DNA of 60,849 bases, counting the filler, from Fonticula-like sp. SCN 57-25 (Eukaryota): NCBI GenBank assembly GCA_001724245.1. It is 9 parts of 9 records of this genome, joined end to end, with 100 filler letters (N's around TTAATTAATTAA, not from the genome) between each part and the next. Parts side by side here need not be neighbours in the genome. Positions count along the whole stretch, not along the records: positions 27,914 to 36,273 come from MEDX01000505.1; 8 more parts are not named here. One strand, given 5' to 3'. The first letter of the stretch is position 1; each line of letters begins with the position of its first letter. Shown piece by piece: positions 1 through 60,849 of the stretch. The notes beneath the pieces are model-generated. The model was not told the origin of the DNA. It saw only the letters and a list, made by a program, of their open reading frames with translations, and ran no database searches. The translations under genes and the position numbers were made by a program.

Positions 1-1228
1 AGAGCGGTTCATTGTCGCTACTCCGGAGGGTCTGTTTGGCGCTCGCCAGCGGCAGTTGTTTACCCTCTGTGATCTGGCTGCGGTGTTGCACCGCTCCGTT
101 GCACTGCTTCCCTACGCGGGCGAGTCGCTTTCGCGCGTCTATGACTATCGGCAGCTTGCACGGTCTCTGCAGCCGGGCTCGCGCATCGTCGACATTGCTG
201 ACCTGATGGGGGGCGAGACGTGCCTTGGCACAGACGCTATATACTACCACGCAGATATGTCCGTCGGAGCCGCAGGCGCCTGCGGCATCAGCGGCGAGAG
301 GAAGACAGTTAAGAGGTGGCATAGCGGCGATTTCGAAGAGAGTGACATTGAGCCGAACGATTTTGAGTTTGGCTTCATCGAGTCGCTAGCTCGGGGTCGA
401 CGCGCACTGACGAGCGATAGCAGCGCCAAGAGCACGGGCAGCAGCTTGCGCACGTCCGTCGTCAATGGCACAATCAAAGGGAGCAAGTCGCTTTTGGAGG
501 CTGGCGCGAGTCCCTTTAGCTGCGGAACGCCTCTTGCGCCTTGCTCGTACCGGTTCTTTGAGTCGCTCGGCCCGCTGCGCGCTGCCGCTGCACGCCGCTG
601 GCTCGTTCTGACGGGCGAGTCGGCCGATATGGTACTGGCTGCCAATCAACCTGGCTCGATGCGCATGTCAGCCGAAGACAAGGCAGAAATACGCGCTCTG
701 CGGCAGGCGATTCCGGGTGCCATTCGTTCATTTAACAAAAATGTCATAGACGCTGGGAAAGGTTTGTTTGACGCGTTGACGGACCCGAATGCGCCCCGCT
801 CGCTGCTGAACCCCATGCGCAATTTAACGATTCCCACCACGTCTCTATGCGCGCATGTTGCGATTGCAGATCGATTCCGTTCGGGTTTCCTCAATTCCAC
901 GGCGAGCATGCTACGTTACTTTATGCAGGAGAACAATGTCGGGCAGCTCTTTATTGTCACGGACGCCGACGCCGACCAGCTAAAGGAGCTTATGGCGCTG
1001 CTGCCTTTTGCTATGGTTAACTGTAACATGGGCAACCGCGATTCGCCGCAGTCGCCTGAACTCTGCAAGTCGACGGTGGTCGAGAAGCTCGCATTGCTAC
1101 AAACTACCTGTGCAATGTTTGACAACGTCGTTTTGACGCCTTCAAATCACTTTTCTACAAGTATCAAGTCGCTCAGAAGGTCAAGTCAGCCGAAACCATT
1201 GTATTTTTCGCCCATGCTTCTAGTATAG
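1..1228 (+). CDS. 5'-truncated protein with a C-terminal region resembling a degenerate O-fucosyltransferase (GT-B) domain
   Basis: Frame is open for at least 390 aa. The motif order LCAHV..AD, LFIVTDA, LLQTTCAMFDNVVLTPSNHFSTSI recalls O-FucT HLRxxD, VFxATD, IDQxICAxAxxFIGTxxSTFS, but the catalytic Arg is missing. Confidence 0.4.
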   Translation, partial: ERFIVATPEGLFGARQRQLFTLCDLAAVLHRSVALLPYAGESLSRVYDYRQLARSLQPGSRIVDIADLMGGETCLGTDAIYYHADMSVGAAGACGISGERKTVKRWHSGDFEESDIEPNDFEFGFIESLARGRRALTSDSSAKSTGSSLRTSVVNGTIKGSKSLLEAGASPFSCGTPLAPCSYRFFESLGPLRAAAARRWLVLTGESADMVLAANQPGSMRMSAEDKAEIRALRQAIPGAIRSFNKNVIDAGKGLFDALTDPNAPRSLLNPMRNLTIPTTSLCAHVAIADRFRSGFLNSTASMLRYFMQENNVGQLFIVTDADADQLKELMALLPFAMVNCNMGNRDSPQSPELCKSTVVEKLALLQTTCAMFDNVVLTPSNHFSTSIKSLRRSSQPKPLYFSPMLLV

Positions 1229-1267
1229 TACAGATTATAATGCATAATAATACACAGTATACAATAA

Positions 1268-2442
1268 TTACATATCAAGAAACGAAAGCACACGCTCCTT
1301 GGCTTCTACAAGCAGCTGATATTCACTATCATCCGCAGGAGTAGAGGTATCCTCGCGTTCAGAGCGCGCCCGTTTTCGAAGGCCACCAAAATGCATCGTG
1401 CGCGCGTAGCTCATAAATTGGTCTCCAACTATGTCACTCACATCCAAAGACGGGGACTCGAAAGATCTAGCATTCGCATAGTAAGCAAAAAGCAGTAAAA
1501 AGCGTAAAATCGCACCTCGCTTGTTTTAAAAGCCGCTCAAACATTTCCCATGCACTCTTATCGTCCGGCACTGCGTCAACGCGACTGACGACCAACCTTA
1601 ATGCTCTCCTGACCTTGTCCGGTCGACTGCTATCAGCCAGCAGCGCCTCCATGGCCGCTGTAAAGATGCCCGCAGCGCATGCGGGGTCAAGCGCAAGAAT
1701 GTGCCGGGCCGCCTTGGCCTGCCACTTGGCAGCCTGTGTTGCCATGGCCACTAGCGGAGCAGTGTGGTGGACGATATGCCACAACACCACATTGTCCGTG
1801 TTGCTGTCCATGATGCGAACAAGCTCTGCGCGGGCGGTGCGCCGCGAGGTAGCGTCGTTGCTGCGGGCGAGGAGTGCCATCCGGACCTGCAGGAACAGCT
1901 CGGCCTCGGGGTCGAGCTCGACTGCGCGCTTGAAATGTTCAAGCGCCCGCTCAAGCATGGTTTGGCTGCGGCGCTGCGAGGTCCCCTTCTTCGCCTCAAC
2001 TTCACTTATAGCAAGTGCAATAAGACCAAGATAGCCGTGAAACAGAGCGTTCGCGCTGAATGGCATCAGCTCAATCCGGCCGTTGATGCAGTCATATGCC
2101 TCGCTGAGATCGCCGAGGCGAACCAATGAAAGCGCCATCTCTAATAGAACCTGCTCGCGACGCGTCCCAGCCGCCAAATGGTGCTGAAGGTAGCGCCAGG
2201 CATGGCGCTTGAGACTGGCATGCTGCTGAAGTAAGAGCAGCGTCGAGCGCCAGACAACGTCCTCCGTTTCAGTGCTGCTCGAGTGTGAAGCTTCGAGAGA
2301 CTGGAGGAGAACCGACGTAGCGGCAGATACCGAAGACCAATCCCTTTCAAGCGTTCCTCTCCTCACCTGCAAAGTAATGCAACGCGTCAGACACCCAAGC
2401 CACCTGAGACCTCACGTACGAGCTCCACCAACTGGCCCTCAT
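1268..2442 (-). CDS. TPR/helical protein, RRN11/TAF1A-like (RNA polymerase I core factor subunit), 3 exons
   Basis: 301-aa ORF 1467-2372 plus in-frame spliced flanking exons. LERDW...WR..LL, EMALSL..G...EAY.....PF..NALFHGYLGL and ALEHFKRAVELDP resemble Rrn11/TAF1A. Confidence 0.5.
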
Positions 2443-2483
2443 GTAGCCGCCGTGCGCCGATGCCTACCCGCCACATAGATCGC

Positions 2484-2511
2484 GCAAACTGCAACTTGAT
2501 TTCCAGTTTGC
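2484..2511. promoter_or_regulatory. GCAAACTG motif pair in a ~100-bp bidirectional promoter
   Basis: GCAAACTGCAA at 2484 and inverted CAGTTTGC at 2504; the same motif lies near starts at 4110, 20748, 46780, 49888, 50931 and 53063. Confidence 0.5.
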
Positions 2512-2541
2512 ATCGCAGCTTGACACACGCGGCCATCAGGC

Positions 2542-3972
2542 ATGACGGGCCTCTTTTCATTCGGGGCTGCGCCGGATGCACGCCTTGCCGCAATCTACGA
2601 CTCTTCCGTGAAGGGAGAGGCACCCAAGGTTGTGTCGGTAGCTCGCCCGGCGCCCAAGGTTGTATCCAAGCAGAGCGTCGATCTCGTCGGTCGTGTGGAC
2701 CGGAAGCGCAAGTCTGCTCCTGCCACTGACTCGCCTTCAAGCGCCTCTGCCCGGCCTTCAAAGAAGAAGCGCACTCTTCAGGCCGACAAGGACGACTCGT
2801 CAGAGTACGAGCGCCGCCATCTTGCGTCGCTCTACCGCGAGTCCGATGCGCCTGCCGACACCAAGCCCGCGGCGGACAAGCCGGCGCCGTCAAAGCCGGC
2901 CAAGGCGCCCAAGCCCCCGGTGGACAAGTCGAGCCCCGAGCGCCTTGCGCGAACGATCTTTGTTGGCAATGTGCCGACCGCAGCGCTGACAAAGGCCGGA
3001 ACGCGCCTTCTTCGTAGCCGGTTCGCCAAGTTTGGTGCCGTCGAGTCGCTCCGGTTCCGCTCTGTGGCTGTGTCAGATCCGACGCTTCCTCGCCGCGTGG
3101 CGATCGAGAAGGGTCTTTTGCACGACGGCCGTGACAGTTCTAATGCCTACATTGTGTATGTGGACCGGGCTTCGGCGGAGGCTGCCCTGGCGGCCAACGG
3201 CGAGCTGTTTGAGCTGCCAAAGTCGGTTCTGGCCTCCGTTCGGAGAAAGGTCCGTAAAGCCGCCACAGAGGAGGAGGCCGACAACGACGTCGACGAGGAG
3301 GAGGATGTCTCTGATGCCGATGATGATGACGCTGAAATCCCCGATGACGATGAGGAGGCGGAGAACGACGAGGAGGACGATGACGGCGCGAGCGGATTCT
3401 CCGAGGCCGATCTTGCAAAGCACATTCGCGTTGACATGGCCGATGGCTCGTCAACCCGCAAGAAAGAGGACATGAATAGGACAGTTTTTGTTGGCAATCT
3501 TCCCTTTTCGGCAACCGACGAAGCCGTCCGTGCGCACTTTGCGACGTGCGGGCCGGTCGAGTACGTGCGCGTGGTTCGCGATAAGGCGACCGCGCTCGGC
3601 AAGGGGTTTGCCTATGTGTGCTTTAGCGACAAGGCCGCTGTGGCGCTTGCTGTTAAGCTGAACGGCGCCGCTTTTATGAAGCGTCCGCTGCGCGTCAGCA
3701 GGGCGCGCGATTCGGAGTCGCTCAAGTTGAAAAAGAGCCACGACGCTGCCAAGCAGAAGGAGCGCAATTCCGGCCGCCGCCCAGTACGCCTTTACTTTTT
3801 TATATAATTTTTTTTGCTTATATACGATACACAGACGGTTGCACGGAACTTTGAGGGCGAGCACGCATCCACGGATGGAAAGCCCAAGCGCAAGATCGTC
3901 AAGCCGAAGCATTTGAAGCGCAAGGCAGAGCAGGCGGCTGCCGCTGCCGCTGCTGCTGCCGCCAAGAGTTGA
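2542..3972 (+). CDS. RBM34: Nucleolar RRM protein RBM34/Nop12
   Basis: Two RRMs (RTIFVGNVP..FGAVESLRFRSV..NAYIVY; RTVFVGNLPF..VEYVRVVRD....GKGFAYV), acidic linker, one intron near 3784-3833. Confidence 0.9.
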
Positions 3973-4216
3973 TGAAATGGGACGGCGTCTTTCATACTCG
4001 TGTAAATATAAAGTGTTTGCAAGACAATACTGTATACTCTATGGCCATTCTCTATGGCTAGCCATATGAATGAATATTATTGTGGACAAGGTGCAAGTTT
4101 TGATTTGATGCAAACTGCAATCATTTTGCGCGCGCTTTTTGGCGGGCAAAACGGCGGGTAAGTTGTTCGTTCTGTGACAGTACAGTCGTTGCCGACGTGT
4201 CGAGCGGGCGGTCAAC

Positions 4217-5910
4217 ATGGTAGTTTTAATCGCGCAAAGCGTTTTAGATAAGCTTCCAGGAGATCATTCGTTGTATTACCAGCTATGCCGCTGCAGGCGG
4301 ATATTGAGCGTCGTTGGTGCCGGCATATCGACCGCCGCTGGCGTGCCCGATTTCCGCTCCAAGGGTGGCCTCTATGACTCGGCCGCGTCTATGGGCGGCG
4401 CAGGTGCTACGAGCGGATTAATAGGCAAGGAGCTATTTGATGCCAACCTTTTTCGTGATGAGGCTGCGATGGCCGTGTTTCTCAAGTTTATCAACAATTT
4501 TAATGATCGAGTCAAGAACGCAAAGTCGACGTGCGCTCACCTCTTTTTGAAGCATCTACAGGACAATGAACGCCTTGTGCGCGTGTATTCCCAAAATATT
4601 GATATGCTGGTTCGTATTCTGGTAGAGTTATGTTTTGCATGCTTACGTCTGCTAGGAATCGCGAGCTGGTCTCGCCAATGACCGTGTCGTTCATCTGCAC
4701 GGCTCCATCTCGCACATGTTTTGCCCCGTTTGTCGCTTCCGTGACGAGCTGGGCAAGCACGCGACCTCGCTGGCCTCTGGAGAACCCCCAACGTGCCCAG
4801 AGTGCCACGAGCGTGCCGCACTAAAGGAGATTGCTGGGCAGCGGGGCGGCAGTGTAGGTCTTCTTCGGCCCGACATCGTGCTCTACAACGAGCCGAGCCG
4901 GAACGGGGACTTTATTGCGGCGACCCTCACCAAGGACTTGGGGAGCAAGCCTGATATGCTTTTGATTATTGGAACGTCGCTCAAGGTAGACGGGTGCAAG
5001 CGCCTGGTCAAGGACGCCGCAAAGGCCGTCCACGCCCGCAACGGCATCGTCGTCTTTGTCAACAACACCGACATCAACCTGAAAGAGTGGGACGGGATTA
5101 TCGACTTTTTCTTGAAGGGCGATGCGGACGCAATTTTGGGCAAACTTTGGAATAAGATGAATTCACTTACACCCCAGGGTGCGGATATTTTTCTTGTTGA
5201 TGGGTCTCTAATTTGAAGCAGATGTTCGCCGGAAGCCGGGCAGCACAGTGCAGGCGCCGCGCAAGCGCAAGGGCCCAGGCGGCACGACAGAGGCGGCGGA
5301 CGCCCTTTTGTACATTGACCAGGCGGACTGGGAGTCGTCGCGCACTTTTTTCTCGCGCCAGGTGTTTCAGCATGAGCAGCCCGCCAAGCGCATAAAGTGT
5401 GAAGTCGTCGTTGACAGCAAGATGCGAGGCAAGGCCGCTGCAGAAGCAGCTCCAAAGGGAGACCGTGTGCAGTCAAAGGCGAAGCCTATTGCTCTAAAAA
5501 GTGCCGCAAACAAGGGAGGCAAGGCAGTATTGTCATCCAAGGCCACTTCGCTCAAGGCAGCATCGTCGACCAAGTCCGTCGCTTTGCTCAAAGCTGCAGC
5601 ATCTCCACGCAAAACTGTCGCTTCTCCGCTCAAGGGAGCACGAAACATTGCTTCACCTCTCAAGGCGTCTCCGCGCAAGGTGGCTTCTCCTCTCAAGGCG
5701 TCCCCGAGAAAGGCGGCTTCGCGCAAGGCGTCGGTCGTTACCCCTCGCAAGAATGCCCAGGTGAACCAGGATTCGGTTATTACCGTCTCTACCTCCCCTG
5801 ACAAGCCGGCACCGTCCGGCAGGTCTCCGCGGAAGCAGCTGCCTGTGGCGCCGCATCTGGCTTCCCCTCGCAAGGTTGTGGGATCTCCGGTAAAGTTGGT
5901 AAGCAACTCG
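4217..5910 (+). CDS. NAD-dependent deacetylase, Hst3/Hst4-class sirtuin with SPxK-rich tail; 3' end cut by spacer
   Basis: GAGISTAAGVPDFRS, YSQNID, HGS, CPVC/CPEC zinc motif, GLLRPDIVLYNE, PDMLLIIGTSLKVDG..LVK; introns near 4610-4656 and 5179-5221. Confidence 0.88.
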
Positions 5911-6010
5911 NNNNNNNNNNNNNNNNNNNNNNNNNNNNNNNNNNNNNNNNNNNNTTAATTAATTAANNNNNNNNNNNNNNNNNNNNNNNNNNNNNNNNNN
6001 NNNNNNNNNN
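5911..6010. other. Artificial contig spacer
   Basis: N run with TTAATTAATTAA (stops in all six frames). Confidence 0.98.
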
Positions 6011-7371
6011 TCCTCGGTAAGCGCATTGCAAAAGACAGATCCATTCGCTTCCTCGTCGCCGGCACACGCTTCGAGGGCCTGGAACTCTTCGTTGCTCATG
6101 ACGGGTACAGTCGGCACGTGGGCAGCGACCTCCGAATCGCTCGACGAGCATGGTGCCGCGGCAGTCCAATCGTGCAGCAAAGAGCCTGCTGTGCACTGCG
6201 CGGTGAAAGACAAAAAGAAAGTGTGAAGCGAGCAGCTGGTAGCATCCTTTTAACGCTCGCCCAACGGCGGATCAAAAAAGGTGTGCCGCGGGATCAAAAT
6301 CTGAATAGGCGGTGGGATCTTATTTGAATCATACAAGGCCGGAGTCTACTCTTAAAGCTACGACGCAAATGGTGTATGACATGTGATGTAACACATACTG
6401 GCTGGTTGGCGCCTCAAGGCTTGCGCATCGTGGGTGTGCTCTAATAATAATCGTCCGCGTCTTCCATCTCAACCCAACCATCCTCGGAATCCAGCTCGGT
6501 ATCTTCAAACTGTAGTACACACGCCTGGGTGGAAGGTGCCACTTCAGCGTCGCCTTGCGCATCTTCAGCGGCTAAAACACGCTCTGTTAGTCAGAACGGC
6601 AGACGGCAGACAAAAAATTATTTTCATGGCCGTACGTTCGCTGCTTGACGGAGGCAGCAAATCTTGTTTGGGGAACTCGAGCGTTACCGGCATACGACAG
6701 AATCGAATGGAGAGCGTCGCTCTCTCAAAAGACTTAACAAACCGTCTCACTGCGTCGTCAAACCAAGTAGCGGCACTAGCAAAGAAACCGCTTGTAGAGC
6801 TTTCGTGGGAGCGATGGATTTCAAAGGTAGCACGTGTCAGCACCGACTTGCGCGAGTCATTTTTATCTGGCAACGGCAGAGAGACCTTTGCGTTGCAATG
6901 AACCAGCGCGTTTTTCCCTTGCAGCGAAGGGGCAGAAGACAAGGGGCCTGCATGCGATAAACGACGCATATCCAAAATAAGCTTTGGGCTCAAATCGGCA
7001 ATACTGCGTTTACCCACTGGTCCACTGGCAGGATTCTCGATGCGCGTGCTGATCTTGTCGTAAATGGTAATTGCGCTGTTTACCTTAAGGAACTCGGTGT
7101 CATCGGCGCAAGGGCTGGCTTGCGGTTGAAGTGCCTCCCAATCTCCCGTTACGTTGTTAACATCGACGACGTGCTTCCTCACCACCAAAGCAACGAGCGG
7201 TACGACCGCTCCTGGCGCCACCATCTGGCAGACGAAGAAAGAAGGCAGGGAAAAAAGCAAACTAAAACTGGAGCATGAGACGATCACGGACCATGCCATA
7301 CTTTAGAGACGATTTTGGTTCCTAAAAAATCGTAGCCTTTCCTTTCCCGCCCGCGTGACGCCGCCTCGGCA

Positions 7372-8399
7372 ATGTCGACGCTTGGAGTTCTCCCCACTCG
7401 GGTACCACTTTTTGCGAAGTACATTCTTGCGTTAATGTTTGTATTTCAGTTTTGTACCTTGGGAGACCCCCCACCGCCCCTGCACTTTCCAGATGAGGCA
7501 TCCGTCGCCGAAGCGATAAGTTGGCTTGCTGACGTGATGACGAGGTGGTGGTCTCTATCCTCTTACACCACCTACGCGCAACTAGCAGATGACGATGTTT
7601 ATAGATCAATCGAAGACTCCATTAGCGGCAGTTTCACTCGCGACAAAATTATGAGTACCTTGTGTCCCCCGCTCGAGAGGTTTGAAAACAGTCGCAACAT
7701 GGGGCCTTGCACCAACGATGTCAGAGGTCTACTCAAGCACTTGAAGGGCGAGGCCAACAATGGTATGGTCTCACCTGTGCAGCAGGCTTTGTACGTGCCC
7801 TCAAGTGCCCTCTCGTGTTCTAATTGGTTGCTCGTTTCAGTCGCAGGGAGTGTCTCAACGCCATGTTCATTTCGCCTGCATTCCGCCCACCACTTGCTGC
7901 CGATGCAGTGCCCGACCACGCTGCGCTTGTTCTGCGATTCTTCACGGGTAAGTCGATGGATCTACACTACATACTACTTGATGTTGCACTTAACCGGCAG
8001 CCAATTTGTATAACACGGCACCAACCGGTTCCTTCCTTAGCTGTGTTCAAAACCGCATTCGAGATCAGACTTTACGACAACAAGGATCGCATTGCGTGGA
8101 CTAAGACCGATGTTAACGGACTGGTAGAGTGCAAGTTGGAGTTTTTGGTCGATCGTTCGATCGATGTACATTTTATGGCTACCATGTCTGGTCTGCGGCT
8201 TTGCCGAGACAGCGATGAACCGCATTCTTTCAAAAAACGGTCAATTCATAAGGGTAAGTTCGTCGTCCTCCCATGCAAACATGACGACAAGTTTCTGGCG
8301 CAAGATTTGATCGAGATGCTTACAACTGCAAATGGGCGTATTGCAAGGGCGAATGAGCTGGACTCGTTCCTAACTCAGACTGTTCCGTCTCAATTTTAA
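7372..8399 (+). CDS. Hypothetical protein, at least 2 exons
   Basis: ORFs 7372-8013 and 7824-8399 join in frame through a GTACGT...CTAAT...TTTCAG intron at 7791-7840. No recognisable family; start uncertain. Confidence 0.4.
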
Positions 8400-10053
8400 C
8401 ACGTAAGAAGTTGGGATCGTGTGTCTCACTGGCTGGGTTTGAAACACATTTTCGACAAAAACTTTGTCTTTCATGAAATGAATATTATTACCTCCGGCCG
8501 AAATGGATGAGGCTGAATAAAAATTGCTCTGGATTGGATCGAAATGACACAGAATGAAGAGGGCGTCGTGTGGTGCGTTCACCAGTATGTTCCCATAGAA
8601 CAAGCAAAGATGAGAGGAAGGACATTCTATTTGCCTGACTACAATCCCTTTCATACAGCCTACAGTCAAACCGATCAGGAGGATTGAGTAGTATACTATG
8701 GGGAACTGGCCCCTCGGCCCGACCACGCTGGTTCGGAGGCGGCGCAACAGCATGTGCTCTTCGCTCTCGTCAAGGAAGGTGTCGAGCCGTGGCCGAGAAA
8801 AGCGGGACGTGCACGAAGAGCAGACCGCGGAATGACAAAATTGGCGGGTACATGCGCCACAAAATCGAGCACTTCGTGGACGCCGGAAAGCCTCCCCTAA
8901 TGTGGCAAAGGCCAGGCGGCGCCGTCAGGTGAGCGCCGCAAGATCGGCGGCAGCGCACGGCGCCAGAGTCATGTCGACTCGGCTGGCAGTTGCACATAGA
9001 ACAAACTCCAGACCTGGTCAGCATGGAGTGCTACACGCCACACGTATACGAGAAGCGGATCGCTCATAAGGATCAACGGCCCTGGCGAGCCTCGCAGTTC
9101 AGAACGAAACCTAGCTCGTCAACGGCCGAGAAAGAGTTGAAGCCGCAGACATACACGACATAAAACGAGGCAAAGCAAGCGCGTCACGGAAATGCTCGTG
9201 AACATCAGGGAAATTCAAGCCGCTCTTCGCCCGCATCCGGCACGTGAACGAGCACTGGCGGCAAAGATCGCGCGGCGACCGGGCCGACAGCGGGCTTCAT
9301 GGGCGACGCTCTACCTTCAAAATACGACAGTGGCCGGGCCTCATGATATGTTGACAGAGAGAAGGTTTGAAGAAAATACCGACGTCGCGTTCGAAAAGCG
9401 CCACCCGTTCACGGCAGCGGGCCGCAAGGTCTTTTGCGATGGGACGAAGGTCTAGCCACAGATCAGAACCCTGCGAGACTCACAATAGAGATAGCGTACA
9501 ATTACATGGCGTCACTGGCGCTCATCTCATCAGCGATCCGCAACCCCAAGTGTACTCGAGCACCGGGAAACATCGATTCCCACAAGGAATGGAGGGAAAG
9601 CCAGCGAGCCAGCTGGCGAGCCTGAAACATCCCCAGATTCCACCCCAGATTACTTCTTCGGGCGACGGCGGCGTCCGTCGGCATATGATATGCCCGGGCG
9701 CGGCCTGGCTGGTCAAGTCGCTTCAGACCGTCTAATCGCACAACCCGTTTGCGTTTTAGTATCTTTTTGAATCCCCCCCTTCCGTGTTTTCAATTTTTTC
9801 CTGGGCATGGCGGTCGATTCACCGGACCGACACTGGTTTGCCTGCCTGCGAACTGCTGTTCGCTCTTTTTAGCGCATTGAAGGGCACGACGTCGTTGGAT
9901 GATGTGGTTGCGTGACAAGTCAAGTGAAGATGCGTTCGCTGCCAAGCTGCTGAAGTTTTTCTGCGCACACCGCTACGATCTATTTGCCGATGAGCACACT
10001 ATGGTCTGCTCGCGCTGCTCAAGCGATGGGGGCTGTCTCCTTTCCCGTCACGG

Positions 10054-11109
10054 ATGCTTGGCTGTGCGGACAACACCAAGATCAACATTTTTTATGCTTT
10101 TATCCCAGGCCAGCACTCGGTCGTTTTCACCGAAACAAACGGCGTCACGTCATCGTTGCGTTTCGTCAAGGATTCACCTGTCGACGACCGATGCTGGACG
10201 GCCGACGATGTGGATGTCTACCAAGCAAACATGAAGGTGGTCGTACCCGCTTTGTGGACACACGAGTGCCTTCTTTACTCAAGCGCCGTGATTAACGTTG
10301 TCGACCTCTGTAATCCTAAGGCGTCTCCGTGGGAATGGTCTACGAACGATTTTCATATGGAAGTGGCCGACGCGTGTCCTTTACCTGGCGAACCCGCTGT
10401 CTTTGCTGCTTCGTACAATATTTCTGGCGGTGAGCGAGAGATTGTCTTATTTGACACTCGTTTATCTCCGCAATCGAAGTATACCAGGAAGGTATGGTCT
10501 GGCTCGCAGAATAAAGTGCGCTTCACGGCACTTGCCGCGACGTCGAGCTCGAATGTCGCCCTTCATTCTGATGGCCAACTTGATATCTTCTCAACCAGTG
10601 GCGCAGGCAACGGCACTACTGACAGAGAGTACATGATTCCGCACCCCCCTCATCCTGTAGGAACATCTTTAAGCTATACCGCCATTACGAATCCCCGATA
10701 CGATTACTTGGAAGTAGACGGCAATTTTGCCTGCATTTCTGGCGACGGCGATTCGTGTTGCGTGAATATAAAACACAATCAATGGCATCGATTGAGTGAA
10801 AGGAAGGCATTGGTCACTCCTATCGCAGACGGTAGGTCTAACGGCAACTTTACTTGCGTTGGTTTTACTGAGGAGGTGGAAGAGGCAACTGATTGGGAGA
10901 TTGAAGAGGCGAATATTCAAACCAAGGTGAACGTCACGGCCTCAGTCTCGCGCGCTGTTATCGATGTCGATGCCCACCGCACGAGTGTGCCAGTTCCCAT
11001 TGCCCTCACCTCGAATCAAGTAGGACCAATGTCGGTGGATTTCTTTCTGAACGTATCGTCCGAGTTTTATGTTTTGTCATTAGAGCAAACTCCGATCTTT
11101 GTGCAGTGA
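10054..11109 (+). CDS. Hypothetical beta-rich (propeller-like) protein; true start probably upstream
   Basis: 351-codon open frame with WD-like fragments (IVLFDTR, FTALA....ALHSDGQLDIF). Confidence 0.4.
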   Translation: MLGCADNTKINIFYAFIPGQHSVVFTETNGVTSSLRFVKDSPVDDRCWTADDVDVYQANMKVVVPALWTHECLLYSSAVINVVDLCNPKASPWEWSTNDFHMEVADACPLPGEPAVFAASYNISGGEREIVLFDTRLSPQSKYTRKVWSGSQNKVRFTALAATSSSNVALHSDGQLDIFSTSGAGNGTTDREYMIPHPPHPVGTSLSYTAITNPRYDYLEVDGNFACISGDGDSCCVNIKHNQWHRLSERKALVTPIADGRSNGNFTCVGFTEEVEEATDWEIEEANIQTKVNVTASVSRAVIDVDAHRTSVPVPIALTSNQVGPMSVDFFLNVSSEFYVLSLEQTPIFVQ

Positions 11110-11885
11110 GACTGTACGCACGCCCTGCACCGTCGTTCCCCTCTATCAACAGTGCGGGTGAGAAGAATATGCGCGTGTCGGCAGAGGCCGCAATCGACCC
11201 AGATGGTCATCTGAAACGGCAGAATTGTGCCAAAGCCGCATATATCACTGTAATAACACTGAATAAAATATCAATGAGCTTAAGTAGTCTTGGGTTTATA
11301 ATATTATTAGAGCGCAAGAGCAGAAAAGGCGTCCCGATCAGACAAAATCAGGCATGAATCAGAACGGATCAGAGAGTGCAACCGGTTGCACACATCCTTT
11401 TTCGAAGTTGCTGGCGAAGGAACAGCGGCATCTTGCCATGCCGCCACCAAAATGTAGGCAGGATTTGTGCATATACCAGCATATTATGCATTGTTAGGAA
11501 TTTTAACTTTACTATTGTATTCTCAGGGCCCCCAGCAAGATCATCATGATGTGGCTCGGATGTAGGACTGATCGTGATGCAACTGATGCATGCTGAGGAG
11601 CATTTGAAATCTAGAAAGACAGGGAGAGATAGCCTTTGCATTCATTTTGCTATCGTCGGCGTTAGATGGAAGCCGGGTGCGCGGCGTTCGCACATGTTCA
11701 ATAAAAGTGGTCGTCTGCCGCATGTACGCACAATTGGACCATAATCTCTTTGCACAATCAATACCAATTATCAATACATAAGTACCTTTAACATTGGACT
11801 ACTATACACAAAGTAATACAATTCTCACATTCATTGAAATAAGCCATACACATAACCGAGTAGTATATAGTATTCTTATTGACTG

Positions 11886-11886
11886 G

Positions 11887-11936
<50 letters not shown>
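11886..11936 (+). repeat. (GTT)17 microsatellite
   Basis: Perfect trinucleotide run. Confidence 0.97.
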
Positions 11937-11938
<2 letters not shown>

Positions 11939-12032
11939 AAATAGTATATTGAAGTGCTATGCACCGGACGGGGACCGCAGTAGCCCGCCCTTACAAAAGA
12001 AACGAATTAAATCATGCAAGATCTGAAGCAAT

Positions 12033-12132
12033 NNNNNNNNNNNNNNNNNNNNNNNNNNNNNNNNNNNNNNNNNNNNTTAATTAATTAANNNNNNNNNNNN
12101 NNNNNNNNNNNNNNNNNNNNNNNNNNNNNNNN
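12033..12132. other. Artificial contig spacer
   Basis: N run with TTAATTAATTAA. Confidence 0.98.
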
Positions 12133-13850
12133 GTCAGGGAAACACCATTACTGTCCTTGAGTGTAGTTTGCAGTTTGCACATGCCAATGTCACATAGCCA
12201 TTCCTTAAAGGCCTCTCCTCGAAGGTCCTCCAATCCTGAAACAGATAGACAGTCTGTCAAGCTGTCAAGTGTCTGCGTGCAAACATGAATGATGCCGAGC
12301 AGTTCATTATGGCGCTCCATCATCTTGGTCAAATCACGTGACTGAGCAATATACTCTGCAGTTTGCAGTTCCTGAAGTGCCTTTTTCTCGCCCGCCACTA
12401 GCATGACTTAGTCAGTACATTGGCCACATGATACACCGTGCGCACATTTGGCCTCGAGGTCAGCAATGGATCGCTTCAGTTCCTGTTCACGTGACATACG
12501 CTGACATAATCCATCGTCTGCCTTGTCAAGTGATGCTTGAGTATCCTTCACTAGTGCCTGTGCCTCCGCCAGTCGCTCGCGGACGCATTCATGGGCGGGC
12601 AGCACTGCTTGAGGGGCAGTATATGATGCAATATGAGGATCAGTTTGCCACAATTCCACGAGACCATAACCAAGACCAACTGTGATGTTGCCAGAAGCAG
12701 CGTGATACGACAATGAATACACCTGCATAGCAACAAAAGTGAGCAAAAAAGAGACAATTGAAACACATACGGATTCACCACACTGGTAGTGTGCAGTTTG
12801 CACTCCATCAGAGGCGCGCCAAATACGGAGTGATTTATCATCTGACCCAGTGATCACGTGCGACTCGTCACCGAGAAAGGCGCCTCTTCTGACACAATCA
12901 GTGTGCCCCTTGAATGTCACGTGAGGAGTGGATGGCCACGTGATATCCGATGGAACATTCCAGATGGAAGCAGTCTCGTCAATACTTGTGGCCAATAGCA
13001 TACGGCCAGAGGGGCTGAAGCAGAGTGAAGTGATCTAGTAACGATTAGTATCCATATTGAGAATATATAGGCGAATATCGGTATCATACTTGATTAGAAT
13101 GATGCTTGTCATATGATACTTGCGCCCACTTGCCATTGGTCAATCCATAAATGTACACGTGGCCATCAGCACATCCCGCGGCAAGAAAATTCCCATTGGG
13201 AGAAAAGGCAAGACGCCACACCTGACATTTGCTTGTGAGCAACAGCAAAATGGAATATTCATTCATTCTCGTACGTAATGAGACAATCCAGTGAATGTTT
13301 GAATGACTGAATAGTTGTTTGATGGATCCAAAAGTGTCACTGCTTTATCACGTCCACCGACAGCAACGATCCCACTGGGACTGAACGCGCATCCAAACAA
13401 CTAGACAAGGGATGACTCGGATGAGCACAAAAAGAGAGGCAAACATGACGCATACACCCGCGTTGTTCTTGTACACGGTCGAGTGCGCTTTGTTGTTTCT
13501 AACTTCAATGACAGTGCCAATAAACGTCACGGCGACGAGACGCGTCCCGTCGGGCGACCACGCGACATCAAACACCTATTTCATGATGGTCAGAACAAAA
13601 GAAGGACATATGGGCACGTACTTCACCATCACACTTCAAAGTGTACACCTTTGCCTTCGTGGCCATACTGGTGATGCAGAGTGTACTGTCCCAACTGCCT
13701 GTTACCACCAAAGTGCCGTCGGGGGAAATCGCACACGCAGTCAGCTGCAAACGCTATCAGCATCAAACCAGCAGCGCATCAAAAGCAAAAAAGACGTACG
13801 TGTCCTGTGTGCGGTGTAATAGTCGCCTTCTTGACCAGTTGATTCGCCAT
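12133..13850 (-). CDS. WD40(7)-coiled-coil-SAM protein, copy 1 (3' end cut by spacer), 8 exons
   Basis: Spliced WD40 blades (CAISPDGT..TGSWD, AWSPDG, AFSPSG, AFSPNG, CFSPSG, GHTD..ITGSDDKSLRIW), heptad region, then start of SAM (EWLCDIGM). Confidence 0.85.
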
Positions 13851-14480
13851 TGCGTCCACCACTCTTCTCTCCTTCTCTTCCTACAACCTCGCGCCAGCTG
13901 CAGCAAAGTCGGCCACGTGGATGTGTAATATGATCACGTGATCTGATTCATCGGAGTGTCGAGTCAGCATCCTAGCATCGAGGCAGTGCGAGGCAGCAGC
14001 CAGGCAGCAGCGAGGCAGTGCGAGGCCCGTGGGCAGGCCGCAGGGCGTGGTCTGATGTTCGTCACATAGGATGCCATTGGAAAGGCATCATTGTGTGATC
14101 AACCTGTCTCTCACACGCCGCTTACACATGTGGTTATTGTGGTGATCTGTAGATGATCTGCGTTCCGGGATGACCGTCGAGGCGAGCAGCATGCCATCGA
14201 GCGCGCCATGCCGTCGATGTCTGCTCGTGATCGCCGTCGCTCGGTGCATTACTGAGACACGCGCAAAAAATGGTCACCACCTTCATATGATGCCGTCCAC
14301 AAACAGGCAGAGGCGGCAGTCAGATCCGCTTTCGACTTTATTACGAATAAGGAGAGCGGTGAATCCATGGTGATAAACATAATCCATGGGCACAATAGAC
14401 AATTATGCTACTCATTTATGGAAAGAGACAAGGAAAGACAACATATATTAAAAGAAAACTGAATTGCAAAAGTCACAAGT

Positions 14481-16764
14481 CTATGAATATTGGGCTTGAT
14501 TGTCAATGGGGGTCGTTCCACTCCACTTTGACACCCACGTGGCCTTATCGCCGTCTGTTTCATTTCGCTTTGCCTTGACAAGGTTGATGAACTTGACTGC
14601 ATCTGGTACCTTGAGTGCTCCTTTGGATGCTTCAATGACACGTGGCGGTGAAAGAGAACACAAAGCAGCACCATGCCAGCCAGCAGAGGAAAGACAACCA
14701 TATGGGGCACCAAGTGTCTTGATCCAGTTTGCAGTTTGCATTTCGTCCCATGATAGAACACTGCCACGTGGCGGGGCGAAATCAATGTCAGCACTCAGCT
14801 TGTGATGTGCAATGTAGCCACGTAGTTGAAGGGCGGCGGCGTCAGAGAATGACACACCATAGTCCATGACGTCACCCACATTGAGCATCGTGAGGGAAAC
14901 ACCATCAATATCCTTGAGTGCAGTTTGCAGTTTGCACATGCCAATATCGCACAGCCATTCCTTAAAGGTGTCGTCGCGCAGATCCTCCAATCCAGATACA
15001 GAGAGGCAGTCTGTCAAGCTGTCAAGTGTCTGCGTGCAGACATGAATGATGCCAAGTAGTTCATTATGGCGCTCCACCACTTTAGCATCACGTGATTGTG
15101 CAATATACTCGGGAGTTTGCAGTTCCTCAAGTGCCTTTTTCTCGCTCGCCACTGCATACATGTTAGAACCATAGTTTCAGGATTAGATATGTACGCACAT
15201 TTGGCCTCAAGGTCGGCAATCGATCGCTTCAGTTCCTGCTCACGTGACATTTGCTGACGTAATCCACTGTCTGCCTTTTCAATTGATGCCTCAATGTCCT
15301 TCACTTGTGCCTTTGCCTCAGCCAACCGCTCGCGGACGCACACATGGGCGGACAGCGCTGCTCGAGGGGCACCAGAAAAGTTGAAAAGAGGGGAAGTTGA
15401 AGCGGCAGCTTGAGGGGCACTTTGAAGACCTGCGGCAAAATTAAAAACAATTTCAGAAGCTGCTTGACCACCAAACTTGAAGTCAGCTTGAGGGGCAGCA
15501 TGCAAAACAGGTGCAAACGCAGCTTGAGGGGCAAACTTGAAAGTAGTTTGAGGGGCAGGTGCAATATAAGGATCAGTTTGCCACATTTCCACGTGACCAC
15601 CCTTAAGACCAACAATAATGTTGCCAGACGCTGCATGATAGGACAATGGCCGCACCTACATAGCAAAATGGGTAAGCAATATAAATAGACAAAGCGTGAC
15701 ACACCCTTTCACCACATTCGTAGTTTGCAGTTTGCACTCCATCAGAGGTGCGCCAAATGCGGAGGGATTTATCTTGTGACCCGGTGATCACGTGCGACTC
15801 GTCGCCGAGAAAAGCGCCTCCTCTGAGTATATCCGCGTGTCCCTTAAGCGTCACGTGAGGAGTGGATGACCACGTCGTTCCATTTGGAACATTCCAGATG
15901 GAAGCAGTATTGTCACCACTTGTAGCCAATAGCATGCGGCCAGAGGGACTGAAGCAGAGTGTAAAGATCTAGTAGCAATAATAATTATTAGAAATAGGAA
16001 TAGTGAGGCGACTATCGTACATATGAAGAATGATGATTGTTATCTGATACTTGCGCCCACTTGCCATTGGTCAGTCCATAAATGTACATGTGGCCATCAT
16101 GACATCCCGCCACAAGAATATTCCCATCAGGGGAAAAGGCCACACGATACACCTAATACATTCGTGTGAGCAACAGCAAGAAAGCATTCACAAACGCACA
16201 GAACCAGACAATCCAGTCAATTTTTCAATTATTGAATACTTGTTGAATGGATTAAAAAGTGTCACTGCTTTATCTTCTCCACCGACGGCAAGGATCCCAC
16301 TGGGGCTGAACGCGCATCCAAACAACTAGACATGGGATGAGCAAAGAACAAGCAGCAAGTACGATGCATACACTCGCGTTGCACTTGTACACGGTCAAGT
16401 GCGCTTTGTTGTTTCTAACTTCAACGACAGTGCCAATAAACGTCACGGCGACAAGACGCGTCCCGTCGGGCGACCACGCGACAACAGACATCTTGATGTG
16501 GTGTCAGAACAAAGAAGGACAAATGGGCACGTACATAACCATCATACTGCACAGTGTACACCTTCGCCTGCGTGGCAATATTGATGATGCAGATTGACAT
16601 GTCTTCACTGCCAGTTGCCAACAATGTGCCGTCGGGGGAAATCGCACACCCATTCACCTGCAAACACAATCAGTATCAGACCAGCAGCACATCAAAAGCA
16701 AAGAAAGACATACACTACTCGTGTGCGGTTGAATAGCCGCCTTCTTGACCAATTGATGCGCCAT
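14481..16764 (-). CDS. WD40(7)-FxF-repeat insert-coiled-coil-SAM-SAM protein, copy 2
   Basis: Same exon structure as copy 1. Two SAM-like units: EWLCDIGM....KDIDGVSLTML...DYGV and WDEMQTANWIKTLG.....WHGAALCSL. Confidence 0.85.
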
Positions 16765-17439
16765 TGTGCCCACCACTCTTCTCTCTTTTCCTTCCACAAC
16801 CTCAACTGCCGCCCACTCAAAACCAAAACAACTGCAAAGTCCGCCACGTGGTTGTGTAATTATGGTCACGTGATCCAATTCATTGAAGTGTCTAGTCAGC
16901 ATCCCGGCAACTGAGAGACAACGGCGAGGCAGCTGCGAGGCCCGTGGGCAGGCCGCAGGTGGACAGATGATGGTCACATGGGGTGTCATTGTAAGGGCAT
17001 CATTGAGCGGCCGACCTGTTTCTCACTTACCACTTTCATAATTATGCGGTTATTGTGGTGATCTGTAGGTGATCTGCGTACCGGGTTGCCCACCGCGGCG
17101 AGCAGGATGCGGCATGCCATCGCGCGCGCCACACCGTCGATGTCCGCTCGTGATCGCGCTCGGGGTATCACCGAGACACGCGCAAGGAATGGCCACCACT
17201 TTCATATGATGCGGTCCACATACAGGCAGGGGCGGCAGTCAGAGCCGCTTTCGACTTAATTACGAATAGGGAGGGCTGTGAATCCATGGTGCTAATCGTA
17301 ATCCATGGGCACAATAGACAATTACGCTACTTAAGAAGTGGTAAGGAAAGACAATAATTATGTATTAATACGGAAATTGAATTGCAAAAGTCACATGTTC
17401 ATAAGGAGAGAAACACAGCAAAGTGGCAGTCTACGAATA

Positions 17440-19609
17440 TTAGGCCTGATTGTCAATGGGGGTCGTTCCACTCCACTTTGACACCCACGTGGCCTTGTCG
17501 CCATCTGTTTCGTTTCGCTTTGCCTTGACGAGGTTGATGAACTTTACTGCATCAGACACCTTGAGTGCTCCCTTAGATGCTTCAATGACACGTGGCGGTG
17601 AAAGTGAACACAATGCAGCACCATGCCAGCCAACAGCAGCAAGAGAAGCGAAAGGAGCATTAAGTGAATCAATCCAGTTTGCAGTTTGCACTTCGTCCCA
17701 TGATAGGACACTATCAGTGGGTGGGGCAAATGCGCTGTCATCACTCAACTTGGAATGTGCCATGTAGCCACGCAGTTGAAGGGCAGCAGCATCATTAAAT
17801 GACACACCAAATTCCATGACGTCACCCACATTGAGCATCGTCAGGGAAACACCATTAATGTCCTTCAAGGCAGTTAGCTGTTTGCTCATGCCAATGTCAC
17901 ATAGCCATTCCTTAAAGGCCTCACCACGAAGGTCCTCCAATCCCGAAACAGATAAGCAATCTGTCAAGCTGTCAAGCGTCTGCGTGCACACATGTATGAT
18001 GCCAAGTAGTTCATTATGGCGCTCCATCAGCTTGGTCAAATCACGTGACTGAGCAATATACTCGGCAGTTTGCAGTTCCTGAAGTGCCTTTTTCTCGCCN
18101 AGCAATATACTCGGCAGTTTGCAGTTCCTGAAGTGCCTTTTTCTCGCCCGCCACTAGCATGACTTAGTTAGTACTTCGTACTTTGGCCACATGATACACC
18201 GTGCGCACATTTGGCCTCGAGGTCGGCAATCGATTGCTTCAGTTCCTGTTCACGTGACATACGCTGACGTAATCCACTGTCTGCCTTTTCAATTGATGCT
18301 TGGATATCAGTGGCTTGTGCCTGCGCATATGATAGACGCTCGCGGACGCACTCATGGGCGGGCAGCACTGCTTGAGGGGCAGTATATGATGCAATATGAG
18401 GATCAGTTTGCCACATTTCAACTAGACCATTTTCAAGACCAACTGCAATGTTGCCAGACGCAGCGTGATACGACAATGACCACACCTGCAGACCAAATGG
18501 GTTAGTGAAATAAATAGAGAAAGCGTGACACACCTCTGCACCACATTTGTAGTTTGCAATTTGCACTCCATCAGAGGTGCGCCAAATAATGAAGCTATCA
18601 TCTGACCCAGTGATCACGTGCGACTCGTCACCGAGAATAGCGCCGCCATAGACGTAATGCGTGTGTCCCTTGAATGTCACGTGAGGAGTGGATGGCCACG
18701 TGGTATCAGATGGAACATTCCATATGGAAGCAGTCATGCCTTCACTTGTGACCAATAGCATACGGCCAGAAGGACTGAAGCAGAGCGTCGTGATCTAGTA
18801 ATAATTATTAGTCTTGAGCATATAAAAATATTTATCATACTTGACTAGAACGATGTTTGTTAGTTGATACTCGTGCCCACTTACCTTTGGTCAGCCCATA
18901 AATGTACACGTGGCCATCGCCACAGCCCGCGGCAAGAATATTCCCGTCGGGGGAAAATGCGAGACGATGCACCTGATAAGACATCGTGAGCAACAGCAAC
19001 AGCAAATAATCATAACTTTTAGTAACGCACATAATCAGACAATCCAGTCAATGTTTGAATGACTGAATATTTGTTGGATGAATCCAAAAGTGTCACTGCT
19101 TTATCACTTCCACCGACGGCAACGATCCCGCGAGGACTGAACGCGCATCCATACAACTAGACAAGGGATGAGCAAAGGAAGAGAGGCAAACATGACGCAT
19201 ACAGATGTGTTGACCCTGTACACGGTCGAGTGCGTATTGTTATTTGTGACTTGGATGACACTGCCACCACCAGTCACAGCGACCAGGCGCGTCCCGTCGG
19301 GCGACCACGCGACAACAGACACCTTAACGTGGTGTCAGATCAAAAAAAAAAAAGGACAGCCCGGCACGCCACGCACATAACCATCACACTTCATAGTGTA
19401 CATCTTTGCCTGCGTGGCAATACTGGTGATGCAGAGTGACCTGTCATCACTGCCAGTTGCCACCAAAGTGCCATCGGGGGAAATCGCACACCCATCCACC
19501 TGCAAACACAATCAGCATCAGACCAGCAGAACATCATCGAAAGCAAAAAAAGACGTACCGCCCCATCGTGCGGTCGAGTCGTCGCCTTCTTGACTAATTG
19601 ATGCGCCAT
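17440..19609 (-). CDS. WD40(7)-coiled-coil-SAM-SAM protein, copy 3
   Basis: Same exon structure. Contains a ~49-bp overlap duplication around a single N at 18100 (assembly artefact). Confidence 0.83.
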
Positions 19610-19875
19610 TGCGTCCACCACTCTTGTCTCGGTACCTTCCTACTGTACAACAACCTCAAACTGCCCACTCCACCGTTGGCCATGTTCTAGCTTGTCACGT
19701 GATCTCATAGCCAGCCTCCACCAAATGAAAGGCTAAAAAAACACGCATTCAACTATGTTTTTGTTATTGCTCTGGTGCAAGTGTGTTTTAACAGTGAAAA
19801 AAATCAATAGATGATTCATTGAAATGTGGTCAAAAGTTGCTCGTTCTCCTACAAAAATACACTTCTCCTCCCCCT

Positions 19876-20680
19876 CTAGTTGCCGCCCGCGCCCACGCGG
19901 AACGCGTCGAGCTCGAGGTCGCGGTGCTGCGCCGCGACGTCGCGCATCTCCTCGGACGTGAGGTCGTACTTGCCGTGCAGCTGGTTCATCGGGTTCTCGG
20001 GCGACTTGAGCCATGCCTTCCAGAGCATCTCCTTGATCTGCGTGTGCCGCAAGTACGGGTTCTCCTTCTTCATGATCGGCAGCTCGCGCTCCTCGAACGA
20101 GTTGTACGCCGCCTTGACGCGGCGCTCGGGGTGCCGATCGGGCGCGGCGCTGCTCGATGTCGCGGCAGCTCCCGACACATCGAGATTGTCCATGAGCTTG
20201 AGGGCATCGTCAAGGCCGCGCGCGGCAAACTCGTCGGTGATTTCAGAGGAGGAGAAGCTGTCGAGAGACGCCTCGCGCTGCGCGGCCTTCTTCTCGGCGC
20301 CGCGCGCGGGGGCGGCGGCCTTGCCCTTGGCGGTCGGCGAGGGCTTCACGCGGCGGATCGCGTCGACCTCGCGGCTCTCGGCGGCCTCGAGCTCGGCCTT
20401 TTCGCGCTGCTTGGCAAGCTTCTCCTGGCGCTTGCGCTCCTCTTCCTCCTTCTTGGAGTTGTCCTTGGCGCCCTTGGACCATTCGGCGGCATCGCGGCGC
20501 TCGCGATCAGCATCAGCCTGCTGCTGCTTCACCTCGGCGGCGGCATTCTTGCGCTCCTAAACATATTTAATGTTAATTAAAGTTTATAATACAAAAAAAT
20601 ATAATAAAAAGGAAAAAAGGGGAATGGGAGCGGCGGCGCACCTTTGCGGCGACGGCCTTGGAGTTTTGCTTGGGCGGCAT
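19876..20680 (-). CDS. CCDC124: CCDC124/Lso2/Oxs1 family ribosome hibernation factor
   Basis: MPPKQNSKAVAAK-intron-ERK.....DAAEW; DRHPERRVKAAYNSFEERELP.MKKENPYLR.TQ...LWKAWLKSPENPMNQ. Confidence 0.95.
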
Positions 20681-20792
20681 GGCGTTCCGTGCGGCGGCGC
20701 GCAATGACGTGAAAAGTCGGGTTTGGTAGGTCACGGTACGTTTTAATGCAAACAGCAAACTGCACCTGCATCCCGCGGGAAGAGAGGAAGGG

Positions 20793-21832
20793 ATGCAGGC
20801 GAGCGCGCTCGCGGACCTGCTGGGGCTCGTCCAACAGCCCGACGCGGCGTTTGACGAGGTGCTGATGAAGGTCATAGAGCGGTTTGGTGCACGGCCAGAG
20901 GACAGAATGGGAATCGGCAATGCGCTGTCTGTGCTTCTTTCCGACGTGCGTCTCAGACACTGGCATGATGTCACGCTGACCCTGCTTTGAAGCATGCGCT
21001 GCTACCCGATGCCGCAGCGCGACTGAACGCCATCTACATCTTATTTGCACTGTTTGACGACGCTCGCGTCCCGCCTCACCTGCACACTCACTTTGGCGTC
21101 GTCTACCGCGCTCTGCGGTCCGCCAATCCCGCCGAAGTGGATCTCGCCGCGCATCTCGTGTCGCACTCTTCAACGGTGCGCCTGCCATCATTGTGAGGTC
21201 GTTCTGACGATGATCGTGGCCTTTAGATTGGCTCGCTGTCTGCCTCTCACCTGCTGCGCCCCGACGCGCATCGCCTGGTCGATCCCACCGCCCTCGGCAT
21301 TGTCGCCTCGAACGCGTCTCAGTTTGAAGCATCTCTGCGCCACCTGTTGCCGCTGGAGCAGACCGCCACCGTCCCCATCGTTGCCGTCCCCTCTGCCTCG
21401 TACGTATATTTATATTATTTTGTTCTGAGTTAACCGCCTTGGCAGCGGCCCGTCGGCGATCTCGCTCGCCTCCCTCCTCGACGCCCTGCCAACCCCCGCC
21501 GCGGCATTCCAGGCGCCGATGGTGCGCCGCCCGCCGCCCCTTTTCCCCCTCAGCGAGCACGAGGTACGCATTTTTGTGCCTTTTTGCCTTTTTGGGCGCC
21601 GCTGCTGACACACACACCGCTCTTTTTTTGCTCGCAGATCTCGTGGCTCGTTCTGCCGCTGCTGCTCCCCGACATCGAATGGGACGACACACTCGATTCA
21701 CATCACGTGACCGATGATGCCTCATTATTTCTGCTTGAAAAGGCCTTTCGCGGCCCTCTTGCACCCCAAGAGCAGCAGGTACGTCATTGAAAACATTTTT
21801 TCTTGTTCTGATCTTGTGCTGATCTGTGAACA
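20793..21832 (+). CDS. CNOT11: CCR4-NOT subunit 11 (3' end cut by spacer), multi-exon
   Basis: GNALSVLL..LLPDAAARLNAIYIL; PMVRRPPPLFPLSEHEISWL; IEWD; KAFRGPLAPQEQQ. Confidence 0.75.
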
Positions 21833-21932
21833 NNNNNNNNNNNNNNNNNNNNNNNNNNNNNNNNNNNNNNNNNNNNTTAATTAATTAANNNNNNNNNNNN
21901 NNNNNNNNNNNNNNNNNNNNNNNNNNNNNNNN
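21833..21932. other. Artificial contig spacer
   Basis: N run with TTAATTAATTAA. Confidence 0.98.
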
Positions 21933-22650
21933 TTCCACACCTCTGTCGGCGACGAGACCAATGCTGTACGTAAAGTCTCTTTGCTGGCTGTACATCTAAC
22001 AAGGAAATTAGGAAAAGTACCGGTCGGCGGCGAGCTCGCGCATGGCCGCCATCCACGCTGTGCTCTGGAACGCCACGGACGGCTACTGGCGCGACTATAG
22101 CCTCGAAGACGAGCGCCACGTGGACGGTATGCTTATTTTTGTTATTGTTGCCTTCTTTGCTGACAGTAGAAAAGGTATTTTCCTGTCGAGTGTGACGCCA
22201 CTTTGGGCCGACAGCTTTGACGAGGCGCAGCTTGGCGACGGCGCGCTTGACCGCCTTCTTGGCTTTATGTCATCTCTTCTTGGCGAGTTTGGCGAGTGCG
22301 GCCTTCCCGTTTCGCGCGCCAATACCGGCCAGCAGTGGGACTACCCCAACGCGTGGGCTCCCATAGAGTACTTTGCCGTGCGCGCCATCGAGCGTCTGCC
22401 CGGCGGGAATGCGCTCGCCGCCACGCTGGCGCAGACGTGGCTGGCGTGCAATTACTGCGGCTGGATTGCGACGGGCGGGACGGACGACGGCGTTATTTAT
22501 GAAAAGTATGACGTGGAGCTGCGAGGTGTGCCCGGGAGCGGCGGCGAGTATGGTGTGCAGGAGGGTTTTGGATGGACGAATGGCGTCGCGCTGAGGTTTG
22601 CGGTGGATTATGCGGCAAAGGACCCGCTCATGGCGTGCGGGGAGAGGTAA
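21933..22650 (+). CDS. Trehalase (GH37), C-terminal part
   Basis: AIHAVLWN..DG.W.DY, GQQWDYPNAWAP, EKYD....G.GGEY.VQEGFGWTNGV. Confidence 0.95.
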
Positions 22651-22912
22651 GGAGTGATGTTAGGGTTATCGTGTATCTATTTATGTGTGTACTGTTTTGC
22701 AGGTGGCGGGAGATGCTGCCAGGATGTCTTTTTAGTTGTAGCAAATAAGAGTTTAATGATAAGAAGCAATAATAAAAGTTTTAGTGCATATACCATTTGT
22801 GCCAAGCTGTAGAATGCCGAAATTACACATTAAAAGAACACTTTGCGTGGCGTCAATGCTTATATAGGCGCCGTGACGTCGCGTCAGCTTGGTGTCACAT
22901 CTTGACGTAATC

Positions 22913-23839
22913 ATGTTTGCTTTCCTGTGGGCAGGGGTGGAGCCGTGGGTGTACGACAACACCGCGGCGCTCCTCATCTACCGCTGCATAAAATGGATAG
23001 CGCGCGTCTTTTTGGGCACCTTTGAAATCCAGCGCCTGCTGCAGGGGTCGTCGTCAGCATCGCCATTGCTTGTCGTCAAGATCGACAGGGCGATCCGGCA
23101 CTCGCATTCGCTTCGCTTTGTGCGCGAGGAGCTCACGGGAGAGTCGGCCGACGTGCGCCAGCTTGCAGTGGCGCTTGTGCTTGCAAAGCAGGCGCGCGTC
23201 CCGGTTAGCGAGGCGTCGCTGCGCCTACTAGAGGAATGTCTCGTGCAGATCCAGGCGGTCGAGCGCCTCAAGGTCGCGCTCGAGGCACTCCGATCGACGC
23301 GTGTTTCAACAACAGATCCCGACCATGTCTCGCTGCTGAACGACGTGTGGAGCGGCATTTTCCCTAATGAACCAGTCCCGCCGCTCGTGTCGCGCGAGTG
23401 GCAGCGGATCGGCTTCCAGGGCGACGATCCGTCGACCGACTTTCGCGGCATGGGCCTCCTGGCCCTCACGCAGCTCGCCTTCCTGTCTCGCACATACCCC
23501 GCGCTCGCTGCGTCGCTCGTGCGCGCGTCCAACGGCGACGGCAATGTTGCCTCTGGCCGCTGGTTCCCCTACGCGATCACCGGCGTGAACCTGACAAAGT
23601 TTGTGCTTGATGGCGTCACTTCGCGCCAAATGTACCCGCAGCTGTTTGCACGCGGGCCATCGCTGGTCGCTCTTAATGCGGCGTACACGTTTGCCTTTAC
23701 GCGGCTCGGCAATGAATGGGAGCGCGACACGCAAGTGCGCATCACGTCGTGGCCGCCGTTTTATAAACGCGTGTGCGCCGCCGTCCACGGCGATCTTTGC
23801 TCGACGGCCCTCCTCACGCCGCCGCAGATCGAGGCGTAG
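22913..23839 (+). CDS. ELMOD: ELMO domain-containing protein (ARF/ARL GAP)
   Basis: WQRIGFQGDDPSTDFRGMGLLAL..L; FPYAITGVNLT; intronless. Confidence 0.93.
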   Translation: MFAFLWAGVEPWVYDNTAALLIYRCIKWIARVFLGTFEIQRLLQGSSSASPLLVVKIDRAIRHSHSLRFVREELTGESADVRQLAVALVLAKQARVPVSEASLRLLEECLVQIQAVERLKVALEALRSTRVSTTDPDHVSLLNDVWSGIFPNEPVPPLVSREWQRIGFQGDDPSTDFRGMGLLALTQLAFLSRTYPALAASLVRASNGDGNVASGRWFPYAITGVNLTKFVLDGVTSRQMYPQLFARGPSLVALNAAYTFAFTRLGNEWERDTQVRITSWPPFYKRVCAAVHGDLCSTALLTPPQIEA

Positions 23840-23928
23840 CGACCAAGCGCATCTCAGTCAACAATTATATTATGTACATTGTGAAATAAACACTCTTTAG
23901 AGAATACACCATTACACCCCGCAGACTC

Positions 23929-25050
23929 TTATGGCGCGCCCTGCCTGAGGTAGGCGCGGTAGATGCGCTTCGAGTGCCGCGTGTTGAGATCGAGTTCCAT
24001 AAAGTGCAGCATGTCGGGCAGCGAGATGCGCGACGCACCACCGGCAGCCTGGAGTCGCCCTGGCCCCATCGGGCGGGCGGCGGCGGTACCGGGCAGAGGC
24101 GACGCGGCGGGACTGCCAGCGCCACCAGGCGAAGCAGCTAATGGAATTGGTAAGATAAAGGTCTGACTTTTACGGGCAGACGCACGGGCACCTGTCGCGT
24201 CCTGGACCATCCACGACTTTGTCGGCATATTCAGCATGTGCGCCATTGTCGTGTTTGCGCGCCGCGTCTTTTGAAGTTCCTCCTCAGCCTCTTTTTTCTT
24301 TTGCAGCTTGGCCTTGGCCTCCTTGTCGCGGCTCTGCAGCGATCGGCGTGAGCACAACGTGTAAAATGAGACCTAAATCGTACGCGGGCCTGCTCGGCGT
24401 CGTCCTTTTCTTCCTTGAGGCGCGCGACCTCCTTGGCGTTGCGCTCGAGAAGCGTGAGCTGCTTGCGCGGATGGCTCTTGACGACGCTGAACTGCCCGCG
24501 CTTGGTGATGTCGTCGTTGCGGTGCTACGTTGCACTGTTAGCAAAAAGGCAGCGTGCAAAGAAAGGCGCGTACATTGCGGATAACGATGAGTGACTCGAG
24601 GATGGTCCGTAGCCGCTCCTGAAGGCCGGCCGCCAGCGCCTCGTACACGATCGGGTTCGTCACCTTCAAGCCGGCGCGCGCGGCGATGCGGCCAGAAAAG
24701 TACGCCATGTCGTCGACGTTGATGATAAGCGCCCGCCGTTCCTCGAGACGGTCAAACTGAGACATGTCCACGGCGTCCATCGTGACGGGGAGCGCCTTGA
24801 GGGCTTCCTCCTGCTCGCTGATTCCGGATTGCTGAAGAACGTCATTCTGAAGCTCTTCATGGGCGGGCGGGGGAGCGTCTTCGCCCTGAGCGGGCGGCTG
24901 TGCCGGTGTGTCGCCAGACGACTCGGAGGTGGGTTCCACCTTGGCGCGCTTGGCTCTGTCGGGATGTTAGCGGGGTGGACGACGGCAAGAACGGCCGTAC
25001 AATGACTCCATCATCTCGCTGGCCGCCAGCGACTCATCTTCCTCATTCAT
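23929..25050 (-). CDS. TAF4: TFIID subunit 4 (histone-fold), multi-exon
   Basis: ALAAGLQERLRTILESLIVI..HR; RANTTMAHML; RISLPDMLHFMELD..HSKRIYRAYL. Confidence 0.8.
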
Positions 25051-25443
25051 GTCAAGCGCCTGCATTGACGTGCCCGAAGGCTGGTTTATCTACAAACACA
25101 GCCAAAATCAAGTCAGTTACGAGAGATCGGCGCGAGCAAAGGCCCCGTACCTTGCGCTTCGCCGGCGCCATCCTGTCGCGTCGGTCGGTCGCCTACAGGG
25201 TGCGATTACGCATGCGTTTTCTCAATTGACAGTCCAGGGTAGAGTCTGGCGGAATCATCTGCAGAAGGAACGTTCCAAAAACTCCCACAGGCAGTCGTCG
25301 ATCCAGGGGTGTCTGATGTCGTCACAGACCGCAACCGTACGCCTCGCCGCTGGTTTTGGGGCTGTCCCTCCAGGGACAGTGCCATCTTGTCGTAATTATA
25401 GTGTTTTTTTTTAATCAACCTGCGCCATCGTTGTTAACTGACG

Positions 25444-27813
25444 ATGGGATCCGAAAAGATGGTGCCCAAGGCGCCCATGTCGCGCGCGAGCTCCTTTGGC
25501 GACATGCTGACCATTGGCCCGAACTACAAGGAAAGCCTGGTCGGCTCGAACACTGAAAAGACTCCCGAGCAGCTCAAGCTCTGGTCCGAGCTGTACACCG
25601 AGACCAACGAGCAGGGTACGCTCGCCTTATCTTTGCACTGTTTCCTGACGAGGGATCCTTGCAAGATGTCCGCTCTCTGCAGACTTCCTTTGTCGAGCAC
25701 GTCTACTCCACGCTTGCCCGCACGCCGTTCAACTTGGACAACATGGGTGCCTACCAAGCTGCCGCCTACAGGTGCGCTTTCCTTGCTTGATTCACACGTG
25801 AGCTCACGATCCCTCAGCATCCGCGACAAGGTTGTGCGCAACAGCATCCGCACGCAGCAGCAGTTTACTCGCGTCGATCCCAAGCGCGTGTACTACCTCT
25901 CGATGGAGTACCTGATGGGCCGCACGCTCCAGAACACTGTTGTCAACCTCGGCTGCGACAACATGCTCGGCGGTACGTGCACAGAGTCGTCTTGTACCCT
26001 TTGCTCACTTTGCACGCAGACGCGCTCTCGGGCCTCGGCTACAAGCTCGAGGAGATTTACACCGAGGAGATGGACGCCGCGCTCGGTAACGGCGGTCTCG
26101 GTACGTTTTATTAATTTTTTGTGTGCCTCTTTCCTGACCCTTTTGCAAGGCCGTCTTGCTGCGTGCTTCATGGACTCGCTCGCGACGCTCAAGTACCCCG
26201 CCTGGGGCTACGGTCTCCGCTACACCTACGGTATCTTTGAGCAGCGCATTATTGGCGAGGATCAGGTCGAGTTCCCCGACTACTGGCTCACCTTTGGCAA
26301 CCCGTGGGAGGTGCCGCGCCTCGACGTCGTGGTACGTTTCATTTTCCCTTTTGAATGTCAAGCTAAGACGGCCATTTTTAGTACAAGGTTGGCTTTGGCG
26401 GCACTGTGCAGACGTACATTGGCTCTCACGGCGAGATGCGCAGCCGCTGGGAGCCCGCCGAGTACGTCCAGGCCGTCGCCTACGACGTGCCCGTCCCCGG
26501 CTACGACACGGACACCACCATCAACATGCGCCTGTGGTCGTCCAAGCCCAACAAGCAGTTTGACCTGGCCGACTTTAACGCCGGCGAGTACGAAAAGTCG
26601 GTCAAGGAGAAGCAGCGCGCCGAGAACATTACGTCGGTGCTGTACCCGAACGACAGCACGCCGGCCGGCAAGGAGCTCCGTCTTCGCCAGCAGGTGCGCG
26701 GCAGAAAAATGTTATTTTTTGGTAGCTAAAAGTAGTTGTAGTTCTTCTTTGTGTGCGCCACGCTCAAGGATATCATTCGCCGCTTCAAGCGCTCGCAGCG
26801 CCCGTGGTCCGAGCTACCGACGCAGGTGTCCATCCAGCTCAACGACACGCACCCGACGCTCGGCATCGTCGAGCTCATGCGCATCCTCGTCGACGAGGAG
26901 GTGCGCTGTTAGTTTATATCTTACTTTTGCTTACGTGTCATTGTAGGACATTGCGTGGGACAAGGCGTGGGAGATTACCCGCGGCGTGTACTCGTACACC
27001 AACCACACTGTGCTGCCCGAGGCGCTCGAGTGCTGGACCGTCTCGCTCATGTCGAGCCTCCTGCCGCGGTACATTTTCCATTATTTTATATCATTTTTTG
27101 CTGACACACGCCTTTTAATAGCCACATGCGCATCATCTTTGATATCAACTTGTTCTTCCTGCGCGAGGTCGAGCAAAAGTTCCCCAACAACCGCGACCGC
27201 CTCCGCCGCATGTCCATCATTGAGGAAGGTTCGGTCCAGATGGTCCGCATGGCGTACCTTGCCGTTGTTGGCTCGCACACTGTCAACGGTGTGGCCAAGA
27301 TTCACTCTGGCCTTGTCCGCACCGAGGTACGCGAGGAATACACGTATGTTTTACTGTGCGCTAACATGTTTGTGTGTAGCTGTTTAGCGACTTTGTCGAG
27401 TTCTTTGGTGAGCACAAGTTTACCAACGTCACGAACGGCATCACTCCCCGTCGGTACGCCATTTTTTGTTATATTGTGTATCATTTTTGGTCTATTTTGG
27501 CCCATTTTATCATCCTTTTGCCTCATTTTTGCATCTTTTTGCCTCATTTTTGCCTCATTTTTGCTCATTTTTTTCACTTTTACTGACAAAAACTAGCTGG
27601 CTGTTCATGTCGAACCCCCAGCTGAGCGATCTCATCTCGCAAAAGCTCGGCGGCAAGTCGTGGCTTCGCAACCTCACCGAGCTCGGCAACCTTCGCGAGT
27701 TTGCCGACGACACTACTCTTCAGCGCGCCTTTATGGACGTCAAGCACCAGCGCAAGGTGCTGCTCGCCGACTACATGGCCGAGCACTGCGGCGTCAAGGT
27801 GTCGCCCGACATG
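25444..27813 (+). CDS. Glycogen phosphorylase (GT35), 3' end cut by spacer, many introns
   Basis: [53 protein letters not shown]...[35 protein letters not shown]. Confidence 0.97.
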
Positions 27814-27913
27814 NNNNNNNNNNNNNNNNNNNNNNNNNNNNNNNNNNNNNNNNNNNNTTAATTAATTAANNNNNNNNNNNNNNNNNNNNNNNNNNNNNNN
27901 NNNNNNNNNNNNN
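27814..27913. other. Artificial contig spacer
   Basis: N run with TTAATTAATTAA. Confidence 0.98.
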
Positions 27914-28797
27914 GTGTAGGATGTCTGCGAGACGGCGATGGCGAGGCCAATCGCGCACAGGAGAGAAACCGCAAATGAATAGTTCAAAATGGCCGACTGG
28001 GTCCGCGTCGTAGGCGGAAGAGTCACCAAATGCGGTTGCCCGGCGATGGGAGCACGCGGCTTGCCGTTGATCAGCAGCTCGCCGCTTCCTGCGGCCTTGG
28101 CGTCCACGGTCGACATCTCCATGGAGCTCGGCTCCTTGGAGACAGAGGCCGACGAATCCTCGCGCGCGAGACGGCGGCGAGAATAGAAAAAGGCCAACTC
28201 GGAGACAAGAAAGATCGCAAGCGAGCCCACCCACATCGCGATAAGGACCATCGTAGCCGTCGACGCGTCGTTGCGGACAACATAGGGGTCCTAGAGCGGG
28301 AGGAATGGCATGAGCAAATCGAAAAAAATAAAAAATAAAACCCGCTTTGGACGTACCAGGATGCCCGTAAGAAAGGTGGCGAGAGTGACCGAGATGATGG
28401 CATAGCGAAGGAAGCTGTGCATGGCGTCGTAAAGCGTCTGGCTGATGGCGCGGCCGCGTCGAACCATAAAGTTCAGGACGATTTGAACCACGACGCGCAC
28501 GACAATGAGCACGACGTCAACGATGCCGAGAATCGAGTGAACAGACTTGAAATGAGGCATGAGGTGGTTGTTGTTGTTGACAATGGCAATCCCCAGGGCA
28601 GCACCCAGGAAAATGAGCGTGAACAGCATCATCACCTGGAGTGTCAGGCGGTACCCCAGGGGGACGTGCGCGCCCTGAAAGCGGCTCGAGTGCAGGAAAA
28701 TGGCAAGCCCATAGCAAACCGGCACAGCCACCACACCAAGCACAGCGTGCAGGTTGCTGTACTCTTCCCACGTCGCTCGCTCCACCACGGCCGCCAT
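27914..28797 (-). CDS. Cytochrome b561-like fusion membrane protein, copy A (3' end cut by spacer)
   Basis: Exon 1 28797-28357, intron 28356-28291; paralogous to the N-terminus of 29871-32937 (LHAVL, HFKSVHSILG, AMHSFLRY). Confidence 0.8.
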
Positions 28798-29870
28798 CTT
28801 GTGCGGGGACTCGAGGGGGAGGCAAACCAACCGGAAACTGGAGTGCAACACGATTGGATGCCAGCCAAAAGGAATTTCAATCGACCGTTTCCTCCAATCA
28901 CACGCCTTATCAGTAGGGGGCTCTGCCTAAAAAGGACGTTCTGGGATGGACGGGCTTCGCGGGCTGCTTGGCTGATGGCGCTGTGGTCAAGGTCAAGGAC
29001 CAAACGTAGTACAGCATAAAAATTTAGTGGCATAGAGTGGCAGATGAGAAGGAGCCGTGCTCGCACCTTGATTCTCGACTATGAGATGATGGCAGTTGAC
29101 CTCCGATAAGCGGATTCGCGGCCCGCCGCCAGCGGCCCCTGCGCGATTCGTAACGTATGCCGCCGCGCTGATGCTATGTCATTTTAAAACTAATATCCGC
29201 CGTGAATTAGTTGGCGACTGTGATACCCAGCGCCATTGGCTTGCTCTGATTGCAGCGAAACGGTGGCGCGCCTGCCGACGGCGACGCCGCGACGTGGCGG
29301 GCCGGCGGCGGAGGCTCCTTCAGCTGCCGGTGTCATTCGAGACTTGATAGCGTCAGCCCAATACTTATTACTCGTTTGCTGCTTTCTCGATATCTCGACC
29401 TTTCAGGCGCTCGCGGCTGGTGAATTACGTGGCAGCGACTGAAACTGAAAATGTCCGATTCGGTCTGTTGTGTGTTGCACGCCTGTGGATCTGCCGGCGC
29501 CGCCGGCGCGCCGCGCCGCCCGCGCGCCCACTCATTTGCGACCTATGGTACTTTCGTTTGGATACCTTCTCGTGATAGCACTGCTGCCTTTATGGAGCTG
29601 AGACGATCCCCTATGTGGCTGCCCACCGTCCCTCGGTGCGCGCTGGAGCTCGCGCTCGAGCTTGGCGCGCGCCTTGCCTCAATCTGATTTGTTTTTTGTA
29701 AAAAGGCTTTCCTGAGTACTCTTCCATTTAATAAAAGGCATCACATGCGTAATTTTGGCGGATATATTGGGATATAAACTACTGCTATTGGTACTTGAAA
29801 CAGGGATATGCGACGCACTCGGGATGCAAGTGGCATACAGCAGACTTGCGCTGTCGACTTGTGATTCGAC

Positions 29871-32800
29871 TCACAGAGTAAAATGAATCGCATCGAGGAT
29901 GGCAGCATCCGGGTCGAGGCTGTGGGAAAACGCGCGAATACGCGACGGTGCCACCGACATGTGAGTATCGTGGCTCGCAATATCACGCGCAAACTCGTGC
30001 AACTGCGATGCCTGTCGCTGGAGCTGAGCGCCCGTCGCCAGGGACGACAACTCGACAACCTCCGCGCCCTCGGTGCCCTTCTCACTCGGACGAATAGAAC
30101 TATCAAATTCCAAACGCGCGATCAAAGCCTCAAAGTACTCAATATCGGCCATCAGGTTAGACACCGCCTCGATCGATGTCTCATCGTCATAGTTCTTCAG
30201 CGACTCGAGCAAGCCACGGCTGTGTTCAACTGCCGCGCGGAAGCGATCGATAGATTTCAAGTTGACCTCTGCAGCCACGTTATCTTCAACTGTTCCAGCC
30301 ACCGAGCGCTGGCGCTTGAAAACGCAGGGCGGGCCCTTGTCGAGGGACGGCTTGCCGTTCCCATATTCCTTGCATGCTTTTTCCACGCGCTTATAGATGC
30401 CGTACTGCGCCATGAACGAGTAAAACTGCGCGTAGATGATGAGCGCAGTAAAGGTGACGAGCGCAATCACAATGAGGCCCATCTCGTGACCACGAGCAGC
30501 AAGGATATAGATCGCCCAAACGTCGTTGACCAAGCGTGAAATGACGTAGCAGACGAGGGACACTCTCATAATGCGCCGCACGGTCAAGGGGTTGCCGCAC
30601 AGGCGATACGCGGCGAGCGCGACAAACGTAGGCATCTCCACATACACAAAGACAATCATCAGAACGCAGTACTCCCAGACGGCCGTCGACTTGATGTCCG
30701 GCGGATAGATTGATATAAGGAACAGGCACGTTGTCGCAAGGTGGTGCGCCAAAGTCGACACGCTCACGTCGCAGCGCACAATCAGCTCGCATATATACAT
30801 GATGATTGTGTAGTAGGACAAGGCAGCAAAGTAGACGAGATGTGGGCCGATGAACTCGCCCTTGACCCATGTCAGCCAAATGACCCGAAGGAACAGGACG
30901 AGAAAGATGACCTGCACAATGATCTCGATAAAATACCCAATGACCAGGCGCTTCTTCTCCATCGAGAGTTCCACATAGTGCACCGAGACACGAACGAGAA
31001 TCGCGTTGATAATCCAGAACGCCGCATACCACACCAAAAACGCCGCAACGACAAAGCCGGGCTCAAAGACAATGTTGTACGCAAACACATCTTCCAACTT
31101 GAAGGTGTACTCAATATCAAACGACGAAATGTTGGCGCACACCAGTGGAGTCATATCGCTCGTCGGCCAGTACATCACGCGAACGCTGCACGCCTCGTTG
31201 ATCGCCGGATCAAGACCACCGTAAATGCGAACGCCAGCCGTGGCAGATGACGTGTTATAGGTGCACGAGATGCGGATGGTGTCGTGTTGCTCAAACACAT
31301 GCGCCTCGCCCGGCATTGGCTGATGCGCGGCATACGACATCGGGTCTGTGCTTGAAAAGTTGCTGTTCACAAACGACGGGCCTGCAGCGCCGTCCTTGTG
31401 CACCGTGTACAGACTCACTGAATCGGCGAATTGGTAGGCCGAGTACCCATACGATACCACACGAAGGGGTTCGTAAATAAATACGTCGGTGAACCGCGGA
31501 GCGCAGTAGCTGGTGTACTCGGTCGAAGGCTCCCCTCCCGGAATCGAAAACTCGTATGGAAAGCCGCCCAGCGCCAAAAAGCCAATGTCGAACGGGCGCA
31601 GAGCCTTGGTCAGCGACAACTCAAATGACGGGCGCTCACTACTCGTCGGAATAGAAAGATCGGGCGAGCCCATGTAGATATACGACAGCTGAATGGTCAA
31701 TACCTTGAGCGGCGTGTTGACATTGGCGCCGGACGAGATCAGGACACCGGCCTCGGGCGCAAATGCAATCGCGCACTCTGCGGCGGACTGCCCGCGCATA
31801 CATGTCTGCACCATTCGCATTGCCTGGGGATTTTGAACACGCGAGCAGCGGCCAACAGCATCCTCCAGAACGCCTGCTGTGGAGGCGAACAGGGTCATGG
31901 AAACAAACGTAGGCGACGTATCAAGCACCGTGTCCACCGCCGTGATGTGATAGTTATCATCGTCCGGCAGGCGAAATGTCTGGCAGAACGAGTGCACTGA
32001 TCCGGCCAACGAGCCAGGTGTCGCCGTCGCGTTAAAAGCGCCCAATTTCACAGAGAATCGCGTCGTCGCCTCGGGGATGGCCACGTAGGTCGTCTGCGAA
32101 ACGGTGACGGCGAGACCAATCCCGCACAGGAGGGACAACGCAAACGTGGTATTCAAGATCGCCGACTGGGTCCGTGTGGGCGGCGGAACGGCATGGTGTT
32201 CTCCCGCAATCAAGGCACGCGGCCTGCCATTTATCAGCTGGTCGCTGCTCTGTACGCCGCTTTTCAACTCATCGCTCGCCATCTCTGATTTGCTGGGGTC
32301 GGCAGAGACGGACGACGACGACACCTCGCGCGCTAGACGACGGCGAGAATAAAAAAAGACCATTTCCGAGATGAGGAAGATGGCAAAAAAGCCAACCCAC
32401 ATCGCTACCAGGATTATGGAGGCCGTTGTCACGTCGTTGCGAACAACATAGGGGTTCTATAGCAGCGGTTAGGTAAAAAAAGCGCAATGCTACAAAGCGT
32501 ACCAAGATGCCCGTGAGGATAGTCGCAAGAGTGACCGAGATCATGGCGTAGCGAAGGAAGCTGTGCATGGCGTCGAAGAGCGTTTGGCTAATGGCGCGGC
32601 CGCGTCGAACCATAAAGTTTAGGACGACCTGGATCATCATGCGGACAACCATGAGCGCAACGTCAACGATGCCGAGAATCGAGTGAACAGACTTGAAATG
32701 AGGCATAAAGTGGGTATTGTTGTTGACGATTGCGACTCCCAAAGAGGCGCCCAGCAAGATGAGCGTGAAGAGCCAAACGGTTTGGCGAGTTAGGCGGTAT

Positions 32801-32937
32801 GCCAGGGTGACTTGAGCGCCCTGAAAGCGGCTGAGAAAGACGACAATACCAAAACACACGGGCAAAGCAGCCACGCTGAGCACAGCGTGCAGGCTGCTGT
32901 GCTCTGCCCACGTTGCTCGCTCCACCACAGAGGCCAT
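29871..32937 (-). CDS. ~1006-aa polytopic protein: cytochrome b561-like + copper type II monooxygenase-like (no Cu ligands) + TLC-like TM domain + cytosolic coiled tail, copy B (complete)
   Basis: Exon 1 32937-32503, intron 32502-32457, exon 2 32456-29871. FCQTFRLP...YHIT, FSIPGG....C, DTIRISCTYNT...GG.....EAC...MYWP; LAHHLA and EMPTF in the TM region. Confidence 0.8.
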
Positions 32938-33869
32938 CGTCGGCGGGGCGAAAGGCAGGGGGGAAGCAATTTCACTGGCATCCAATCGCTGAGGCCATCT
33001 CGGACGCTGATTGGCTGCATCAGATGAGACTGATAAGACTGGAGAAATTGGAGAATCGAACCGGGGGGATAGGGGTATGATTCCAGGTAGGGCCGTTTAG
33101 CACCCCTCGCGAGCCCCTGCGCAACTTATCGAGCGCGACACGACACCCTTCCGAAGCATGGACGCGGGCGCGGCAGGTACACCGGCACAGTGCCATCAGG
33201 CTGCCCCATGGTAAGCGGGAGTCTAGCAAGTGATCTCGGCGATCGCTCTCGCCTGCGACTACGGAGTGCCGCATCTCCCGACGTATATGGCGTACGGAGT
33301 GCTGCTGTGCGGTTAGCCACTCACGCGAAGACAACAGATGGTCGCTCGAGGTCGCCAGCTCTGCTCATTTGCGCCGCTGACTGCGCATCATTTGTAGTGC
33401 CGCTGGCGGCGCTGGTGCGTCGTCGTATGCCGCAATGATCAGGGTCTGGCGGTCGCGGTTTGTGCTGTGAATGAATGACTGCAACAGCTCGGTGACAGCG
33501 CGCTCTCGGCGATGATTCTTGCCCCTTATCACGGCCGCCAGTGGATAGCCGCCGTCGTTTCTTCGTGTTTGGATGTGGGCCGCCGCGCACTATTTTTATT
33601 ATATTATTGCTTCGGATGAATATGCATGATAAAAGATGACATTATTATTCCGACATAGTAATATATAACTGGGTAAGTAATGAATCCATATTATCAAATA
33701 CAATTAACACGGATAAGGCATGCAAAATCATAGAACAGCGAACCGGCCGCTCAATACACAAAAATGTTGACACATCATTGCAAACTTAAACATCATTGCA
33801 AACTTAAAGCGCATGCGCGCCAGATATATCCTATTCTATAATTATGTAAAGACTCTAGAGTGTAATCAA

Positions 33870-36273
33870 TCAAAGCGAATAATCCAGCGCGTCGAGTACG
33901 TCTGCGTCCGGGTCGAGGCTGTGCGAGTTTGCGCGGATACGCGACGGCGCCATCAAGCCGTGCGGAATATCATGACCGGGAACGTCGCGCGCAGGCTCGG
34001 TACCCGTGTTGGCCAGCGACATCTGCCGCTTGAACAATGCAAACGTCGGCAGAGATGTCAACTCGACGCTCTGATTGCCCTCGCCGTCCCTATGACTCTG
34101 CGGGACAACAGCGTCAAACTCCAAGCGCGCGATCGAAGCCTCAAGATACTCGATATCGGCGACCAAGTTGGCCATGGCCTCGATCGACGCCTCATCGTCA
34201 TTGTCCTTTAGTGACGCTAGAATCGTGCGGTTGTGCTCGATCTTGTGGCTGAGCCGATCAATGGTCTCAGAGTGGAGTTCAGCGGCTTCGATCTTGGCAG
34301 CCACAGAAGCCTGGCGCATGAGCACGCCGGGCGGACCCTTGCCGGGCGGGCCCTTGCCGGCCGATGGCTTGTTGGCGCGCTCGAGCTCCTTGCATGCCTT
34401 GTCGACGCGCTTGTAGATGCCATACTGCGCCATGAACGAGTAAAACTGCGCATAGATGATGAGCGCCGCAAAGATGACGAGCGCAATCACAATGATGCCC
34501 ATCTCGCCACCACGAGCAGCAAGAATGTAGATGGCCCAAATGTCGTTGACCGCGCGCGTAATGATATAGGTGACAATAGAAACCTGCATGACGCGCCGCA
34601 CAATTACAGGGTTGCCGCAGAGACGGTAGGCGACCAGCGCGACAAATGTCGGCATCTCGAAAAACACAAAGACAATCATCAGGACGCAAAACTCCCATAC
34701 GGCCGTCGACTTGATGTCCGGCGGATAGATAGCAATAAGGAAAAGGCAGGTTGTCGCAAGGTGGTGCGCCAGGCTCGACACGCTCACGTCGCAGCGCACA
34801 ATCAGCTCGCATATATACATGATAACTGTGTAGTAGGACAAGGCAGCAAAGTAGACCAGATGGGCGCCAATAAACTCGCCCGTGACCCACGTCAACCAAA
34901 TGACCCGAAGGAACAAGACGAGAAAGATCACTTGCACAACGATCTCGATAAAATACCCGAGTACGAGGCGCTTCTTCTCCATAGAGAGATCCACGTAATG
35001 AACCGAGACGCGAACGAGAATCGCGTTGATGATCCAAAAGGCCGCATACCACGCGAGGAACGAAGCAATGACAAAGGCAGGCTCGTACGCGATGCTGTAC
35101 GCAAACACATCTTCCAACTCAAATGTGTACTCGATATCAAATGAAGAAATGTTGGCGCACACAAGCGGGATGAGCTTGCTCGTCGGCCAATACATCACGC
35201 GGACGCTACACGCCTCGTTGATCGCGGGATCAAGGCCGCCTGAAATGGAAACGCCCGGCGACGCAGATGACGTGTTATAGGTGCACGAGATGCGGATGGT
35301 GTCGTGCTGCTGAAACTGGTACTTTTCGCCCGCCATCGGCTGATGCATCGTATACGACATAGGGTCCTTGCTCGAAAAGTTGCTGTTTACAAATGTCGGG
35401 CCCGCGCTGCCGTCCTTGTGCACCGTGTAAAGACCAACGGAATTGGCATACTGGTACGCAGAGTAGCCATAGGACACGACGTGCAGAGGCTCGGCGATAA
35501 AGGCGTCGGTAAACCGAGGGGCACAGTAGCTCGTGTACTCGGTCAAAGACTCGCCACCGGGAATGGAAAACTCGTAGGGGAAGCCGCCCATGGCAAGAAC
35601 ACCAATGTCATACGGGCGCAGCGCCTTGGTCAGCGACAGCTCAAACGACGGGCGATCGCTGTTTGTCGGGATGGAAAGATCGGGTGCGCCCATATAGACA
35701 TACGACAGCTGAATCATCAGCACCTTTAGCGGCGTGTTTACTTTGACCCCGGATGATATCAGGACGCCGGCCTCGGGCGAAAAAGTAATCGCGCAATCCG
35801 CGGCTGTTTGCCCGCGCGTACACATCTGCACGAGCTGCATCGCCTGGGGATTCTGAACGCGCGCGCAGCGATTCACCGTGTCAAGACTACCAGCGGAGGA
35901 TGCATAGAGCGCCATAGACACGAATGTCGCCGACGAGTCGAGCACAGTGTTTACCGCCGTGATATGGTACATGGCGTCGTCCGGTAGGCGGAACGTCTGG
36001 CAGAAGGAGTGGATCGAGCCGGCCGACGAGCCTGGCATCGCCGTCGCGTTGAAAGCCGCCAGCTTTACAGAAAACGGCATTGTCATCTCAGGGATGGCTC
36101 TGTAGGACGTCTGCGAGACGGCAATGGCGAGACCAACAGCAAACGCAAGGGCCGCGCCAAAGGAAGCAATCAAAACGAGCGACTGCACTGGCGTCGGAGG
36201 CGATACGTGCACGGGCGATAAAGCTTCCTTCACCAGCTGCAAGAGCTGTTCGGTGCTGGAAGCGGCTGATTTC
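33870..36273 (-). CDS. Same fusion family, copy C (5' end cut by spacer)
   Basis: 790-aa ORF collinear and highly similar to copy B exon 2. Confidence 0.82.
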
Positions 36274-36373
36274 NNNNNNNNNNNNNNNNNNNNNNNNNNN
36301 NNNNNNNNNNNNNNNNNTTAATTAATTAANNNNNNNNNNNNNNNNNNNNNNNNNNNNNNNNNNNNNNNNNNNN
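36274..36373. other. Artificial contig spacer
   Basis: N run with TTAATTAATTAA. Confidence 0.98.
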
Positions 36374-37206
36374 CTGATCGCCGCGAACGGAACCGCGTAC
36401 GCGGCCCTATTCCGCCGCTTTGTGTTCTCCGGCCGCATATCAACCGCCTTTTCGACGGCGTTTTCTATCAGCATCGGCGCCCCCTTGCTCCCCGCGATCT
36501 CGCTGGCCGTACTGCCCTGCGCGTCCTTTAGCTCAACGTCCGCGCCCGCCTTGATGAGCAGGTCGCACGACGCGCCGTGCCGCTGGTGCGCCGCCCAGTG
36601 CAGCGCCGAGTTGCCCGTCGCGTCCACGATGTGCACATTTGCGCCGAACCGGAGCAGGATCCGCGTCGCATCTTCGGAAAAGCCCTTGAAGACTGCCCAC
36701 ATGAGGGCCGTGCGGCCATCGTTGTCGAGACCATTCACGTTGACGCCGAGGCTCGCGGCGTACAAGACCACGAGAGGAAAGCCAAACTGGGCGCCAATGT
36801 GTAGGATCGACGTGTTGGTGCGGTCGAGCAGATGCGGATTTGCATTGTAGCGGACGAGCAGCGCCATCATGGAAAGATGGCCCTGGCGAGCGGCCCAGTG
36901 GAGCGGAGGCGCGACAAGCTGGCCGCCAACGGCGTTAATGTCGGCACCACTCTTCAAAAGATACTCGGAAATGTCGTGGCGGTTGTTGATCGCGGCCCAG
37001 TGCAGCGCAGTGATCCCTTCGGCATCGACTGTCGTCGCCGTTACCAACTTCTGGTCAATCATGGCTACAACGCGATCCATCGCGCCCGACTGAGCGGCGG
37101 CGAAAAACTCGCGTGTGGTAATCGTCTCGAGCGTCTCTACCGGCGCGGGGGGAGGAGGGTGCGGCGGAGGGCCCGCGGACCACTCGCCCGCGACCGTCGT
37201 CGACAT
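36374..37206 (-). CDS. AKR1: Ankyrin-repeat N-terminus of palmitoyltransferase Akr1/ZDHHC17 (3' end cut by spacer)
   Basis: ITALHWAAINN, GGQLVAPPLHWAARQGH, GRTALMWA, GNSALHWA; the DHHC domain is not in the window. Confidence 0.85.
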
Positions 37207-37277
37207 CGCCGGGGTTCAACCGCCGCAAGTCAATGCTGACTGTGCAAAACAGCAACGATGACTGCGCATAATAAAAT

Positions 37278-37296
37278 CACGTGACATGTGACGCGC
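37278..37296. promoter_or_regulatory. E-box (TCACGTGA) in the AKR1/PXMP4 bidirectional promoter
   Basis: TCACGTGACATGTGAC in a 130-bp divergent gap; TCACGTGA also lies upstream of each WD40-SAM copy (~13934, 16866, 19695). Confidence 0.4.
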
Positions 37297-37336
37297 ATCA
37301 TTCGATTTTTCAGCTTTGCCGTTTGGCTGGTTGACC

Positions 37337-38231
37337 ATGGACGCCATCAACGCGTTCCTCGCGTCGCCGCAGTACCATGACGTGCTCGCGCTCGTCAAGG
37401 GCCTCCGCAACGGTCTTGTCTATGGCGCCAAGATTCGCTTCCCGCACGCGCTCGTGATGACGCTGCTCTTTGGATCTGGCACGTGCGTACCCACGCTATC
37501 AATGATCGCGCATGCCGCGTGCCGTGATCTCGATACTTACACGCGCTGTTTTGCCATGCAGGTGGACGGCAAGTGCCAAGTCGATCTACCGGGCGACGTA
37601 CACGCACTCTACCAATCTCGGCAAGTTTGTGCTGATCTACAAGACGCTCATGCTGGCGCAGCGCAAGCTGTCGGGCAAGGAGCTGAGCCATCACGCCTTC
37701 CTGGCGGGTCTCATCGGCGGATACATTGTCTTTGGCGACGGAAATAACAACGTCAGCTATCAGGTACGCGAATAGAATGATGATTGTGGGAGGACGATCT
37801 GCTGTGGGGCGGCAAAGGCAATGTTTGTTATTGAAATTGTTTTGTGCCGGCGGACATGGTTGCCTTTTCGACACCTTTTATTGCATTTTTATGCATTTTG
37901 ATGCAATTTTTACACTCTTTATTCTATTTTCGTGCACATTTTATGTACATTTTTTCATCCCCCCACTAACCTCTTTTAGATTGTGCTGTATCTGTTTTCG
38001 CGCATCATGGTCGGCCTCGCCAAGCTGTACTGGGAGCGCTCGACCGAAAAGTCGCCCGCCCCTGCGGCCACGTACCCGATCTTTGCCGCCGTCGTGTGGG
38101 GCATCGTCATGTGGCTCTTCCGCCACGAGCGCACGACGCTCCAGCCGTCGCTCCAGGCGTCCATGCAGTACCTCTACAACGACTCGGACAAGTGGGACGG
38201 CCTCCGCAACTGGATCTGGCATAACAAGTAA
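37337..38231 (+). CDS. PXMP4: Peroxisomal membrane protein 4 (PMP24), 3 exons
   Basis: KGLRNGLVYGAKIRFPHALVMTLLF; FLAGLIGGYIVFG; VWGIVMWLF.....LQPSLQASMQYLYNDS..W. Confidence 0.95.
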
Positions 38232-38835
38232 GCCGGTTGTCTTTGGAATCATATCCATAGATGAATTGTGCCTCTTTTTATATTGAAAGTCATTTGTATC
38301 TGCGGTAGGAGCAGTGATCCCATACGTGTTTTTGGCCGGCCCCGTGAGGGAGAGAGTCAGGGGCATTTTTGACACCCTTCAGGACGCACGATGTTTTTCC
38401 TTTTAGCAGTACTTTATCTCTCATATGTCATCTCTCTTGTAGTCAAATACCAATGATATTATTGTTTTTTGTACACCTGGAGAAAAGTGCCCGAGGCGTC
38501 CAGTCGAAGTCATATTCTGTAATTGGATGCATAAAACATAAGAGAAATCATATTTAATGATGGTCAAAATGCGTCTTTTTCACTTTTTATGTTCTCTGAA
38601 GCGTCCCGGCTCTGCCGCCACTCACTTTTATACCTTTTTTATATGGTCAGAGGGCTCGGAAGGGTCGGGCCGGGTGGCCAGCGAGGAAAGTCAAGAAGGG
38701 CCACGTGGATACACATTCGTACAACCAATCGCGATGCACCATGCAAAAATCGTCGCTGTAAAATCGTCTCATCCCCTTTTTCTTTTCTTCTAGGAAAGTC
38801 AGCCGTATTCTGTGTTGTGGGCACAAGAAGGAGCC

Positions 38836-41675
38836 ATGGCCACCGACGACGAGGTGCGCGCGGCGGGAGCAATAGGAAGCGGGAGGGGAAGGGCCAGGTT
38901 GTTTGTGTCTCTTTTACTGACTATTTTTTCTTTTTTGTGTAGATGAAGCGCATGCTTCATAACCTGCAGATTCAGGTTGCAGAATCGAACGGCCGCCAGG
39001 AAGAGCGCGTGCGTACTCCCTCATTTTTTTCCAAAGTAGTTCGAGCCTGTTGTACTGACGAGCGTGAATTGCGTAGATTCGCGGTCTGGAGTCCCTCATC
39101 CTGCGCCAGGATAACATGCTCCAGTCTCTGCTTCAGCAGCAGATGGAGCTCCGCCACGCCATCCGCGTGTCCGAGTACGTGCACCAGCAGGAGCGCATGC
39201 TCAGCCACCAGCAGGCTAGTCTTATGGGCGACCTTCGCGTACGCCCCCCTTCCCTTTCTCTTTCTTTTCCCTTGCTAATGCTCGCTCTTTTTTCAGGGCT
39301 CCGATGGCTCTTACAGCCACCACCACCACGGTGCCGAGCACCACCACCGCCACGGTGCCGACCACGGCATCTCGGCGCACACCAACGCCCCCCCGGCTGC
39401 CTCGGTCAACTATGGTCTTAGCTATGACTCGCGCAACCCCGTTGCTGGCTCCTACGACCCCCGCAACCCCGCCACCGGCGCCTACAGCTCCAACGTGTAC
39501 AACCCCCTCAACAACAACGCGTATGGCGCGAACGCGCACGGCCCGAACGCCTATGTCGCTCAGGCGCCGATCGCCGGCCAGGTCACCGACCACCGCCCCT
39601 CTGCCCCGGTGCCGTACAGCGGCTCTTCCAGCCAGCTCGCCTCGCCCGTGACGCGCAGCGCCGCCCCCGGCATGCCGCAGCCCGCCGGCTATGGCAGCAT
39701 CCGCCACGACCCCGGCCGCCTCCCCCCGGCGCGCACCGGCCTTGACGGCAGCAACGTGCCCGAGTCGGCCCGCCGCGCCGCGCGCCCGACGCTGCTCCCC
39801 GCCAAGTCGTTCGCCCCCGACCGCGACACGCTTGCCGTGTACAAGGCGATGAAGGGCCTCGGCACGGACGAGCGCCGCATCATTGACATTCTCGGCCACC
39901 GCTCTGCCGCGCAGCGCGCCGCCATCGCCGAGACGTTCCAGCAAAACTACAAGAAGAAGCTGACGGACGCGCTCGCGAGCGAGCTCTCCTTCAACTTTAA
40001 GGCGGTCACCCTCGCGCTCATGAAGCCCCCGGCCGTCTACGACGCCTGCGAGGTCCGCGACGCCGTCAAGGGCGCCGGCACGGACGACGCGACGCTCATT
40101 GAGGTTCTGTGCGGCCGCAACAACCAGCAGATCCGCGAGCTCAAGGACGCCTACCAGAAGGAGTTTAGCCGCGACATCGTTGCTGATGTGACGGACGACA
40201 CCTCGGGCGACTACCAGAAGCTGCTTCTCGAGATCCTCAAGGGCCAGCGCGAGCCCGAGGGCCCCGTCAACGAGGCTGCCGCCAAGGAGGACGCTGCGCT
40301 GCTGTACAAGGCCGGCGAGGCCAAGATCGGCACTGACGAGGACACGTTCATCCGCATCCTCACGACGCGCAGCTTTGCGCACCTGCAGGCGGTCATGGGC
40401 CACTACCAGAAGCTGAGCGACTATGACATTGAGCGCGCCATCAAGAAGGAGATGTCGGCCAACCTCAAGCGCGCGCTCGTGAGCATCTGCCAGTTTGCCC
40501 GCAACCCGTACGAGTACTATGCCAACCGCCTCGAGAGCATGATGAAGGGCGCCGGCACCAACGACAAGGGCCTCATCCGCATTATTGTCTCGCGCTGCGA
40601 GATTGACCTCGGCAACATCAAGGCCGAGTATTTCACGCTCTTCAAGCGCTCGCTCGAGGCCGCCGTCAAGTCTGAGACGTCTGGCAACTACCGCGAGATG
40701 CTCAACGCGCTCATCTCGGGCGACGAGAGCGGCTTCAACCCCGAGGTTGACGCCAAGACGCTCCGCCGCGCCATGAAGGGCATTGGCACCGACAATGACA
40801 AGCTCATGCAGGTGCTCGGCACGCGCTCGAACGAGCAGCGCCAGATGATTGCCGCCGCCTACAAGAGCGCGTACCAGCGCTCCCTCCGCGAGGACCTCCG
40901 CAAGGAGACGTCGGGCGACTTTTCCAAGCTGCTCGACTGCATGATGATGACGCCGCCGCAGCTTGACGCGTGGACCGTGAACCGCTGCGTCAAGGGCCTC
41001 GGCACTGACGACGACACGCTCATCGAGGTGCTGTGCACGCGCTCCAACATGGAGCTGCGCGCCATGATGGAGGAGTACAAGGTGCTCTTCAACAAGGACT
41101 GCGTCGCCGACGTTCGCGACGACACCTCGGGCGACTACCAGGACCTTCTCCTTGCCCTTCTCGCCGCCCAGCGCGACGAGAGCAACATGGTCAACCCCGT
41201 CGCCGCCAAGGAGGACGCCTCTGCGCTCTACAAGGCCGGCGAGGGCAAGGTCGGCACCGACGAGAAGGCCTTCATCGACATTCTCACGCGCCGCAACTTT
41301 TACCAGCTGCGCCTCGTCTTTGACGAGTACGACAAGATGTGCGACTACTCGCTCGAGGCGTCCATCAAGCGCGAGACGTCGTTCAACTTTAGGCGGTGCC
41401 TCATCGCCATCGTGCGCGCGGTCCGCGAGCCGGCGGCGTACTTTGCCGAGCGCCTCATGCAGTCGATGAAGGGCGCGGGCACCAACGACCTGCAGCTCAT
41501 CCGCGTCATCCTCAACCGCAGCGAGGTCGACATGGCCGACATTCGCGATGTCTACCACAAGAACTACAAGATGTCGCTCGAGAAGGCCATCGAGAATGAT
41601 ACCAGCGGCTTTTACAAGAAGCTGCTCATCAAGATTATCGAGTACTGGACCGGCAGCGCGCCCATGGCCTTTTAA
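38836..41675 (+). CDS. Eight-repeat (double-core) annexin with coiled-coil/His/Pro-Tyr-Gly-rich N-terminus, ~874 aa
   Basis: Exons 38836-38853, 38943-39008, 39077-39238 and 39297-41675, all phase 0; eight GxGT(D/N) endonexin motifs. Confidence 0.95.
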
Positions 41676-42184
41676 GCGCGTTTCCGCAGGGCGGTCGCGT
41701 TTAGCTTTCTTTCTCTCTCTATCTGCCCCGCGTGCGTGTGCGTGTTGCTTTGGTAACCCACTGCCCACCATTAGCAACATTGATTGTTTGGGTCTCTTTT
41801 ACTATTTCACCGGCATGTATGTCAAGGGCGCCTCTTTTGGCGTCCTTTCCTCTATTCCATCTTTCAGCAATGCAACAATCTACCGCGTATTTGTTCTTAT
41901 CGGAAAGTGGTCCAAAAGTGATGAAAAGTAAATCACTTTGATGGTGATGCCCATGTTACGATGCCCAAAAAGTCATAATAATCCATAGTTATATGGCAAG
42001 TTCATTGACTATATTGCTCACCTTACCATATCTATAGCTACCTATTTCATTGCTTATACATCTTTTTCCAATGACGTGCATCATAAGCGTAATATTGCGT
42101 GCCGTATTGCTCAGCCGTCGCCGAAAATGACGCACACTATGATCAGTCGCCATTGGTCGCCGCGGACGCCATTTAATTTAATCC

Positions 42185-42235
42185 GACCAATCAGCGGCCA
42201 TCCTCACTAAACCAACCAATCAGCAACGCAATCCC
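42185..42235. promoter_or_regulatory. CCAAT-box cluster at contig end
   Basis: CCAATCAG twice; the same motif occurs at ~44068 (DMC1/PH gap) and ~57666 (APH1/HBS1 gap). Confidence 0.4.
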
Positions 42236-42247
42236 CACAAACCGACC

Positions 42248-42347
42248 NNNNNNNNNNNNNNNNNNNNNNNNNNNNNNNNNNNNNNNNNNNNTTAATTAAT
42301 TAANNNNNNNNNNNNNNNNNNNNNNNNNNNNNNNNNNNNNNNNNNNN
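42248..42347. other. Artificial contig spacer
   Basis: N run with TTAATTAATTAA. Confidence 0.98.
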
Positions 42348-42624
42348 CAAGAGAGATCACGAGGAAGAGAGCCGTAAAAAAGAAGCGAGAAAAGCACCGC
42401 ATGGCAAACAATCCCGTTTCAATCCGGATCGATCCGGATCCAATAGTGTAAGCAATCTGCTGATCAAGTTTGCTTGTTAAATCGACCATATTGGACCGCT
42501 GGTTACGTCCGAGATATACCGAGAAAAGGCATAAAATATGTGTTCCTTGCTGCAATCAGCTTCAAACTTAATCTAAACTAAATATATAAATAAAACGAGT
42601 ACAAAAGCGGGAATAAGGGAGCGA

Positions 42625-43885
42625 CTAATCCTTGGCATCCATAATACCGCCTTGGCAAATTTGAAATACGGCTTCGTTCTCGGGAAGGCACGGGCTGTCA
42701 TAGATCTTGCACACGCGCGTCTCTGCGCGGCCCTTGCGAAGGGACAGGCGGGTAGTGGAAGCGTGCGCAAGAATATGGCCGCCAACGGGCTTCTTGGGGT
42801 CGGCGACAAAGGTCATGCCGGCGCCGGGATCGGAAGTCATCTATGCGAGCATAAGTACCGGCTAGGAGTAGGATATATGATCGTACCTGGTTCGTGATGA
42901 CGATGGCAACGTTAAACTCTTCAGAGAGTTTGATAAGGCGCGACATCATTTGGTTCAGCTTTTGCTGGCGGTCGGCAAGCTCGCCGCGGCCCGAATAGTC
43001 GACACGGAAGAGCGCAATGATAGAGTCGATAATCTATCGCGGCCGCAGTCAGCACAAAATACCTCAATATTTGTTGCGTACCAAGAGGCGATATGCGCCG
43101 CCCTCTTCGTGGAAGCGAGCCGCCAAAAGCGTGAGCATGTCCATCTGGGTGTCGCTGGTGAAGCAGCGCGCAAAAATGACGTTCTCGAGCACGGCCTCGA
43201 CATCAAGGTCAAAGCGCTCGGCAATCTCGCGAATACGGTCGGGGCGGCTAAAACAATATACATTAAGCGCATGTTTTCAATTAAAAGCATGTATCGCACA
43301 AGGTTCCCTCGGTGTCAATGTAGACCGCCTTGCCGTTGGCGCCGCCCATGTTTGTTGGCAGCTGCGACGTGACGCACAGAGTATGGCACAGCTGCGTTTT
43401 TCCAGTACGGAATTCGCCAAATATTTCAGTGATGCTCTGGGTCTCGATGCCTCCGCCGAGAAGCTTGTCGAGCTCTGCGCTGCCGGTCGTGATGCGCACG
43501 ATGCGCTCGCGGCGGCTGTTGTACTCGAGGGCCGTCATGAACGCCGCGGGGTCGTAAATTTTCGACGCCGCCTCCTTTACCTTGTCCACCTTTGCCTCCG
43601 AATACCCCTTAATATTGAGGAGAAACTTGCGCGTGCACATGTGCAGGCCCTTGACAGTGCACACGCCGGCCAGCTTGAGCTTGGTAATATCCGCCGCGTT
43701 GATCCCGTGCTTCTGAAGCTCGTCAATGTCCTGATAAAACAGCTCCTACTCGCGGCAAGCACGCGTTTAGTAAAGTACATACAATCCATGTACAGCCGTA
43801 CTTCCTCGTCGCCGTTGCCTCCCATCATCATGGCCTCCTCGGCTTCGTCGGTGGCGCTCGCCATCGCCATCTTTTTGGGCGGCAT
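42625..43885 (-). CDS. DMC1: Meiotic recombinase DMC1, multi-exon
   Basis: [74 protein letters not shown] (DMC1-type L1/L2 loops). Confidence 0.88.
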
Positions 43886-44128
43886 CTCTGCGCGGCAAAA
43901 GAAAAGCAAGTGTGTGCCGTCCCATTCTTGCTCGCCGCCCTTTTTATACGCTTTTCCCGCCCAAACTCAATTCGGGCTGCAATAAAATTCACGTCGGGCC
44001 GCGTTTTATGCCATTCTGGGCCACGAGCTGTCAGCATTTGAGAATCAAAACAAAGGTCGCAGCGCACCAATCAGGACCGCCCTTGCCTGTGACTCCACCC
44101 CTGCATTTTCTATTTGACGTGTCAGACG

Positions 44129-45369
44129 ATGTCGGCGGACGCAGGGGCGGTGGACGCGGCGGTGGCGGCGTCGCGCGCTTTGCTCAAGGCAGCGGCAGCG
44201 GCGCCGCTGAAACCCGCGAGGCGAACTGTCAAGGCGCAGGCTTGGCTCGCCCGGTGGATCTCTTCCGCTTCGGATTTCCGGGCGTACTGCGGTGTTTTGG
44301 AGGGCGGCTACATCCACTACTTTCTCGATGTGCGTCTCCTTGTCGTCGCTGTAAAATGTCGCTTAACACTGTTTTTCTCTCGCAGGACGCGCAGACGAAA
44401 AAGGACCCGCAGTCCGGGAGCTTTGCCGTCCAGGGCTGCTCTGTGCGCGTGGTGTCCTCCTCGGACGGCGGCTGCATGCTCGAGCTCGTTCCCGAGTCGG
44501 GCCCCTCTGAGTTGCTCATCTTTAGCGACGCGGCCGACCTGCTCGCGATGGGCCGCAATGTCCTAAAGCTGGCGCGCCGCTCGGGCACAAACTATTCTGC
44601 GCAGGAGACAACGCTGCTCGCCGCCGACTCTTCCCTGGACTCTGTAATGGCCGCCTCGGCCGAGTCGCCCTCTTCCACCCAGCCGACCCTTGCGGCGTCG
44701 TCGTCGCCGCAGCCCCTGCTGCGCCCGTCGGACGGCCCGAGCATTGCCGGCCGTCCCCTCAGCGAGATCCGCAGCCGCGACCGCGCCGTGAAGCGCGAGG
44801 GCTTTATGCTCCTTCAGGTGGGCTCGCTTCAGGACATGCCTCGGCGTTTCTGGTTCGAGATTCAGGGTGGGTTCCTGATGTGGTTCAATGACGCGCGCGA
44901 TGCCGCCAAGGTGGGCGGCAACCAGGAGCAGCCTAGCGGCCGCATCGCGCTTGACGACGTGGAGATTGACGAGCAGGTGTCGCCCGTGGCCGACGTGGCG
45001 CTCGCAGAGTCGCTGGACAGCGCCGCGCAGGCCGCCAAGGCATCTCTCGCGGCGGTGCCGGGCAGGCCAGCGTCCGTCGCGCTCTCATCGCTGTCGCTGG
45101 CGGACGGCACGCAATGGTTCGGCGCCAACGTGACGGAGTTCCTCATGCTCAAGCGGCGCGAGGAGGAGCTCGTGCACTCGGCCGACAGCGCCGAGCCCAT
45201 CGTAAAGTCAAAGATTACGCTCGCGCGGACGGGGACGCCGCACTACCTGTACCTCACCGACAAGGCAGAGCTCACGGACTGGGTCGAGGAGATACGTGCG
45301 ATGGCCAAGGTCGAGGGGCTGCGCCGCGCCAACTCGGCGGGCGGCGCGGCCAAGAAGACGGCGGCGTAG
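44129..45369 (+). CDS. Tandem PH-domain protein, 2 exons
   Basis: KAQAWLAR......RAYCGVLEGGYIHYF; KREGFML......RRFWFEIQGGFLMWF...PSGRIAL...LTDWVEEIR. Confidence 0.7.
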
Positions 45370-45453
45370 GGGAGACAGCATCTAGGCAGATTTAAAATCA
45401 TATTACATTTTATGGATACTACTTATATGTGCACACAAATATAAACTTTACAA

Positions 45454-46778
45454 TCACTCCATCTTTAGCGGCTTGCCGGCGAGGCTCGGGTCCAGCTCGA
45501 TGGCGCGCTCCTTTAAAAAGGCCTGCAGCGTGTCGACCAGCAAAAAGACGTGCCCGAGGCCGTACAGCAGCGTCCCGGCAAAAAAAAAATTGGCGTTCCC
45601 GCTGCCAGCAATGATCCACAGGTGCCAAAAGAGCGGGCAGAGTGTCGCGCCGACAATGATGAGGTACGTGCTGAGGACGCCAAAGCGCATGTGCGCGGTG
45701 AGCCGCGCGTACGCCAGCAGAAGGCCCATGTAGGGCGCCACGTCGCCCGCGGAGGGGTACGGCTTGAACAGCGCCGTAATCCCGGTCAGCACAAGCGATA
45801 ACATAAGCGGTTCCTTACTACGAACACGGTATTAGTATAAGAAAAACAAAAGTTGGGACGCACTGAAGCGAGATGGTCAGCGGGACGCAGTAAAAGAAGA
45901 GGAGCAGCTGCGAGGACCAAAGGAAGAGCGGCTTGAATACGGAAAAGACTTCAGTGTAAAAGTACCACATAAAGCCAATGTTTGGGGTGAGGTCAGGGGC
46001 TGCGAGCGTGAAGCCATACGTCGCCTCGATGAACGACCATGAGCCGGCATAGGACGCGGACGCGAACAGGAGGCCGGCGAGCGACCCGGCCGCCGCGAGC
46101 AGCAGCACCAGCACGCCGATAGTGCCGCCGCGCCTCGAAATGAACGCCACCAGGGGCGCCAAGAGGACAATATTGTACAGAGACAGGTACGTGGCGATGG
46201 CGAGGCCCGCGCCGGCAAAAAGTGCGCGGCCACGTTGGGCTAGGGCGATGCACACCAGGATGGCGGCGTTGCTCAGCGCGACGCTCGACTTGGCGCCGCT
46301 CGAGAGCAGACCAAACGGATTAAGCAGGTATCTAGCAACCCTCACGTTTAGTACTTTGGCGTATTCAAGGGATGATGGCGCACAGGCACGCAGCCGCCCA
46401 GGGGGAGATGGCGCCCTTCTGCCCGCTGTGCTTCACTATCGACGCGATGGCGAGAGCCGCGATCACGTCCGCGAGCAGCACAGTCAGCGTTACGTCAAAG
46501 GGAAACGCGTATGACTGGGCGAGGACCGAGGGTAGGAGCACCAAGGGTGGCTGGTGAAGCAGCCCCGAAGCGTAGGGGTCCGTGCCCTGAAGCATGTGCC
46601 AGACGCCATCGCGAACTACAAAAAGTTAGTAAAGCAAAACAAAAGGTAAGTACATACGGGACATGCTGTCCGACACTGGCGTCACTAGCTCGACGCGGTT
46701 CTCTAATACGCCGCTCATTGCAAGCGCCGCTCGCGCGGCCAGGGCCGCCCCGGCCACCGCCGCTACTTCAAACGCCAT
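45454..46778 (-). CDS. PIGU: GPI transamidase subunit PIG-U/Gab1, multi-exon
   Basis: RVELVTPVS; PY..GLLHQPPL; YLLNPF; PDLTPNIGFMWYFYTE.F; LFKPYPSAGD; LWIIAGSGNANFFFA. Confidence 0.93.
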
Positions 46779-46871
46779 TGCAAACTGATCGCCAGATTGC
46801 GATTGCAAACTCATATCAGATTGCAATCGCTAACCTCGTGGCGTTACTTGAACCGACCCGCGTGGATCCTC

Positions 46872-48220
46872 ATGCCTGGAGTGGTTGCTGATTCGTCCGC
46901 TATGGATGTTACAAAGTCCAAGAAGAAGAAGACCGCCGTCGTCGAGGCTGAGTCTGAGGAGGAGGTTGTCGTCAAGGTGAAGAAGTCGAAGCGCTCTGAG
47001 GAGTCTGGCGAGAGCAAGCGCAAGCGCTCGAGCGAGGCCGCCGCTGAGGAGGAGGAGGAGCCCGCCGTCGAGGCCAAGCCCAAGAAGTCCAAGAAGAGCA
47101 AGGCCACCGAGGAGGAGAAGGAGGAGAAGCCCGCGGCCGAGGAGGATGGCGTTGATCCCAAGCTCGCGCTTTCCAACTTCCGCATCTCGGCGCTGAGCGT
47201 CTCTGCGCTCAAGGCCCGCGGCGTCAAGGCGCTCTTCCCGATCCAGGCGCAGACCTTCAACCCGATCTTTGAGGGCAAGGATGTCGTCGGTCAGGCGCGC
47301 ACCGGCTCTGGAAAGACGCTCTCTTTCTCGCTGCCCATTATGGAGCGCATGTTTGAGAACCCGCGCAAGTCGCGTGGCCGCGGCCCTATGTTCCTCATCC
47401 TCGCGCCGACCCGCGAGCTCGCCAAGCAGATCGAGAAGGAGATCGAGACCCTTTGCAGCGGCCGCCCCATCACGCTGGCCTGCTTCTACGGCGGCACGTC
47501 GTACGACTCGCAGAACTCGGCAATGTACAACGGCATCGACGTGGTACGTTTTGATTTTCTTCTGTTGCTTTTGGCTGACCCCGCGTGTTTCCCAGCTTGT
47601 CGGCACGCCCGGCCGCATCACTGACCACACGAACAACGGCCGCCTCGACCTCAGCCAGGTCAAGTATGTTGTGCTCGATGAGTGCGATCGCATGCTCGAG
47701 ATGGGCTTTGCCGAGGCCGTCGACGAGATCCTCAAGTCGCTCTACGTGGACGCCAACAACAAGCCCCAGACGCTTCTGTTCTCTGCCACGATGCCGCGCT
47801 GGGTGCGCGAGACCGCCCGCAAGTACCTTGCCGAGGACAAGATCAGTGTTGATCTTGTCAGCAATGAGCAGCAGAAGACGTCGACCACGATTCAGCACCT
47901 CGCCATCAAGTGCCCCTGGACCGAGCGCCCGACCACCATCCGCGACGTGCTCAAGGGTACGCAGTCACGCTTTGGTTGTTATGGGCGGTCCGCTGACACC
48001 CTTTTCAGTGTACTCTGGCTCGTACGGCCGCACGATCATTTTCACGTCGACCAAGAAGGAGGCGAACGAGCTTGGCCTTAGCTCGCTGATGCAGTCCGAG
48101 TGCCAGGCGCTCCACGGCGACATCCCTCAGACGCAGCGCGAGCGCACGCTCGAAAAGTTCCGCGAGGGCAAGGTCAAGTGCCTGATTGCGACGGACGTTG
48201 CCGCGCGCGGTATTGACATT
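46872..48220 (+). CDS. DDX21: Nucleolar DEAD-box helicase DDX21/DDX50 family (3' end cut by spacer)
   Basis: [78 protein letters not shown]. Confidence 0.9.
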
Positions 48221-48320
48221 NNNNNNNNNNNNNNNNNNNNNNNNNNNNNNNNNNNNNNNNNNNNTTAATTAATTAANNNNNNNNNNNNNNNNNNNNNNNN
48301 NNNNNNNNNNNNNNNNNNNN
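48221..48320. other. Artificial contig spacer
   Basis: N run with TTAATTAATTAA. Confidence 0.98.
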
Positions 48321-48327
48321 GACGACG

Positions 48328-48904
48328 ATGTCGCGCGCGCCACTCGAGAACGCCAACCCCACGGTGTACAGCGTGCGCAGCGCGTCGCGGAGGCGCGCGC
48401 AGGACGGCGGAGCGGAAGGAGGACGCCAAACCATCGACGAGGAGGAGATCTTTGGTGCGCAATTGCTATATTTTTGTATTTTGTTCTCATTGGTCATCAG
48501 ATCTGATCCGGAGCATCAATGATCCCGAGCATCCCTTGACGCTCGAGCAACTCAATGTGACTCAGCTTGAGCACATTTCTGTCGATGACGCCAATGGCTA
48601 CGTGCTTGTCCGCTTCACGCCGACGATCCCGCACTGCAGCATGGCGACGCTCATTGGCCTCTGCATTCGCGTGCGGCTTTTGCGATCCCTTCCGAGCCGC
48701 TTCAAGATTGACGTCCTGCTCAATCCCGGGACGCATCAGTCGGAGCATTCGGGTACGTGGCGATCATGGTTGGGGATCTGAATGATGCTGATGCGAGCGA
48801 TAGTGAACAAGCAGCTGAGCGACAAGGAGCGTGTGGCGGCCGCGCTCGAGAACGCGCATCTGCTCGATGTGGTGGAGCAGTGCCTATTGCCGACAGCGGC
48901 ATGA
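48328..48904 (+). CDS. CIAO2B: Cytosolic Fe-S assembly component CIAO2B/FAM96B/Cia2, 3 exons
   Basis: [63 protein letters not shown]. Confidence 0.95.
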
Positions 48905-49324
48905 GCAGCGTTTATTGATGACGTGCACACGTGTATATTTTTGGTATATAGCTTAATGTATGGGTAGTATTGTTATCGATGTATGCGACTTTTTGGCAGT
49001 GACTCGCGGTCATGAAAACTAAGCTGTGGTTTGATTCTTCTTTATTTTGGATACGAAAAGCACACATGAGTCATACACGAGCACGATAATGATGGCCAAT
49101 ATGACATCAATTTCAATGCTCATATATGACGCAATACCCGCTCAAAGTACATGATGTACACTACTTGGTACACATACCCAGCGGCAGTCGTGCAAAGGTC
49201 ACAATTACTACAGAGTCACAACACAACATATGACAGAATAAAACAACACGAACACTACGAATGAAGAAAATACACACTAAAATACTACTGAACGTGAACA
49301 CTGATTGGCCTCATAATGGCATCC

Positions 49325-49714
49325 TCACGACCGCGGGATGACGCGCTCAAAGAATGAGAGCACCGGCGACGATTTCACATCGGTCATCTCTGCCACGCGG
49401 CTCTCCTGCTGCCTCATCTTTGCATTGAGGCTCTCGATCTCCTTCTTGTGCGGCACGACCATGTGATGCGGCAGCGAGTGCGGGTCGACCGACTCCCACG
49501 GCAGCTGCTCCCGCGTGATCATGACGTCGGGCGACTCGAGCTCCCACGCGGCGCAGTACACGCCGAGCGCCGCACCAACAGCGGGCATCGCGAGGATCCC
49601 TAGAAGGGGTGCGTTCGACCGCGTACGCATCACGCGCCAGATGGAATGCCAGTTGGCGGCGAGCTCGCGGGGATGAAAGACGCGCGAATCCATGAGACTC
49701 GTGACGTGGGCCAT
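49325..49714 (-). CDS. NDUFA4/B12D-like small mitochondrial membrane protein
   Basis: PLL + single TM helix + SPDV.....PW pattern typical of NDUFA4/COXFA4. Confidence 0.55.
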   Translation of the reverse strand: MAHVTSLMDSRVFHPRELAANWHSIWRVMRTRSNAPLLGILAMPAVGAALGVYCAAWELESPDVMITREQLPWESVDPHSLPHHMVVPHKKEIESLNAKMRQQESRVAEMTDVKSSPVLSFFERVIPRS

Positions 49715-50137
49715 GATGGTGAAATGACAGACAATAAAAGGTCGATGATGTTGATGGGGACGGAAAAGAGTAAAAGTGTCGACGCAACGCAAAGCGAGCA
49801 GTAAAGCTGGCGCGATTACGTCACTCTGCGCATGCTTTTGACACACGTCGGACCCCTGCCATTTTTGCTGTTGCTGATTGTGTGATAGCAAACTGCCAGT
49901 TTGCAGCTTAAGTTTGCAGTTTGCGTCTTTCTCTCAAATCGGACTCGATCATTGATGTCCCAGGAATGTGGGTTTTCGTACGGGTCCCCGACAGAAAGTC
50001 TCGTGTTCAACATAAATCCAGGGCAGATTTGAGGGAGGAAATTTCGGAAGCAATCGCGCACGATCGAGCCAATCACCAGCAAAGGAAAGGAACGCCAGGG
50101 CAAAGAGGCGCCGGCGGGGCAACACACCACGGCAAAG

Positions 50138-50390
50138 ATGCGGGGATCTCGAAAAGGCCCGGGGCATCTCCTTCTTGCGGTGGTGTTTTTGGCGCTATGC
50201 GCGGTCGGTACGTATCTATTTACATGAAGAATATCAGGGTGCTGATGTTTCACCATTTTCAGTGGCTTCACAAACCCACCAAGTGAGGGCCAAGCCGGGC
50301 GACAGCGTTTCGGTTTCTCGCTTCATGGCACCCTCGCTTTGGAGTGCGTTCAATTTCTCCTTATCCTTGAATTACCATAAAGCGAGCTGA
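50138..50390 (+). CDS. Candidate 65-aa secreted peptide, 2 exons
   Basis: MRGSRKGPGHLLLAVVFLALCAV signal-like exon, GTACGT..GCTGAT..TTTCAG intron 50208-50262, in-frame exon 2; upstream CCAAT box. Confidence 0.45.
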
Positions 50391-50445
50391 AGTGTGTTCT
50401 GACTGTTCTCTTATTAGGCACCGCACCCGCTCCGTTCGCACTTAT

Positions 50446-50581
50446 TCAGGGCCGCACCACAACTTTCCCAGATCCACAATACATTAGCTACAATTGTAAA
50501 TAGATACGTACCGACCGCGCATAGCGCCAAAAACACCACAGCAAGAAGGAGATGCCCCGGGCCTTTTTGAGATCCCCGCAT
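50446..50581 (-). CDS. Duplicate signal-peptide exon giving a candidate 28-aa peptide or gene fragment
   Basis: MRGSQKGPGHLLLAVVFLALCAV, donor at 50511, putative AAG acceptor at 50463, then VVVRP-stop. Confidence 0.3.
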
Positions 50582-51014
50582 CTTTGCCGAGTGTTGCCCC
50601 GCCGGCGCCCTCTTGCCCTGGCGTGCTTTTGTCTTGCAGATGATTGGCTCGATTATTTCCGAACAATTATTCCATTCCTCTCAGGTCGGAGTCTGCCCTG
50701 GATTACGATGAACACGAGACATTCTGTCAGGGTCCCCGGACACCATCACTTGCCTACAATCCTGGGGCACCTACAATCACCTACATGCCTGGGACACCTA
50801 CGTCGCCTACGATCCAACAGTACCTATACGGTATTGATGGTGGATTGAACGGAATTTGAACCTTGTACTCGCGAGAATTCGAGAGAAAAGGAACACGCAT
50901 TGGTTTGATATGGTAGAATCATCAAATGACGCAAACTGCAAACTGAAGTTGCAAACTGGCAGTTTGCAATCACTCAATCAGTGTGCATTGCAGTTTGCGG
51001 TGTCATTTTCGCCG

Positions 51015-52697
51015 ATGCACTTGCTGGAGGCCGAGGCGGATGATGTCAGGGCGCGGCTCGCCTCGCTTTCACCCGAATCTCCCACCTTAGAATGGTCTGA
51101 CTTTCTTTCTCTTCTTTCGGCACTTCCTTTTGCCACGCTTTCTGCCCTCCGCGCATCACTTTCGTGCCCGCCCACCGCGCCGCCCGCCCTCGTCGCGTCC
51201 CTGGCCGCCACTGCCTTCTCGCGCGTCAACTCCCCGGACACGGCCACATGGCGACGCTCTTTTCAGACGCTGCTCCTCCTTTCGCCGCCCTCAGCGGTTG
51301 CGCGCCTTGTCGATGAACTCACGGATCCCGCGGGCCTACCCCCACCGTTTGCCCTTGATGCTGCCATCGAGATCGGCCCCGCTGACATGCGACGCTCATT
51401 TTTGCCTCTCCTTGCCGACCGCGTTGCAGCGCTTTTTCCTCCGTCGCCGCCGCTCATCGGCACCCGCATCGGCGCCGCGATCTCGCTGCTAATTTTGCAT
51501 GCGGATCACACTGGCACCAGCGCCGACCAGGTGAAAGAAGCGTTGCTGCCCATCATGATCGACATGTCAGCGCCGTCACCTGCACGTGTGGCGGCGGCGC
51601 GCATTTTAGAGGCTGTCGCGCAACGCGTGCCATTATCCACAACACTTTTACGGTCGGTGGCCGCGGCGGCGGTCGGTGGCCAAGGTGTCCAAAGGGACGT
51701 CCAGGTCGCCGGTGCAGTTAGGTCATTTCTCGATGCCTTACCTGAAGACCACGTGGACGGTGTGGCTACCGGTGTTGGCTGGGTGGCGGCGCTGATGCTG
51801 CGGCGGTTTGCGCGGGATGACGCGGCCGTGCTCAGCGGGGCGCCGGCGGCAGTTCAGCGCGCACTTTTGAGTGGCGAAGGGAAAAGGAAGCGGAAAAAGA
51901 ATGTTTTTGATGAAGTGTCAAGGAAGAAATCAAATGATACAGCACGTCATGATGTCAAAGGTGATGCTGCAACATATGATGCTGATATGGCGGGTGATAG
52001 TGAGGTATCTGATGTTGATATGGCGCGTCAAACCAATGATGATGCAAGCACGCCACGTGGACGGAGCGACCTTTCTATCACATCAAGAGGCGTGCAAACA
52101 AGCAAGAGTGACGCTCCTATACCCAATGACGTAACTCATCCCGATGACGTCACCGATCTTTCTGCTCTCCACGACCTCTTCCTCGCCGCCCGCACGGTCG
52201 ACATCCCCTCGGCCACTGCCATTGGTCACTTTTGCCGTCCCCTCTCTCTGATTGGCGGAGGCGTCCCATTTTCGATCGCGCTCATTCGCGCTCTTTGCGG
52301 GTCGACCGCCGCCGAGCGAGCCCTTTTATTGACCGCCGCCGTTCCCGCCGCCTTTCCCACCCCGACCGACGGCCACGTGTTCCTCGCAGGCACTTTCCTG
52401 ACCACTCTCGAGCGTCTATTGGACAGCGGCGCGCTCAGCCGACCAATTGCGTTTGACCTTGCAGGCGATGTCGCCAATGCGCTTCAGGAAAGTGCGTCGG
52501 CGGTCGTTCTGGCGTCAGTTTGTGCTGCGCTTGGCGGTCGGCTTAGTGGGTGTGCTGCGCTTGGTGTACTGGCGGTGCAGTTGGCAGGGGAGGTGGAAGG
52601 TGAAGTGGAAGTGGACGCGGCCAAGGTCGTGCGGGATCCGATCGTGAGGCGTGCGGTCGAGGAAAAGTTGAGGGAGTCGAGGGCAATGAGTGCATAA
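51015..52697 (+). CDS. Hypothetical alpha-helical (ARM/HEAT-like) protein with central NLS-like KRKRKK and disordered linker
   Basis: Long Leu/Ala-rich intronless ORF; family not recognised. Confidence 0.65.
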   Translation: MHLLEAEADDVRARLASLSPESPTLEWSDFLSLLSALPFATLSALRASLSCPPTAPPALVASLAATAFSRVNSPDTATWRRSFQTLLLLSPPSAVARLVDELTDPAGLPPPFALDAAIEIGPADMRRSFLPLLADRVAALFPPSPPLIGTRIGAAISLLILHADHTGTSADQVKEALLPIMIDMSAPSPARVAAARILEAVAQRVPLSTTLLRSVAAAAVGGQGVQRDVQVAGAVRSFLDALPEDHVDGVATGVGWVAALMLRRFARDDAAVLSGAPAAVQRALLSGEGKRKRKKNVFDEVSRKKSNDTARHDVKGDAATYDADMAGDSEVSDVDMARQTNDDASTPRGRSDLSITSRGVQTSKSDAPIPNDVTHPDDVTDLSALHDLFLAARTVDIPSATAIGHFCRPLSLIGGGVPFSIALIRALCGSTAAERALLLTAAVPAAFPTPTDGHVFLAGTFLTTLERLLDSGALSRPIAFDLAGDVANALQESASAVVLASVCAALGGRLSGCAALGVLAVQLAGEVEGEVEVDAAKVVRDPIVRRAVEEKLRESRAMSA

Positions 52698-53088
52698 ATT
52701 GTATGGACATTAGTCATTATGGCATTTGTACAGTGTATTATGTGTATATTTTGTATTATGTTATTAATTAGTATTCATTTTGTATATTTTCAACTTTGGT
52801 GAGGCATTTATGTATTCAGCATCGACAGTAATACAAGTGAATACACACATCTCCATGTTGGGCAGTGACTTTGACAGTGACATGATCTTGATCAACTCTG
52901 GTTCAGTTGGCATTAACAACACAGTGTACAATATATCGTGTATGCTTTAAAAAATAGTGCACTTCTCTGCTTGACGAGTGAATGGTTTTTGTGCATCATA
53001 TGGTGCGTGCTGTTTCCACATTCGTCTTCCGATTCTTCCCGCCATTCAAAAACTTGCATGATGCAAACTGCAAACTGACTGTCACGAA

Positions 53089-54176
53089 ATGCTGCTGCGT
53101 GCTGTGCGCGGGCATGCGCCCATGTCGGCCGCCTCGGCCCCTCTGCGGCGCTTCACCGTGACCGTCCACGACGACCTTTCGTCCCTTTCGCCCCTCTCGG
53201 ATGCCTTTTTGCCCCGCCGCGCGCGCCTGCCGCGCCGCTCGCCGCTCTTTGGCATGTCATCGCTGTCATCGCCCGCCGCCGTGGAATCGCACGTCGATGC
53301 TGGCCTGACGCACATTGACACGCTCGTCGCGTCGATCACTTCGCGCGCCGCTTCACCACGCATCGTCCGCGACCTTGACGACATTTCAAACACATACTGC
53401 CTTCTCGCCGATCCCTTTGAGCTTGTGCGCTCATTCTCGCCGACATTGCCGCTCGGCATCGCCTGCTCGTCTGCCCTGCTTCGCATCTCCGCCCATATGG
53501 AATCCCTGAACACGTACCGCGCGCTGTGGGCCGGCCTTGAGCGTGCCGACACACGCACGTGGCCCGACCAGGAGCGCGTGCACGCCGAGATCTTTTTGCA
53601 AGAATTCCAGTCGACGGCCGGTGTGATCGACGATGCCGATCGTGAGGCGTTTGTGATGCTCAAGGATCAGGCGATGCGAGTGACTCACGAGATGTTTACA
53701 ACGCCCCCTAGGATGATAAACCTTGAAACAGGCGAAGAGCAGGGCGGTACGCAATGGGAAGCGCAGAAAGTTTTCAGGGTGATATTATGGTGTTTTGGGG
53801 CACAGTCGGATAGTCGCCCAGTTGTATGACGCCCATGACTGCAATTTATGTTGTGTCAAATGTGCCGCATTGTATTGGCAAGTGTGTCTTAAATTGACTT
53901 TTTATATACCAAATGCCTATTTCAATGCACTGATGCTTCTTTCCTCTTCATAGCCCATTCGCGCGGCAACTTTTCTCCAGTACCTGTAACGGAACCTCTC
54001 CCCGTCCTCACCCCCTCCGAACCGCACCGCCGCTCCCTCTACGTGGCCACTCGCCTTCCCCCCACCCACCCCATCTACGCCCACCTCGACTCCCTTCTCT
54101 CCTCCCGCGCGGCACTCGCCAAGCTGCAGCAAAGCACGTGCTATGCTGACCACGCACTGGGGTCGGCAAGGGGGGG
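53089..54176 (+). CDS. MIPEP: Mitochondrial intermediate peptidase (M3 family) N-terminal part; 3' end cut by spacer
   Basis: Arg-rich presequence; IVRDLDDISNTYCLLADPFELVR, HMESLNT, AEIFLQEF; later LDSLLSSRAALAKL....YA. Confidence 0.72.
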
Positions 54177-54276
54177 NNNNNNNNNNNNNNNNNNNNNNNN
54201 NNNNNNNNNNNNNNNNNNNNTTAATTAATTAANNNNNNNNNNNNNNNNNNNNNNNNNNNNNNNNNNNNNNNNNNNN
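54177..54276. other. Artificial contig spacer
   Basis: N run with TTAATTAATTAA. Confidence 0.98.
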
Positions 54277-54820
54277 AAGGTGTCCGTCTGGCGCCTCCCC
54301 TCTGCCGGCAGCAAGTGGCCGCTGACGCCGACGGCGGTCTTTAACGAGCACATTGGCGGCGTGTGCGGCGTGGCGCTCAGCGCCGACGGCAAGACGGGCC
54401 TTTCGGGCGGCATGGACAGGACAGTGAGGATATGGCGCGTTAGTGATGGTGTGCAGGAGGCGGCAATGGAGGCAAGCGGATACGTACGTGAAAGGAGGAG
54501 GACTATATGGTGGAAATAGTAGTAATTTATGGCTATTTTATGTTGCTGTGTAATGCTGTGTGTTACATGTTGAATACGACTGTGTGGATCTGAATGATAT
54601 TTTGTCATGGTCGATGTCATTTTGAACTGCATTTTTTGTGAGCATATTTATAATTATTCTTGCGGTGTATTGTTGGTGCATGGCTGTTCGTTACAAAGGG
54701 CTTACGTGTGATGTCGCGCAGATTCAATCGATGGCGTTCAATGGCAAGACCGGGTTGATGGCCATCGGCCTCAATTGCCAAGGCGTCGAGTTGTGGCGCA
54801 CTACGACTGCTGCCAAATAA
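54277..54820 (+). CDS. C-terminal WD40 blades of a protein related to the WD40-SAM array
   Basis: VWRLP...KWPLTP..VFNEH..GGMDRTVRIWRVSDGVQ, intron ~54484-54721, IQSMAFN..TG..AIGL..GVELW.T then stop. Confidence 0.75.
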
Positions 54821-55047
54821 TCAATTATTAAACTCCATTTTTGCTTTGTTATTTTGCAAATCGCATTCATTTTTATTCAATCCTCGGCCGCATTCTGTAA
54901 AGATCTCCTCTGGTCCAAATCGTGACTCATCAAAAGAGTCGGTCACGTCGGTTTGGATCATTTTCGGTCGGTTTCCGGTCGGTTAAGGGTTAGTTTGAAT
55001 CCGGTTTGGCACGTGTGTCCAGCGTGTGTCATCGAGGGATCCCCGCC

Positions 55048-56119
55048 ATGTCTGCGCTGCTCGAGAGCAACTGCCCCGATCTGAAGCTGCTTCACCGCGG
55101 CAAGGTCCGCGATGTCTACGATCTTTGTCGCGACTGATCGCATCAGCGCGTTCGATGTCATCATGACGACCGGCATTGCCGGCAAGGGCAAGATCCTGAC
55201 GCAGCTCAGCCTCTTTTGGTTTGATCTCTTGAAGGACATTGTGGGCAACCATCTGATCACCGCCGACGTCGAGGCGATGCCCGACAAGGTGAAGCAGTAC
55301 CGCGATCAGCTCGCGGGCCGTTCGATGCAGGTGCGCAAGCTGACCATCCTCAAGGTGGAGGCGATCGTCCGCGGCTACATCACGGGATCGGGATGGGCCG
55401 AGTACAAGAAGAAGGGCACCGTGTGCGACATCAAGCTGCCCGAGGGGCTCAAGGAGAGCGAGAAGCTCGAGCAGCCGCTCTTTACGCCCAGCACAAAGGC
55501 TGATGTCGGAGATCACGACGAAAACATCCACCCCAGCAAGGGTACGTCAGAAGATTGATGGGCATAGAAAAGGGAAAGAAATGAGGGAAAATATGGAAAG
55601 AACGAAAGAAAAGGAGGAGAAGATGTCGAATTTGATACGTTGTTAAGTGCTTTTTATGCTTGTAATGTCATTATTTTTTATTATTTCATGCCTTACGCAC
55701 TTTCCCGCCAACTAACTTTCTGTCTCTCTCCGACAGCCGCCGAGATCATTGGCGCCGAGTACGCCGCCCTCGTGAGCGCGCACAGCATTGCCCTTTACCT
55801 CCGCGCGAGCGACTACGCGCGCACCAAGGGCGTGATCATCGCCGACACCAAGTTTGAGTTTGGTGTTGACGCATCCGGCACCGTCGTGCTCGCCGACGAA
55901 GTTTTGACGCCCGACTCGTCGCGCTTCTGGCCCGCCGCCGAGTACGAGGCCGGCCGCGGCCAGAACAGCTTTGACAAGCAGTTTTTGCGCGACTACCTCA
56001 CCAGCGTCAACTTTGACAAGCAGAACGGGATCCCGCTACCGGATGAGATCGCGGAAAAGACGCTCGAAAAGTACATTGAGGTGTTTAGGATCCTCACGGG
56101 AAAGGAGCCCCAGCTGTAG
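55048..56119 (+). CDS. ADE1: SAICAR synthetase (Ade1/PurC type) with an apparent deletion/frameshift at ~55120
   Basis: RGKVRDVY then frame change to IFVATDRISAFD; EAIVRGYITGSGW.EY; PLFTPSTKA; IIADTKFEFG; DEVLTPDSSRFW; intron 55542-55736. Confidence 0.93.
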
Positions 56120-56346
56120 ATCGCATTATTAAATACATTTTGAATTTGTTTATTGCCACATACACAATGATATATATTATATCTTTCTCATAGATATATT
56201 ATGAATCATTGAGATTCATAGTGCACCATGGCGTCATCTAAACAATTTCCAATTTGATGAATGATATTGAAAAAGAGTACTGTACAAACAACAATTGCAT
56301 CATTTTCTTCTTCTTTCTTCTTCTTCTTCTTTCTCTCCGCCCCCTA

Positions 56347-57621
56347 TCACTGTAGCAACTCGTCGCGCTGCTTCTGGCGGCGGACCGTCTCGTTGAGGGG
56401 CAGCAGGATGAACTTCCAGATGTACAGGGCGCCGGCGGCGATCAGGACCAGAAGAAGGATGATCGACGCGGCGCAGCCAGACGGGACGCTCGAGGCATTG
56501 AAAAGCGTCTAAAGAAAGTTAGTACAAGGAAAACTGCAAATCAGATTGCAGTTTGCATGAAACAAAGTTGGTTTGGTCCAACACAATAACAGAGACATGC
56601 ACATTGAACACACAGCGACTAAAATAATGTGCAAACTGAACATTGTTTGCATGAACAAAGCGCACAAACTAAACACATTTGGCCCAAACAAAGTGCAAAC
56701 TGAATGTAGTTTGCACACACACAACAACATACAACCACACTGTATCAAACTTTCCTCCTGCCCTGCTTCTGATCTTTCCTTCGACGTACGAGGTAAGAGG
56801 CAGCCACGTGATAGAGGAAGACAGCGACGGGTCCCTTCCAGTCCTTTTTAATGAACGAGTCGAACGCGATCACCATCCAGATGATGTGCAGCATGTTGAA
56901 GAGGAGCGTCGTCACGGCGTAGATAAAGTAGGTCGAGACGTTGGGGCATGACGGGCAGGGAAGGAAGCCGGGGCCGATCGACTCGGCCAGCGCAGAGATG
57001 AATGACACAAGGCTGCTCATGAAGCCAAAGCCAAAGCCGCTAACAAAGGCGTACTCGAGCGCGTTGTACGCAGAGTTGGGGTTCGTCGCGACGAGATTGA
57101 GGCCGCGGGATGACTTGCTGTGAACGACAAGATGGCGTAAGAAATGGACAGAAATACATGTAAAGACACGAAAAGCACAAAAAATAATGACAATTAACGC
57201 GAAAAGGAGGGCAAAAACACGCTCAAAAGCGTCGATCACAGTCAAGCAACATCAGCAACAACAGCGTCAACACCGACATCATTCCACAACGTACGAGAAA
57301 AGAAAGTAGTAGAGCCAGCGGAAAAGCTCCTGGAAACCGACCGAAAAAGGGATCTGGAACGCAAAGACAAAGTGCATTTGCGGGATAATGAACCAAAACA
57401 CCGACGCAAAGAGCATCGAGGCGAGCCAGAAGAAGGCGCTGGAAAGGGGCGCCCCAGATCAGCCGACGCCATGCCAAGGGAGATGTTGAGGGCAAATATG
57501 AGTCGTACCTCATAATGAAAAGGATCACGAGGTGAGCCTGGGGGGCCACATGAGTGATAAAGAGCGCCAGTGGCGGTCCGTAGGCCGTAAAAAGACACCC
57601 GAAAAACGTTGCGAGACCCAT
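56347..57621 (-). CDS. APH1: Gamma-secretase subunit APH-1, multi-exon
   Basis: FFGCLFTAYGPPLALF; AFFWLVS; V.FQELFR; AFVSGFGFGFMS (GxxxG); LAESIGPG; LHIIW; YHVAASYL. Confidence 0.9.
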
Positions 57622-57738
57622 GGCGGCGCCGCTGTCCTCAGTCAAACACAATAGCAGGCGATCAGCCAATCAGATTCAAACATACAGTCAGCATTGGAGT
57701 CGTGACGTCATCGAGTCCCTCTGCCGGTAGACGCGGCC

Positions 57739-60700
57739 ATGTCGCGCCATCGCAATGTCCGGAATATGGACTATGACGGTGCGCGCCGCGGGCGTTCCCC
57801 GCTATAACGCTAACATATTGGATCGCTTTTACAGAAGTAAATGACGACTATGACGGGTACGGTCGGTCGTACGAGGATGACTCTGATTTCGGAGGCCGTG
57901 TCGGAGCGAACGATGTCGAGGAAGAGGCGTACAGCTATCCTCGGGATCACTACCTGGGATATACGCTAGACGACTATTTGAGCGAGCAGGATCTCACAGA
58001 AGAGCAAGACGGTAAAAATCCTTATTTCTGTTCTTTCCCTAGCTAATTTCTCTGTATTTTCTTTGTCTAGTGCTTGTGAGGTCAGGGATCTCTGCCGTGC
58101 AAGATGTCCTCGGATCCGGTACGTTTGACGAAGTGGAGATCGCCGACTCGCTTGTCTACTACGCAGGCGACGTCGAGCGCGCCATTGCACAGCTGCTGGA
58201 GAGCCAGCTATCGCGCGCTCCCGCTCAGCCTCAGCAAGGTACACAACATTCCTTTCCTCTGTGTTTGCTTCCTTTGTCGTATATCTATTGCCTTCTTCTT
58301 TCGTGTGTCTATTGTATTGTCTCAACTCGTTTCTTGCGCCGCATAAGCCGCCGTCTCTTCATTACCAACGCAACCACCACTTCCGTCCTTTTCTTCTTTG
58401 CCCGCATCGCATGCCGCGCCGGTCCGACCAATAGTGCGACCCGTTCGACCAATGGCATTTGGTGCAGCAAGGCCACCGCTACCATCATTATCATCAATGC
58501 AAACTCGGTCCAGTTTGCCGCCCTTGCAGCAGCAAACCGCGCCTTCCAATTCGTCCCTACCTTCGCTGCAAACCCTTTCTAGTTTGCCACCCCTACAGCA
58601 CCAGGCCCTGCCGTCCAATTCGGCTCTTCCTTCACTGCAAACTCTCTCCAGTTTGCCAACATTACATTCAGCATCTACGCAAACTGGTCCCAGTTTGCAG
58701 CCACTTCGGCCAATGGCACCGCACGCAGCTGCTTCTTTACCGCCTCTTTCCAGTTTGCCCGTCAGCCAGCCGTCGACGTTGCCGTCGCTGTCATCTCTGC
58801 CATCGCTGTCGTCTTTGCAGCCAATCAGCGGCGGCCTTCCATCCCTTTCATCAATGCAAACTGCAGGCGGTTTGCACCCCCTTCCCTCAATGCCAACTAC
58901 CTCGGGATTCCGGCCACTTTCCTCAATGCCTACTACATTACCATCCCTTCCCTCAATGCCAACTACAACAACATTACCATCCCTTCCATCAATGCAAACT
59001 ACAACTACATTGCCATCGACGCAAACTCTCCCCAGTTTGCCATCCCTTCACGGCTCGTCGCCGCGCCCGCGCCCCCCCACGCAAACTCTCCCCAGTTTGC
59101 ACCCCCCCGCGCCGCCCGCCCCCTCGCTCATGGGCCGCCCGAGCACCTTTGCCTCCTTCCTCGCCCACCACACCCCCACCCACGTGGACGAGCACACGTC
59201 ATCACTTATGCAAGACCTTTCCGTCCAGTTTGCCGCGCTTTCGTCGGCGCTTGTCGGGACGGCGACGTCAAAGATGCGCAAGGACGACGCGTGGCGGCGG
59301 CAGCAGCAGCAGCACCCGGATGCGTTTGCATTTGATACGCCGTCGCCGGATGACGTAATCGGAAAAGCGTTTTATGAGTCGATGATGGCGACGGGCGGGG
59401 ACGTTGTGGCCGCAAAGGCGGCGGCGGCGGCGGCGGCAACGGCCGTGTCGGCGGGTCAGGGGAAAGCAGCAAAGAGCGCAGTAGGTGTAACGAGCATTCG
59501 CCCTCCACAAGGTTGGCCAGACTTTTACTTGCTTTCTGTATCATGTCTCTGACGTGTTTCTATTTTTATTGTTTACAATTCGTGTCTATTACTGTTATTA
59601 TGGTTACAATTCGTGTCTTTTTACCATTTCTATTGCTTGTCTTCCTTCTTGCCCCTTCTCTGATTGGTGCTAAAATCTCGTTTCTCACCCTTTCAACCAG
59701 TCAAAAAAGCGATTCCCACTTCTGTCTCTTCCAAAGGCAAGTCTTCTCCCTCCCTTGCCGCCCTTTCCTCCGCCGCGTCGTCCGCCAAGCGCGGCTCTCC
59801 TTCCTCTTCCGCCGCCTCTTCCGCCGCCTCGAGCCCCAAACTGAGCGCCGTTGCGAGCCCCTCATTGGCCGCCGCCTCGGCCGTCGCCGCCGCGCTAAAA
59901 AAAGCGCCGTCAAAGCTGCTCAGCCCCGACGAGGTCGCCCGCGAGATCGCCGAGCGGCAGCAGGGAAAACCAAATATTAACCTTGTTGTGATTGGTGCGT
60001 TGACGATCGTATTTTCATGAACGGCCAATCAGAATGCTTACCATATTCGGTTCAATAGGTCACGTGGATGCGGGTAAGAGTACGTTGATGGGACACTTGC
60101 TGGTGCTCATGGGCCATGTGTCGGAAAAGACGGTGAAAAAGTGCGCTGTTTTGTGATTGGCTGGAATGGCCGAGCTGACGCTGTGATTGGTCAGGTTTGA
60201 GCGGGATTCGCAAAAGATGGGCAAGTCGTCGTTTATGTATGCGTGGGTGCTCGACGAGACGGACGAGGAGCGCGCGCGGTACGCATTTTGATTGGCTGAT
60301 TGTTTTGCACCAATCACGTGTATCTATTTGGTGTAATGGGTAATGTAGTATTACTGTAGTCATGGTATCTTGGTCATCTGACTGCTAAGATCAATGTACT
60401 TTTGTATAGTCTTTTGTATACTTTTGTAAGGATTTTCTATACTTTTGTAAGGTTATTAAATATCTTCCTATCTACTTCTGATGCATTTCTACTCCTTGTA
60501 CTGGTTTTCTTCCCTCTTTTCCCGCCCTTTTCATCCCTTTTTCTCACCTTTCCTCCTAGTGGCGTGACGATGGATGTCGCCACTGCCTCCTTTGACACCC
60601 CCCACCGCCGCGTCACTCTCCTCGACGCCCCCGGCCACCGCGACTTTATCCCCAACATGATCTCTGGCGCCTCCCAAGCCGACACTGCCCTGCTCGTAGT

Positions 60701-60849
60701 CGACGCCACCCGCGGCGAATTCGAAAGCGGATTTGATAATGACGGGCAGACAAAGGAGCACGCGCTGCTCGTGAGGTCGCTTGGCGTGGGTCACTTGGTT
60801 GTGGTGGTGAACAAGTTGGACACGGCGGGGTGGAGGCAGGAGAGGTTTA
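57739..60849 (+). CDS. HBS1: HBS1 translational GTPase with an alternatively splicable Ski7-like exon; runs off window
   Basis: MSRHRNVR N-terminus, UBA-like HBS1_N domain, [64 protein letters not shown]. Confidence 0.95.

Follow-up and report, generated by a model that had tools for sequence, protein, structure and literature searches.

What kind of protein is encoded by this locus, where an earlier note had recognized three same-strand paralogs and read them as a fusion of a cytochrome b561, a copper-monooxygenase-like domain and a TLC-like membrane domain, and could such a protein work as an electron carrier joined to its normal client? The host is an uncultured single-celled protist whose sole source is a fragmented metagenome bin. 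The window, that is, the whole stretch of 60,849 nucleotides analysed here, is made of nine contigs separated by eight identical spacers of 100 nt each (N44 + TTAATTAATTAA + N44). The region of interest (27914-36273) corresponds to exactly one contig of 8360 bp and its flanks therefore hold no synteny information. The three paralogs are indeed there, all on the minus strand, one complete (copy B) and two cut by the contig ends (copies A and C; Table 1). The assembly breaks inside paralog copies at both ends. The truncation of A and C is due to the contig ends, not to biology.

Copy B codes for 1006 aa (145 aa from exon 1 and 861 aa from exon 2), and the features of the gene model in the earlier note (29871-32937, predicted intron 32502..32457) all lie at the positions given there, on the minus strand; its motifs (LHAVL, HSILG, AMHSF, LAHH, EMPTF, RQRS and RQAS) and its N-glycosylation sequons (six N-x-S/T) are there too. 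Nucleotide identity is 82% between copies B and C (1755 columns) and 75% between A and B (905 columns), with dN/dS values of 0.19 for B/C exon 2, 0.18 for A/B exon 1 and 0.29 for the start of A/B exon 2. All three copies are thus under purifying selection and, because of this divergence and these ratios, they are real diverged paralogs, neither duplicates collapsed during assembly nor sequences alike by chance. They form a genuine tandem family of at least three members coding for a polytopic membrane protein of ~1006 aa. Copy C is extended by P0002, which on visual comparison agrees with it at every letter and reaches 48 residues further at the N-terminus; copy A is extended by locus L001, which runs into the PHM-like domain with the same FVSM replacement.

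Splicing is predicted to join exons 1 and 2 in copies A and B. Their introns share a phase-0 position, differ in length and sequence (66 vs 46 nt) and have conserved flanking coding sequence, and protein conservation between A and B ends exactly at the GT and returns exactly past the AG. The read-through tails of the two exon-1 ORFs are unrelated, and the P0037 ORF loses conservation at the place where exon 1 of A and B ends. That exon 1 is instead a small b561-like gene of its own, with an independent PHM-like/TLC-like gene downstream and no three-part fusion, is very improbable: gene callers do split the ORFs (P0035/P0036 vs P0001/P0002), but the common GT..AG junction and its sharp conservation boundaries argue for one gene, the first Met of exon 2 comes no earlier than midway through the first helix, and the exon ends where the Pfam b561 match stops, at profile position 130 of 137. 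Hardly credible is an assembly chimera or a decaying pseudogene array, despite the fragmented bin and a contig whose two ends both fall within copies of the gene. Intact frames span 1006, 800 and 125(+117) codons, dN/dS is 0.18-0.29, and the exon 1/intron/exon 2 adjacency of copy A recurs in contigs from other studies' runs (X4 record 17, 27980-28543, with 0 differences, and X2 record 9, both bridging the intron) and in a separate assembly, L001 showing the same junctions.

Table 1. Features of the three paralogs, in positions of the window
Feature	Position	Strand	Remarks
Copy A exon 1	28357..28797	-	ATG at 28797; 147 aa; b561-like
Copy A intron	28291..28356	-	66 nt, GT..AG; holds in-frame stop
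Copy A exon 2, first part	27914..28290	-	125 aa; cut at contig end 27914
Copy B exon 1	32503..32937	-	145 aa; TM-a to TM-d, the four helices of the b561-derived core
Copy B intron	32457..32502	-	46 nt, GT..AG; CTAAC branch-like box; phase 0 after ..TGIL
Copy B exon 2	29871..32456	-	861 aa (to 29874) + stop; open frame starting exactly at acceptor AG
TM-e, fifth helix after b561 core	32364..32426	-	residues ~156-176; hydropathy 2.47; positive-inside pattern
Predicted cytosolic linker	32157..32363	-	~69 aa, fast-evolving; 9 K+R
TM-f, predicted anchor into lumen	32088..32156	-	hydropathy
PHM/DBH-fold domain, predicted luminal	31095..32087	-	two beta-sandwich halves, no copper ligands; Pfam, HMMER, Foldseek
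Seven-helix TLC/ceramide-synthase-fold domain	30327..31094	-	AF2 model + structural alignment
HH codons, predicted TM4	30741..30746	-	exon-2 H571/H572 = full-length 716/717; model helix 112-129
Predicted cytosolic tail	29874..30326	-	~150 aa; RQRS + RQAS, conserved helical stretch, conserved C-terminal motif
Copy C exon 2	33870..36273	-	800 aa (36272..33873) + stop; N-terminus cut at contig end 36273

Pfam, HMMER, Foldseek and the structural alignment of an AF2 model support the three proposed domains, b561, a PHM/DBH fold and a TLC fold, and their predicted union in a single polypeptide holds as well. For the first of these modules, Cytochrom_B561 (PF03188) matches exon 1 of copy B with 31.2 bits (from profile position 1) and copy A with 41.9 bits (scored on a reference of 145 aa, 28333-28767, that spans most of exon 1), against a cut-off of 23 bits. 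Copy B has the histidines H17 (H1), H85 (H3) and H125 (H4) as well as H76 and H80 in the luminal loop; in a three-sequence alignment this loop shows the strongest conservation within the module. H1, H3 and the two loop histidines are invariant in the three sequences, all of which lack H2, the heme histidine on the cytoplasmic side; H4 occurs in copies A and B and is missing from a relative. The canonical two-heme trans-membrane path is therefore broken, and the family definition in the available sections of PMC10691727 leaves out sequences without the four histidines. Heme binding is predicted, the invariance of the luminal cluster may reflect a persisting redox or metal function, and a second heme with unusual ligation may exist given H4 in copies A and B. 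Hydropathy of copy B delineates six hydrophobic segments, five of them belonging to the b561 part and the sixth preceding the luminal domain. Their positive-inside pattern (K+R of 3, 3 and 5 in inner loops vs 1, 1 and 1 in outer loops) suggests a luminal or extracellular N-terminus, with linker and tail in the cytosol.

The middle domain has the DBH/PHM/MOXD1 fold that had been proposed for it. Cu2_monoox_C (PF03712) scores 26 bits in copy B and 31.2 bits in copy C (cut-off 23 bits), while the Pfam model of the N-domain had no match in the luminal domain. The whole ~290-aa domain does align to proteins with both Cu2 monooxygenase Pfam domains: six of 31 non-self HMMER matches cover profile positions 156-446, and all six carry the two. 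Among the Foldseek matches listed (ranks 1-31), 27 of 27 rows are DBH or PHM (E 9.1e-17 to 4.5e-12; DBH 9.1e-17, PHM ~3e-15; TM-score 0.64-0.71 normalised by PHM length), for a structure model of moderate confidence (pLDDT 69.9). However, where all five true monooxygenase modules have the copper ligands H,H,H,H,H,M, copies B and C have V,S,S,S,Y,A and copy A has V,S, and a MAFFT alignment gave the same loss. With all six ligands gone, the domain cannot be a copper monooxygenase. An electron relay from b561 to copper is not supported, since 0/6 copper ligands and only the luminal His pair and luminal His loop are conserved. The idea of an electron carrier joined to its normal client fails on both sides, the client lacking its metal ligands and the b561 lacking H2 (3/3) and, in one of three, H4. 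By part, dN/dS is 0.11 (PHM-like), 0.16 (7TM), 0.18 (b561), 0.29 (tail) and 0.54 (linker), and the strong purifying selection on the PHM-like and b561 parts shows that both modules do something specific, which the accessory roles proposed below capture only vaguely.

No more than ~25 residues separate the PHM-like domain from the seven-helix module, whose AF2 model (pLDDT 89.8, pTM 0.85) aligns structurally with CerS6 (Z 17.6-18.0), yeast ceramide synthase (15.1-15.9) and TMEM120A/B (12.8-14.8), the next unrelated row standing at 8.5. In a second-look alignment, the six best PDB entries were all ceramide synthases (Z 15.1-18.0, rmsd 3.1-3.6 A), aligned over 218-230 of 256 residues from TM1 to TM7, followed by seven TMEM120A/B entries before a drop to 8.5. 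As helical bundles without homology can reach Z ~14 according to the alignment tool's note, a Z of 18 is good but not overwhelming for a TLC fold. Pfam TLC (PF03798) matched neither the protein encoded here (E<=1) nor any of 26 family members (E<=10), and a Foldseek search with the 7TM model yielded nothing at E<=0.001. Of the TLC assignment, the fold and the HH motif stand, whereas recovery by the Pfam profile does not; predicted structure, motif position and the UniRef label "TLC domain-containing protein" on two family members support membership.

The HH pair (conserved in 25/26 and 24/26 family sequences) is a candidate acyl-accepting histidine pair. Besides these residues (H117 and H118 of the model, TM4), the family-conserved polar positions include Y100 and E103 (TM3) and Q223 (TM7), and E153 (TM5) and R164 occur in 26/26 sequences each. 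This HH/Glu/Arg/Tyr constellation looks like the CerS6 active site, which in the available text of PMC11919693 comprises Tyr189 (TM3), His211/212 (TM4), Asp239/242 (TM5) and Arg275, in a cavity opening on the cytoplasmic side; equivalence to His211/212 is by helix index and collinearity, not by residue-level superposition.

We give about even chances to the protein being a divergent acyltransferase of the TLC type whose luminal and heme modules are non-catalytic accessories, the acyltransferase activity being proposed by analogy. The chain would run from five b561 helices through a ~70-aa cytosolic linker and an anchor helix to the luminal PHM/DBH domain, the seven-helix TLC module and the cytosolic tail, with phospho-site motifs of basophilic type. 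The TLC-like barrel would be the catalytic engine: the TM4 pair would be acylated at its first His by acyl-CoA entering from the cytosol, the acyl group then being handed to a lipid acceptor. Such an acyl-His route has been shown for CerS6; TLCD1 and CLN8 are likewise acyl-CoA-dependent acyltransferases, and the parts available of PMC11838012 and PMC13661276 report this activity in TLC proteins beyond ceramide synthases. The PHM-like domain, copper-less and anchored in the membrane at either end, might serve as luminal lid, ligand-binding or assembly part, and the b561 remnant, which keeps only the non-cytoplasmic pair H1/H3 and two invariant luminal-loop histidines in its five-helix module, as an accessory that bears heme and has a structural or sensing role, not as a trans-membrane electron pump feeding copper.

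Two other functions deserve consideration. The loss of defining catalytic or ligand residues in two of three modules, together with the conserved RQxS sites and helical stretch of the tail and the older "lipid-sensing domain" idea for TLC (in a reference title within the accessible part of PMC11919693), would suit a non-enzymatic sensor, receptor or scaffold whose PHM-like ectodomain binds a ligand, whose barrel senses or binds lipid and whose phosphorylatable tail signals. This seems unlikely, as HH/E/R/Y kept in 24-26 of 26 members resemble an active site more than a passive binding site, and the TLC proteins so far tested are acyltransferases, going by the portion of PMC11838012 available. 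Closer to the earlier note's idea, b561 heme(s) and the luminal His cluster could serve a non-copper PHM-like site coupled to TLC lipid chemistry, electrons being delivered or accepted at the luminal face. The invariant H1, H3, H76 and H80, the conserved luminal loop and the dN/dS of 0.11-0.18 on the two modules agree with this, as do Dcytb, where a luminal-loop His binds metal with ascorbate, and CYBDOM proteins, where a luminal beta-sandwich adjoins the non-cytoplasmic heme (both in the available sections of PMC10691727). Yet such a redox machine is decidedly unlikely in view of the six replaced copper-ligand columns, the broken heme path and a Scenedesmus homolog with the copper-less PHM-like and TLC pair but without b561, matched by one BLASTP HSP (E 5e-16) that begins at the last PHM-like motif and spans the 7TM domain. 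This HSP crosses the PHM-like to TLC junction, which also counts in favour of the acyltransferase reading.

We found no description of a b561, copper-less PHM-like and ceramide-synthase-like combination and identified no relatives with the b561 part apart from one divergent b561 exon, but each module compares with known systems. The protein shares with b561 and CYBDOM proteins the PF03188 match and H1 and H3, and with CYBDOM a luminal beta-sandwich domain in the same polypeptide and a core that begins with its first helix and has an outside N-terminus (available part of PMC10691727); it differs in the missing H2, the non-conserved H4, five helices by hydropathy instead of six, and a luminal partner of PHM instead of DOMON fold. 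It resembles PHM, DBH and MOXD1 in the two-subdomain beta-sandwich core, with the Pfam C-domain above cut-off and four of the six Cys columns common to the five true modules kept in copies B and C, but all metal-ligand columns are changed (VS for HH, S for H, A for M, and HxH left without any His), there is no DOMON domain, and the domain is tethered to the membrane at both ends. TMEM120A/B (TACAN) and ELOVL7 share a six-helix barrel (Z 12.8-14.8 and 10.8, respectively), although their alignments start no earlier than model residue ~40, covering TM2-TM7, and their scores stay below those of ceramide synthases; one listed TMEM120A entry is titled as an H196A/H197A mutant. Ceramide synthases have a luminal N-terminus and a cytosolic C-terminus, the orientation also predicted here, and the tail with phospho-site motifs would likewise be cytosolic. 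The seven-helix fold, aligned over TM1-TM7 to ceramide synthases, is that of CerS6, yeast Lac1/Lag1, TLCD1 and CLN8, and the HH pair in TM4, the acidic residue in TM5, the TM3 Tyr and the conserved Arg recall CerS6 (PMC11919693, text available in part). In contrast with ceramide synthases, identity in the structural alignments is only 6-10%, PF03798 is unmatched, the Asp pair of the Lag1p motif gives way to Glu-x-Pro-Thr-Phe, the Hox-like domain is absent, and the N-terminus carries the fused heme module and large luminal domain.

The segment 27914-36273 is exactly one 8360-bp piece of the window and holds three paralogs (A, B and C; n = 3) arranged head to tail on the minus strand, in agreement with the three same-strand copies claimed in the earlier note; B is complete, and A and C are cut by the contig ends. 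Copy A follows the exon/intron plan of B, with a 66-nt intron at the identical phase-0 site, and its exon 2 stops after 125 residues at the contig end. Copy C is without its 5' part, likewise from the contig end. Sequences from elsewhere extend both: P0002, a protein from another assembly, lengthens copy C N-terminally, and L001, a 1396-nt metagenome contig, adds 117 residues to copy A, reaching the luminal domain. The copies are well diverged, with nucleotide identities of 82% (B/C) and 75% (A/B), and purifying selection acts on every one of them, with dN/dS at 0.18 for exon 1 (A/B) and 0.19 for exon 2 (B/C); within exon 2 it rises from 0.11 in the PHM-like domain through 0.16 (7TM domain) and 0.29 (tail) to 0.54 in the linker. 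A metagenome locus scan recovered a single relative among 302 pattern matches, which was copy A itself in another assembly, and word-indexed homolog searches returned nearly only self (2 proteins among 8000 candidates scored, 4 among 7999 and 3 among 1716).

The window comprises nine pieces of 5.9-9.7 kb with eight identical 100-nt spacers between them (N44 + TTAATTAATTAA + N44); a reading of the N runs as withheld sequence was rejected in view of this identity. As the pieces are concatenated contigs of a metagenome bin, the source being an uncultured eukaryote, synteny across the spacers is meaningless. The best word match among public runs was a bioreactor metagenome (0.95 of the sampled words), with smaller shares in aquatic, wastewater, 'fungus' and soil metagenomes; no RNA run was among those listed. 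In contigs from other runs, short stretches of 8, 2 and 8 nt are inserted upstream of copy A (28938-28959) and 18 nt are missing downstream of copy C (33772), which is strain-level variation in intergenic DNA only; joints of such contigs at the contig ends were discarded, being merely paralog similarity there.

Coordinates of the spacers, of the complete copy and of other genes along the window
Feature	Position	Strand	Remarks
Spacers	5911-6010, 12033-12132, 21833-21932, 27814-27913, 36274-36373, 42248-42347, 48221-48320, 54177-54276		window
Copy B exon 1	32937..32503	-	145 aa
Copy B intron	between exons 1 and 2	-	46 nt, GT..AG, CTAAC box
Copy B exon 2	32456..29874	-	861 aa; copy B total 1006 aa
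WD40/beta-propeller frame	12411-13034	-	208 aa
WD40/beta-propeller frame	18171-18794	-	208 aa
ELMO/CED-12	22877-23836	+	
Annexin frame	39279-41672	+	uninterrupted, 798 aa, 8 repeats (Pfam E 1.2e-169, 8 stretches)
Aph-1 (gamma-secretase subunit)	56748-57669	-	in two frames

From these gene structures we infer that exon 1 and exon 2 are spliced into a single protein. Copies A and B have canonical introns at the identical codon boundary that differ in length and sequence, protein conservation between them ends at the GT and restarts right after the AG, and the tails obtained by reading through the exon-1 ORF are unrelated in the two copies. Exon 2 has no start codon until the middle of its first helix, and the Pfam b561 match reaches the extreme end of exon 1. 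Set beside these observations, the alternative that the exons are separate genes appears very unlikely. That the array is an artefact is barely credible: the stretch from exon 2 through the intron to exon 1 of copy A is bridged by two contigs from other studies' runs, X4 record 17 (27980-28543, 0 differences) and X2 record 9, and also by L001, and the adjacency of this DNA in copy A is therefore not an accident of assembly.

Exon 1 encodes a module of the cytochrome b561 type. Proteins of this type have six transmembrane helices, four of which form the core, and their hallmarks are two b-hemes and ascorbate-reducible trans-membrane electron transfer. In the window protein hydropathy gives five hydrophobic segments, predicted helices, before the cytosolic linker. 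The b561 fold call of the earlier note is borne out by Pfam Cytochrom_B561 (PF03188), which scores 31.2 bits in copy B and 41.9 bits in the copy A reference (cut-off 23) and spans profile positions 1-130 of 137; P0037, a more distant b561 exon on another contig, carries a precomputed PF03188 label. Counts of K+R (3, 3 and 5 on one side versus 1, 1 and 1 on the other) fit a predicted N-out topology, in which the tail would lie inside and the large domain with its Cys residues and sequons outside. The histidines were assigned from helix order and Pfam coordinates in an alignment of A, B and P0037. In all three sequences H1 (H17) and H3 (H85) are invariant, with a spacing of 68 that matches the bovine numbering, and so are H76 and H80, in the luminal loop just ahead of H3. 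The second helix has no His (H2) in any of the three, and H4 (H125) is kept in A and B and is Arg in P0037. Four universally conserved heme histidines define the b561 family, H1/H3 serving the non-cytoplasmic and H2/H4 the cytoplasmic heme, and in Dcytb a luminal-loop His and ascorbate bind metal (PMC10691727). The complete set of four is present in none of A, B and P0037. Since H2 is missing and H4 is not invariant, and H1, H3, H76 and H80 are, the canonical trans-membrane path looks broken, the carrier probably having lost its cytoplasmic heme ligands, and it is the luminal face of the module that selection preserves. On other contigs (4555 and 10850 nt), P0037 and P0043 correspond to a 162-aa b561-type ORF with 47-48% identity to exon 1, whose conservation breaks off where exon 1 of A and B is spliced. 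This ORF is probably the first exon of another, more divergent member of the family, or else an ortholog, and P0037 thus suggests that the family with the b561 exon has further members.

The luminal domain was rightly assigned to the DBH/PHM fold, and the assignment extends, by HMMER and Foldseek, to an N-terminal subdomain missed by Pfam. The Pfam check of the two Cu2 domains succeeded in its C-terminal half, Cu2_monoox_C (PF03712) reaching 26 bits in B and 31.2 bits in C (cut-off 23), and failed in the N-terminal one, Cu2_monooxygen (PF01082) giving no match at E<=1. A profile made from five true copper monooxygenase modules scored 85.5 and 97.8 bits. When the paralog profile was run with HMMER against 1.84 billion representatives (E<=0.001), 32 matches were obtained, one self and 31 others, six of which span profile positions 156-446, every one of the six bearing both Cu2 monooxygenase Pfam domains. 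The AF2 model of the domain (pLDDT 69.9) matched human DBH (4zel; E 9.1e-17) and rat PHM (~3e-15) in Foldseek with probability 1.00, and all 27 matches listed in ranks 1-31 are DBH or PHM; the domain thus has the catalytic-core fold of two beta-sandwich domains. Among the HMMER matches, P0004 (1215 aa) amounts to a DBH-like monooxygenase in double form, with two tandem DOMON + Cu2_monooxygen + Cu2_monoox_C modules on a single chain.

In all five true modules, the ligands of CuH (three His) and CuM (two His and Met) occupy six columns with the letters H,H,H,H,H,M. Copies B and C have V,S,S,S,Y,A there, so that neither ligand set is present in these copies; copy A, as far as known, has V,S at the first ligand columns, and a MAFFT alignment gave the same ligand loss. 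PDB titles among the DBH/PHM matches (H107A/H108A/H172A 'no CuH', M314I) agree with the ligand roles. Four of the six Cys columns common to the five true modules are retained in B and C. Because dN/dS is 0.11 despite the loss of the copper ligands, the domain is a conserved pseudo-monooxygenase and not a decaying one. The logic of an electron carrier joined to its client, as originally proposed, is consequently not supported, the client being copper-less and the carrier without cytoplasmic heme ligands.

The other 25 of the 31 HMMER matches span positions 457-734 and are mostly proteins of ~190-480 aa, with two long ones, P0007 (955 aa) and P0010 (891 aa). The TLC domain called in this region stands as a fold and not as a profile match: PF03798 (TLC) matched neither the window protein at E<=1 nor any of the 26 members of the 7TM family at E<=10. 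An AF2 model built with the HMMER relatives as alignment has seven helices (pLDDT 89.8, pTM 0.85). Its structural alignment against 48,161 PDB representatives, read with the caution that Z is inflated for helical bundles, ranked CerS6 first, with Z 17.6 and an rmsd of 3.1 A over 224 residues; ceramide synthase entries from yeast came second and third (Z 15.7 and 15.1) and, below the ceramide synthases, TMEM120A (Z 13.3 and 13.0) and ELOVL7 (Z 10.8). In a second-look alignment ceramide synthases filled the six best places (Z 15.1-18.0), with alignments running from TM1 to TM7, then came seven TMEM120A/B entries aligned from TM2 on, and the next unrelated entry dropped to Z 8.5; across both, CerS6 gave Z 17.6-18.0 with rmsd 3.1-3.3 A over 224-230 residues, and yeast CerS Z 15.1-15.9. 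Foldseek returned no match to the model at E<=0.001, with probabilities of 0.93-0.96 but E>0.3. As Foldseek alone is non-significant and helical bundles inflate Z, we regard the predicted TLC/ceramide-synthase fold, with its TM2-TM7 barrel, as strong fold evidence and not as proof of homology. Searches of PDB sequences with phmmer found no b561, PHM or CerS entry; the only matches were a chance one to Pumilio (E 1.2) and others to MscS (E 0.04-0.2).

Conservation within the 7TM family points to a putative active site: Y100 and E103 in TM3, H117 (25 of the 26 sequences) and H118 (24 of 26) in TM4, E153 in TM5 and R164 (26 of 26 each) and Q223 in TM7. The residues used by CerS6 are His211/His212 in TM4, Asp239/Asp242 in TM5, Tyr189 in TM3, and Arg275, with His211 bearing an acyl-enzyme intermediate and a cavity that opens to the cytosol (PMC11919693). 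The equivalence of our HH pair and E153 with His211/212 and Asp239/242 is one of helix index only. TLCD1 and CLN8 are likewise described as acyl-CoA-dependent acyltransferases (PMC11838012; PMC13661276).

The 7TM subfamily is scattered across an ichthyosporean, a labyrinthulomycete, an amoebozoan and green algae, its named sources being Creolimax fragrantissima (the two best matches), Scenedesmus, Monoraphidium, Hondaea and Cavostelium. All named relatives have 'hypothetical' or automatic names only; in UniRef the Hondaea and the Monoraphidium member each go under 'TLC domain-containing protein'. Source labels conflict, P0026 being a JGI 'uncharacterized membrane protein (UPF0136 family)' and P0017/P0031 UniRef 'TLC domain-containing protein'. 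A large luminal domain on the 7TM module occurs in two lineages. In P0010 of Scenedesmus a signal peptide is followed by a degenerate PHM-like domain with Gln at the Met ligand column and then by the 7TM domain, and a single BLASTP HSP (E 5e-16) crosses the PHM-like/7TM junction, which implies that the pairing of a copper-less PHM-like domain with a TLC domain predates this organism. No b561 module was identified in the relatives from the HMMER search of exon 2, and the exon-1 search gave A, B and P0037 only.

The other pieces of the window hold typical eukaryotic genes: glycogen phosphorylase, trehalase, ELMO/CED-12, Aph-1, PIG-U, Rad51 and an eight-repeat annexin. The annexin core usually has four repeats, and the frame found here has double that number. 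The two 208-aa frames, on one contig, have identical WD40/beta-propeller Pfam matches at like positions and may be a local duplication; the Aph-1 gene probably holds an intron, because it lies in two frames. Together with the Creolimax (ichthyosporean) best 7TM relatives, Aph-1 and ELMO/CED-12 fit a holozoan-like or other non-fungal protist.

Our preferred functional reading, to which we give an even chance, is that of a TLC-type acyltransferase with non-catalytic accessory modules; of the architecture as such we are more confident. The TLC barrel would be the engine, an acyl-CoA-dependent acyltransferase acting through the HH pair on some lipid acceptor. The PHM-like domain would be tethered by TM-f on one side and, within ~25 residues, by TLC TM1 on the other, a double tether that would oblige it to sit on the luminal face beside the barrel and the b561 bundle, where it might act as a non-catalytic lid or as a ligand-binding or assembly domain. 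Of the remaining parts, the b561 remnant would be a heme-bearing accessory, and the tail, with its RQRS and RQAS sites, may be regulatory.

The competing readings put the weight elsewhere. A non-enzymatic sensor is unlikely. A residual luminal redox or metal function would draw on the invariant H17, H85, H76 and H80 and would have to accommodate the V,S,S,S,Y,A columns; we consider it quite improbable. Finally, although more speculative than the accessory-module acyltransferase, the protein might represent a hitherto unknown class of lipid acyltransferase with the TLC fold, controlled by redox, metal or ligand through a gate on its luminal or extracellular side. That gate would consist of a b561 remnant with one heme and a conserved metal loop rich in His, together with a copper-less PHM-fold ligand-binding domain; this version we hold to be rather a long shot.

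The locus defines a divergent TLC-fold subfamily unrecognised by Pfam and offers a natural test of how a TLC barrel is controlled from its luminal face, a clean case of a PHM/DBH fold under strong selection after loss of all its copper ligands, and a b561 module apparently pared to its luminal histidine pair. It gains context from the recent recognition of TLC proteins in general as acyltransferases, CerS6 in 2024 and TLCD1 and CLN8 in 2025-2026 (PMC11919693; PMC11838012; PMC13661276). A 'Rosetta-stone' fusion of functionally linked folds is by itself no proof that the ancestral chemistry has been retained. The literature searched contains no description of the b561/PHM/DBH/TLC architecture, an automatic annotation of which may already exist, and the fusion of b561 with a PHM/DBH fold would be the only one that our searches turned up. 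The protein is assembled from folds that are already known, among them a TLC-fold subfamily invisible to Pfam.
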